Part shown: piece by piece, positions 1 to 15,267 of the stretch
How positions within the stretch are numbered: the first letter of the stretch is position 1
How the letters are laid out: every line of letters starts with the position of its first letter
IMG/VR virus record: IMGVR_UViG_648276656_000008
DNA from: a virus
Lineage: Duplodnaviria > Heunggongvirae > Uroviricota > Caudoviricetes
Reading direction: 5' to 3' (one strand)
DNA length: 15,267 nt
Translations under genes and position numbers: made by a program
Notes under the pieces: generated by a model
The model's input: only the letters and a program-made list of their open reading frames with translations
Database searches by the model: none
What the model was told of the DNA's origin: nothing

Positions 1-17
1 CCCCCCGCCAGGCTGAA

Positions 18-827
18 TTATTCCTCTGAATTATCGATTACACTGTATTCCCCGGTTAATACAGAGGAATCTGCAGGATCGATTGTCAGTGGTTCCTTTT
101 CATCCATTGATACTGCACGCTGGATCTCAATTGATACGGGCAGATATTTGAACAGGCGACGAATAGCCGTTTTCTTTGCCATTTCTTCCCAGTGAGTTAC
201 CCACGGCCCGTTATTACCAGCTTTACTCAGGCTGCGCACCAGCTCAATCTGTTTGCGCGTCATAACTTCAAACTGAGTACCTCCGTCTTTCAGTCTTGCG
301 ACAGCATAGACGTGGGTAACCGGGGCATCTTCGTTTTCTCCCGGGCGGTGTATTAACTTTTCATCAAGGCCAAATTCGAAGCTAAACTCGTCACCTTCAC
401 GGACAACACGGGCTGACAGGCTGGCGATTTGACCAGAACGGCGAGCCAGATCAATCATGCCGCGATAGCCAATGATTAGCTGAACGTTCTTTTTACCGCT
501 CTTTTCGTTTTTATTACCAAAAGGCAGTAAATATGCATGACCGAGGGCGCTACCTGGCTCAAGTCCGAGCTGTGAACACTGTACGATCGCACTGACAAAA
601 CTCATAGTGTCACAGTTTCCTAACGCCGGAACTTTACGAATTTCTGTGGTGGCGATACGGATCATACGTTCAGCCGTCATATGGCGTGGAAGAGCTGCTG
701 CCAGTTGCTCTTTCATTGATGGCTGGTTAATAAAACTAATCACGTCGCTATTTTTAACTGCTGCTGGTGCACGGTTTCCCTGAGTTTTTTGCAGATCGGC
801 TTTTGCGATTGGTGGTTGCTTAGTCAT
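18..827 (-). CDS. recT: RecT recombinase (ssDNA annealing protein, Rac prophage type)
   Basis: Translation from [21 protein letters not shown]... (269 aa) matches the RecT sequence as I recall it. Start ATG at 827 is chosen over the upstream in-frame ATG at 884 because it gives the canonical length. Overlaps the recE stop. Confidence 0.93.
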
Positions 828-3420
828 TTGCATATTCCTTAGCCCAGCGGGGCAGTGATAATGTCTTAATAGCTGGCCATTCATCGGTATTCAGGCAGTC
901 AGACAGGGTTAGCAGATTGCGGTGATATTCCTGTTGACCTGCCAGTTTTGCTTCTTCGCCCATCATGAAAATTTCAACCGGATAACGTCCGCATTCAATA
1001 GTTGTGCTGGCAACCAGAAAAACGAAAGTTGGCTGCACTCCAAACTGTGCTTCATAACCGTCACTGTAGAATGCATCCTGAACGTGATAGCGGTAGTCGT
1101 AATAAGCGGTTTTGAATCGTTGAATATCCGCCGTAGTTTTCACGTCCATGATCCAGTGAAATTCAGGGATAATTTTGTCCGGACGGCACCGACACAAAAT
1201 TCCTGTTTCAGGATCTTCCCAGTAAATTGATGATTCAGCGTGTCCGGCGCTTTCAACAAGCCATTGCCCCAGCGGCAAAGCCATAACGCTTTGATACATG
1301 AGTTCAATTTTCCGGCCTTCTTCCGCAGTGATAACCGTTTTTCCTGTGCTTGCGCATTCCATCAGAAACGCTTTCTCTTCTTCTTTTCCGGCGTTTGTAC
1401 GGCGGTTAAATTCAGGTGCTACGATAAAGCGGTTACTGAATTCTTCCGGTTCAAGTACCCGGCAGTGGAAAGCAGTTCCTAAATCGAGCGTTTTTGTCTT
1501 TGTGGTGTCCACGGGGGCATTTTTACGCCACAAATATAGTGCCGGAGTATCAGCAATGTCATCGAGCTGAGACTTACTGATACCGGGACCCGCGTGGTAA
1601 TTCTCATTCGAAATTCCGTAATAAATACCTGGCTCTATGTCTTCTACGATTACGGGATCTGCGACTTCGCCAGTTTCATCACTGCAATCGCGATGGGGAT
1701 CGCTGCCAGCATTCTCATTGTGCGGATGTTCAGCGCCTTCCATTTCCTCCGGATCATTTTCCTTAGCTTCAACCTGACTCTCTTCATCGAATGTTTCCTG
1801 GTATGTTGCGTCGCCCATCACCGCACCACAGTCAGGGCAGTTATCCCCGCCAGTCTGGCCGCAGGCATTGCAGGCTATTTCCGGTTCCTGTTGCACTACT
1901 GGCTCAGGTTGATTCATATCTGGGCTGGTTTTTTCCGTTTCTGGCTGGTTCTGGTACACACAATCGCGAGTCTGGATCCCCTTTACCCATTTCGGATCGT
2001 TCGGGTCGCTAATTCCGTCAACAAATTCACCACGTGATGCAGCAAGCAATTTATCGGCATCGACAGGATTTTTTGATGGAATGTTTTTCCGGGCTTCATG
2101 GAGTTCTGCCCGCAGTTCCTGATATTTCGCATCAACAGAATTTACCTGTGACTGAGCATCCAGCGGCTGCGTGTCCTGATGATGTTCAGTTGCGTCCGGT
2201 TCCATTGTTTCAGCCTCTCCCTGTTCAACTGCCGTTGTTCCAGATGGTTGCGGTTTTTCTTCATCATCCTGTTTTCCTTCTTCTGTTACTCGCTGCGGCA
2301 TCGGGGCAGAGGAGCGACCGCAGGCAATATCCACGATTTCCGGATCAGGGTTGGCATGATCGGTTTCAGTCAGTACTTTGTTCAGATATTCAGTGACGTG
2401 CGCGGGGATGACCTCGATCCCAATTGGTGCTTCTTTTACGGACGCAACCACGATGGCGCGGGAATAATCCAGCCCGCCAGGCATGGTGATGAATTTGTCG
2501 CGGAAAACAGAAAAGGGCGGTTTATTTTCAGCGATAATTTCCTCAATGCGTTTAGCGTGTGCCGGATGAAGGTTATAGATGTCCAGATCCATTGAACGGG
2601 CCAGTACGCCAGTGGCTACGTCGCGCGCCAGTGACGTCAGATCGTGTACGAAACCTTCGCCGCGATCGGTGAGGTTTCCGCCGCCAGCATTAGCACCGGA
2701 AGCCGTGCGAGTGATGTGTGAAACACGATTACCCTTCATCCACTCTTTTGTCAGCAGTCCTCGATCGGTGTAGTCAGCGTTCAGGTATGCTTCGAAAAAA
2801 GCAGTTATCAGTCCCAGGTTTGAATTACCAGGATTAGGGAAAACTTTGTCAGTGTCACGAACCAGTTTGTGGAGTTCGCGAATTTCCAGCGGGTCGAGCA
2901 GGCTGGTTTTGTGGGAAACAGCCAGGGCAGTAACAGCCGGTAGTTCTTCAGCCCGAGCAATGTGTAATGCCTGGAGTCCGTCGCGTGAAACGTGCGTTAC
3001 CGGTTTTTCGCTGCCGTGTTGAGCAAGCCAACGAATGGGCAGTTCCCGGCCAGAAATTGGGAGTAGCATATTCTCCTCAATCTCAGTCATGTCTTCGCCG
3101 TTGACGTTGGTATTGCCTTGATAGTGAGCGTTGTCTGGTGCTGCTCCCGGTTTTAGTTCCCATGTCATGGAGTCTTTGCTGAGTTGATAGCGTTCACTCC
3201 AGGTAAAATCGATCTCACCTTCAGCGGGCAGGTCATTAACGACAGGAAAATTCGTGGCAACAGCTTTAAAATAGCTGCTCAGTTTTTTACCTGACTTAAC
3301 GATCAGGTAGTCCAGAGTGGCACAGGTCGATTCAAAATCGTTGCTTGCCCACAGGACGACGTCAGGTTCACCGGATGATTTTTTCGCTTTCCGTAACAGG
3401 AAGAGTGGTTTTGTGCTCAT
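820..3420 (-). CDS. recE: RecE exonuclease VIII
   Basis: 866-aa [17 protein letters not shown]... ending ...RWAKEYAND, the length and sequence I recall for Rac RecE. It sits immediately upstream of recT with an 8-nt overlap. Confidence 0.93.
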
Positions 3421-3521
3421 TGTTTTTTAACCTCAACTCAGATTAAAATTCGTTTTGTTCAGTGAATGATCTTGCCGGATACACACTGTTCATAGCCTGC
3501 GCCATACGCAGGCTATTTCTT

Positions 3522-3797
3522 TCAGATTTCACCTTTTAATTTCATTGCAATTAGAGTTGCCAGAAATTCGGCTTTTTTTTCTGCGGGCAGATTCTTTCCG
3601 ATATGCACCAGGCACATTTTTTTGACACCTTCATCAAGTGTTTTTACGTTGCCTGATGGACCATCGATATCAACCACAGTGAATGGGGTTTCTTTATTTT
3701 CTGTTTTAATTACGTAGCCAATGCGCTTTCCTTCCAGATTCACCTCGTGAACAATGTCATCGGTAGTTACAACAGTGGCTTCATAATTGGTAATCAT
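3522..3797 (-). CDS. racC: RacC (Rac prophage small protein)
   Basis: 91-aa product MITNYEATVVTTDDIVHEVNLEGKRIG... Start ATG at 3797 is preceded by GGAGA; the track ORF extends upstream to 3845, but the internal ATG has the Shine-Dalgarno. Confidence 0.85.
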   Translation of the reverse strand: MITNYEATVVTTDDIVHEVNLEGKRIGYVIKTENKETPFTVVDIDGPSGNVKTLDEGVKKMCLVHIGKNLPAEKKAEFLATLIAMKLKGEI

Positions 3798-3871
3798 GTT
3801 TTTCTCCTTAATTAAGGTTGAGCGAATACCTGCCATTTCTGGCATAAATTCAGTTTCGAATAGTCAATTAA

Positions 3872-4042
3872 TTAAAGTTCATGTGCCATCTGGTCTTTTT
3901 CGGCACAAGCTTCACTGCAATATTTTCTCGGTTCGTCTTTTGATAAAATCCCGTGCATGAAGTGAAGCATTCTTTCAATAGCTTTGCTTTCTTCAACGTC
4001 TTTTTTGCAAAGGTGGTAAGCACATTTTATTTTCTTAGTCAT
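3872..4042 (-). CDS. ydaE: YdaE-like small zinc-ribbon protein (56 aa)
   Basis: Not in the ORF track (under 60 aa). Translates to [56 protein letters not shown] with Cys-x4-Cys and Cys-x3-Cys pairs. GGAG lies 8 nt upstream; its ATG shares one base with the kilR stop. Confidence 0.75.
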   Translation of the reverse strand: MTKKIKCAYHLCKKDVEESKAIERMLHFMHGILSKDEPRKYCSEACAEKDQMAHEL

Positions 4043-4263
4043 CACCATGACTCCGCCTTTACAGGTAAACCATCACGACCGAGGAAGACTTTAATCATGC
4101 GGTCAGTAATGCATGTTTTTGTGGTCAGGTTACGAATATATAGTTTTCGCTTTTTAATATTGTTTGCCGAGGCAATATATGTCCGGCCTTCATGAAGAAC
4201 ATAATCGCCAGGAGTCACACACTGACGTGGTATTTCATCAGTTCCGAAGTGATGTGCAATCAT
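4042..4263 (-). CDS. kilR: KilR (FtsZ-targeting cell division inhibitor of Rac)
   Basis: 73-aa product [29 protein letters not shown]... ending KAESW; start taken at the internal ATG 4263 to give the canonical length. First gene of the leftward kilR-ydaE-racC-recE-recT block. Confidence 0.88.
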
Positions 4264-4704
4264 AATTATCTCCATTTTTACAAATGAACTTTGTTGATGC
4301 GGTGCCTGGTGCCTCCAGGTGACTGCAACCAGTTAACAATTACAGTCGGCTTTCCCACCCAAACCAATAAGGACTAACATGACTTTTAACTGTGCCACGT
4401 GCGCTTAGCCGCATTCACCGCATCACAAAATTCACTTTAAAAAGGGCGGACATCAGCCGAACTTCAAGAAAAAAACTGATGCCGCCAGGACTACACACAG
4501 CAATGTCGTTATTTACAACCGGAGGCGCACTCCCACCATTTAAATTTAACAGACAAGACCGACTCTTTATGGATATCGGAAATGCGCCTTCGTGTTGTGC
4601 CCGGTTTTATTTCACCACCTCCGGGCTTCGGTGGTCTCGGCTATACCCCTACAGCGAGAGCTTGTGTTAACATTTCAATACCCTTACAGTTGAGAGTTAT
4701 TGAT

Positions 4705-5193
4705 ATGTTGGATGTATTTACTCCATTGTTGAAACTTTTTGCTAACGAGCCACTCGAAAGACTTATGTATACGATTATCATTTTTGGTCTCACTCTCTGG
4801 CTGATACCGAAAGAGTTTACTGTCGCATTCAATGCTTATACTGAAATACCTTGGCTCTTTCAGATTATCGTTTTTGCCTTTTCTTTCGTGGTCGCCATTT
4901 CCTTCTCAAGATTGCGAGCACATATTCAAAAGCATTATTCATTACTACCAGAGCAACGAGTATTGCTTCGTTTATCTGAGAAAGAAATCGCTGTATTTAA
5001 AGATTTCCTTAAAACAGGAAATCTTATTATCACTTCTCCTTGCCGTAACCCGGTTATGAAAAAATTAGAACGGAAGGGCATCATTCAACATCAGAGTGAT
5101 AGCGCAAACTGTTCTTATTATCTCGTCACCGAAAAATACTCCCATTTTATGAAGTTATTCTGGAACAGCAGGAGTAGACGTTTTAATCGTTAG
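4705..5193 (+). CDS. sieB: SieB superinfection exclusion protein
   Basis: 162-aa product MLDVFTPLLKLFANEPLERLMYTIIIFGLTLWLIPKEF... with predicted membrane helices. An in-frame upstream ATG at 4582 would give 203 aa, but the shorter form matches the length I recall. Confidence 0.82.
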   Translation: MLDVFTPLLKLFANEPLERLMYTIIIFGLTLWLIPKEFTVAFNAYTEIPWLFQIIVFAFSFVVAISFSRLRAHIQKHYSLLPEQRVLLRLSEKEIAVFKDFLKTGNLIITSPCRNPVMKKLERKGIIQHQSDSANCSYYLVTEKYSHFMKLFWNSRSRRFNR

Positions 5194-5345
5194 CTTACTG
5201 TGTGCTTCTCCAACCATCGGCGCGCACCAGTTTCGGTTTTAAATGTTTTGCTTTTGGTATACGTCATGGCAGTGAACGTTCCATCCTGGTTGGGGAACAC
5301 GCCGCACACCAGGGATTCGTTGTTGCCGAGGTCGATTTTTTGCAT
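5190..5345 (-). CDS. ydaF: YdaF-like small protein (51 aa)
   Basis: Minus-strand translation MQKIDLGNNESLVCGVFPNQDGTFTAMTYTKSKTFKTETGARRWLEKHTVS; converges on sieB with a 4-nt overlap. Name rests on position and length in Rac. Confidence 0.6.
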   Translation of the reverse strand: MQKIDLGNNESLVCGVFPNQDGTFTAMTYTKSKTFKTETGARRWLEKHTVS

Positions 5346-5355
5346 TTTGCGAATC

Positions 5356-5490
5356 TCACATCTTGTTGCTACGTATAGCGACTTCTGCCTGCCAGAGATC
5401 CCAGTCGTTGCTGCGTAAAGCCTGCACAGCCTGGTTGTAAGTGATACCGCAACAATCCATCAAATACTGAACTACTTCGTAATGCACCAT
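5356..5490 (-). CDS. ydaG: YdaG-like small protein (44 aa)
   Basis: Minus-strand translation MVHYEVVQYLMDCCGITYNQAVQALRSNDWDLWQAEVAIRSNKM, directly upstream of ydaF on the same strand. Confidence 0.6.
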   Translation of the reverse strand: MVHYEVVQYLMDCCGITYNQAVQALRSNDWDLWQAEVAIRSNKM

Positions 5491-5777
5491 CTTATCTATC
5501 CCCTTAACGCCGGGTGGCGGAACTAACTGCTGCACTGCAAAATTTGAATTCCGCCGTCATGTTCATACGCCTCGGGCTGGCTACTTAACCCCTGACCACT
5601 GCCTGGTAACTCGAAGTATTGCCCGGCGTTCTGTGGGGCGGGGTGAGTTGGTAGGTATATAATGTACTTTGTGTTCATCATTGTAAAGTACTTTAAGTAC
5701 ATTTTATGTATAAAAAAATGAGACGGGATAAAGTGAAGCACAAACCCGGAGGGGGACGCTACCGGATTTATGCTGGT

Positions 5778-6197
5778 TTAAGAGGCTTTTTGTTTTTTCT
5801 TTCGTGCTAACTCTTCGTAAATTGCATTGTACTTCTGTTTTTTCTCCTCAAGAGTTTTTAAAAGTTCATCTGTCTCACTGTCAGGGAGCTCGTCCAGAAG
5901 GTCAATGATGATTTTTTGTCTTGGATTTAACTCCTGATAGAAACGTATCTGTCCACTTTCTTCTGTATCCTCTCCCAAAAGATAGGTTGGTGTTGTTCCA
6001 ATGAGTGTTGCTAATTCCCTTAATTTCTCTCGGCGAGGAATTGTTTCACCATTAAACCATTTGCTAACCGCTTTTGGTGTTAATTTCATTCGACGGGCAA
6101 TTTCTGCCTGCCTTCCATGTTGTTCATAACCAGCGTTTTCACAGGCTAGCGCAAGCCTACTGGCGAACTCTTTACGCGCTTTATCTTCATGAACCAT
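5778..6197 (-). CDS. racR: RacR-like prophage repressor (XRE/cI-type helix-turn-helix)
   Basis: 139-aa ORF whose N-terminal segment RQAEIARRMKLTPKAVSKWFNGETIPRREKLRELATLIG looks like an XRE-type HTH. It is divergent from the cro-like ydaS, as expected for an immunity region. My recalled K-12 length (158 aa) does not match; no upstream in-frame start exists here. Confidence 0.75.
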   Translation of the reverse strand: MVHEDKARKEFASRLALACENAGYEQHGRQAEIARRMKLTPKAVSKWFNGETIPRREKLRELATLIGTTPTYLLGEDTEESGQIRFYQELNPRQKIIIDLLDELPDSETDELLKTLEEKKQKYNAIYEELARKKKQKAS

Positions 6198-6276
6198 AAG
6201 TTCAATGATATTCGCTCTTGAATGTACTGTCAGTTCTGTTATAGCATGTACTCAAAGTTCACATTGTGAGGATGAT
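6198..6276. promoter_or_regulatory. Divergent racR/ydaS promoter-operator region
   Basis: 79-bp gap between divergent repressor and cro-like genes. Contains the direct repeat ATGTACT at 6222-6228 and 6246-6252 and the inverted pair TTCAA(6201-6205)/TTGAA(6217-6221). Confidence 0.5.
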
Positions 6277-6531
6277 ATGAACCAGAAAACACTTGAAGAT
6301 GTAATCAAAACTGTTCGCGTTTCTGTTGTGGCCGACGTTTGTGGTGTCAGCCAAAGAGCAATCTACAAATGGATGGATAACGGAAAATTGCCTCGCACAG
6401 AATATACCGGCGAAACAAATTACGCTGAAAAAATCGCTCATGCATCAAACGGATTATTTTCTGCCGATGCAATTTTAACTATTGGCAGAAATAAAACTAC
6501 TACGAAAAAGCTGATGGGAGTTGATTCATGA
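6277..6531 (+). CDS. ydaS: YdaS (Cro-like HTH protein)
   Basis: 84-aa product MNQKTLEDVIKTVRVSVVADVCGVSQRAIYKWMDNGKLPRTEY...; GAGGA lies 5 nt before the ATG. Its stop overlaps the ydaT start (ATGA). Confidence 0.78.
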   Translation: MNQKTLEDVIKTVRVSVVADVCGVSQRAIYKWMDNGKLPRTEYTGETNYAEKIAHASNGLFSADAILTIGRNKTTTKKLMGVDS

Positions 6532-6950
6532 AAATCAAGCATGAGCACATCGAATCAGTGTTGTTAGCCCTGGCAGCCGAAAAAGGGCAGGCGTGGGTCG
6601 CTAACGCAATTACTGAAGAATATCTGCACCAGGGGGGCGGCGAATTGCCCCTGGTACCAGGCAAGGACTGGAACAATCAGCAGAATATCTATCATCGTTG
6701 GTTGAAAGGTGAAACGAATGCGCAAAGGGAAAAAATTCAGAAACTGATCCCTGCGGTTCTGGCAATTCTTCCTCGCGAGCTGCGTCACCGACTCTGCATC
6801 TTCGATACCTTGGAACGCCGTGCATTACTGGCGGCACAGGATGCACTGAGTACGGCAATTGATGCGCATGATGATGCAGTCCAGGCCGTTTACCGTAAAG
6901 CACATTTCAGCGGCGGCGGTTCTCCTAGCGATTCTGTCGTAGTGCATTGA
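6528..6950 (+). CDS. ydaT: YdaT (CII-analog regulator of the Rac immunity region)
   Basis: 140-aa product MKIKHEHIESVLLALAAEKGQAWVANAITEEYLHQGGG...; length and position after ydaS match Rac YdaT. Confidence 0.82.
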   Translation: MKIKHEHIESVLLALAAEKGQAWVANAITEEYLHQGGGELPLVPGKDWNNQQNIYHRWLKGETNAQREKIQKLIPAVLAILPRELRHRLCIFDTLERRALLAAQDALSTAIDAHDDAVQAVYRKAHFSGGGSPSDSVVVH

Positions 6951-6994
6951 TTGAAATTAATCGTACCGAACTGTTTTGTTCGGTATCAGTTAAA

Positions 6995-7437
6995 TGTAAC
7001 GCTGCGAGCGTTACAAGGTGAAAACAAATGGCTTCAAACTGGATAAAGCTCGAAGTTATTACGCCGGATAAGCCGGAAATATTCAGGCTTGCTGAGATTC
7101 TGAATATTGATCCAGATGCCGCATTAGGGAAAGTCATTCGCTTCTGGGCATGGGCGGATCAACAAATGATAGACGGTAACGCAGAGTGTAACGCTCGAGG
7201 CGTTACAAAAAGTGCAATAGACCGTATCACTTTTATGGCTGGTTTTGCTGATGCGTTAATTCAGGTTGGATGGCTGGTCGAAAGTGATGGAGTGCTTTCA
7301 CTACCAAACTTTGAGCGTCATAACGGAAAAAGCTCGAAAAAACGGGCGGTTACAAACGAGAGAGTTACAAAAATACGCGAACTGAAGCGAAAAGGTAACG
7401 CTGCCAGCGTTACACAAACGGATCAAAAAGCGTTACC
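6995..7437. repeat. Dispersed palindromic iteron-like sites (TGTAACGC-N5-GCGTTACA) upstream of and inside ydaU
   Basis: Near-identical 21-bp palindromes at 6995-7015, 7187-7207 and 7394-7414, plus half-sites GGTAACGC at 7175-7182, GCGTTACC at 7430-7437 and GTTACAAA at 7349-7356 and 7364-7371. Confidence 0.6.
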
Positions 7438-7816
7438 AGAGGAAGAGGAAGAGGAAGATATAAATACTGATCTCCCCCTAAATCCCCCTCGGCAAAAACG
7501 AGCGTCTAAACAATTCGAGCCGGAGGCCATTGCTCTGCCCGACTGGTTGCCAGAAACACTCTGGAATGAGTGGGTCCAGTTCAGGCAGGCATTGCGAAAA
7601 CCGATTCGAACGGAGCAGGGCGCTAACGGGGCGATACGGGAACTGGAAAAATTCCGCCAGCAGGGTTTTACCCCTGAGCAGGTGATTCGACACAGCATCG
7701 CCAATGAATACCAGGGCTTGTTCGCGCCGAAAAGTGTTCGGCCTGAGACGTTGCTCCGACAGGTTAACACTGTCTCGTTTCCGGACAGTGCGATCCCGCC
7801 AGGCTTCAGGGGGTAA
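7028..7816 (+). CDS. ydaU: YdaU-like replication initiation protein (lambda O analog)
   Basis: 262-aa ORF just upstream of the DnaC-like ydaV; contains an acidic EEEEEED linker and the iteron-like palindromes. Start is the first ATG after an in-frame stop at 7019-7021. Confidence 0.75.
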   Translation: MASNWIKLEVITPDKPEIFRLAEILNIDPDAALGKVIRFWAWADQQMIDGNAECNARGVTKSAIDRITFMAGFADALIQVGWLVESDGVLSLPNFERHNGKSSKKRAVTNERVTKIRELKRKGNAASVTQTDQKALPEEEEEEDINTDLPLNPPRQKRASKQFEPEAIALPDWLPETLWNEWVQFRQALRKPIRTEQGANGAIRELEKFRQQGFTPEQVIRHSIANEYQGLFAPKSVRPETLLRQVNTVSFPDSAIPPGFRG

Positions 7817-7822
7817 CTGACC

Positions 7823-8569
7823 ATGAAAAATATTGCGACAGGCGGCGTTCTGGAACGTATCCGCAGACTGGCCCCGCCACATGTAACCGCGCCATTCAGG
7901 ACGGTGGCGGAGTGGCGCGAGTGGCAACTTGCAGAAGGCCAGAAACGTTGCGAGGAGATCAATCGCCAGAATCGTCAGTTGCGGGTGGAAAAAATTCTGA
8001 ATCGCTCCGGCATCCAGCCGTTGCACCGCAAATGCTCGTTTTCGAATTACCAGGTGCAGAACGACGGCCAGCGATACGCGTTGAGCCAGGCGAAATCCAT
8101 CGCAGATGAACTGATGGTCGGGTGTACAAATTTTGCGTTTAGCGGAAAACCTGGTACCGGAAAAAACCATCTGGCGGCGGCTATCGGGAATCGCCTGCTG
8201 AAAAACGGTCAGACAGTGATTGTGGTTACCGTGGCTGATGTTATGAGTGCTCTACACGCCAGCTATGACGACGGGCAATCAGGCGAAAAATTTTTGCGGG
8301 AACTGTGCGAAGTGGATCTGCTGGTTCTTGATGAAATTGGCATTCAGCGCGAGACAAAAAACGAGCAGGTGGTACTGCACCAGATTGTTGATCGCCGGAC
8401 AGCGTCGATCCGCAGCGTGGGGATGCTGACAAACCTGAACTATGAGGCCATGAAAACATTGCTCGGCGAGAGGATTATGGATCGGATGACCATGAACGGC
8501 GGGCGATGGGTGAATTTTAACTGGGAGAGCTGGCGCCCGAATGTTGGTCAGCCAGGAATTGAGAAGTAA
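7823..8569 (+). CDS. ydaV: YdaV, DnaC-like helicase loader (AAA+ ATPase; lambda P analog)
   Basis: 248 aa with Walker A GKPGTGKNHLAAAIG and Walker B LLVLDEIG. Confidence 0.88.
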   Translation: MKNIATGGVLERIRRLAPPHVTAPFRTVAEWREWQLAEGQKRCEEINRQNRQLRVEKILNRSGIQPLHRKCSFSNYQVQNDGQRYALSQAKSIADELMVGCTNFAFSGKPGTGKNHLAAAIGNRLLKNGQTVIVVTVADVMSALHASYDDGQSGEKFLRELCEVDLLVLDEIGIQRETKNEQVVLHQIVDRRTASIRSVGMLTNLNYEAMKTLLGERIMDRMTMNGGRWVNFNWESWRPNVGQPGIEK

Positions 8570-8591
8570 TTTTTACCGGGAGGAAATTTTA

Positions 8592-9317
8592 ATGGAGACC
8601 GTTTTTGACGCACTGAAAGCAATGGGAAAAGCCTCTTCCCAGGAAGTGGCAGCACGTCTGGGAATGACCCGGGATGAGGCGATTAACGAGCTGTGGAAAC
8701 TGAAGCGTCGTGGGGAAGCTGATAACAAGGGCCCGATGTGGTGGTTGACTCAAACCGACGAAAACGCATCTGTAGCACAGGCTTCTAAAGTGACAGCGCA
8801 AATGCTGATCGAGGCGATTGAACAGCATGGCCCTAAAGCGGCTGATGAACTTGCACTGATATTCAGAATTACTTCCCGCAGGGTGAACTCATCGCTGGCT
8901 ATGGCCATCAGCAAAGGTCGTCTGATTCGCGTAAATCAGAACGGTAAATTTCGTTACTGCCTGCCGGACGGTAATTTACCAGCAGAGCCGAAAGTTGTAT
9001 CGGTAGTGAAAACACCTGGTAAAGGCTTTCCTCAGCCAGCCGGTGTTGCGTTACCAGTACAGGAAGCGGCAACACAGGAAGAAATTAAAACAGATACTGT
9101 GGGGGACATTGTGCAGTCACTACCATCGTTCACTGAAACGCGAGCCAATGACCTGATTATACCATCGCTGCAAATGGCAAACCGCGAACTGCGCCGGGCG
9201 AAAAGTTATGTCCAGAAGTGGGAGCGAGTCTGCGCCGCGCTGCGTGAGCTGAACAAGCACCAGGATATTGTCCGTCAGATTGTCGATTCCTCCAGTCGTA
9301 TTGTGTCGGAAAAGTGA
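8592..9317 (+). CDS. ydaW: YdaW-like prophage protein, full length (241 aa)
   Basis: Start METVFDALK... is preceded by GGGAGG; the track ORF begins 17 codons upstream without a Shine-Dalgarno. Named by position after ydaV; I recall the K-12 copy as truncated. Confidence 0.55.
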   Translation: METVFDALKAMGKASSQEVAARLGMTRDEAINELWKLKRRGEADNKGPMWWLTQTDENASVAQASKVTAQMLIEAIEQHGPKAADELALIFRITSRRVNSSLAMAISKGRLIRVNQNGKFRYCLPDGNLPAEPKVVSVVKTPGKGFPQPAGVALPVQEAATQEEIKTDTVGDIVQSLPSFTETRANDLIIPSLQMANRELRRAKSYVQKWERVCAALRELNKHQDIVRQIVDSSSRIVSEK

Positions 9318-9333
9318 TTCTAGGGGAGGGCTT

Positions 9334-9756
9334 ATGGCAAAAGTATTAACACAGGAAGAGCGAGAAAAAATTAAAGGGCAGATTGTTGATCTCGTACGCC
9401 AGAGTGGGCGCGAGACGTTAAGGCAACTGGAGGCCAAGACAGGGGCGACAAGATATCTGATGAGCATTCTTGCCAGAGAGTTGGTTGCCAGTGGCGATGT
9501 ATACAACTCTGGCTATGGGTTATTTACCTCTGAACAGGCTCGTAAGGACTGGAATAACGCCCGCAAAAAACTATCCAGGGCAAAGGTGAAAAAAACGGTT
9601 GTGGTTGATCCTGACCTTATCTGGTCATTACCAGACGGAGAAATACGCCGATATGACGGGCGTCTGAATATAATCTGTAGCGAGTGCCGTAAGAGCGAAG
9701 TTATGAAGCGTGTACTGATGTTTTATCGAGGAAGTATCCAGGAATTTATTCGGTAA
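9334..9756 (+). CDS. Hypothetical prophage protein (140 aa)
   Basis: Start MAKVLTQEEREKIKG... is preceded by GGGGAGGG. No family recognised. Confidence 0.7.
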   Translation: MAKVLTQEEREKIKGQIVDLVRQSGRETLRQLEAKTGATRYLMSILARELVASGDVYNSGYGLFTSEQARKDWNNARKKLSRAKVKKTVVVDPDLIWSLPDGEIRRYDGRLNIICSECRKSEVMKRVLMFYRGSIQEFIR

Positions 9757-9892
9757 GCAAAATCAAAATGTAATCGCTCAAGTTTAAGTTGGTGTATCTA
9801 CGGCGCAGAGCCATCGCCTCATCTGGCACTGCGCTAAAATCAAATTTAGTTCCACTCTTTATTTTGTATCTGCTAAAACGCTACATAAGATT

Positions 9893-10165
9893 TTACTTTT
9901 TTAAAGAATAAGGGAATATGTGCACCATATTGGAGGCTAGTGGATATATTCCTATGCTACGAGTTGTCTTTTTTAGTTGATCTATGCTTGCTTCTTTATC
10001 GGGAGCCCGGCCTCCCCACACTGTAACTCCCTCAGGTATATCGATTGGGCGACTTTTGTTTTCATCTGTGATTTCAATCGTTTCCCCATTATTAAGCGTA
10101 ATAATCAACGATGACACGTCCAGGTGTTGTGTATTCCCATTTTTATTTTTAATATCTATTTTCAT
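9893..10165 (-). CDS. Hypothetical protein (90 aa), orphan in AT-rich cargo
   Basis: Only sizeable ORF in this AT-rich stretch; a TTATTA-17bp-TATAAT promoter-like element lies immediately upstream on the minus strand, but there is no clear Shine-Dalgarno. Confidence 0.45.
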   Translation of the reverse strand: MKIDIKNKNGNTQHLDVSSLIITLNNGETIEITDENKSRPIDIPEGVTVWGGRAPDKEASIDQLKKTTRSIGIYPLASNMVHIFPYSLKK

Positions 10166-10435
10166 GGCTATTTCATTATATGTTATCTGTGCTGGAGTAA
10201 TAAGTTTACGGTATTAAGAAGCATTTTGACGAAACAATCAACTGACTTATCAGCTAAGGTGGCATTGTAATGCGATCTGATTGGTATCATCAGGACGCTG
10301 TTCAAAAAAGGGGGATTAGTTGATCTTGAAATCTTGCTCAAAATGTGTAGCCTCTCGTTTAACTGCCAACTTTTTGGGGCAGTACACTCTGATGCTACAC
10401 AACTTGCAAGTTTCATTACCCCGACGTAAACATTT

Positions 10436-11104
10436 ATGACAGTTGCTGATTTCAAACGTCCTAAGTTGGAGCTCCCAAACGGGGCAAACAAACTACTATT
10501 ACACTCTTGTTGTGCACCATGTTCCGGTGAAGTGATGGAGGCTCTTCAGGCCTCAGGAATCGACTACACCATCTTCTTCTATAATCCGAACATTCATCCT
10601 CAGAAAGAGTATTTGATTCGTAAGAATGAGAATATTCGATATGCTGAACAACATGGTGTACCGTTTATCGATGCTGATTACGACACTGACAACTGGTTTG
10701 AGCGAGCCAAAGGAATGGAATGGGAGCCCGAACGTGGGAGGCGTTGTACTATGTGTTTTGACATGCGTTTTGAACGGACGGCGCTGTACGCCGCTGAAAA
10801 TGGTTTCAGTGTGATCAGCAGTTCACTGGGCATTTCTCGCTGGAAAAATATGCAGCAGGTTAACGACAGCGGACGGCGAGCTGTCGCACATTATCCGGGC
10901 ATGGTGTACTGGGATTATAACTGGCGCAAGCAGGGAGGCTCGTCCCGCATGATTGAAATCAGCAAACGCGAACAATTCTATCAGCAGGAATATTGTGGTT
11001 GCGTGTATTCACTTCGCGATACCAATTTACACCGCAAATCCCAGGGACGCCCTCTTATCAAAATTGGTCAACTCCACTACGGTAAAGAAGAAGGGCAGGA
11101 ATGA
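10436..11104 (+). CDS. queH: QueH-like epoxyqueuosine reductase (DUF208 family)
   Basis: 222-aa product with the N-terminal [11 protein letters not shown] motif, a central RCTMCF and a C-terminal YCGCVYS cysteine cluster, the pattern I associate with DUF208/QueH. No clear Shine-Dalgarno before ATG 10436. Confidence 0.65.
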
Positions 11105-11413
11105 TTTTTACATTACGTCAACAGAGTGTCACAACGTTTCTATATATGGTATGCCGACCGTAATTTTCGAATCATCATGACTAATAGGCAGGTCACCTAT
11201 GCCAGCAATGACCTGCTCATCTTGAAATTAGCAGAAATCTTGTAGCTATGATGTAGCTCAAAATAGTTTTTCATTCTTTTACCTGATGTCTGTTCCTGGC
11301 TGAAAACAGACTGTATTATTTAATTACGCACCACTGACACTTGTTTATTGAAGTAGTGAGTACAAAGCCACATATTTATCAGTGTATGTATACGTCAAAA
11401 ACAGGAGATTGTT

Positions 11414-11503
11414 GTGCTGGTTCTGAAGTGTGCGTTAGCAATAGTGGCTGTGGTGGCAATTTATTGCCTTGTTGTTGTTCTTATGGAGCGACTTTCTGAT
11501 TGA
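11414..11503 (+). CDS. Putative small hydrophobic peptide (29 codons, GTG start)
   Basis: AGGAG at 11403-11407, 6 nt before GTG 11414. Product (M)LVLKCALAIVAVVAIYCLVVVLMERLSD is one predicted transmembrane helix with a charged tail. Not in the ORF track. Confidence 0.35.
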   Translation: MLVLKCALAIVAVVAIYCLVVVLMERLSD

Positions 11504-11644
11504 TTACATACTGGCTAAAAAAAGCGTTTGCCTGGTTTATCTTTGTCCGGCAAGGTGCGCTCATTAATCTGAAGTAAATTTATTTCTTAAGTATTCAGAT
11601 TACTTCTTATGGTCGAAGTCTCCTGGCAATGTAGAACCAAAATA

Positions 11645-11686
11645 TTTACAAAAAGGAGACCCGTCGGGGATAGCCCTGCCGGGTCT
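11645..11686 (-). terminator. Intrinsic terminator downstream of the DUF1971 gene (between convergent genes)
   Basis: Stem AGACCCG(11657-11663)/CGGGTCT(11680-11686); on the minus strand it is followed by CTTTTTGT. Confidence 0.5.
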
Positions 11687-11715
11687 GACTGTTAAAGCAT
11701 TTTTAATATGATCAT

Positions 11716-12054
11716 CTATTTTTTGGTGCTATAGACTTTTTCGCCTGAGAAGTCTGGAGCGACCCAAAAGTTAATATTAAACTGAGCATCATCGCTTAGT
11801 TCAACACGGTGCCAGTATTGTGGTGGGCTTGTTGCAAAAGAGCCAGCATTAATAACTACTTTTATCTCTGGTTCAGTAGTATTCTCATCAGCAAAACCAT
11901 AATATGTTACAGTGCCTTCCATTACGCACAACTGCCCAAAAACACCTGCTGCTGTATTATGATGTGTTAATAATGCTGAAGGTACGTTCTCTTTTGTGAA
12001 GAACGGAGTTGAGCGTTTGATTACCCAATCTTTAGGAATTCTCTTGTGTGTCAT
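11716..12054 (-). CDS. DUF1971-family protein (YeaR/TehB-N-terminal-like)
   Basis: 112-aa product MTHKRIPKDWVIKRSTPFFTKE...YYGFADE...FNINFWVAP resembles E. coli YeaR as I recall it. GGAGGTG lies 5 nt upstream of ATG 12054. Confidence 0.65.
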   Translation of the reverse strand: MTHKRIPKDWVIKRSTPFFTKENVPSALLTHHNTAAGVFGQLCVMEGTVTYYGFADENTTEPEIKVVINAGSFATSPPQYWHRVELSDDAQFNINFWVAPDFSGEKVYSTKK

Positions 12055-12705
12055 AACCACCTCCTATAAAACATGCATTATGAATGCTCCTTTTGAGGAG
12101 TTATGTCAAGCTGTTATGAAACACATAATTGATATGTTGATTAGAGGAGTAGATAGAATAAATATGGTTGTTTTTGGTGTAACTACTTGTTTTTCTTTTG
12201 GTTTATGCATTCTGTGTGTTAGGAATAAGTTATTAAAGTTTAATCAAGAAATCTCGATGCATTCCACATAGATTACTGTTACTGAACCTTATTGTGTGCA
12301 TTAGTTGTGTTCTGAAATTTCAGCTTAATTATTTATGATATATTTTTTAACGATAAATGTTTTCCCAGGTGAAAGACAGTTGGGAATAAGATAAGTAATA
12401 TATCATTAATCCTGATTATTCCCAGGTACCTTTACTGTGCATATAAATAAATCATATATGCATCAAATAGTGTAAAGGCATCCTTTTAGATATGTCTTAT
12501 CAAATGTTAATGACTTGAGTGGGAAACATGATTCCAGCAACTTATCATGTGGCTACTTTATAAAAATAATGCCCATATAAAACAACAAGCGAAAAGGATT
12601 ACGGATAAAAAAGGAGCGAGATGTGCAAACTTGTTATTTTCCATGTTTAACCACCTTAAATAATTGATGATGACGGGATGATTGCATCTGTAATGCTTTT
12701 ATTGA

Positions 12706-12740
12706 AATGTTATGATAAAAAAGAACTTTTTCATAACATT
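12706..12740. repeat. 35-bp near-perfect palindrome in ORF-poor AT-rich DNA
   Basis: Arms AATGTTATGA (12706-12715) and TCATAACATT (12731-12740) are perfect reverse complements; the 15-nt centre is itself partly symmetric. Confidence 0.6.
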
Positions 12741-12924
12741 AAAATGTAATTTAGCTAATCGTTTTTAATAATAAGTGTCGTATTTCTATCCTTGTACCAG
12801 CTATTTGATATGTAGTGTTTGTTCATGCTATGTGGGGCTTTACACCATAGCCAGTTTATTTATACTTTATTCGTCAGCCTGAACAACTGGCATCTGCTGC
12901 ACTGCGCCATAGAGAGATTGAGAA

Positions 12925-13524
12925 ATGGCGCATATACAACTGGTCAAACAAACTTCTTCTGGTTTACTTCTCCCGGCGACGCCGGAGAGTTGTGATTTTC
13001 TGCATCAAATTAAAATAGGCGAGTGGATACACGCTGATTTTAAGCGTGTGCGTAACTACGCATTCCACAAGCGTTTTTTCAAACTCCTGCAACTGGGATT
13101 CGATTACTGGACTCCGGTCGGTGGGGCGATCACGCCTCGCGAACGAGAACTGCTGTCTGGTTTCGTTGATTACCTGTGCGAATCAGTTGGTCGGGAACAC
13201 ACGCCAGCCCTGAGTGATGCCGCAGAGCAATATCTGAATACAGTTGCGACACGCAGAACCCGGGATGCGGCATTGCTAAAGTCGTTTGAGGCTTTTCGCG
13301 AGTGGGTAACCATTCAGGCTGGATTTTACACCGAACATTTTTATCCGGACGGTAGCCATGGGCGTCGGGCGAAATCCATCGCTTTTGCGAATATGGACGA
13401 AACCGAGTTTCAGCAGGTTTATAAATCTGTTCTGAATGTGCTGTGGAACTGGATTCTGTTCCGTAAATTTTCCTCTCTGGAACAAGTCGAAAATGTGGCC
13501 GCGCAGCTGCTGGAGTTTGCGTAA
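12925..13524 (+). CDS. DUF1367-like lambdoid nin-region protein (199 aa)
   Basis: Full track ORF MAHIQLVKQTSSGLLLPATPESCDFLHQIKIGEWIHADFKRV...; family assignment is from memory. Its stop overlaps the next start (TAATG). Confidence 0.6.
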   Translation: MAHIQLVKQTSSGLLLPATPESCDFLHQIKIGEWIHADFKRVRNYAFHKRFFKLLQLGFDYWTPVGGAITPRERELLSGFVDYLCESVGREHTPALSDAAEQYLNTVATRRTRDAALLKSFEAFREWVTIQAGFYTEHFYPDGSHGRRAKSIAFANMDETEFQQVYKSVLNVLWNWILFRKFSSLEQVENVAAQLLEFA

Positions 13525-13814
13525 TGGTGGATTTACGTAAAGCGGCGCGGGGGCAGATGTGCACCGTCAGAATTCCTGGCTACTGCAATCACGATCCGGA
13601 AACGTCTGTGCTGGCGCATTACCGACTGGCGGGAACGTGCGGAACAGCGACAAAACCACACGATATGCAGGCGGCGATTGCCTGTAGCTCATGCCACGAT
13701 CTAATCGACGGGCGGGTAAAAACCAGCGATTACACCAAAGAAGAATTACGCCTGATGCATGCAGAAGGTGTTTTTCGCACACAAGAAATCTGGAGAAAGG
13801 AGGGATATTTGTGA
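13524..13814 (+). CDS. YbcO-like protein (DUF1364, putative nuclease)
   Basis: 96-aa product MVDLRKAARGQMCTVRIPGYCNHDPETSVLAHYRLAG...ACSSCHDLIDGR closely resembles DLP12 YbcO as I recall it, with the same length and conserved Cys/His. Confidence 0.75.
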   Translation: MVDLRKAARGQMCTVRIPGYCNHDPETSVLAHYRLAGTCGTATKPHDMQAAIACSSCHDLIDGRVKTSDYTKEELRLMHAEGVFRTQEIWRKEGYL

Positions 13815-14353
13815 TTTACCCAACGAATACAGGAAAAAGCGGAGAACACCTTCGTCTCGCCACGCTGGAAAGTGTCTGGATTCAGGGCAAACTGCGTATG
13901 TGGGGGCGCTGGTCGTATATTGGCGGTGGCAGGTCAGGAAATATGTTCAATCAGTTGTTGGCATCCAAAAAATTGACGAAAACAGCCATCAATGAAGCCC
14001 TGCGCAGAATGAAAAAAGCGGGAATAGAGAAAGCTGAGCTGGAAGCGTTTTTGAGAGAGATGATCAACGGCAAGCAAAAGAGCTGGCTGGCGCATTGTAC
14101 TGATGCAGAGGCGTTATGTATTGATCGAGTCATAAGTGAGGTGCTGGCAGAGCATCCAGGATTGATTAGCGTCCTTCGGCAACGGTATGAGGGGCGGGGG
14201 ATGACCAAACGCAAAATGGCTGAATTGCTAAATGATGCACACCCAGAGTGGTGTTTTAGCACATGCGAAAAGCGAATTGCTAATTGGTTGGCCGTTGCTG
14301 AGTATGCGCTATACATTCCCATGCGAGAATCATTCGCTCAAAAAACGGCTTGA
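13811..14353 (+). CDS. Putative late-gene antiterminator (Q-like), positional call
   Basis: 180 codons from GTG 13811, preceded by AGGAGGG and overlapping the ybcO-like stop (GTGA). Last ORF before a promoter-like region and a strong terminator; contains Cys pairs (HCTDAEALC, WCFSTC). I do not recognise the sequence as a specific Q family. Confidence 0.45.
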   Translation: MIYPTNTGKSGEHLRLATLESVWIQGKLRMWGRWSYIGGGRSGNMFNQLLASKKLTKTAINEALRRMKKAGIEKAELEAFLREMINGKQKSWLAHCTDAEALCIDRVISEVLAEHPGLISVLRQRYEGRGMTKRKMAELLNDAHPEWCFSTCEKRIANWLAVAEYALYIPMRESFAQKTA

Positions 14354-14438
14354 TTTTTTACGCATAAACTGCTTCAATTTTGCTACGCTTCGCAAAGCTG
14401 TATCGCGTGGCGAATCAAGCGCAATTAAACTTTAATAG

Positions 14439-14469
14439 AACCCGCATCGAGCGGGTTTTGTTGTTTTTG
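14439..14469 (+). terminator. Rho-independent terminator (tR'-like) downstream of the Q-like gene
   Basis: Stem AACCCGC/GCGGGTT with loop ATCGA, followed by TTTTGTTGTTTTTG. Confidence 0.65.
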
Positions 14470-14705
14470 TGGTGTGATATAAGAAACGACATTTAATAAT
14501 TGCCTTCAAAATAAATTTGTTTATATATTGTCGCGTATATTTTAAATGAAGGTGAAATGTTCACATAAAATAAAAATACATAAATAAATTTACATAACTT
14601 GACGCAAAGTGTTGTTGCGATTGGAATATTAAATCGTATTATCGAAAACGGTTCTGAGGTGGAACTCTTCTTTGATCGGTGATATCGCTCCCCTGAAGAA
14701 CCAAT

Positions 14706-14781
<76 letters not shown>

Positions 14782-14784
14782 TAT

Positions 14785-14859
<75 letters not shown>

Positions 14860-15226
14860 GCATTTGAAACAAGCCTTATTGTATTGCGGCACTGGCGTAT
14901 TTTTTATTACGTGGGAGCAGGTTGTTTTGGAAAAGCATTCTGTTCTCTGGCTATGATTTGAGGCCAGGTGTAGCCTCAGTGCTGATTTTTTTACGACAGC
15001 AGAATGGTGCATTATCGGTGGAGATTTTGTATTTCCTGGCAGGGTCGGTGATGCATCATTCTGGTGTTGTAAAAGCACCACAGAGGTGTTCCTCAGTGCG
15101 AGGGTGGTTTATATAGTGGTTTAGCGGGGAATCACAATATTTGTTGTAGGGACAGATATTTCGGGAGGCACCCGACACCTCGATTTTTATTACAATTAAA
15201 ATGATTTATCTTATACATTGACCAAA

Positions 15227-15266
15227 CCCCCCCTCTTGCGGGGGTTTTTTTTTTTTTTTTTTTTTT
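15227..15266 (+). terminator. Strong intrinsic terminator with an unusually long T tract
   Basis: C-run 15227-15233, loop TCTTG, G-run 15239-15244, then 22 consecutive T (15245-15266). The window ends one base later. Confidence 0.6.
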
Positions 15267-15267
15267 C

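Follow-up and report, generated by a model that had tools for sequence, protein, structure and literature searches.

Palindromes and half-sites gathered in and just upstream of the replication initiator gene of a Rac-like Escherichia coli prophage are probably the binding sites of the putatively winged-helix-like N-terminal domain of that same initiator, and would together form a gene-internal origin of replication. The stretch of DNA analysed, hereafter the window, is 15,267 nt long and comes from a prophage that is 100% identical to strain AMSCJX02 across the 2.1 kb compared. An initial annotation of this DNA had weighed origin sites against the operators of a dimeric regulator, and it is the reading as an origin bound by the initiator that has gained from our analysis, in that the sites lie in the initiator gene, are conserved across phyla and appear to change together with the N-terminal domain. 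The features on which the argument turns are as follows.

6521-6538, no strand assigned: exact YdaT box, TTGATT-CATGAA-AATCAA, covering the start codon of ydaT; does not belong to the origin
6528-6950: ydaT, directly before the initiator gene
6949-7454, plus strand: swapped cassette, comprising the intergenic region, the part coding for the N-domain, every half-site array and the greater part of the polypurine tract
6995-7015, no strand assigned: palindrome P1, TGTAACGC-TGCGA-GCGTTACA, an exact match
7028-7816, plus strand: replication initiator gene, 262 aa, PHROG 2509
7175-7207, no strand assigned: cluster A, the leftward half-site GGTAACGC (7175-7182) and P2
7187-7207: palindrome P2, exact TGTAACGC-N5-GCGTTACA
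7346-7354 and 7362-7369, no strand assigned: weak rightward half-sites GCGGTTACA and GAGTTACA, respectively; doubtful members
7394-7414: palindrome P3, TGTAACGC-N5-GCGTTACA with one mismatch (GGTAACGC...)
7394-7437, no strand assigned: cluster B, P3 and the rightward half-site GCGTTACC (7430-7437)
7438-7458, plus strand: polypurine tract AGAGGAAGAGGAAGAGGAAGA, adjoining the last half-site
7455-7484, no strand assigned: least stable 30-bp duplex of 6900-7930, AAGATATAAATACTGATC...
7823-8569, plus strand: ydaV, annotated as such, DnaC/IstB-like AAA+ (Pfam IstB_IS21, E = 1.4e-19; Bac_DnaA, E = 1.7e-8)

The window carries recT, recE, racC, kilR, sieB, a racR-like repressor gene, a ydaS-like gene, ydaT, the initiator gene and ydaV, the product of the last being presumed to be the helicase loader recruited by the C-terminal domain of the initiator. 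Positions 6500-8600 are matched over at least 80% of their length in 678 of 5,426 complete E. coli genomes. An Rfam scan of the window returned only two tRNAs, and a scan of its whole length for DnaA boxes, allowing up to one mismatch, found none.

All three palindromes proved to be where the initial annotation had placed them, the third with one mismatch, and a search of all 15,267 bases of the window for further copies of TGTAACGC-N5-GCGTTACA with up to three mismatches returned none, which bears out the enrichment that had been proposed for the region. Shuffled sequence contained a mean of 0.06 matches to the palindrome, with three or more copies in 0 of 200 shuffles, and 8 of the 10 exact GCGTTAC/GTAACGC 7-mers in the window fall inside 6995-7437, a segment that makes up 2.9% of its length (binomial P ~2e-11). 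The additional half-sites are equally real, both the clear copies at 7175-7182 and 7430-7437 and the weaker ones at 7346-7354 and 7362-7369. Within cluster A, the half-sites are spaced at 12-13 bp, GGTAACGC standing 12 bp before P2, while in cluster B the half-site GCGTTACC lies 23 bp beyond the right arm of P3. The weak pair falls in a conserved stretch that codes for a helix (RAVTNERVT, against RALTNRRVA in relatives), and one of the two is lost in phage 613R10. The sites were originally described as dispersed palindromes; the sites hold, and the description as merely dispersed does not, since the intragenic palindromes, P2 and P3, are the centres of arrays in which half-sites follow one another at 11-13 bp.

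The gene that contains these arrays begins at the ATG at 7028, a start backed by the conserved N-terminus MA(S/G)xWIK, and the profile that fits its product from end to end is PHROG 2509, ‘replication initiation protein’ (E = 3e-89), with residues 1-262 aligned to positions 1-277 of a 277-position profile. A second profile, phrog_678 (‘replication initiation O-like’), matches residues 85-237 only, leaving out the N-domain. No Pfam family was found for the 262-residue protein at E <=0.01, with DUF1376 absent, and Pfam and NCBIfam together offered no family for it beyond a sub-threshold match of its tail to DnaT; a Foldseek search of the PDB gave no match at E <=0.001 and a profile search of PDB sequences nothing relevant. 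In an AF2 model (mean pLDDT 74), a compact N-domain is predicted with four helices (residues 16-25, 29-48, 61-68 and 73-80) and a hairpin (84-91), so that roughly residues 5-95 may have a winged-helix-like fold, and between the N-domain and the C-domain lies a disordered linker (residues 125-150, pLDDT <50). Cluster A codes for residues 50-60 (pLDDT <50 at 54-56, with a mean of 59 over the block 51-60), and cluster B with the polypurine tract codes for residues 123-144, in the region of the linker. As the half-sites thus code for low-confidence or disordered segments, the DNA signals sit where the protein tolerates them.

Comparison with the Rac prophage of E. coli SE11, which is of the K-12 type, indicates that the gene is a mosaic. 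By BLASTP, the SE11 YdaU protein (285 aa) aligns with residues 139-262 only, 78% of these 124 residues being identical, and the first 138 residues of the initiator are unrelated to it; a different N-terminal domain, that of PHROG 2509, thus appears to have been joined to the C-terminal domain of YdaU. The name ydaU, which the initial annotation had used, is half right for this reason: the C-terminal half and the neighbouring ydaV agree with it and the N-terminal domain does not. RefSeq calls the window gene a ‘hypothetical protein’ and its SE11 counterpart a ‘YdaU family protein’. At the DNA level, blastn against SE11 gave 97.8% identity at 6100-6948 and 90.2% at 7455-8700, with no match between 6948 and 7455, so that 6949-7454 can be regarded as a cassette swapped relative to the K-12-type Rac. 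The K-12-type ydaU, with the same C-domain and an unrelated N-domain, carries other repeats at the equivalent place, namely ATGTTCAAACA in four or five direct copies together with inverted copies (SE11 locus L002, positions 2316-2432), and the CP-933P-type allele, a third, has inverted repeats of its own.

The arrays recur at the same places far beyond E. coli. A tblastn search with the N-domain of the initiator returned 61 phage records, twelve of which were taken for locus comparison, and in nine of these twelve protein-selected homologues GTAACGC-N5-GCGTTAC or a close variant occurs at about +148 and/or about +357 from the ATG, most having a copy at about +357 to +379 as well. Protein identity is 42-66% for these nine, which come from one unassigned phage and from phages infecting E. 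coli, Klebsiella, Xanthomonas, Pseudomonas and Ralstonia. Another 75 loci were obtained when one genome of each species was scanned, and these belong to Enterobacterales, Pseudomonadales, Burkholderiales, Planctomycetota, Verrucomicrobiota (including Akkermansia) and others, of which 71, from at least five phyla, were usable for counting half-sites from -100 to +520 relative to the ATG. At least three GTAACG/CGTTAC half-sites were present in 54 of these 71 loci, against 0-6, mostly 0-1, in flanks of about 2.8 kb, and the palindrome itself was present in 42. The reverse approach, in which IMG/VR was scanned for bare GTAACGC-N5-GCGTTAC and 80 stretches were taken, led back to the same gene, with 69 of the 80 stretches encoding a homologue of the N-domain and the palindrome lying in all 69 between +139 and +165, between +337 and +441, or at -32/-33; one of them (L023) has a second, distant copy in addition. 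In the remaining 11 no homologue was detectable, the site being near a contig end in several. The palindrome is therefore almost diagnostic of this initiator gene in viral DNA.

The architecture of the arrays could be read from 80 homologues. In the downstream array, one to four rightward half-sites come after one to six leftward ones, with intervals of 11-13 bp (or 23-24 bp) overall; start to start, the spacings are 12 (or 11) bp between leftward pairs, 13 bp across the dyad and either 11-12 or 23 bp between rightward pairs. Most homologues have the equivalent of cluster A between +139 and +172 relative to the ATG, and the distance from A to B varies between 189 and 305 bp around a median of about 212, without a fixed helical phase, a variability that does not favour a rigid loop. 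Taken together, half-site arrays are shared at two intragenic places by what these comparisons indicate to be about 100 homologues, from Enterobacterales to Planctomycetota. The initiator is also found on two circular extrachromosomal phage-like records, which are compatible with autonomous replication and no proof of it.

Which protein reads the sites is suggested by the lineages in which their sequence differs. Three of the twelve phage homologues have palindromes of other sequences at the corresponding places: Raharianne carries GTAGACG-N6-CGTCTAC, epsilon15 has GTCCGC-N7-GCGGAC with eight copies of GCGGAC, and a Vibrio phage has TGTCAC-N9-GTGACA. Additional classes with the same layout are built on GTCACG, GCGCAA, CCGGAC and GTTACG, and within any one genome the half-site copies switch class together. 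The partners of the arrays are far less constant. The GTAACG class is combined with many of 26 unrelated clusters of C-terminal region; the upstream neighbour may be ydaT, a KilAC antirepressor gene, a cytosine methylase gene or a hypothetical gene; and downstream there are DnaC-like, P-like or DnaB-like genes, RuvC, or none of these. Motif class thus tracks the N-domain rather than the C-domain, the neighbours or the host, and the N-domain is the only constant partner that sequence comparison reveals. Sites for a host transcription factor would be hard to reconcile with motif classes that differ within one host genus (Ralstonia YL1 and Raharianne; Pseudomonas VW-6S and L202) and yet are common to several phyla, a single class spanning them.

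YdaT, which is CII-like and encoded just upstream, had been put forward as an equally likely binder, with the palindromes as its operators in regulation or DNA looping. Its gene is adjacent to the palindromes, and the YdaT tetramer does bind inverted repeats (PMC11879457). Its footprinted box is, however, (A/T)TGATT-N6-AATCAA (PMC11879457, PMC9986795), which is unlike GTAACGC-N5-GCGTTAC, and a perfect copy of that box stands elsewhere, at 6521-6538, in the same sequence context as the footprinted site of K-12 Rac (PMC11879457). The operators of YdaT in Rac and CP-933P resemble the present sites in being inverted repeats in the early region read by a dimer- or tetramer-forming helix-turn-helix protein, and differ from them in sequence and spacing, TTGATT-N6-AATCAA. 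The twelve phage loci bear the arrays and none has a gene annotated as ydaT (VW-6S has an upstream gene for a ‘regulatory protein CII’), while the K-12-type Rac is 97.8% identical in the ydaT region up to 6948 and yet lacks these palindromes. The case for YdaT as an equal candidate does not survive these comparisons, and we give it almost no chance of being correct.

A synonymous comparison across homologues, of the kind that the initial annotation had suggested, shows codons fixed at the motif. Codon use was compared at the peptide G-N-x(3-4)-V-T/S in the protein-selected genes. With P values that ignore shared ancestry and are indicative, since the sequences compared are phylogenetically related and Fisher tests on them overstate independence, valine at this peptide is encoded by GTT in 38 of 38 cases against 24% elsewhere in the same genes (p = 2e-21), glycine by GGT in 32 of 38 against 16% (p = 1e-17) and asparagine by AAC in 38 of 38; arginine in the charged linker of high-GC genes is AGA or AGG in 48 of 48 cases against 50 of 400 elsewhere (p = 2e-37); and among ten distinct close relatives only 1 of 64 half-site positions is variable against 60 of 497 positions elsewhere (p = 0.009). 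The spacers of P1, P2 and P3 all vary among the same ten. The half-site is moreover translated in two or three different frames, as VT in one case and as ALP in a second, and its P1 copy is non-coding. All of this points to constraint on the DNA and not on the protein.

Those data also weigh on the idea that the repeats arise secondarily from a recurring peptide, G-N-A-x-x-V-T, an idea that has something to commend it, as P2 and P3 share a reading frame in which both code for (C/G)NAxxVT and the peptide DGNAxxVT is conserved in the initiator family. Against it, the synonymous codons are fixed, with the motif present in other frames and in the non-coding P1 as well; the residues encoded are of low confidence in the model (pLDDT <=59 over 51-60 and <50 over 125-150); and the peptide changes with the motif, becoming GHA, for example, where the half-site is GTCACG. 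An explanation by such a peptide, or by the host factor discussed above, is accordingly highly improbable. Nor does it seem at all likely that the palindromes act as hairpins in mRNA or single-stranded DNA affecting translation, RNA stability or termination. The RNA of the ydaT-initiator intergenic region does form two strong predicted hairpins (-28.2 kcal/mol, z = -4.3), and P3 resembles a terminator on the minus strand; any palindrome folds, however, and many of the half-sites have no partner to pair with, being spaced at 11-12 bp in arrays that run in a single direction. Hairpins require neither the single sequence found throughout each genome nor its joint switching between classes, and it is the sequence itself, beyond its capacity to pair, that has been kept across phyla.

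Beyond the last half-site lies a further conserved element, which we propose to be an unwinding or single-strand contact element. The window has only three runs of at least 15 purines or pyrimidines, and the polypurine tract at 7438-7458 is among them. A polypurine run of at least 14, mostly (GAGAA)n, occurs at about +336 to +455 in 44 of the 71 protein-selected homologues, a conservation that may partly be protein-level as the tract also codes for the charged linker. Across the 80 homologues, the array normally closes with CGTTACC, after which comes CAG or CTA, and at least 10 consecutive purines begin within 3 nt of this last half-site in 52 of the 80 genes; the repeat unit is (GAGAA)n in most lineages and (GAGGAA)n in enterics. 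The 30-bp duplex that follows, at 7455-7484, has a nearest-neighbour dG of -33.6 against a window mean of -39.7 (sd 3.7), a departure of only about 1.6 sd. This AT-rich stretch is short, and the conserved feature is the polypurine repeat rather than plain AT richness. The sequence CCCCC-TAAAT-CCCCC at 7474-7488 lies close by, and paired C-runs recur in relatives.

Lambda offers the closest parallel. Its iterons have dyad symmetry, and origins of this kind lie inside the initiator gene. The iterons and an AT-rich tract are found in the middle of gene O, and the iterons are bound by O dimers (PMC7466680). In lambda and in Stx phages the origin occupies, as the proposed origin of the window would, the part of the initiator gene that codes for the link between the DNA-binding and the partner-binding domains; several initiator sites stand beside a stretch that is easily opened, as the one in the window may be; the initiator is dimeric, presumably so in our case; and the loader gene comes next; binding domain and sites are, in addition, exchanged together between phages (PMC7466680). 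The initial annotation had seen difficulties for an origin in the palindromic form of the sites and in their spacing of about 200 bp. With the lambda protein itself dimeric, its iterons symmetrical and the palindromes here at the core of tight arrays, neither the palindromy nor the spacing is an objection.

The two systems differ in other respects. Lambda O and the window initiator are not homologues (there is no Pfam match, and phrog_678 covers residues 85-237 only). Where ori-lambda has four to six 19-bp iterons, the window has half-site arrays of mixed polarity (<- <- -> ->) at 11-13 bp, another conserved array lies some 200 bp upstream, enterics have in addition a site ahead of the gene, and the presumed unwinding side consists of a conserved polypurine repeat and then a short AT stretch. 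Rac itself has been reported to carry an active origin, oriJ (PMC3945230), of which we found no sequence-level definition in the searchable literature. The K-12 Rac module agrees with the present one in its place after racR-ydaS-ydaT, its C-terminal domain (78% identical) and its ydaV, and differs in an N-terminal domain that is unrelated (DUF1376 type by annotation) and in its ATGTTCAAACA repeats, the window being another allele of the initiator. An iteron origin inside an initiator gene is of a known kind, while this family and its layout appear to be undescribed in the searchable literature, in which we found neither binding or replication experiments on the initiator family nor a published account of this origin.

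A plausible mechanism can be assembled from the layout and from analogy with lambda and iteron plasmids. Initiator dimers would bind the palindromes, with more subunits occupying the flanking half-sites one helical turn apart. The core of the origin would be the array at 7394-7437, ending at the polypurine tract (7438-7458) and the least stable DNA (7455-7484), and by analogy the bound array would open the stretch 7438-7484, after which the C-terminal domain, held in common with YdaU, might bring in YdaV, the DnaC-like loader, with the host helicase. The array at 7175-7207, which the family conserves at about 190-260 bp upstream of the core, may serve as a second part of the nucleoprotein complex, through looping, wrapping or action as an enhancer. 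At P1, bound initiator would most likely stop read-through from the early promoter upstream and so restrain expression of its own gene and of ydaV, the alternative being that P1 provides a third anchor for the complex.

P1 is the least secure part of this account. Its position just upstream of the start, as first described, stands, the gap to the ATG at 7028 being 12 nt, and it adjoins the Shine-Dalgarno sequence AAGGTG and is part of the swapped cassette. It is kept in all close relatives, in which only its spacer varies, and palindromes or arrays within 60 bp upstream of the ATG are found in the Enterobacterales homologues (L138-L142, L145 and L147) and in one other locus, L028. These equivalents belong to prophages of Serratia, Winslowiella and Pantoea and to one IMG/VR lineage, some of them taking the form of <- <- -> arrays, and most non-enteric lineages have no such site upstream. 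No sigma-70-like promoter was found near P1, and a regulatory role for it is for that reason conjecture. P1 is probably an autoregulatory or auxiliary initiator site; of the autoregulation that had been suggested for the palindromes as a group, what is left is reasonable for this upstream site only and with the initiator, not YdaT, as the regulator.

Initiators of iteron plasmids, such as pPS10 RepA, F RepE and pSC101 RepA, are winged-helix proteins that read one half-site in two arrangements, inverted repeats before the gene, through which dimers bring about autorepression, and arrays beside an AT-rich region, from which replication is initiated. That such Rep proteins repress their own genes through inverted repeats also lends something to the view that the initiator sites here are only autoregulatory operators or transcription roadblocks for the initiator gene and ydaV, with the origin elsewhere in the prophage. 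P1 lies just upstream of the ribosome-binding site, intragenic sites, once bound, would hinder transcription from the upstream early promoter, and the AT-rich stretch is weak. We consider this unlikely. The array ends at the polypurine/AT-rich element in 52 of 80 genes, a DNA-level constraint of a kind that origins need and repressor sites do not; its position in the inter-domain linker parallels lambda; and neither repeat searches of the initiator regions nor the DnaA-box scan of the window produced another candidate origin.

Going further, it is possible, although we put this forward tentatively, that a polarity-switching array with (GAGAA)n or (GAGGAA)n within 3 nt and another array about 200 bp away represents a widespread and undescribed design of origin, in which the polypurine repeat, more than a run of codons for a charged linker, would serve the conserved part of the initiator as a dedicated element for unwinding or for contact with single strands, in the manner of the DnaA-trios beside DnaA boxes in the chromosomal origins of bacteria. 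On this reading, the polypurine repeat has remained unchanged while the specificity of the duplex half-sites has switched at least seven times.

For the Rac family, these results give a precise map of the likely origin and of the initiator recognition sequence for one allele of the replication module. The same map extends to a large uncharacterised family of initiators, in epsilon15-like, Xanthomonas, Pseudomonas and Ralstonia phages and in prophages of Akkermansia and Planctomycetota. The module would be a clean natural case of a DNA-binding domain exchanged with its sites as one cassette, and an example of how DNA signals that overlap a coding sequence can shape it. From the half-site class it could be possible to predict whether co-resident prophages are incompatible in replication or cross-activate one another, and the cassette could serve as a source of orthogonal origin-initiator pairs.

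Given here are further features of the window, some of them in or near the initiator gene of the Rac-like prophage (7028-7816, directly before ydaV).

Features of the window, by position
6521-6538, YdaT box TTGATT-CATGAA-AATCAA, a perfect match whose spacer holds the ydaT start codon (6528)
6964-6985, hairpin TACCGAAC-N6-GTTCGGTA in the ydaT/initiator intergenic region
7474-7488, paired C-runs CCCCC-TAAAT-CCCCC, immediately right of the AT-rich stretch
10436-11104, gene for QueH (epoxyqueuosine reductase), within the prophage
14706-14778 and 14785-14856, two tRNA genes of the late region, Thr and Gly per the annotation of the identical RefSeq record
15245-15267, 22-T run at the extreme end of the window

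The box at the ydaT start, a predicted site for the CII-like regulator YdaT, is arranged like the footprinted YdaT site of K-12 Rac. A second, weaker copy lies over the ydaT stop (6947-6964); it has two mismatches and does not rise above chance. On its minus strand, the hairpin at 6964-6985 scores as terminator-like and is followed by the tail CGATTAATTT. In lambda, the antisense oop RNA is situated between cII and O, a placement that the hairpin recalls; in strain w264 the hairpin is disrupted.

Within the initiator gene, the polypurine tract (7438-7458) varies in length, with w264 (L016) carrying one additional GAGGAA unit in the alignment, and in phage 613R10 a G within the tract is replaced by A. 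Many relatives, and K-12-type ydaU as well, have paired C-runs like those at 7474-7488 in the corresponding position, often with a G-run after them, and the peptides that these C-runs encode are P-P-x-P-P-like; the C-runs could be a boundary element of the proposed origin, or simply reflect a conserved peptide.

Other initiator alleles in E. coli carry repeats of their own. The K-12-type ydaU of E. coli SE11 has a distinct family, (A/G)ATGTTCAAACA, in direct and inverted copies (L002:2316-2432) that immediately precede AT-rich DNA where the domains of the protein join; this region is a candidate for oriJ, the origin reported for K-12 Rac, at the sequence level. A third, CP-933P-type allele, from E. 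coli O157:H7, encodes 321 aa with an annotated helix-turn-helix, and lies between ydaT and a ydaV-like gene; its coding sequence includes a 33-nt imperfect inverted repeat composed of TTGACCCGTCAAAT-like units (L017:1321-1387).

Among loci L138-L212, initiators of this family, together with their half-site arrays (putative initiator-binding repeats), extend to prophage regions in Planctomycetota, Verrucomicrobiota (Akkermansia) and further phyla distant from Proteobacteria; the polypurine tract there is nearly identical. Finally, an initiator of this family is also carried by two circular sequences that were submitted as plasmids: Pusillimonas sp. T7-7 plasmid NC_015459 (L213; 41 kb) and E. 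coli pE16EC1016-8 (L214; 52 kb). Both are full of phage genes and may represent phage-plasmids, or captured replicating phage genomes.

Follow-up and report, generated by a model that had tools for sequence, protein, structure and literature searches.

What does the AT-rich segment found between the replication module and ninB of a Rac prophage represent: one insertion, possibly with a new function, or a site at which unrelated genes are collected? The sequence analyzed, called here the window, is a 15,267-nucleotide stretch; the surrounding element carries intR, recET and sieB among its genes. The segment, referred to as the block, spans residues 9757–12924 and measures 38.5% GC, as against 50.5% in the left flank (7028–9756) and 49.6% in the right flank (12925–14353). 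The 3168-bp interval with the lowest GC content of the entire 15.3-kb sequence begins at 9701. The AT-richness pointed out in an earlier note on this DNA was thus confirmed, as was the gene content that it listed: a 90-aa ORF, queH, a 29-codon hydrophobic ORF and a DUF1971 gene convergent with queH were all found. The flanks are made, as claimed, by DUF1627 and DUF977 genes at the left and by DUF1367 (NinB), DUF1364 and DUF1133 (Q-like) genes at the right. Base composition is uneven across the block (queH 47.2% GC, orf90 37.7%, DUF1971 gene 39.8%), and the lowest value (31.5%) is found in a gene-free stretch of 864 bp (12061–12924). In contrast to the earlier view of the segment, queH is not compositionally foreign, as both its GC content and its GC3 (0.48) equal those of the backbone.

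The identical block is rare, being found in 43 of 5426 complete E. coli genomes, and in 3 of 57 related prophage contigs selected for having NinB proteins at least 96% identical. In the latter, the DUF977-to-NinB interval spans 1.7–8.5 kb, is arranged in more than 30 architectures, and hosts 130 clusters of cargo ORFs. The single pieces of the block differ in their distribution among the 5426 genomes: queH was found in 1047 (19%), the s29 element in 1901 (35%), the DUF1971 gene in 457, the segment 12557–12924 in 1175 (22%), and the orf90 segment only in genomes carrying the whole block. The block is made by six independently distributed modules (Table 1), not by one unit, and nothing suggests that its genes act together. 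Of the proposal that the segment is a moron or accessory insertion, the part which holds is that of accessory cargo residing in a variable slot; the single insertion does not.

Table 1. Modules of the block and sequence elements assigned to them (window coordinates).
Feature	Coordinates	Strand	Remarks
Module 1, orf90 module	9757–10386	-	90-aa orphan gene at 9893–10165 (-), 37.7% GC
Module 2, queH	10387–11108	+	CDS 10436–11104; PF02677, cobalamin-independent epoxyqueuosine reductase by family
Module 3, s29 element	11346–11515	+	29-codon ORF 11414–11503, GTG start
s29 promoter, sigma-70-like	11348–11353 (TTGAAG), 11371–11376 (CATATT)	+	17-nt spacer; AGGAG Shine-Dalgarno before the ORF
Module 4, probable hok/sok vestige and hairpin	11516–11715	.	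Leader-like stretch 11545–11581; hairpin 11658–11685
Module 5, self-contained moron	11716–12556	-	DUF1971 gene 11716–12054, AGGAGG Shine-Dalgarno
Predicted NsrR-type operator	12070–12092	.	23 bp; overlaps -10 hexamer CATAAT, 12082–12077
Spacer beyond operator, module 5	upstream part	.	AT-rich, partly hypervariable; variability peak 12355–12450
DUF1971 intrinsic terminator	11658–11685 (hairpin)	-	T-run on minus strand (plus-strand 11650–11657); read from sequence
Module 6, prophage backbone	12557–12924	.	~370 bp, upstream of ninB
s28, possible 28-codon hydrophobic ORF	12558–12644	-	AAGGTGG Shine-Dalgarno 6 nt upstream
Palindrome upstream of s28	arms 12706–12715, 12731–12740		
Sigma-70-like promoter, predicted	12839–12866		TTTACA, 16-nt spacer, TATACT; 58 nt before ninB

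Conserved flanks enclose many alternative contents, and the interval is a variable cargo slot of Rac-type E. coli prophages. Comparable arrangements have been described for temperate phages, as the P2/P4 hotspots (PMC9122126) and the lambdoid morons in the sense of Hendrix. As in these, conserved genes, here DUF977 and ninB, surround variable cargo, the GC content of the cargo is below that of the backbone, and known defence systems often occupy the same position in sister prophages. The earlier note had stated that other prophages carry toxin-antitoxin or host-modulating genes at this site; hokD, a Dcm plus NgoMIV-type restriction-modification pair and IetAS were indeed identified there. Unlike P2/P4-type hotspots, the block lacks a recognisable defence gene and, unlike known hotspots, it combines six pieces with separate inheritance, among them one (12557–12924) that is backbone. 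No paper describing the Rac-type DUF977-ninB slot as a hotspot was found in a limited literature search. We consider it quite probable that the slot, which extends from the DUF977 gene (Ren-like, at the end of the replication module) to ninB and would be prone to recombination, has received, piece by piece, accessory genes that are independent of each other and for the most part self-contained, and that serve the lysogen rather than phage propagation. The genes would accordingly be expressed in the lysogen, with enzymatic activities and physiological benefits predicted from their sequences.

The most widespread piece is the s29 element. The s29 product, MLVLKCALAIVAVVAIYCLVVVLMERLSD, features a single hydrophobic helix. 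Elements are 77–100% identical among genomes, but the gene is annotated in none of 40 sampled records, and only sporadically elsewhere, under the name 'membrane protein' or, in strain REL606, as a hypothetical protein. Thirty distinct ORF sequences, each of 29 codons, were found across 105 viral contigs. Variable sites are distributed 9/6/19 over the three codon positions and dN/dS is ~0.26, a signature of purifying selection; conservation extends to the Shine-Dalgarno sequence and to the promoter hexamers. No homologue with known function was found in Pfam, PHROG, PADLOC or NCBIfam. A hok gene directly follows s29 in 83 of 92 informative loci. In the common queH-hokD arrangement all but the last 35 bp of s29 are deleted, hence hok/sok works without it. 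Judged from these patterns, s29 is a real, essentially unannotated gene for a 29-residue membrane protein, which normally travels with prophage hok/sok, and lies outside the described hok/mok/sok architecture. We infer that it may encode a small membrane modulator tied to the hok module.

Loci of the hok/sok type (hokW-sokW, hokD; PMC8621323) occupy the same slot position in lambdoid prophages, s29 being their usual upstream neighbour, and an intact hok resides at the equivalent position, beside DUF1971, in strain GN02461. The window has probable remnants of such a locus, namely 40 nt resembling a hok leader and a 3' hairpin of the hok kind. Aligned locally with the hokW leader of mEp460, a phage, the leader-like stretch scores 29, a value reached by none of 500 shuffles (17.3 ± 2.2), though the likeness consists of one 40-nt local similarity, and the region was aligned differently in two MAFFT runs. 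In contrast to functional loci, no Hok ORF was found by tblastn between s29 and DUF1971 with HokD and HokW as queries, the leader has suffered deletions, and the region has no match in Rfam. Lacking a Hok ORF and having a leader with deletions, the toxin-antitoxin system is non-functional in the window. Module 4 is probably a decayed hok/sok locus, and the hok partner of s29 would thus survive in the window as a vestige only.

The segment 12557–12924 is ~75% identical to DNA found upstream of ninB in many prophages which lack DUF1971 and the rest of the block. It is therefore backbone and not cargo, and the claim that the whole interval is cargo fails at its right-hand end. Variable sites amount to ~6% among close relatives, and the hexamers of the predicted promoter preceding ninB are invariant in the aligned ones. 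No gene is annotated in the segment in any of 15 sampled records. The length of the possible ORF s28 is constant, at 28 codons, among the 24 distinct sequences found; its variable sites are distributed 6/8/12 over the codon positions, dN/dS is ~0.31, and the evidence for coding is moderate. A collection of 15 billion proteins contains none of the exact s28 peptides. Together s29 and s28 are conserved mini-ORFs essentially invisible to current annotation. It is conceivable, if unlikely, that prophage hok/sok loci have in s29 a protein partner so far overlooked, that s28 is maybe a second small protein missed in the backbone, and that both are new small membrane effectors, involved for example in modulating Hok toxicity, in superinfection exclusion or in abortive infection. 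If so, the slot would hold a layer of micro-protein cargo previously unseen.

A different role for the same peptides looks doubtful. According to it, s29, and possibly s28, would be type I toxins controlled by antisense RNA, and the region a toxin-antitoxin module for stabilisation or abortive infection. Both are hydrophobic peptides of 28–29 residues preceded by Shine-Dalgarno sequences, s29 is physically linked to hok/sok, type I toxin-antitoxin systems are common in the slot, and the palindrome upstream of s28 has variants that remain able to pair only in the minus-strand RNA, via a G-U pair. However, neither Rfam matches nor candidate antisense RNAs were found, folding of the predicted mRNAs is not out of the ordinary (z = -1.37 and -1.35, the former for s29), and the Shine-Dalgarno sequence of s29 is not clearly sequestered. 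Similarity to known toxin families was not detected. The loss of most of s29 in queH-hokD prophages, and the moderate coding evidence for s28, also argue against toxins.

The DUF1971 gene has the features expected of a moron: its own promoter and terminator, a low GC content (39.8%), and a patchy presence (457 of 5426 genomes). Equipped also with an operator, and transcribed in opposition to the phage operon, it recalls the morons of temperate phages. The gene is complete in the sampled annotations. The protein matches PF09313 (E = 3e-26, 91.8 bits), PDB entry 3DL3 (E = 2.8e-59) and YeaR (3BB6; E = 3.3e-25). Putative NsrR sites were searched with a weight matrix derived from 27 sites in the literature, which themselves score 11.8–31.6 bits. 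The top match in the window is an 11-1-11 inverted repeat located just upstream of the gene, which scores 17.6 bits, a value reached by 2.9% of composition-matched random blocks. Eleven other distinct upstream variants, from ~30 prophage loci, feature a site at the same position, scoring 20–28 bits, with TATAAT at the center. The operator, the Shine-Dalgarno sequence and the terminator are conserved among relatives. The site in the window is the weakest allele, having CATAAT as -10, and regulation or expression may therefore be impaired in the strain from which the window derives. Because the -10 hexamer is embedded in the predicted operator, NsrR is predicted to repress the gene, and nitric oxide or nitrosative stress to induce it. 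Once switched on by such signals, it would add to the NO-stress regulon of the host.

Homologues of the DUF1971 gene point in the same direction. In Aliivibrio the gene lies downstream of norV-norW, which encode an NO reductase, ~830 bp from norW; in V. parahaemolyticus it directly follows norW, 41 nt past the stop codon. In contrast to the prophage gene, these Vibrionaceae homologues adjoin norVW but are not behind an NsrR site. The Salmonella homologue is 79% identical, adjoins nhaB and dsbB, and features a 25.8-bit NsrR palindrome 27 nt before its start. On the ground of gene order and locus tags, it is probably STM1808. Gene order suggests that the prophage gene is the counterpart of STM1808 in E. 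coli prophages; the DUF1971 fold family (PF09313) is common to this gene, STM1808, YeaR and the TehB N-terminal domain. A passage of PMC7527575, which cites Karlinsey 2012, assigns STM1808 to the NsrR regulon and to a role in virulence; yeaR of K-12, preceded likewise by an NsrR operator, is a known NsrR target (PMC5320621). Unlike yeaR and STM1808, the prophage gene resides in a cargo slot, not at a fixed chromosomal locus, and has no yoaG partner. As ~8% of the genomes carry a prophage STM1808-type gene with predicted NsrR control, prophages may extend the nitrosative-stress regulon of their hosts, which could be relevant in the inflamed gut or in the urinary tract.

The block might also be viewed as mostly decaying acquired DNA, silenced by H-NS, not transcribed and heading for loss. 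The AT-rich gene-free stretch, the probable hok vestige, IS3 insertions found within the block in three genomes, and the degenerate NsrR/-10 allele of the window are in line with this possibility. We consider it rather improbable, as queH, DUF1971 and s29 are intact, the latter under apparent purifying selection, the control elements of DUF1971 are conserved, and so are the segment 12557–12924 and its promoter hexamers. In the piecemeal filling favoured here, the AT-rich non-coding DNA would correspond to the regulatory region of DUF1971 and to conserved backbone upstream of ninB.

The largest gene of the block, queH, encodes a protein matching PF02677 over profile positions 1–174 of 175 (E = 1.2e-65, 221.3 bits, cut-off 23.5). 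In the alignment with T. maritima QueH (PDB 7LC5; E = 3e-22) the cysteine motifs CCxPC, CxxC and CGC are in register (query residues 24–25, 104 and 107, 187 and 189, respectively). These cysteines are presumably, as in the solved enzyme, the ligands of a [4Fe-4S] cluster and an adjacent iron. By family, the protein is a canonical Fe-S epoxyqueuosine reductase, with catalysis predicted. The nearest relatives, 77–86% identical, are found in Erwinia, Providencia, Proteus, Photorhabdus and other Enterobacterales. The protein matches phrog_3217, the function of which is given as unknown in PHROGs. Among the 1047 E. coli genomes positive for queH, 43 have the window allele, 952 an allele ~91.6% identical; the gene is complete in the annotation of sampled genomes. 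Unlike typical QueH, this one resides in a prophage, and the host species already has QueG. E. coli QueG requires cobalamin, and de novo synthesis of cobalamin is absent in E. coli. A fifth of sequenced E. coli thus carries a prophage gene that could make the final tRNA queuosine step (oQ to Q) independent of vitamin B12 supply. No discussion of prophage queH in E. coli was found in searchable papers.

The queH gene lacks an obvious Shine-Dalgarno sequence and a promoter of its own, and the product may be made solely from the pR transcript in lytic growth. Having no clear promoter and a backbone-like GC content, queH qualifies as a moron only in part. A role in phage propagation, either in 7-deazaguanine modification of DNA or in retuning tRNA decoding to phage codons, would fit its orientation, which is that of the early-right operon, its common location after DUF977 (found in all four other loci examined) and the missing promoter. 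QueH enzymes are known as a family to act on epoxyqueuosine bound to tRNA, however, and the annotation of the prophage includes neither a DpdA/Tgt-like transglycosylase nor queC, queD or queE. Pathways for 7-deazaguanine are known in phages, but QueA, QueG and QueH were all missing among the DNA-modifying viruses analyzed in a 2019 survey (PMC6884629). The gene is also rare in sequenced virions, being found in 25 of 50,697 phage records, and in one isolated coliphage only. A phage-serving role is very improbable, and service to the lysogen is preferred.

The earlier note expected a new function, if any, within this block. The expectation is only weakly sustained. The families of the two larger genes have known roles elsewhere, in tRNA queuosine maturation and in the NsrR nitrosative-stress regulon. 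What is novel is limited to the unannotated mini-ORFs and to one orphan gene, orf90, annotated by PGAP as hypothetical protein. The orf90 ATG is preceded, 9 nt upstream, by TATAAT, and by no Shine-Dalgarno sequence. The homologues form a small enterobacterial family (14 clusters, 61–100% identity over the full length, 38 invariant columns), and stand alone in ordinary chromosomal contexts of other enterobacteria, one annotated as Enterobacter, surrounded by metabolic genes. No match above family threshold was found in Pfam, PHROG, PADLOC or NCBIfam. Profile searches retrieved small uncharacterised proteins only, and a strand motif common to LapA/BapA repeats; the AlphaFold2 model (pLDDT 48.6) is unusable.

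Cargo residing in the slot of other prophages matches the PADLOC models AbiL, AriA and NsnB, and the Pfam families GmrSD_N, SIR2_2 and NACHT NCH1. It is nevertheless highly improbable that the block, or a subset of its genes, is a new defence system jointly blocking superinfecting phages, even if sister prophages host such cargo, IetAS and a restriction-modification pair at the same site and no function is known for orf90, s29 or s28: no PADLOC-DB v2 family was hit at E ≤ 0.1 by any of nine ORFs taken from the block and its flanks, as the earlier note had anticipated, the modules are inherited independently and hence have not been co-selected as a system, close homologues of queH and DUF1971 are found on the chromosomes of other genera (those of DUF1971 in the non-defence contexts of norVW and the NsrR regulon), and orf90 homologues are set among metabolic genes. 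The idea of a defence system hidden in the block is set aside by these data; Rac-type prophages of other strains offer, in their DUF977-ninB interval, rich ground for mining defence systems.

A Rac prophage makes up the window, to which a locus of E. coli 13TMH22 is 100% identical. Genes are arranged there in the order intR, xisR, rcbA, ralR, recT, recE, racC, kilR, sieB, repressor genes and ydaT, followed by replication genes, DUF1627, DUF977, the AT-rich block, DUF1367 (NinB), DUF1364 and DUF1133 (Q-like), and lastly by tRNA-Thr, tRNA-Gly, lysis genes and trkG. The AT-richness of the block (9757-12924) reported in the earlier note is confirmed, as its GC content is 38.5% vs 50.5% and 49.6% in the flanks; the 3168-bp window with the lowest GC of the whole sequence starts at 9701. 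All the ORFs named there have been found in the block. Base composition is uneven, however: orf90 (37.7%) and the DUF1971 gene (39.8%) are low in GC, whereas queH (47.2%, GC3 0.48) is backbone-like. GC drops to 31.5% in the gene-free stretch 12061-12924. An IS3-family transposase interrupts an otherwise identical block in three genomes (NZ_CP116970.1, NZ_CP075716.1, NZ_CM169499.1). Rfam searches of the whole window (E <= 1) gave no match inside the block; sub-threshold matches to DicF RNA (39.1 bits, gathering threshold 48) and STnc100 (35.5 and 32.9 bits, threshold 47) fall outside it.

Of 5426 complete E. coli genomes, 43 contain the complete block and 1817 contain parts of it. Among 80 IMG/VR contigs encoding a NinB at least 96% identical, 57 also carry DUF977 upstream. 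In these 57 contigs the DUF977-to-NinB interval measures 1.7-8.5 kb and features more than 30 architectures, the window type being found in only 3. The proposal that the region is a variable cargo slot is thus borne out. GC differs from the flanks and the identical block is far from universal. The slot varies in both content and length. In EC958 and strain 190 the slot hosts queH and hokD, in O157:H7 strain Z1825 queH with an adjoining Dcm methylase and an NgoMIV-type restriction enzyme, in strain AR_0369 IetAS, annotated as IteA/IteS; the latter names had no match in the literature searched. In the fetched loci the slot, bounded by DUF977 and ninB (or DUF968), contains IetAS at L128 554-3947 (AR_0369) and the Dcm and NgoMIV-type pair at L003 5900-7910 (O157:H7). 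Sixty representative cargo ORFs, each of at least 160 aa, were searched. They matched PADLOC models (AbiL, AriA, mad3 (mads_3), NsnB, type II methyltransferases) and Pfam families (GmrSD_N, SIR2_2, NACHT NCH1, YobI-ATPase, A_deaminase, KilA-N). The DUF977-ninB slot is a good mining ground for defence systems.

The block had been viewed as an accessory insertion in such a slot. This stands, but the insertion is not one unit: it is a mosaic of six modules, listed in the table, which differ in frequency. The values recorded are 43, 1047 (queH), 1901 (s29 element, 77-100% identity), 457 (DUF1971 gene) and 1175 (module 6) of 5426 genomes. Homologues of the modules were found in unrelated contexts, and none of the modules matches a PADLOC defence model, in agreement with the earlier statement that no known defence system resides in the block. 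Because frequencies differ, contexts are unrelated and defence models are not matched, the best reading is that the block is made of accessory genes benefiting the lysogen, acquired piecemeal in a recombination-prone hotspot, rather than of a single system. A novel defence function of orf90 or of the hydrophobic mini-ORFs s29 and s28 seems unlikely; nothing points to one. Hotspots of prophage morons and defence genes are a well-known kind of feature (e.g. PMC9122126), and RefSeq annotation already names queH and DUF1971. New are the definition of the Rac-type slot, its module structure, the conserved predicted NsrR operator that precedes DUF1971 in prophages, and two unannotated mini-ORFs.

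Modules of the block and associated features (plus-strand positions of the window, unless a comparison locus is named)
Feature	Coordinates	Strand	Basis or remark
Module 1, orf90	9757-10386, gene 9893-10165	-	homologue family
Module 2, queH	10387-11108	+	PF02677, E = 1e-65
Module 3, 170-bp s29 element, 29-codon ORF	11346-11515	+	conservation
Residual 35 bp of s29 element	loci L002/L003/L004 5718-5752 = window 11481-11515		sequence match
Module 4, hok/sok vestige and terminator (predicted)	11516-11715	.	local alignment, hairpin
Module 5, DUF1971 gene	11716-12556	-	PF09313
Module 6, backbone	12557-12924	.	conservation upstream of ninB
s28, 28-codon hydrophobic ORF, MENNKFAHLAPFLSVILFACCFIWALFL	12558-12644	-	conserved AAGGTGG Shine-Dalgarno
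Palindrome upstream of s28: AATGTTATGA, 15 nt, TCATAACATT	12706-12740		paired arms
Sigma-70-like promoter (predicted), TTTACA, 16-nt spacer, TATACT	12839-12866	+	58 nt before ninB
DUF1971 homologues of V. parahaemolyticus and A. fischeri	loci L217 2501-2836; L220 2501-2845		neighbours of norVW
Sub-threshold DicF and STnc100 Rfam matches	4444-4499, 4256-4442, 15056-15256	-, -, +	early-left region and downstream of tRNA genes

The DUF1971 product matches PDB entries 3DL3 ('TehB', E = 3e-59) and 3BB6 (E. coli YeaR, E = 3e-25). Since K-12 yeaR is a target of the nitric-oxide repressor NsrR (PMC5320621), the window was scanned with a weight matrix derived from the 27 sites in Table 4 of the same paper, which themselves score 11.8-31.6 bits. 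The top match in the whole window (12070-12092, AAGGAGCATTCATAATGCATGTT on the DUF1971 strand, 17.6 bits) is located 15 nt before the DUF1971 ATG. The runner-up scores 13.4 bits, and 17.6 bits are reached by only 2.9% of Markov-matched random blocks. About 30 prophage loci yielded 11 further distinct variants of the upstream region. In these the predicted site is found at the same position, scores 20-28 bits (e.g. AAGATGCATTTTTAATGCATGTT) and has a perfect TATAAT at its centre. Both the operator and the -10 hexamer are weakest in the window allele. NarL and FNR sites upstream of the gene were also considered, and dropped as the sequence gave no support.

Among the closest homologues outside E. 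coli is a Salmonella protein (79% identity), encoded after nhaB and dsbB. Its gene features a near-perfect NsrR palindrome, AAGGTGTATATTAAATACACCTT (25.8 bits), 27 nt upstream of the start (positions 3951-3973 of the Salmonella locus, L219), and on the basis of gene order we take it to be STM1808. According to PMC7527575 and PMC7082413, which cite Karlinsey 2012, STM1808 is an entry of the NsrR regulon with a role in virulence. The V. parahaemolyticus homologue is part of an apparent operon with norV and norW, starting 41 nt past the latter, and the Aliivibrio fischeri one is downstream of norV-norW, ~830 bp from norW. As both homologues reside near norVW, the NO reductase genes, this neighbourhood links the prophage-type DUF1971 subfamily to NO detoxification. 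A gene encoding a hemerythrin-domain (YtfE-like) protein is also found nearby in V. parahaemolyticus. We conclude that the DUF1971 gene is an autonomous moron, predicted to be NsrR-controlled and NO-responsive.

The queH product aligns with T. maritima QueH (7LC5) at the CC, CxxC and CGC motifs. Its nearest relatives (77-86% identity) are QueH from Erwinia, Gibbsiella, Photorhabdus, Providencia, Proteus and others, which suggests an ordinary enzyme acquired from inside the Enterobacterales. The window allele is found in 43 genomes, an allele ~91.6% identical in 952, and distant plasmid-borne copies in 59; plasmid places among the queH matches are 62. Plasmids such as NZ_CP027389.1 (68 kb) have an annotated copy of the distant allele, whose ~74% identity spans a short stretch. 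The DUF977 gene directly precedes queH in EC958, O157:H7 Z1825 and strain 190, and one short annotated ORF separates the two genes in phage HannyBb. As the resident QueG of E. coli is cobalamin-dependent, B12-independent reduction of epoxyqueuosine to queuosine is the most economical function to be inferred for queH. QueH matches were found in 25 of 50,697 phage records, HannyBb being the sole isolated coliphage; Hutinet et al. 2019 reported finding no homologue of QueA, QueG or QueH in the viruses that they analyzed (PMC6884629). Since queH and DUF1971 are both Fe- or NO-related, a link in function was considered, and rejected because the two genes co-occur in the window arrangement in only 43 genomes, and occur separately in 1047 and 457.

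No gene is annotated at the s29 element in 40 sampled records; a few others call s29 a 'membrane protein' or hypothetical protein. The 30 distinct ORF sequences from 105 viral contigs all measure 29 codons. Variable sites number 9/6/19 by codon position and mean dN/dS is 0.26, in a variant set in which codons 1-6 were fixed by the search pattern. An AGGAG Shine-Dalgarno and the hexamers TTGAA(G/T) and CATATT, spaced by 17 nt, are conserved. The predicted mRNA gave no significant folding signal (z = -1.37). A hok gene directly follows s29 in 83 of 92 informative loci, its promoter starting immediately 3' of the s29 stop codon, and DUF1971 takes the neighbouring position in the other 9. The ORF is not mentioned in the hokW-sokW paper (PMC8621323). 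All that the common queH-hokD arrangement retains of the element is its final 35 bp, which directly follow queH and mark a deletion or recombination junction. As no more than this is left beside hokD, hok/sok does not need s29.

In module 4, a 40-nt stretch resembling the hokW leader (11545-11581) scores 29, vs 17.3 +/- 2.2 in shuffled sequences, none of 500 reaching 29. No Hok ORF remains in this module of the window. MAFFT alignment of 11516-11715 with hok loci gave two inconsistent registers, and was set aside for the shuffle-controlled local alignment. In strain GN02461 an intact hok occupies the same position, adjoining DUF1971. The hairpin 11658-11685 precedes a minus-strand T-run. It is the predicted terminator of the DUF1971 gene, and is similar to the hairpin at the 3' end of hok mRNA.

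The orf90 family includes 14 clusters, is small and enterobacterial, and its full-length homologues (61-100% identity) show that orf90 is a real gene. Homologues in other enterobacteria are solitary, amid ordinary chromosomal genes. Searches of orf90 and the small ORFs against PADLOC, PHROGs, Pfam and NCBIfam gave no informative match, and AlphaFold2 modelling of orf90 from a 10-sequence alignment (pLDDT 48.6) no structural assignment. Exhaustive profile searches with the orf90 alignment retrieved only uncharacterised small proteins and a short LapA/BapA strand motif. Residues ~16-45 (SSLIITLNNGETIEITDE...) resemble the repeated strand motif of giant LapA/BapA-type adhesins, a likeness not accepted as homology of function. 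Elsewhere the small protein also exists as a tandem of two copies. TATAAT is found 9 nt upstream of the ATG and a Shine-Dalgarno sequence is missing, which suggests a nearly leaderless mRNA.

The right end of the block, previously assigned to the cargo, is backbone: module 6 is ~75% identical in prophages lacking DUF1971. Among close relatives this module is variable at only ~6% of sites, and a gene is annotated there in none of 15 sampled records. s28 is intact in all of the 24 distinct variants, and variable sites (6/8/12 by codon position; dN/dS ~0.31) give moderate support to a coding role. s28 peptides are absent from a collection of 15 billion proteins. In a pattern scan of one genome per species, the sole matches to the region besides chance ones in Firmicutes came from Shigella flexneri and Escherichia ruysiae, which added no divergence to the coding test. 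Folding of the predicted s28 mRNA was not significant (z = -1.35), and a promoter for s28 was considered and dropped, as the sequence gave no support. In diverged variants, the arms of the palindrome upstream of s28 pair solely as minus-strand RNA, via a G-U pair, which hints at a 5'-UTR hairpin of a possible s28 transcript. The hexamers of the putative ninB promoter are invariant between prophage variants only ~75% identical around them; this promoter would allow pR-independent expression of the ninB-to-Q region.

Follow-up and report, generated by a model that had tools for sequence, protein, structure and literature searches.

That Escherichia coli makes tRNA carrying epoxyqueuosine (oQ) and queuosine (Q) is established, and QueH is a non-orthologous replacement of QueG for the conversion of oQ34 to Q34 on tRNA (PMC5372724). 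The queG gene was found in E. coli K-12 through the accumulation of oQ in single-gene knockouts (PMC4646009), and a passage of the same paper that cites Frey 1988 describes the final queuosine step as cobamide-dependent in E. coli and Salmonella. Staphylococcus aureus reportedly carries both QueG and QueH, which are differently expressed, and the authors of that study read this in terms of cofactor availability (PMC13443448). Queuosine-pathway genes are also carried by viruses, some phages putting preQ0-derived bases into their DNA, and a 2019 survey of such genes reported no QueA, QueG or QueH in the viruses analysed (PMC6884629). Our own literature search retrieved no paper describing a phage-borne QueH.

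The window considered here, i.e. the whole 15,267-nucleotide stretch of viral DNA that was analysed (IMG/VR record IMGVR_UViG_648276656_000008), contains an open reading frame that an initial annotation, made from the sequence alone, had assigned to the DUF208/QueH family. Below we describe the protein, its prophage setting and its distribution, and weigh the possible explanations for its presence in phage genomes.

The phage gene encodes an intact QueH

The queH coding sequence (Table 1) has the same boundaries in the RefSeq annotation of a genome that is 100% identical, where the product (WP_000214879.1, hereafter the window allele) is named "epoxyqueuosine reductase QueH". The Pfam profile of the QueH family, PF02677, matches it essentially from end to end (profile positions 1-174 of 175) with 221.3 bits and an E-value of 1.2e-65; given the Pfam cut-off of 23.5 bits, this is far beyond what chance would produce. 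The search against NCBIfam matched no model to this ORF, and a comparison with the sequences of the PDB retrieved the crystallised QueH from Thermotoga maritima at E 3e-22, with 31% identity.

All three cysteine motifs typical of the family are where the initial annotation had seen them, at residues 20-30, 103-108 (RCTMCF) and 186-192 (YCGCVYS). Cys25, 26, 104, 107, 187 and 189 of the window protein correspond to Cys9, 10, 87, 90, 169 and 171 of T. maritima QueH, in which, as Li et al. reportedly found in 2021, the cysteines of the CCAP, RCxxC and YCGC motifs bind a [4Fe-4S] cluster and an adjacent iron. An alignment of 14 diverse QueH sequences, with identity down to 31%, contains 26 invariant columns, and the window protein keeps every one of them, including the six cysteines, none of which is lost. 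The position of T. maritima Asp13 is occupied by Cys29 in the window protein; a cysteine is also found there in the 13 other aligned sequences, so that Thermotoga appears as the exception and the window protein as a member of the majority. The D13N mutant of T. maritima QueH has been crystallised (PDB 9dco). The window protein has terminal extensions, comprising about 19 residues at the N-terminus and a basic stretch of about 26 residues at the C-terminus, which are common to other QueH proteins of Enterobacterales.

An AlphaFold model built on 30 homologues (pLDDT 79.3, pTM 0.81) has the adenine-nucleotide-alpha-hydrolase-like fold and superposes on T. maritima QueH (7lc5) with a TM-score of 0.83. 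The best five PDB matches to the model are all QueH entries (E 5e-11, TM-score 0.83 when normalised to the target, rmsd 2.6 A), and the next ones, TtuA-type enzymes with E 1e-4, are weaker by about six orders of magnitude. The profile match, the conservation of the ligands and the predicted fold together uphold the family assignment: the ORF is a genuine, intact QueH.

Prophage setting and neighbouring genes

A Rac-type lambdoid prophage of E. coli 13TMH22 contains the sequence of the window with 100% identity; its gene order and integration beside ttcA bear out the prophage location given in the initial annotation. The left part of this element reads intR-xisR-rcbA-ralR-recT-recE-racC-kilR-sieB and is followed by repressor and cro-like genes, ydaT, a replication gene, ydaV, DUF1627 and DUF977; then come a 90-residue ORF on the minus strand, queH, DUF1971 (also on the minus strand), DUF1367, DUF1364 (YbcO-like) and a DUF1133 Q-like gene, and finally tRNA-Thr, tRNA-Gly, lysis genes, trkG and decayed tail genes. 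This element is defective: only pseudogenes remain of its tail genes, and it has no head genes.

The two tRNA genes, the only features detected by an Rfam scan of the window, lie 3.6 kb downstream of queH, in agreement with the initial annotation, which had also correctly set them down as non-queuosine tRNAs. As neither is a queuosine substrate, a functional tie between them and queH was rejected. In the ST131 prophage it is tRNA-Ile and tRNA-Arg that precede the lysis genes, i.e. the tRNA cargo varies among these phages.

Table 1. Coordinates, strands and characteristics of the features discussed; positions are those of the window unless another sequence is named
Feature	Position	Strand	Remarks
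K-12 Rac deletion	9005 to beyond window end; L001 19206-26569; NC_000913.3 junction near 1423201		
90-aa ORF, hypothetical, WP_000686865.1	9893-10165	-	divergent from queH
Conserved leader, ~50 nt before ATG	10386..10435	+	from alignment of four phage/prophage alleles
queH CDS, 222 aa	10436..11104	+	ATG start, stop codon within coordinates
Hairpin GCAGGTCA-N13-TGACCTGC	11188..11216	+	84 nt past queH stop; read from sequence, MFE fold
29-aa hydrophobic ORF MLVLKCALAIVAVVAIYCLVVVLMERLSD	11414-11503	+	GTG start, AGGAGA Shine-Dalgarno just upstream, unannotated
DUF1971 gene (YeaR-like, resembles TehB N-terminal domain)	11716-12060	-	convergent with queH
tRNA-Thr(UGU)	14706-14781	+	between Q-like antiterminator and lysis genes; Rfam
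tRNA-Gly(UCC)	14785-14859	+	between Q-like antiterminator and lysis genes; Rfam

The cargo next to queH differs from phage to phage. The DUF1971 gene (GC 0.40, GC3 0.32), which matches phrog_34268, a family of "unknown function", occurs in only 3 of 80 related viral loci. On the strength of this rare co-occurrence a functional link with queH was rejected, and the gene looks like cargo in its own right rather than a partner of queH. The 90-residue ORF (GC 0.38) is likewise found in only 3 of the 80 loci, and searches of Pfam, NCBIfam, PHROGs and PADLOC assigned it to no family. Between DUF1971 and DUF1367 there is an AT-rich segment of 860 bp (12061-12924, GC about 0.33) with short ORFs only, in which RefSeq annotates no gene and Rfam finds no match. 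A PADLOC search with QueH, its two flanking proteins, DUF977 and DUF1627 returned only a marginal match for DUF1627 (E 0.0034), so membership of these proteins in a defence system was rejected.

The 29-residue ORF falls within a block of about 375 bp (11110-11483) that follows queH in the Rac-type phages and in those of the type of phage HannyBb, and that is deleted in the ST131 and O157 alleles. Two alleles of this ORF differ by eight synonymous and five nonsynonymous codon changes, a ratio which suggests that the peptide is real. Our searches matched it to no family, and we regard it as a candidate small membrane peptide or toxin. A hok/mok-type locus comes after this ORF in HannyBb.

Loss of the gene from K-12

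The Rac prophage of K-12 differs from the Rac variant of the window by a clean 7.4-kb deletion (Table 1), which runs from inside DUF1627 (the truncated ydaW) to the rzpR pseudogene in the lysis region. It took DUF977, queH, DUF1971, DUF1367, the YbcO-like gene, the Q-like antiterminator and both tRNAs, and it is the reason why queH is absent from K-12. This loss fits the discovery of queG through the accumulation of oQ in K-12 knockouts.

Distribution among E. coli genomes and viruses

Among complete E. coli genomes queH is present in 995 of 5426 (about 18%), with at least 99% nucleotide identity to the window allele in 43 and 90-95% in the remaining 952. Nearly all matches (1014 of 1017) lie on chromosomes, and in 985 the alignment spans at least 80% of the gene. 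The queG gene is present in all 5426 genomes, hence queH always occurs in company with a chromosomal queG. A second allele (WP_000150294.1) is found in O157:H7 and ST131, where it resides in other lambdoid prophages, in the slot directly after DUF1627/DUF977. In the three annotated prophages (Rac-type, O157 and ST131) queH is immediately preceded by DUF977, and what follows it is DUF1971 in the window, a restriction-modification system of the NgoMIV type in O157 and hokD in ST131. The gene thus has two features of a moron, namely a position at a module boundary and variable presence among related phages.

The complete genome of Escherichia phage HannyBb encodes a QueH with 96.8% amino acid identity to the window protein, annotated there as "hypothetical protein". 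It is the only verified phage record among the 25 retrieved from GenBank phages by tblastn; the others that we opened are UNVERIFIED fragments or a bacterial-looking contig, and were used solely as a source of diverse QueH sequences. The contig in question, CAKLQH020000001.1 ("Acinetobacter phage MD-2021a", 328 kb), has soxR, tadA, cynX and LysR-family regulators around its QueH homologue, ordinary bacterial genes which give it the look of a piece of bacterial chromosome deposited under a phage name.

In the 2.9 million viral contigs of IMG/VR, patterns for close relatives retrieved 188 sequences and family-wide motifs 199, counts from pattern-based scans that could miss divergent members; nearly all the viral QueH detected therefore belongs to one lineage. 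All 80 loci that were kept from the 188 relatives have an intact ORF of 221 or 222 residues, with only 9 protein variants, and 75 of the 80 carry a DUF977 homologue. In PHROGs v4 the family exists as phrog_3217, of "unknown function" (E 3e-133), with a profile that starts at residue 34 of the window protein, past the CCAPC motif, which suggests that the gene is called truncated in phage records.

The initial annotation had called a QueH in a prophage unexpected. This was overstated, since the RefSeq name exists and about 18% of complete E. coli genomes have the gene; among viruses in general the gene is nonetheless rare. With the identity of the protein already in RefSeq, its recognition as QueH is a footnote rather than a discovery.

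Origin and selection

Outside the phages of E. coli, the nearest relatives are proteins named QueH from Erwinia, Photorhabdus, Providencia, Proteus, Gibbsiella, Arsenophonus, Sodalis, Dickeya and others. Whole-protein alignments with four of them gave 76-86% identity, and the genes of the relatives inspected are found at non-phage loci, for example purL-queH-sensor kinase/glnB/hmp/glyA in an Erwinia-like contig and tmcA-queH...purC-bamC-dapA in Providencia. Such identity to proteins encoded at non-phage chromosomal loci suggests that a lambdoid phage probably captured queH from the chromosome of another member of Enterobacterales. Comparison of three phage alleles gave dS of 0.29-0.48 and dN/dS of 0.03-0.05, values that indicate strong purifying selection on QueH during its residence in phages.

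Flanking signals and timing of expression

In the contexts inspected, queH lies on the early-right strand, directly downstream of the replication genes. Alignment of the window, HannyBb, ST131 and O157 alleles revealed a conserved leader (Table 1), in which direct reading finds no Shine-Dalgarno sequence and which has no consensus promoter. Scanning of positions 10166-10435 gave no sigma-70-like site on the plus strand upstream of queH, and no terminator was called between the replication genes and queH; over the window, the sites predicted by the promoter and terminator scan were no more numerous than in shuffled sequence. As the gene has no Shine-Dalgarno sequence and no recognisable promoter of its own, and as no terminator was called ahead of it, it may be read mainly after induction, i.e. 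it may be transcribed chiefly from the early-right operon and not in the lysogen. Downstream, the hairpin listed in Table 1 may mark the end of the transcript. Its stem is kept in HannyBb, where the loop differs. The hairpin has a weak U tail and was not among the sites predicted by the terminator scan, and the 416 nt downstream of queH fold no better than shuffled sequences (z = 0.18).

Possible functions of the prophage QueH

The explanation that we favour, with a probability of roughly 70%, is that queH is an accessory gene that would allow the lysogen to reduce oQ to Q on host tRNA without cobalamin. The protein is predicted to carry out an iron-sulfur-based, cobalamin-independent reduction of oQ to Q at the wobble position 34 of the host tRNA-Asp, tRNA-Asn, tRNA-His and tRNA-Tyr, and the gene would travel as accessory cargo downstream of the replication module (DUF1627/DUF977), which is its location in the contexts inspected. 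E. coli does not make cobalamin de novo. With the cobalamin-dependent QueG present in every E. coli, the lysogen would gain a second route to finished Q-tRNA, one that needs iron and not vitamin B12. The universal presence of queG also means that the prophage QueH is always a second enzyme, with a different cofactor, and for the same reason substitution for QueG under limiting cobalamin is the best fit of the three options that the initial annotation had offered. We infer catalytic activity of QueH on E. coli tRNA and expression of the gene in the lysogen, with independence of B12 as the benefit for which it has been selected. In the literature we found no phenotypic difference between oQ-tRNA and Q-tRNA. 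A bolder proposal, which we consider speculative and rather unlikely, would have QueH act in lysogenic conversion: with the last queuosine step no longer tied to the supply of cobalamin, the prophage would shift four host tRNAs between oQ and Q in the B12-competitive gut, and would measurably alter how NAU-rich genes are translated and, in lineages like ST131 and O157:H7, such traits as biofilm formation, stress tolerance or virulence. If this were true, QueH would be the first case of a virus encoding an enzyme devoted to a step of tRNA modification that is specific to queuosine.

The same activity could instead serve the phage itself. Transcribed from the early-right region after induction or infection, QueH would raise Q over oQ on host tRNA and so tune the decoding of NAU and NAC codons for phage proteins or counter a host response. 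The position of queH, immediately after the replication genes and codirectional with them, with no promoter of its own detected and no terminator called in between, is what such a role would lead one to expect, and the gene is carried by an isolated, complete temperate phage genome, that of HannyBb. Moreover, phage infection of Shewanella shifts oQ to Q through the induction of queG (2026 preprint), which indicates that the last queuosine step can matter during infection. However, queH is also kept intact, with 99-100% nucleotide identity, in the defective Rac prophage that is unable to make particles, which argues for a benefit to the host, and a short lytic cycle leaves little time for remodelling a stable tRNA pool. 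We therefore regard a role in the phage's own cycle as unlikely, if a serious contender, and note that benefits to the phage and to the lysogen are compatible with each other. Much less can be said for the view that queH is neutral or inactive and persists only through its linkage to useful phage genes. The mosaic cargo region, with its unrelated and variable neighbours (DUF1971, the O157 restriction-modification system, the ST131 hokD), and the viability of K-12, which lost queH by deletion, would both agree with such a fate, yet it is contradicted by dN/dS of 0.03-0.05 at dS up to 0.48 and by the intactness of the ORF: the gene is intact in 80 of 80 viral loci with just 9 protein variants, 985 of the 995 E. 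coli matches span at least 80% of it, and all invariant residues are kept. We thus rejected this explanation as very improbable.

Two further proposals give QueH a part in conflicts over nucleic acids. Its target might be a 7-deazaguanine in the DNA of the phage or of the host, within a modification and anti-restriction system; phages do put preQ0-derived bases into DNA (PMC6884629), and the chemistry of QueH acts on a 7-deazaguanine derivative. This possibility had been raised in the initial annotation together with a search for DpdA and preQ0 genes, but no gene for a DpdA/TGT-like protein, FolE, QueD, QueE or QueC is listed among the annotated genes of the Rac-type, O157 and ST131 prophages or of HannyBb, and a Pfam scan of eight window proteins around queH detected no DpdA/TGT-like transglycosylase, which leaves a role in DNA modification unsupported. 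It is further disfavoured by the 76-86% identity to QueH at non-phage chromosomal loci, by the lack of a convincing PADLOC match for QueH and its neighbours, and by the 2019 survey, which ties phage modification to DpdA and preQ0 genes without QueA, QueG or QueH (PMC6884629). We give this option next to no credence. The second proposal is that QueH alters the susceptibility of the four Q-tRNAs to anticodon nucleases or to other tRNA-targeting toxins or defences. Colicin E5 cuts tRNAs of the Q family and enters the cell via the B12 receptor BtuB, so that the substrate tRNAs are shared and both processes are linked to B12 uptake, a coincidence that is circumstantial. Against it, no nuclease, immunity or defence gene consistently adjoins queH, and we are aware of no indication that nucleases discriminate between oQ and Q, so that we consider this proposal extremely unlikely.

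Returning to the favoured explanation, in which the gene supplies the lysogen with a cobalamin-independent last step, its consequences would reach beyond the phage, provided that QueH is active. Roughly a fifth of E. coli strains could then finish queuosine without vitamin B12, which K-12 cannot, and the carriers of the alleles include the major pathogen lineages ST131 and O157:H7; results obtained in K-12 on queG, on oQ accumulation and on B12 dependence would not be transferable to strains that have queH. An active QueH would also be a rare case of a queuosine-specific tRNA-modification step carried by a virus. For annotation, PHROGs family 3217 can now be named QueH, and the understanding of how QueH works is left as it was.

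Comparison with known systems

The family, the reaction and the name of the protein are already public, and the locus adds no new mechanism; what can be compared is where the enzyme is found and with what company. The window protein resembles T. maritima QueH (COG1636; PDB 7lc5, 7lc7, 9deu) in its profile, six cysteines and predicted fold, and falls in the same length class except for the short terminal extensions. It differs in these extensions, in its sequence, which is only 31% identical, in the Cys in place of Asp13, which sets it apart from the one QueH enzyme of known structure although Cys is usual in the aligned sequences, and in being encoded by a prophage and not by a chromosomal housekeeping gene. 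Much closer are the chromosomal QueH proteins of Enterobacterales (Erwinia, Photorhabdus, Providencia, Proteus, Gibbsiella, Dickeya and further genera), which share 76-86% identity, length and termini with it. Judging by these alignments, they are the likely source of the phage gene. Their genes, however, occupy non-phage chromosomal loci (such as purL-queH and tmcA-queH-purC), whereas the queH of the window sits in a slot for phage cargo, in genomes that also have queG. QueG itself shares with QueH its tRNA substrates and its predicted reaction (PMC5372724, PMC4646009), but is unrelated in fold and family, requires cobalamin and belongs to the core of the species (5426/5426), whereas queH is accessory (995/5426). 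Finally, the Dpd clusters of the phage 9g type (DpdA with FolE/QueD/QueE/QueC) are likewise a case of queuosine-pathway genes borne by phages; in contrast to the window, which has the last, tRNA-specific step alone, they supply preQ0 and a DNA transglycosylase and have no QueA, QueG or QueH (PMC6884629).

Follow-up and report, generated by a model that had tools for sequence, protein, structure and literature searches.

A conserved 29-codon reading frame in the early-right region of lambdoid prophages of Escherichia is a candidate membrane microprotein gene

Introduction

Very short open reading frames in prophages pose a simple question: does the frame specify a protein and, if so, what kind of protein is it? 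The case considered here is a 29-codon small open reading frame (sORF) that an original prediction, made from the letters of the DNA, described as encoding a candidate small membrane toxin or regulator, with an architecture typical of type I toxins and small membrane proteins. The window, by which we mean the whole stretch of 15,267 nt that was analysed, belongs to the Rac-like lambdoid prophages of E. coli. Its gene order can be read from the annotation of a 100%-identical copy in strain AMSCJX02. The left part comprises sieB, ydaF, a repressor/Cro-like pair, ydaT, the replication genes, DUF1627, DUF977 and QueH (10436-11104), in that order, and the right part an unannotated gap, DUF1971 (11716-12060, on the opposite strand), DUF1367, DUF1364 and a DUF1133 Q-like gene, with tRNA-Thr and tRNA-Gly, the lysis genes and trkG at the far right end. 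The sORF lies in the gap, with the replication module on one side and the Q module on the other, and is read in the same direction as the early-right operon.

The reading frame and its product

The start and stop codons of the sORF can be read directly in the window (GTG at 11414-11416, TGA at 11501-11503), as can the AGGAG Shine-Dalgarno (SD) sequence that had been placed 6 nt upstream of the GTG (Table 1). The SD is near-invariant in related loci, with 95-100% conservation per position. An in-frame TGA is found upstream at 11357-11359 and there are no alternative start codons from there to the GTG. Written from methionine, the product is (M)LVLKCALAIVAVVAIYCLVVVLMERLSD, and its layout is the one originally proposed, with a lysine near the N-terminus (Lys5), a hydrophobic core and a charged tail (ERLSD). 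On the Kyte-Doolittle scale the highest 19-residue mean, 3.07, falls at residues 6-24, and the overall GRAVY is 2.06. This hydropathy is transmembrane-like and bears out the description of the product as a small membrane protein, which by composition it is. An ORF of this size is not by itself beyond chance, however, because 13 ORFs of at least 20 aa overlap the same 616-bp unannotated gap; it is conservation that raises the sORF above this background.

Table 1. Features of the sORF region, in window coordinates
Feature	Position	Strand	Basis or remark
Conserved module: leader, SD, sORF and 12 nt past the stop	11346..11515	+	blastn, alignments
Putative weak sigma-70 promoter: TTGAAG (11348-11353), 17-nt spacer, CATATT (11371-11376)	11348..11376	+	inferred
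Shine-Dalgarno AGGAG	11403..11407	+	6-nt spacer (11408-11413) before GTG
sORF, 29 codons + TGA, predicted single-pass membrane microprotein	11414..11503	+	product MLVLKCALAIVAVVAIYCLVVVLMERLSD
12 nt past the stop, homologous to hok-linked loci	11504..11515	+	alignments; right-hand recombination junction
Terminator hairpin of the convergent DUF1971 gene	11657..11686	-	inverted repeat, T-run, annotation

Distribution

A sensitive blastn search was run with window positions 11330-11600 as query. Of 5,426 complete E. coli genomes, 1,901 gave matches; identities were mostly 77-86%, and a single genome had up to three copies. This places the sORF cassette in roughly one complete E. coli genome in three, BL21(DE3) and REL606 among them. 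The part common to the matches corresponds to query positions 17-186, the ~170 nt of the conserved module, and 341 of the 1,901 matching genomes cover at least 80% of the window-type query. Among the matches listed from these genomes, RefSeq shows no feature beneath the sORF; the suspicion that annotation had missed it was thus well founded.

Four cultured phages (HannyBb, Tritos, Evi and mEp460) carry the sORF, as do E. albertii, E. ruysiae and Shigella flexneri. A codon-degenerate pattern run against 185,579 species genomes (one per species) found it in Escherichia, in Shigella and otherwise in just three short MAG contigs. These contigs (L128, L129 and L131, each ~3 kb, from bins assigned to Collinsella, 'Scatousia' and Haemophilus) contain near-identical E. 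coli sORF-hok sequence, and an occurrence in the three named groups was rejected, the contigs being almost certainly misbinned E. coli prophage DNA. Plasmids searched by tblastn gave no match. When a large protein collection was searched with a 40-aa in-frame translation of the window, only Escherichia members were recovered and no distant homologue of the peptide was seen.

Conservation of the reading frame

Related loci were gathered by means of two sequence patterns, one anchored in the ORF and the other in the 5' leader only, the latter so that the ORF itself remained unbiased. Proportions of related loci given here and below (135 of 145, for example) refer to these pattern-gathered sets among the matches listed and are not population estimates. 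In the leader-anchored set, the GTG is kept in 129 of 129 of the loci listed and the frame is exactly 29 codons long in 126 of them, with no frameshift or early stop in any of the 129. Of the three loci that depart from this length, one has a frame of 31 codons owing to a point change at the stop, and two have a frame of 35 codons owing to a 9-bp deletion in which the stop is lost. Across the 54 unique variants among the listed matches, the sense frame is the only one of the six that is open in all.

The 35-codon allele, VLALTCVLAIVAVLVIYCLVVAFMERFSDWRGRGS (locus L146, 5998-6087, and locus L149), has lost its TGA to the 9-bp deletion and also carries K5T. Its dN/dS is relaxed, and it may therefore be decaying.

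Comparison of the window allele with those of other lineages by the method of Nei and Gojobori gave dN/dS values of 0.13 for ATCC 25922 (11 synonymous changes against 6 non-synonymous ones; Fisher P = 2e-4), 0.10 for E. albertii and 0.15 for each of EcU7, BL21 and HannyBb. Closer lineages are noisier (0.4-0.5), and some lineage pairs give values of 0.4-1.0. When the variable sites of the leader-anchored set are roughly tallied by codon position, the outcome is marginal, with 16 of 35 at third positions (P = 0.09). A lack of synonymous-biased conservation of the frame across homologous prophages was among the outcomes that the original prediction named as counting against it; the deep lineages display the reverse, the frame being kept at dN/dS 0.10-0.15. 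Coding on the opposite strand was considered and rejected: the antisense frame that has a low pN/pS, similar to that of the sense frame, is interrupted by stops in every variant, and a second, partly open antisense frame is broken in 15 of 54.

How far the homology reaches to either side differs between lineages. Upstream of the start codon, it ends at around -100 in most loci, at -68 in the window, at -42 in E. albertii and at about -22 in BL21/C41(DE3), whilst on the right the homology between the two types of context stops 12 nt past the stop codon. That the breaks fall at differing points on the flanks identifies the cassette of SD, GTG and 29 codons as the conserved and selected unit. Conservation of the leader between -45 and -1 is roughly equal to that of the ORF.

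In the BL21/C41(DE3) locus (L002, 2706-3115), the RefSeq DUF977 coding sequence overlaps the sORF by 40 nt, in a different frame. The SD of the sORF lies inside the 3' end of DUF977, so that both are probably translated from one transcript.

Within the peptide, the conserved residues are Lys5-Cys6, Ala9/Ala12/Ala15, Tyr17-Cys18-Leu19 and the terminal Leu-Ser-Asp, with occasional substitutions at some of these. Conservation of this kind, going beyond bulk hydrophobicity, may hint at specific helix packing. Taken together, the evidence makes it very probable that the ORF is a real, translated microprotein gene.

Published and database record

The sORF is already catalogued, yet unnamed and unstudied. 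Its BL21 ortholog, at NC_012971.2 1591437-1591524(-), is listed in Table S4 of a survey of intergenic small ORFs in Enterobacteriaceae (Fesenko et al., 'The Cryptic Bacterial Microproteome'; PMC11188072). There it is assigned to the Entero67K class, the set of microproteins under purifying selection, and to cluster Escherichia_98807, which has 389 members and a dN/dS of 0.46. The same work also supplies the initiation-site profiling by which the original prediction proposed to check the start codon: in the authors' Ribo-RET re-analysis, the BL21 ortholog has TIS counts of 13 and RPF counts of 38, with 90% coverage of the ORF (PMC11188072). The signal is low and comes from another allele in another strain than the window's; annotated small proteins with similar TIS counts in the same table include ynaL (6), ecnA (8) and ynhH (10) (PMC11188072).

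Leaving aside the start residue (V vs M), there are 5 differences in 29 positions between the window peptide and the BL21 member, VLVLKCTLAIVAVMAIYCLVIVLMDHLSD, whose gene agrees with the window sORF in SD, start and length. In both alignment and context the two are orthologous, and the window peptide accordingly belongs to cluster Escherichia_98807. They differ in position: the BL21 member sits upstream of hokD, whereas the window sORF is found in a minority context without hok. The catalogue entry is without name, function or description. GenBank calls some alleles, sporadically, as 'hypothetical protein' or 'membrane protein' (ACT39199.1 in REL606 and ACT43394.1 in BL21(DE3), for example). 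An exact-sequence look-up did not find the window allele in a collection of 15 billion proteins, and the literal peptide strings are absent from 8 million full texts.

Expression signals

A putative weak sigma-70 promoter precedes the sORF (Table 1), with a transcription start predicted near 11381-11384 and a predicted leader of ~30 nt. The TTGAAG-17-CATATT arrangement agrees with the consensus at 8 of 12 positions and was hence overlooked by a stricter scan. It is present in 45 of the 54 unique variants among the matches listed, and CATATT, conserved at 97-99% in the ORF-anchored loci listed, is the best-conserved stretch of the leader. BL21-type loci are without this promoter, and in 13 loci it is replaced by a palindrome; it is therefore not essential. 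What the loci have in common as a source of expression is read-through from the early-right operon.

The palindrome is a perfect one of 17 bp, TCTCATCAATGATGAGA, found in place of the TTGAAT -35-like hexamer in locus L029 (10276-10292, minus strand) and in 12 other loci. It has the look of an operator site to which a dimeric protein would bind.

A promoter-like TTGATG-16-TATAGT (9/12 consensus positions) lies on the minus strand at about -92 to -53 from the sORF start in 42 of 54 variants among the matches listed, for example at ~2980-3020 in locus L003. It faces away from the sORF towards variable leftward cargo (DUF4209, an acetyltransferase and others), and the conserved segment from -100 to -45 may therefore be a divergent promoter region.

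The right-hand boundary and the neighbouring hokD/sok locus

On the right, the hairpin at 11657-11686 lies 154 nt beyond the sORF stop and bounds the sORF transcription unit. The sORF had been described as converging on the DUF1971 gene across a shared terminator. The convergence is confirmed but the sharing is not: the T-run of the hairpin is on the minus strand only, which makes this the terminator of DUF1971 rather than a clearly shared bidirectional one.

A second, leftward terminator-like hairpin is seen at 11528-11553 (TTGCC-T-GG / CC-GGCAA), with a minus-strand run of seven T (the plus-strand A-run 11517-11523). Having a loop of 11 nt and a spacer of 4 nt, it falls outside the criteria of the terminator scan. 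The whole, at 11517-11553, looks as if it would end minus-strand transcripts 14 nt before they reach the sORF stop. Two perfectly matching 9-bp arms, TAATCTGAA / TTCAGATTA, also form an inverted repeat around a 20-nt loop between the sORF and the DUF1971 terminator (11565-11602); this repeat is kept in window-type loci.

The arrangement in the window is that of a minority. Most prophage contigs, the cultured phages, ATCC 25922 and BL21 have hokD directly downstream of the sORF. A distance of 10 nt separates the sORF stop from the -35 of a hok promoter, TTGGCG-17-TAGAAT (found in locus L003), and the hok leader comes next, with an Rfam call of sok/hok RF01794 at 112.7 bits. Among the matches listed, 145 loci reach far enough downstream to show the neighbour: a hok leader follows the sORF in 135 of them and a convergent DUF1971 gene in 10, the window included. 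The 12 nt past the stop in the window have as their counterpart, in hok-linked loci, the segment leading into the -35 of the hokD promoter. In the window lineage, hok has been replaced by the convergent DUF1971 cargo gene.

Each of the two neighbours also occurs without the other: the sORF without hok in the window, and hok without the sORF at the characterised hokW/sokW locus of Sakai Sp5. A link between the sORF and that hokW locus was considered and rejected, there being no copy of the sORF in that prophage segment. HokW production goes up after mitomycin C treatment and aids phage release (PMC8621323).

We consider it quite improbable that lambdoid prophages have, in the sORF and hokD together, a hitherto unrecognised module of two membrane peptides, in which the sORF peptide would be either a second membrane toxin, controlled by the repressor, or a membrane-level modulator of, or immunity factor to, Hok. 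Such a module would account for the 10-nt distance that most phages maintain between the sORF stop and the hok promoter, and the window would then be a case of the sORF peptide acting alone after hok was swapped for other cargo. The fixed spacing to the hokD/sok promoter suggests a tie to prophage membrane toxins and lysis control.

A type I toxin?

On the type I reading, the sORF product would be a small hydrophobic peptide that depolarises the inner membrane and whose mRNA is held in check by an antisense or trans-acting sRNA. With 29 aa, one transmembrane helix and a polar tail, the sORF peptide resembles TisB, ZorO, DinQ and ShoB in size and architecture. Like these and like Hok/Gef, Ibs and Ldr, it is very small and dominated by a single transmembrane segment, and both its length (type I toxins being shorter than ~60 aa, with a predicted transmembrane helix) and its hydropathy of 3.07 at residues 6-24 agree with what is expected of the class. 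It is borne by prophages, and a bona fide type I locus, hokD/sok, adjoins it in most of them. Just past the stop, moreover, a minus-strand promoter-like TTAACT-18-TAAAAT is found in 23 of 54 variants among the matches listed.

The features expected of the regulation of a type I locus were nevertheless not found in the sequences analysed. TTAACT-18-TAAAAT is missing from the window and from most variants. Long, structured mRNAs with an occluded ribosome-binding site are typical of the class, whereas the sORF mRNA has a short predicted leader and a strong, exposed SD, and folds no better than shuffled sequences (MFE z = -0.39). No complementarity of 11 nt or more to the sORF was found elsewhere in the window or in the hok/sok locus, and the idea of Sok acting on it in trans was rejected for lack of such complementarity. 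At both gathering and permissive thresholds, Rfam returned no antitoxin from the window, the scan yielding two tRNAs only and nothing at the sORF. With only ~22 nt of upstream homology, the BL21 form leaves no space for a conserved 5' regulatory leader, and the basal translation signal in growing BL21 also sits badly with a toxin of this type.

Family searches point the same way. The toxin families in Pfam, NCBIfam, PHROGs and PADLOC were unmatched, and these collections together with the PDB sequences gave nothing usable, the hits being confined to ATP-synthase c-subunit noise at 13-15 bits and PHROG hits at E >0.7. For Hok/Gef (PF01848) there was no Pfam match at E <=10; the Hok profile covers ~50 aa, with a conserved Cys-containing periplasmic tail, whereas the sORF peptide has 29 aa and is without the Hok C-terminal domain. 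The type I reading of the original prediction thus finds no conserved antisense promoter, structured mRNA, trans-complementarity or family match to sustain it, and its proposed search of toxin families came back empty. The sORF is not demonstrably a type I toxin-antitoxin locus, and we regard membership of the class as distinctly unlikely.

What the peptide might do

Taken as a whole, the observations are best explained, with a probability that we put at roughly 0.5, by a genuine translated 29-residue single-pass inner-membrane microprotein of the early-right region of Rac/Qin-type lambdoid prophages in Escherichia and Shigella. There is about an even chance that its role at the membrane is a modulatory or accessory one. 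The steps that lie beyond translation we infer. In lysogens, basal transcription would be low, from the weak TTGAAG-17-CATATT promoter or by read-through, and would become stronger with the early-right operon after induction. The peptide would insert N-in/C-out, with Lys5 cytoplasmic and the acidic ERLSD tail periplasmic, and would probably act by helix-helix contacts involving Ala9/Ala12/Ala15, Tyr17-Cys18-Leu19 and Leu-Ser-Asp. Its target could be a membrane component of the host or of the phage. The main alternative activity would be a Hok-like perturbation of the membrane during lytic growth.

On this alternative, the sORF product would assist in lysis or host shutoff and would have no dedicated antitoxin. 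The prophage repressor would keep it silent, and it would be made only with the early-right operon after induction, helping to permeabilise the membrane as is reported of HokW in Sp5; silencing by the repressor would render an antitoxin needless. Its orientation and position within the early-right region fit such a role, as do the tight packing against hok and the precedent of HokW in Sp5 (PMC8621323). Three observations argue against it: the basal translation signal in the uninduced BL21 lysogen, the conservation of specific polar and small residues rather than of hydrophobicity alone, and the fact that the Sp5 hokW locus functions without the sORF. On balance we consider it unlikely. A regulatory leader ORF, whose translation would control hok or the next gene through attenuation or interference with the hok promoter, is very improbable indeed. 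The 10 nt between the stop and the hok -35 in about 93% of loci among the matches listed, together with weak terminator-like hairpins within the ORF, would suit it, but those hairpins are not significant, purifying selection acts on the peptide itself as a transmembrane helix, and the cassette is kept in arrangements that lack hok and have a convergent neighbour, such as that of the window.

It might also be asked whether there is a functional protein at all. The region could be conserved as DNA or RNA, be it as a promoter, an upstream element of hok or a recombination linker, with the open frame and the ribosome signal incidental. The leader that equals the ORF in conservation, the lineage pairs with dN/dS of 0.4-1.0, the low TIS signal and the one antisense frame with a similar pN/pS can all be cited in favour. 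That antisense frame, however, has stops in every variant, and the deep comparisons combine low dN/dS with a significant excess of synonymous changes. Length, start, SD and stop survive in mosaic flanks, the cassette persisting without hok in the window and without the leader in BL21, and an independent published pipeline likewise arrives at purifying selection (PMC11188072). We therefore judge a non-functional frame to be highly unlikely.

A translated membrane microprotein invites comparison with two groups of known proteins. MgtS, AcrZ, KdpF, CydX, MgrB and PmrR are likewise single-pass proteins of 25-50 aa; genes of this type are often overlooked by annotation and picked up by initiation-site ribosome profiling, and their products act by binding larger membrane proteins. 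The sORF is not homologous to them, is encoded by phages rather than by the core genome and has variable neighbours, with no adjacent partner protein. The small genes of the lambdoid early-right/nin region (the lambda nin ORFs, and Rem and YdfU in Qin) occupy the same slot in the same orientation and show the same mosaic, cassette-like inheritance. Their products are mostly soluble proteins with at least 57 aa, whereas the sORF specifies a 29-aa transmembrane peptide without a PHROG family.

At 29 residues, and present in BL21(DE3), REL606 and the phages mEp460 and HannyBb, the sORF is a tractable experimental target. Were it to act as a modulator of Hok, or of a membrane protein of the host, the small-membrane-protein regulators would gain a phage-borne member; should it do nothing measurable, its recognition would still be a useful correction to annotation.

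A further observation concerns the cargo of the prophage. The window carries both an epoxyqueuosine reductase, QueH (10436-11104), and, downstream of the Q-like gene, the tRNA-Thr/tRNA-Gly pair (14706-14856); the presence of a tRNA-modification enzyme together with tRNAs on one phage is an interesting pairing.

Follow-up and report, generated by a model that had tools for sequence, protein, structure and literature searches.

A selected 28-codon open reading frame in a mobile cassette within an ORF-poor interval of an Escherichia coli Rac-like prophage

Organization of the interval

The window, a stretch of 15 267 nucleotides of viral DNA (Caudoviricetes; IMG/VR record IMGVR_UViG_648276656_000008), contains between positions 12062 and 12924 an AT-rich gap that is poor in open reading frames (ORFs) and whose host element is an E. 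coli Rac-like prophage. The gap spans 863 bp with a GC content of 0.314, compared with 0.452 for the whole window, and no ORF of 100 codons or more runs across it; the longest ORFs that overlap it lie at 11996–12271 (91 aa, antisense to the DUF1971 gene) and 12819–12995 (58 aa). A preliminary description of this DNA had singled out the gap together with a 35-bp palindrome, a 9-bp direct repeat and two very short ORFs, all of which were recovered at the same coordinates and with the same sequences. It had also offered a regulatory role for the gap, which is indeed not empty but carries the promoter of the DUF1367 operon (12839–12866) and a plausible promoter for DUF1971 (12080–12109). That interpretation is thus supported in part, and a 28-codon protein gene on the minus strand had been overlooked.

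The gap consists of three adjoining sections: a spacer (12062–12556), a mobile cassette (approximately 12557–12777) and a promoter/leader region (12839–12924). The individual features, with the basis for each in parentheses, are as follows; A–D denote the sequence types of the cassette, of which the window carries type A.

11716–12054, minus strand: DUF1971 gene (Pfam DUF1971, E = 2.7e-26)
12052–12065, minus strand: DUF1971 start codon ATG (12054–12052) and Shine–Dalgarno sequence AGGAGGTGG (12065–12057) (RefSeq annotation of an identical locus; sequence)
12080–12109, minus strand: candidate DUF1971 promoter, –35 TTGACA (12109–12104), 18-nt spacer, –10 ATTCAT (12085–12080) (PWM scan)
12100–12556, no strand: AT-rich spacer accompanying cassette type A (hit table and ORF tests)
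12362–12427, no strand: 9-bp direct repeats TTCCCAGGT at 12362–12370 and 12419–12427, flanking a 57-bp indel polymorphism (strain comparison)
12557–12777, minus strand: mobile small-gene cassette with ORF, leader and two or three hairpins (unit shared between types)
12558–12644, minus strand: 28-codon ORF MENNKFAHLAPFLSVILFACCFIWALFL, stop codon TAA at 12560–12558 (intactness, dN/dS, closure of the other frames)
12638–12664, plus strand: candidate antisense promoter, TTTCCA (12638–12643, overlapping the start codon of the ORF), 15-nt spacer, AATAAT (12659–12664) (predicted)
12651–12657, minus strand: Shine–Dalgarno sequence of the peptide, AAGGTGG, 6 nt before the ATG (sequence)
12684–12703, plus strand: t1, weak hairpin GCAT-CTGTA-ATGC followed by TTTTATT (sequence, type A)
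12706–12740, minus strand: palindrome, a predicted leader hairpin of the peptide mRNA with an 8-bp core stem AUGUUAUG/CAUAACAU and a type-specific inner stem (pairing in leaders)
12741–12759, no strand: non-coding block with the highest conservation, TAAAAT-TAATTT...TAA.C (comparison of types A and B)
12743–12771, minus strand: mRNA promoter candidate 1, –10 TACATT (12748–12743) and –35 TTATTA (12771–12766) (read from the sequence)
12768–12773, minus strand: mRNA promoter candidate 2, –10 TATTAT (12773–12768) (moderate PWM score, types B and C)
12760–12789, plus strand: t2, terminator-like hairpin CGTTT[TTAATAAT]AAGTG (12760–12777) with a T-rich tail at the right edge of the cassette (pairing analysis)
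12839–12924, plus strand: promoter TTTACA-16-TATACT (12839–12866) and leader of ∼50 nt of the DUF1367–YbcO–DUF1133(Q) operon (consensus scan; operon proteins assigned with Pfam)

The cassette and its flanking sections

The cassette has four sequence types and occurs in three kinds of genomic context. Types A and B lie upstream of DUF1367, type C lies upstream of an operon encoding a 92-aa protein and a DUF968-like protein, and type D lies beside tail-fibre genes or trkG. The left-hand neighbours also vary, being hok, iteAS, a DUF262/AAA ATPase pair, an Sll1717 ATPase or DUF1971. The stretch that type D (L236 643–870; 228 bp) has in common with types B and C is exactly the cassette unit. Judged from these comparisons, the cassette is an autonomous, horizontally shuffled unit. 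Among 5426 complete E. coli genomes, 1175 (roughly one in five) carry it, including clinical isolates, as a rule in one copy (median 1); strain 13TMH22 is a carrier of type A and E. coli W of type B. The family was seen in Escherichia and Shigella only. No annotated feature lies under it among the matches listed. The E. coli K-12 prophages DLP12 and Qin lack the cassette, so that K-12 transcript data cannot be used for it. Searches of Rfam in gathering and E-value modes gave no match for types A, B, C or D, and sok was found adjoining the cassette with 112 bits. The cassette occurs in about 22% of complete E. coli genomes yet has no match in any protein or RNA family library searched.

To the left, we infer a promoter for DUF1971 at 12080–12109; its TTGACA is kept in variants that bear DUF1971 and lost in FLI21, which lacks this gene. 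The adjacent spacer (12100–12556) occurs in 467 of the 5426 E. coli genomes, unannotated throughout, and in FLI21 it is retained beside a different left-hand gene. None of the six ORFs tested in the spacer shows both intactness and synonymous excess, and this section is possibly decayed DNA with no conserved gene. The 35-codon ORF that begins at ATG 12164 is present as described earlier, but its length drifts (14, 27, 32 or 35 aa) with mostly non-synonymous changes, and it was rejected as a gene; its 51- and 63-aa extensions were rejected for a variable C-terminus and likewise mostly non-synonymous changes. The 35/51-aa ORF has no match in Pfam, NCBIfam, PHROGs or PADLOC. The direct repeat exists too, but as a functional motif it was rejected: a 9-bp repeat within 100 nt arises in 52% of shuffles, which is chance level, and the two copies form a deletion junction. 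Exactly one repeat copy and the intervening 48 bp are missing from strain 1506, and in the 80–90% identity band (311 of 467 spacer records) the matches are 57 bp shorter, among the matches listed. The spacer has no similarity to hok/sok; the only stretch matching the region upstream of sok (11347–11515) is located outside the gap.

To the right, the promoter of the DUF1367 operon is a near-consensus σ70 promoter, with ten of 12 positions matching. The promoter/leader region is 93–100% conserved between types A and B, and the promoter is conserved in types A–C; type C shares the region up to CTGAACAACTGGCAYCTGCTGC despite a different downstream operon.

The 28-codon peptide gene

The peptide encoded at 12558–12644 has a short polar N-terminus (MENNK) and one hydrophobic span, with a GRAVY of 2.4–2.5 for residues 9–28. 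The ORF is intact in all 64 DUF1367-anchored loci (nine protein alleles) and in 119 of 120 pattern matches (16 peptide variants, one being a truncated copy). For most pairs of types, dN/dS (NG86) is 0.06–0.30, with Fisher p values from 0.02 down to 1e-5, and the variable sites are distributed 4/7/15 over the three codon positions. Indels are absent from the ORF and several are present in the leader; all five other frames carry stops. The Shine–Dalgarno sequence is retained in all four types (AAGGTGAG in B, AAAGTGAG in C and AAGGTAG in D) at 6–7 nt before the ATG. The 28-residue peptide is under purifying selection. With a frame that stays open in diverged copies, an excess of synonymous changes and a ribosome-binding site, as expected of protein-coding sequence, 12558–12644 is very probably a real small membrane-protein gene.

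The peptide alleles gave no match in Pfam, NCBIfam (E up to 1–10), PHROGs or PADLOC. Eleven alleles had no exact match in a collection of 15 billion proteins, in which a neighbouring ORF of 29 aa is present, and three peptide strings looked for in the text of papers gave no match; papers on DUF1367 had no bearing on the peptide. A peptide HMM run against all small ORFs at 39 DUF1367 loci from other species found no relatives, and no conserved terminator is located downstream of the ORF. Genes for small membrane peptides and for type I toxins systematically escape annotation, and the present case shows that selected genes below the length limits of gene callers can hide in ORF-poor, AT-rich prophage gaps.

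Other readings of the same DNA were rejected. The peptide is not retained as a lipoprotein, the LFAC motif being FVLC in type B. A 9-codon ORF (ATG 12621, after AAGGAG at 12611–12616), pointed out in the preliminary description, is present but is no conserved gene: it is antisense to the peptide gene, its length changes in type B and its AAGGAG corresponds, on the other strand, to the Ala-Pro-Phe codons of the peptide gene. A 38-aa plus-strand ORF is similarly antisense to the peptide gene and is not conserved in type B.

Leader hairpin and start of the minus-strand mRNA

The palindrome has perfect arms of 10 bp that extend to 19 nt at 84% identity. A perfect stem of this length with a loop of at most 20 nt arises in 3.3% of 300 dinucleotide shuffles, which makes it marginally non-random; elsewhere, the most frequent alleles have perfect arms of just 8–9 bp. 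The palindrome is conserved in related prophages: in all 39 distinct leaders, each of the eight core pairs is a standard pair on the minus-strand RNA. The variants seen (GU in 28 leaders and GC in 11 at one pair, UA in 38 and UG in one at another, and a third wobble variant in L251) are G·U wobbles on the minus-strand RNA and would be A·C mismatches on the plus strand, an argument that involves only two or three events per hairpin. The inner part of the palindrome differs between types and is self-complementary throughout (AAAAAG/CTTTTT, ATCTG/CAGAT and AAAGTTTG.../...CTTTG). Because the inner sequence changes completely yet stays self-complementary, and because the arm variants are compatible with wobble pairing on the minus-strand RNA, an RNA hairpin in the peptide leader is a better fit than an operator for a DNA-binding protein, in which the spacer between the half-sites could vary with no need to stay complementary. 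The pairing in these leaders shows the palindrome as a predicted, conserved hairpin in the ∼100-nt leader of the peptide. Folding energies predicted for the proposed RNAs are not distinctive (z of –0.03 to –2.7).

Next to the palindrome, block 12741–12759 shows 80–93% identity between types A and B, compared with 20–55% in its flanks, and it contains invariant columns. The block is probably core promoter sequence of the minus-strand mRNA. The TACATT/TAAATT candidate is on the list of neither promoter scan, and one of the candidate mRNA promoters would start transcription inside the leader hairpin. Neither the mRNA promoter nor the antisense promoter of the cassette passes a strict consensus scan of the window; such scans return many weak matches in AT-rich DNA and fix no start site.

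A candidate antisense RNA on the plus strand

The candidate antisense promoter has counterparts in type B (TTTCCA-16-TATGAT; L002 3097–3124) and type D (TTTCCA-16-AATAAT; L236 785–758), each with a 9/12 match, in a consensus scan of types B and D; a PWM scan was run across all types. At the position of t1, every cassette type has a different hairpin and T-rich run: AACCCT-GAT-AGGGTT GTTATTTC in type B, ATCAAT-ATTGAT followed by a T-rich run in type C and ATTCC-TGTC-GGAAT TTTTTCT in type D. None of these hairpins reaches the threshold of the terminator scan.

In type B the terminator scan reports the t2 hairpin (L002 3219–3236; five pairs, three of them GC, tail TTGTTTTTAT). It does not report the type A copy of the window, which has two G·U pairs, and the T-run is missing in type D. 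For t2, 98.9% of cells are paired and two of the five pairs have changed on both sides (GC/GU/AU and CG/UG/UA), with covariation not above the shuffle control (97/500). The type A wobbles pair on the plus strand only, and a single sequence, L018, breaks the pairing on that strand. The compensatory changes and the T-rich tail suggest that an antisense RNA is made from the plus strand, between a predicted promoter-like site and a terminator-like hairpin. The earlier suggestion of an unannotated RNA is plausible in this form.

Functional interpretation

The proposed mechanism is that of a type I toxin–antitoxin pair. The peptide mRNA would begin within the conserved block 12741–12775, and the plus strand would give a cis-antisense RNA whose promoter overlaps the peptide start codon and whose end lies at the hairpin and T-run at 12760–12789. 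This RNA would repress translation of the peptide, which, once made, may insert into and disturb the inner membrane; the disturbance would stabilize the prophage or abort infection, like the hok/sok loci often found beside the cassette. Features listed for type I toxins are a length below about 70 aa, a predicted transmembrane segment and a long leader (PMC2887945). The peptide is toxin-like in these respects, with 28 aa, one hydrophobic span and a long leader. Many type I toxins have a C-terminal tail that is polar or charged, but the peptide lacks one; it ends in ...WALFL, with one Trp and one Phe only among its last five residues. On the sequence evidence we regard the toxin/antisense mechanism as a tentative proposal, somewhat short of an even chance, and it is a little more doubtful still that the cassette represents a new type I family, with a 28-aa membrane toxin and a cis-antisense RNA in ∼220 bp moving between lambdoid prophage hotspots of Escherichia and Shigella. 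If so, the new family would border an anti-phage cargo island beside hok/sok and might serve to retain the prophage or to abort infection. Since the cassette is located at the boundary of a prophage hotspot carrying hok/sok and anti-phage systems, it may have a part in keeping the prophage stable, in defence against phages or in persistence; being compact and well delimited, it is easy to test.

The coding and mobility evidence would also fit a harmless small inner-membrane moron protein expressed from the lysogen, which would serve to modulate one of the host's membrane proteins or to exclude superinfecting phage, with no antisense control. Such a protein would agree with the missing polar C-terminal tail, the generally single copy per genome (median 1), the position bordering a hotspot for cargo and defence genes, and the AT-rich composition and orientation against the early operon, as in morons. 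Presence or absence among related phages and context swapping, both typical of morons, are observed, and an own promoter is predicted. The cassette resembles lambda bor and lom in being AT-rich DNA inserted into a phage operon, in its presence in phages that otherwise differ and in its likely expression from the lysogen, but it is far smaller (∼220 bp), has no conserved terminator after the gene and has additional conserved RNA hairpins. A structured leader of ∼100 nt and an opposite-strand hairpin with compensatory changes and a T-run would be unexpected for such a protein, and hok/sok is often adjacent to the cassette; we give this explanation an appreciable but minor chance. It is improbable that t1, the palindrome and t2 are instead plus-strand phage terminators, in the role of lambda tR2 before nin/Q, followed by a re-initiating promoter, and that the ORF is incidental. 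The cassette does lie precisely where replication or cargo genes give way to the first nin-like gene, has plus-strand hairpins with T-rich tails in every type and is directly followed by a strong promoter, and the lambda tR2/nin-region terminators share this map position and the hairpins and T-runs on the early-transcript strand. They show no sequence relation to the cassette, however, and its elements also occur away from Q and overlap a selected coding frame. The dN/dS values well below 1 with the minus-strand frame alone open argue against a terminator series, and so do the copies of the cassette that lie, without the promoter, next to tail-fibre genes or trkG at a great distance from Q genes. 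Of the 39 distinct leaders, 29 would also have A·C mismatches in the palindrome if the RNA came from the plus strand.

A reading of the entire interval as decaying AT-rich filler coated by H-NS, its palindromes and repeats being due to chance, is very improbable. The GC content of 31%, the chance-level direct repeat, the indels and drifting ORFs of the left 495 bp and the hok/sok remnant just upstream are consistent with decay, but 12557–12924, with a selected ORF, conserved blocks next to flanks of 40–55% identity and a cassette that moved intact between contexts, does not fit. As a description of 12100–12556 alone, decaying filler is fair. For the interval as a whole we favour, with moderate confidence, the three-section layout with a selected membrane-peptide cassette that would act as a type I-toxin-like module.

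Comparison with known systems

The cassette has no match to the proteins Hok, Ldr, Ibs, ShoB, TisB, DinQ and ZorO or to the RNAs Sok, Sib, Rdl, OhsC, IstR and OrzO in Pfam, NCBIfam and Rfam. The hok/sok loci of lambdoid prophages (hokD, hokW-sokW) occupy the same hotspot, often as the immediate left neighbour. As is proposed for the cassette, they pair a membrane toxin carried by a prophage with an antisense RNA directed at the toxin leader; hokW-sokW affects Sp5 phage release (PMC8621323). In contrast to the cassette peptide, Hok has ∼50 aa, a periplasmic tail and a mok/fbi architecture, and the cassette has no Hok_Gef or sok match and the opposite direction of transcription.

The E. coli type I loci Ibs/Sib and Ldr/Rdl resemble the cassette in their very short hydrophobic peptides (Ibs has 19 aa) with their own ribosome site, in the proposed cis-encoded antisense antitoxin RNA of ∼100–140 nt, which has a promoter and an intrinsic terminator of its own, and in being compact and often overlooked by annotation. 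The cassette differs in having no sequence similarity to them (NCBIfam, Pfam and Rfam negative) and in being prophage-borne, mobile and not tandemly repeated, with an antisense RNA that is predicted. The toxins of ShoB/OhsC, ZorO/OrzO, TisB/IstR-1 and DinQ/AgrB have 26–29 aa, one membrane helix and structured 5′ leaders of at least 100 nt. Their antitoxins are divergently transcribed and only partly complementary, whereas the candidate RNA of the cassette would be antisense over its full length. They are not homologous to the cassette, in which neither an SOS signal nor another known control signal was found. The hydrophobic end of ShoB (...LLFL) is similar to that of the cassette peptide (...ALFL).

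Prophage setting and content of the interval

The window, a lambdoid prophage of Rac-like type from E. coli, is 100% identical to strain 13TMH22, in which the gene order (domains by Pfam) is intR-xisR-...-recET-...-replication genes-QueH-DUF1971 (minus strand)-gap-DUF1367-YbcO (DUF1364)-DUF1133 (Q-like)-tRNAs-lysis. The gap interval 12062-12924 has a GC content of 0.314 (0.452 for the window) and no ORF of 100 codons or more. The features named in the preliminary description, namely a palindrome at 12706-12740, a 9-bp direct repeat (12362-12370 and 12419-12427), a 9-codon ORF at 12621 and a 35-codon ORF from the ATG at 12164, were all located as described, and the 10-bp perfect stem and short loop of the palindrome recur in only 3.3% of dinucleotide shuffles. 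The proposal that the interval is a regulatory hub for the flanking genes or encodes an RNA was partly right: regulatory DNA is present and an RNA is possible, with a new small-protein gene as the main content. Comparison of related loci revealed an unannotated, widespread and mobile gene that encodes a predicted 28-residue membrane peptide and has a conserved hairpin in its leader; a conserved predicted promoter for a late-regulator operon adjoins it. The peptide ORF, leader and hairpins form a minus-strand cassette (~12557-12777) that occurs as sequence types A (the window), B, C and D.

Features of the interval and its borders (window coordinates)
11716-12054, minus: DUF1971 gene, left border of the unannotated gap
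12644 to 12558, minus: 28-codon ORF MENNKFAHLAPFLSVILFACCFIWALFL, first conserved block
6 nt upstream of the ATG of the 28-codon ORF, minus: AAGGTGG
12638-12664, plus: promoter-like site with -35 TTTCCA, window copy, 15-nt spacer
12684-12703, plus: t1, a type-specific small hairpin with a T-run, ~40-60 nt past the start codon
12748-12743, minus: candidate mRNA -10 TACATT; the start would fall within the hairpin
12773-12768, minus: candidate mRNA -10 TATTAT; its -35 lies outside the cassette
Right end of the cassette, plus: t2 hairpin CGYUU[UUAAUAAU]AARYG, followed by a T-rich run in types A-C
12839-12866, plus: near-consensus sigma-70 promoter TTTACA-16-TATACT (10/12)
12925-13524, plus: DUF1367 gene, right border of the unannotated gap

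Rfam gave no matches in the interval at either threshold. In 463 complete E. coli genomes the interval is present at its full length of 863 bp, and its right 370 bp is found, at ~76% identity, in far more, with no annotated gene over this part among the matches listed except for one IS1 insertion. Strain GPEC1446 (NZ_CM142773.1) carries an IS1A element within it. Two tRNA genes (14706-14856, plus strand; Rfam 72 and 66 bits), annotated in RefSeq as tRNA-Thr and tRNA-Gly, closely follow the Q-like gene, a position at which tRNAs usually occur in lambdoid late-promoter regions.

The 28-codon peptide gene

For comparison, 80 loci from IMG/VR and 39 from other species were collected with DUF1367 as the anchor. 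The complete module is present in 64 of the 125 loci compared in total (35 distinct sequences), and the 28-codon ORF is unbroken in all 64 (nine protein alleles). A degenerate DNA pattern of the ORF core, run on IMG/VR, retrieved at least 120 additional loci; the frame is intact in 119 of 120 pattern-matched loci, with 16 peptide variants, one of them a truncated copy. For most pairs of types dN/dS (Nei-Gojobori) is 0.06-0.30, and Fisher tests of synonymous versus non-synonymous change give p values that range between 0.02 and 1e-5. Variable sites at codon positions 1, 2 and 3 number 4, 7 and 15, each of the remaining frames contains stops in at least one type, and the ORF has no indels, compared with several in the adjoining leader. 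These patterns mark the ORF as a gene that codes for a protein and evolves under purifying selection.

The predicted peptide has a short polar head and a single hydrophobic span (GRAVY 2.4-2.5 for residues 9-28). Eleven of its alleles have no entry in a collection of 15 billion proteins; since a neighbouring 29-residue ORF is present there, size alone does not explain this absence. Pfam, NCBIfam, PHROGs and PADLOC contain no match to the peptide, nor did a search of paper text with three peptide strings return one. By blastn with the ORF region, 1175 of 5426 complete E. coli genomes are positive, with no annotated feature beneath the match among the matches listed. The only clearly disrupted copy seen is that of strain ZH177 (locus L005, ~2925-2935). 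Most of its ORF has been lost to a clean internal deletion that runs from within the codons close to the stop as far as the Shine-Dalgarno sequence; the remainder of the module is retained.

A mobile cassette

The left neighbour of the module varies among prophages (hok, the iteAS anti-phage pair, a DUF262/AAA-ATPase pair or an Sll1717-type ATPase), while the DNA immediately upstream of DUF1367 is constant. Identity between the two main types, A and B (E. coli W and others), changes along the module.

Identity between types A and B (window coordinates)
12557-12660: 80-100%
12660-12725: 40-55%
12730-12775: 80-93%
12775-12830: 20-60%
12835 to the DUF1367 start: 93-100%

About 40% of the pattern-matched loci have no DUF1367 downstream. 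In these loci the cassette is of type C and precedes a different operon, encoding a 92-residue protein and a DUF968-like protein, and homology stops at CTGAACAACTGGCAYCTGCTGC; because this operon differs, the promoter module is common to unrelated nin-like operons. Type C loci (L129, L134 and others) carry the cassette and the same promoter, then the 92-residue protein (MAHDTKLHNSDD...) and a ~284-residue protein whose YdfU/DUF968 resemblance was judged by eye and map position only. Type D, represented by L236 and a second copy from a metagenome (L251), lies in AT-rich DNA, either next to tail-fibre genes with a fragment of a tRNA or close to trkG. Its megablast alignment to E. coli genomes is limited to L236 643-870, from the outer base of the t2 hairpin to just beyond the stop codon, equivalent to window 12557-12777. 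These limits indicate that ORF, leader and conserved block travel as one unit of ~220 bp; the DUF1367 promoter is a piece separate from the mobile cassette. The K-12 prophages DLP12 and Qin are without the cassette, and a search of the DUF1367 loci from Salmonella, Citrobacter, Klebsiella and further genera yielded no relative.

In the IMG/VR locus L080, ~1.3 kb is inserted between the cassette and the DUF1367 promoter. Between the replication genes and the nin-like operon lies a hotspot for cargo (left of the cassette or of DUF1367 in loci L002, L003, L004 and L005), which in other prophages contains hok, iteA/iteS (annotated as anti-phage), DUF262 with an AAA ATPase, an Sll1717-family P-loop ATPase, or methyltransferases with an ATP-binding protein, and in the window QueH and DUF1971.

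Leader hairpin and candidate antisense RNA

RNAalifold was applied to 39 distinct leaders read as minus-strand RNA. The 8-bp core stem of the palindrome (AUGUUAUG/CAUAACAU) has a standard pair in every cell, with GU in 28 and GC in 11 leaders at one pair, and UA in 38 and UG in one at another. L251 contributes a third wobble variant; read on the plus strand, these variants become A.C or C.A mismatches. From type to type the inner part has an unrelated sequence (AAAAAG..CUUUUU in A, AUCUG.CAGAU in B and another in D), yet self-complementary in each. We interpret the palindrome as a hairpin in the peptide mRNA leader, with moderate confidence in a strand argument comprising three events only. 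A protein operator was considered and fits poorly, given this self-complementary turnover and the strand-compatible wobbles.

On the plus strand, t2 was called a terminator by the scan in type B (L002 3219-3236). Its cells are 98.9% paired in this orientation (19 distinct sequences), two-sided changes occur at two of five pairs (GC/GU/AU and CG/UG/UA), and the type A wobbles are mismatches if read on the minus strand. The t2 evidence is suggestive only, since covariation does not exceed the shuffle control (97/500), the type D copy has no T-run and a pair is broken in one sequence. The scan detected the promoter-like site, whose -35 overlaps the peptide start codon, in both type B and type D (9/12 each); promoter scans are noisy in DNA as AT-rich as this. 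Together, t1, t2 and this site hint at an RNA from the plus strand that would be antisense to the leader or to the ORF, with the layout of cis-encoded type I antitoxins. Predicted folding energies of the proposed RNAs are ordinary.

Most likely, the peptide gene adds a new member to the class of small membrane toxins or morons. In the mechanism that we propose, the peptide would be a product similar to type I toxins and be restrained by the antisense RNA. This proposed cis-antisense arrangement would be comparable to that of Ibs/Sib and Ldr/Rdl, ShoB, ZorO and TisB resemble the gene in size and long leader, and hok/sok occupies the same hotspot and is detected by Rfam adjoining the cassette in types B and C; by sequence, the cassette belongs to none of these families. 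Typical type I toxin features include a polar C-terminal tail (PMC2887945), which the peptide lacks, and a rival reading is that it is a benign small membrane protein, a moron. A second rival, in which plus-strand terminators would act in the role of lambda tR2 with the ORF incidental, is disfavoured by the dN/dS of the ORF and by the type D context.

Likely promoter of the DUF1367 operon

The element at 12839-12866 and the leader that follows are near-invariant in types A-C and are replaced in O157:H7 and type D. It is likely to be the promoter of the DUF1367-YbcO-Q operon. It lies directly ahead of an operon encoding a Q-like antiterminator; constitutive activity should be hazardous in a lysogen, and presumably either repression or termination after the promoter prevents this. 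No operator for it was recognised.

Left spacer and apparent hok/sok remnant

The left 495 bp of the interval, found in 467 genomes, accompanies type A cassettes even where DUF1971 is swapped for another gene (FLI21), and none of its ORFs is both intact and enriched in synonymous change. The 35-codon hydrophobic ORF of the preliminary description did not hold up, stopping after 14, 27, 32 or 35 codons by strain with mostly non-synonymous changes. A 22-codon ORF (MHTIRFSNSNLCGMHRDFLIKL; 12233-12301, minus) is intact in 22 of 22 distinct variants, has nearly equal single changes (37 synonymous versus 41 non-synonymous) and no Shine-Dalgarno sequence, and is probably due to chance. The direct repeat is present at chance level (52% of shuffles) and borders a 57-bp indel: strain 1506 has a single copy and lacks the 48 bp between copies, and every match listed from the band at 80-90% identity, which comprises 311 of 467 records, is shorter by 57 bp. 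Its alignment context identifies it as a deletion or insertion junction, and it was rejected as a motif. The indel segment (12372-12433) contains an inverted repeat (TGGGAATAA ... TTATTCCCA) that uses the second repeat copy, and this hairpin exists in the long allele only. TTGACA-18-ATTCAT (12109-12080, minus) is a possible DUF1971 promoter.

A second small hydrophobic ORF, VLVLKCALAIVAVVAIYCLVVVLMERLSD (29 residues; 11415-11504, plus; L002 2453-2542), has a GTG start after AGGAG and is unannotated in RefSeq. Its conservation extends to E. coli W, with ~8 synonymous versus four conservative changes, and there it lies ~45 nt upstream of sok/hok. Its product has a polar C-terminal tail, as in type I toxins, and no match in Pfam or NCBIfam; one allele is in NCBI as a 'hypothetical protein' (GCZ25347.1) on 146 contigs. 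Window 11347-11515 is 80% identical to the E. coli W sequence that precedes sok/hok, and the window has neither an Rfam sok match nor a hok ORF. The segment looks like a hok/sok locus minus its toxin part; the related prophage EBJ003 retains a Hok/Gef gene at this position.
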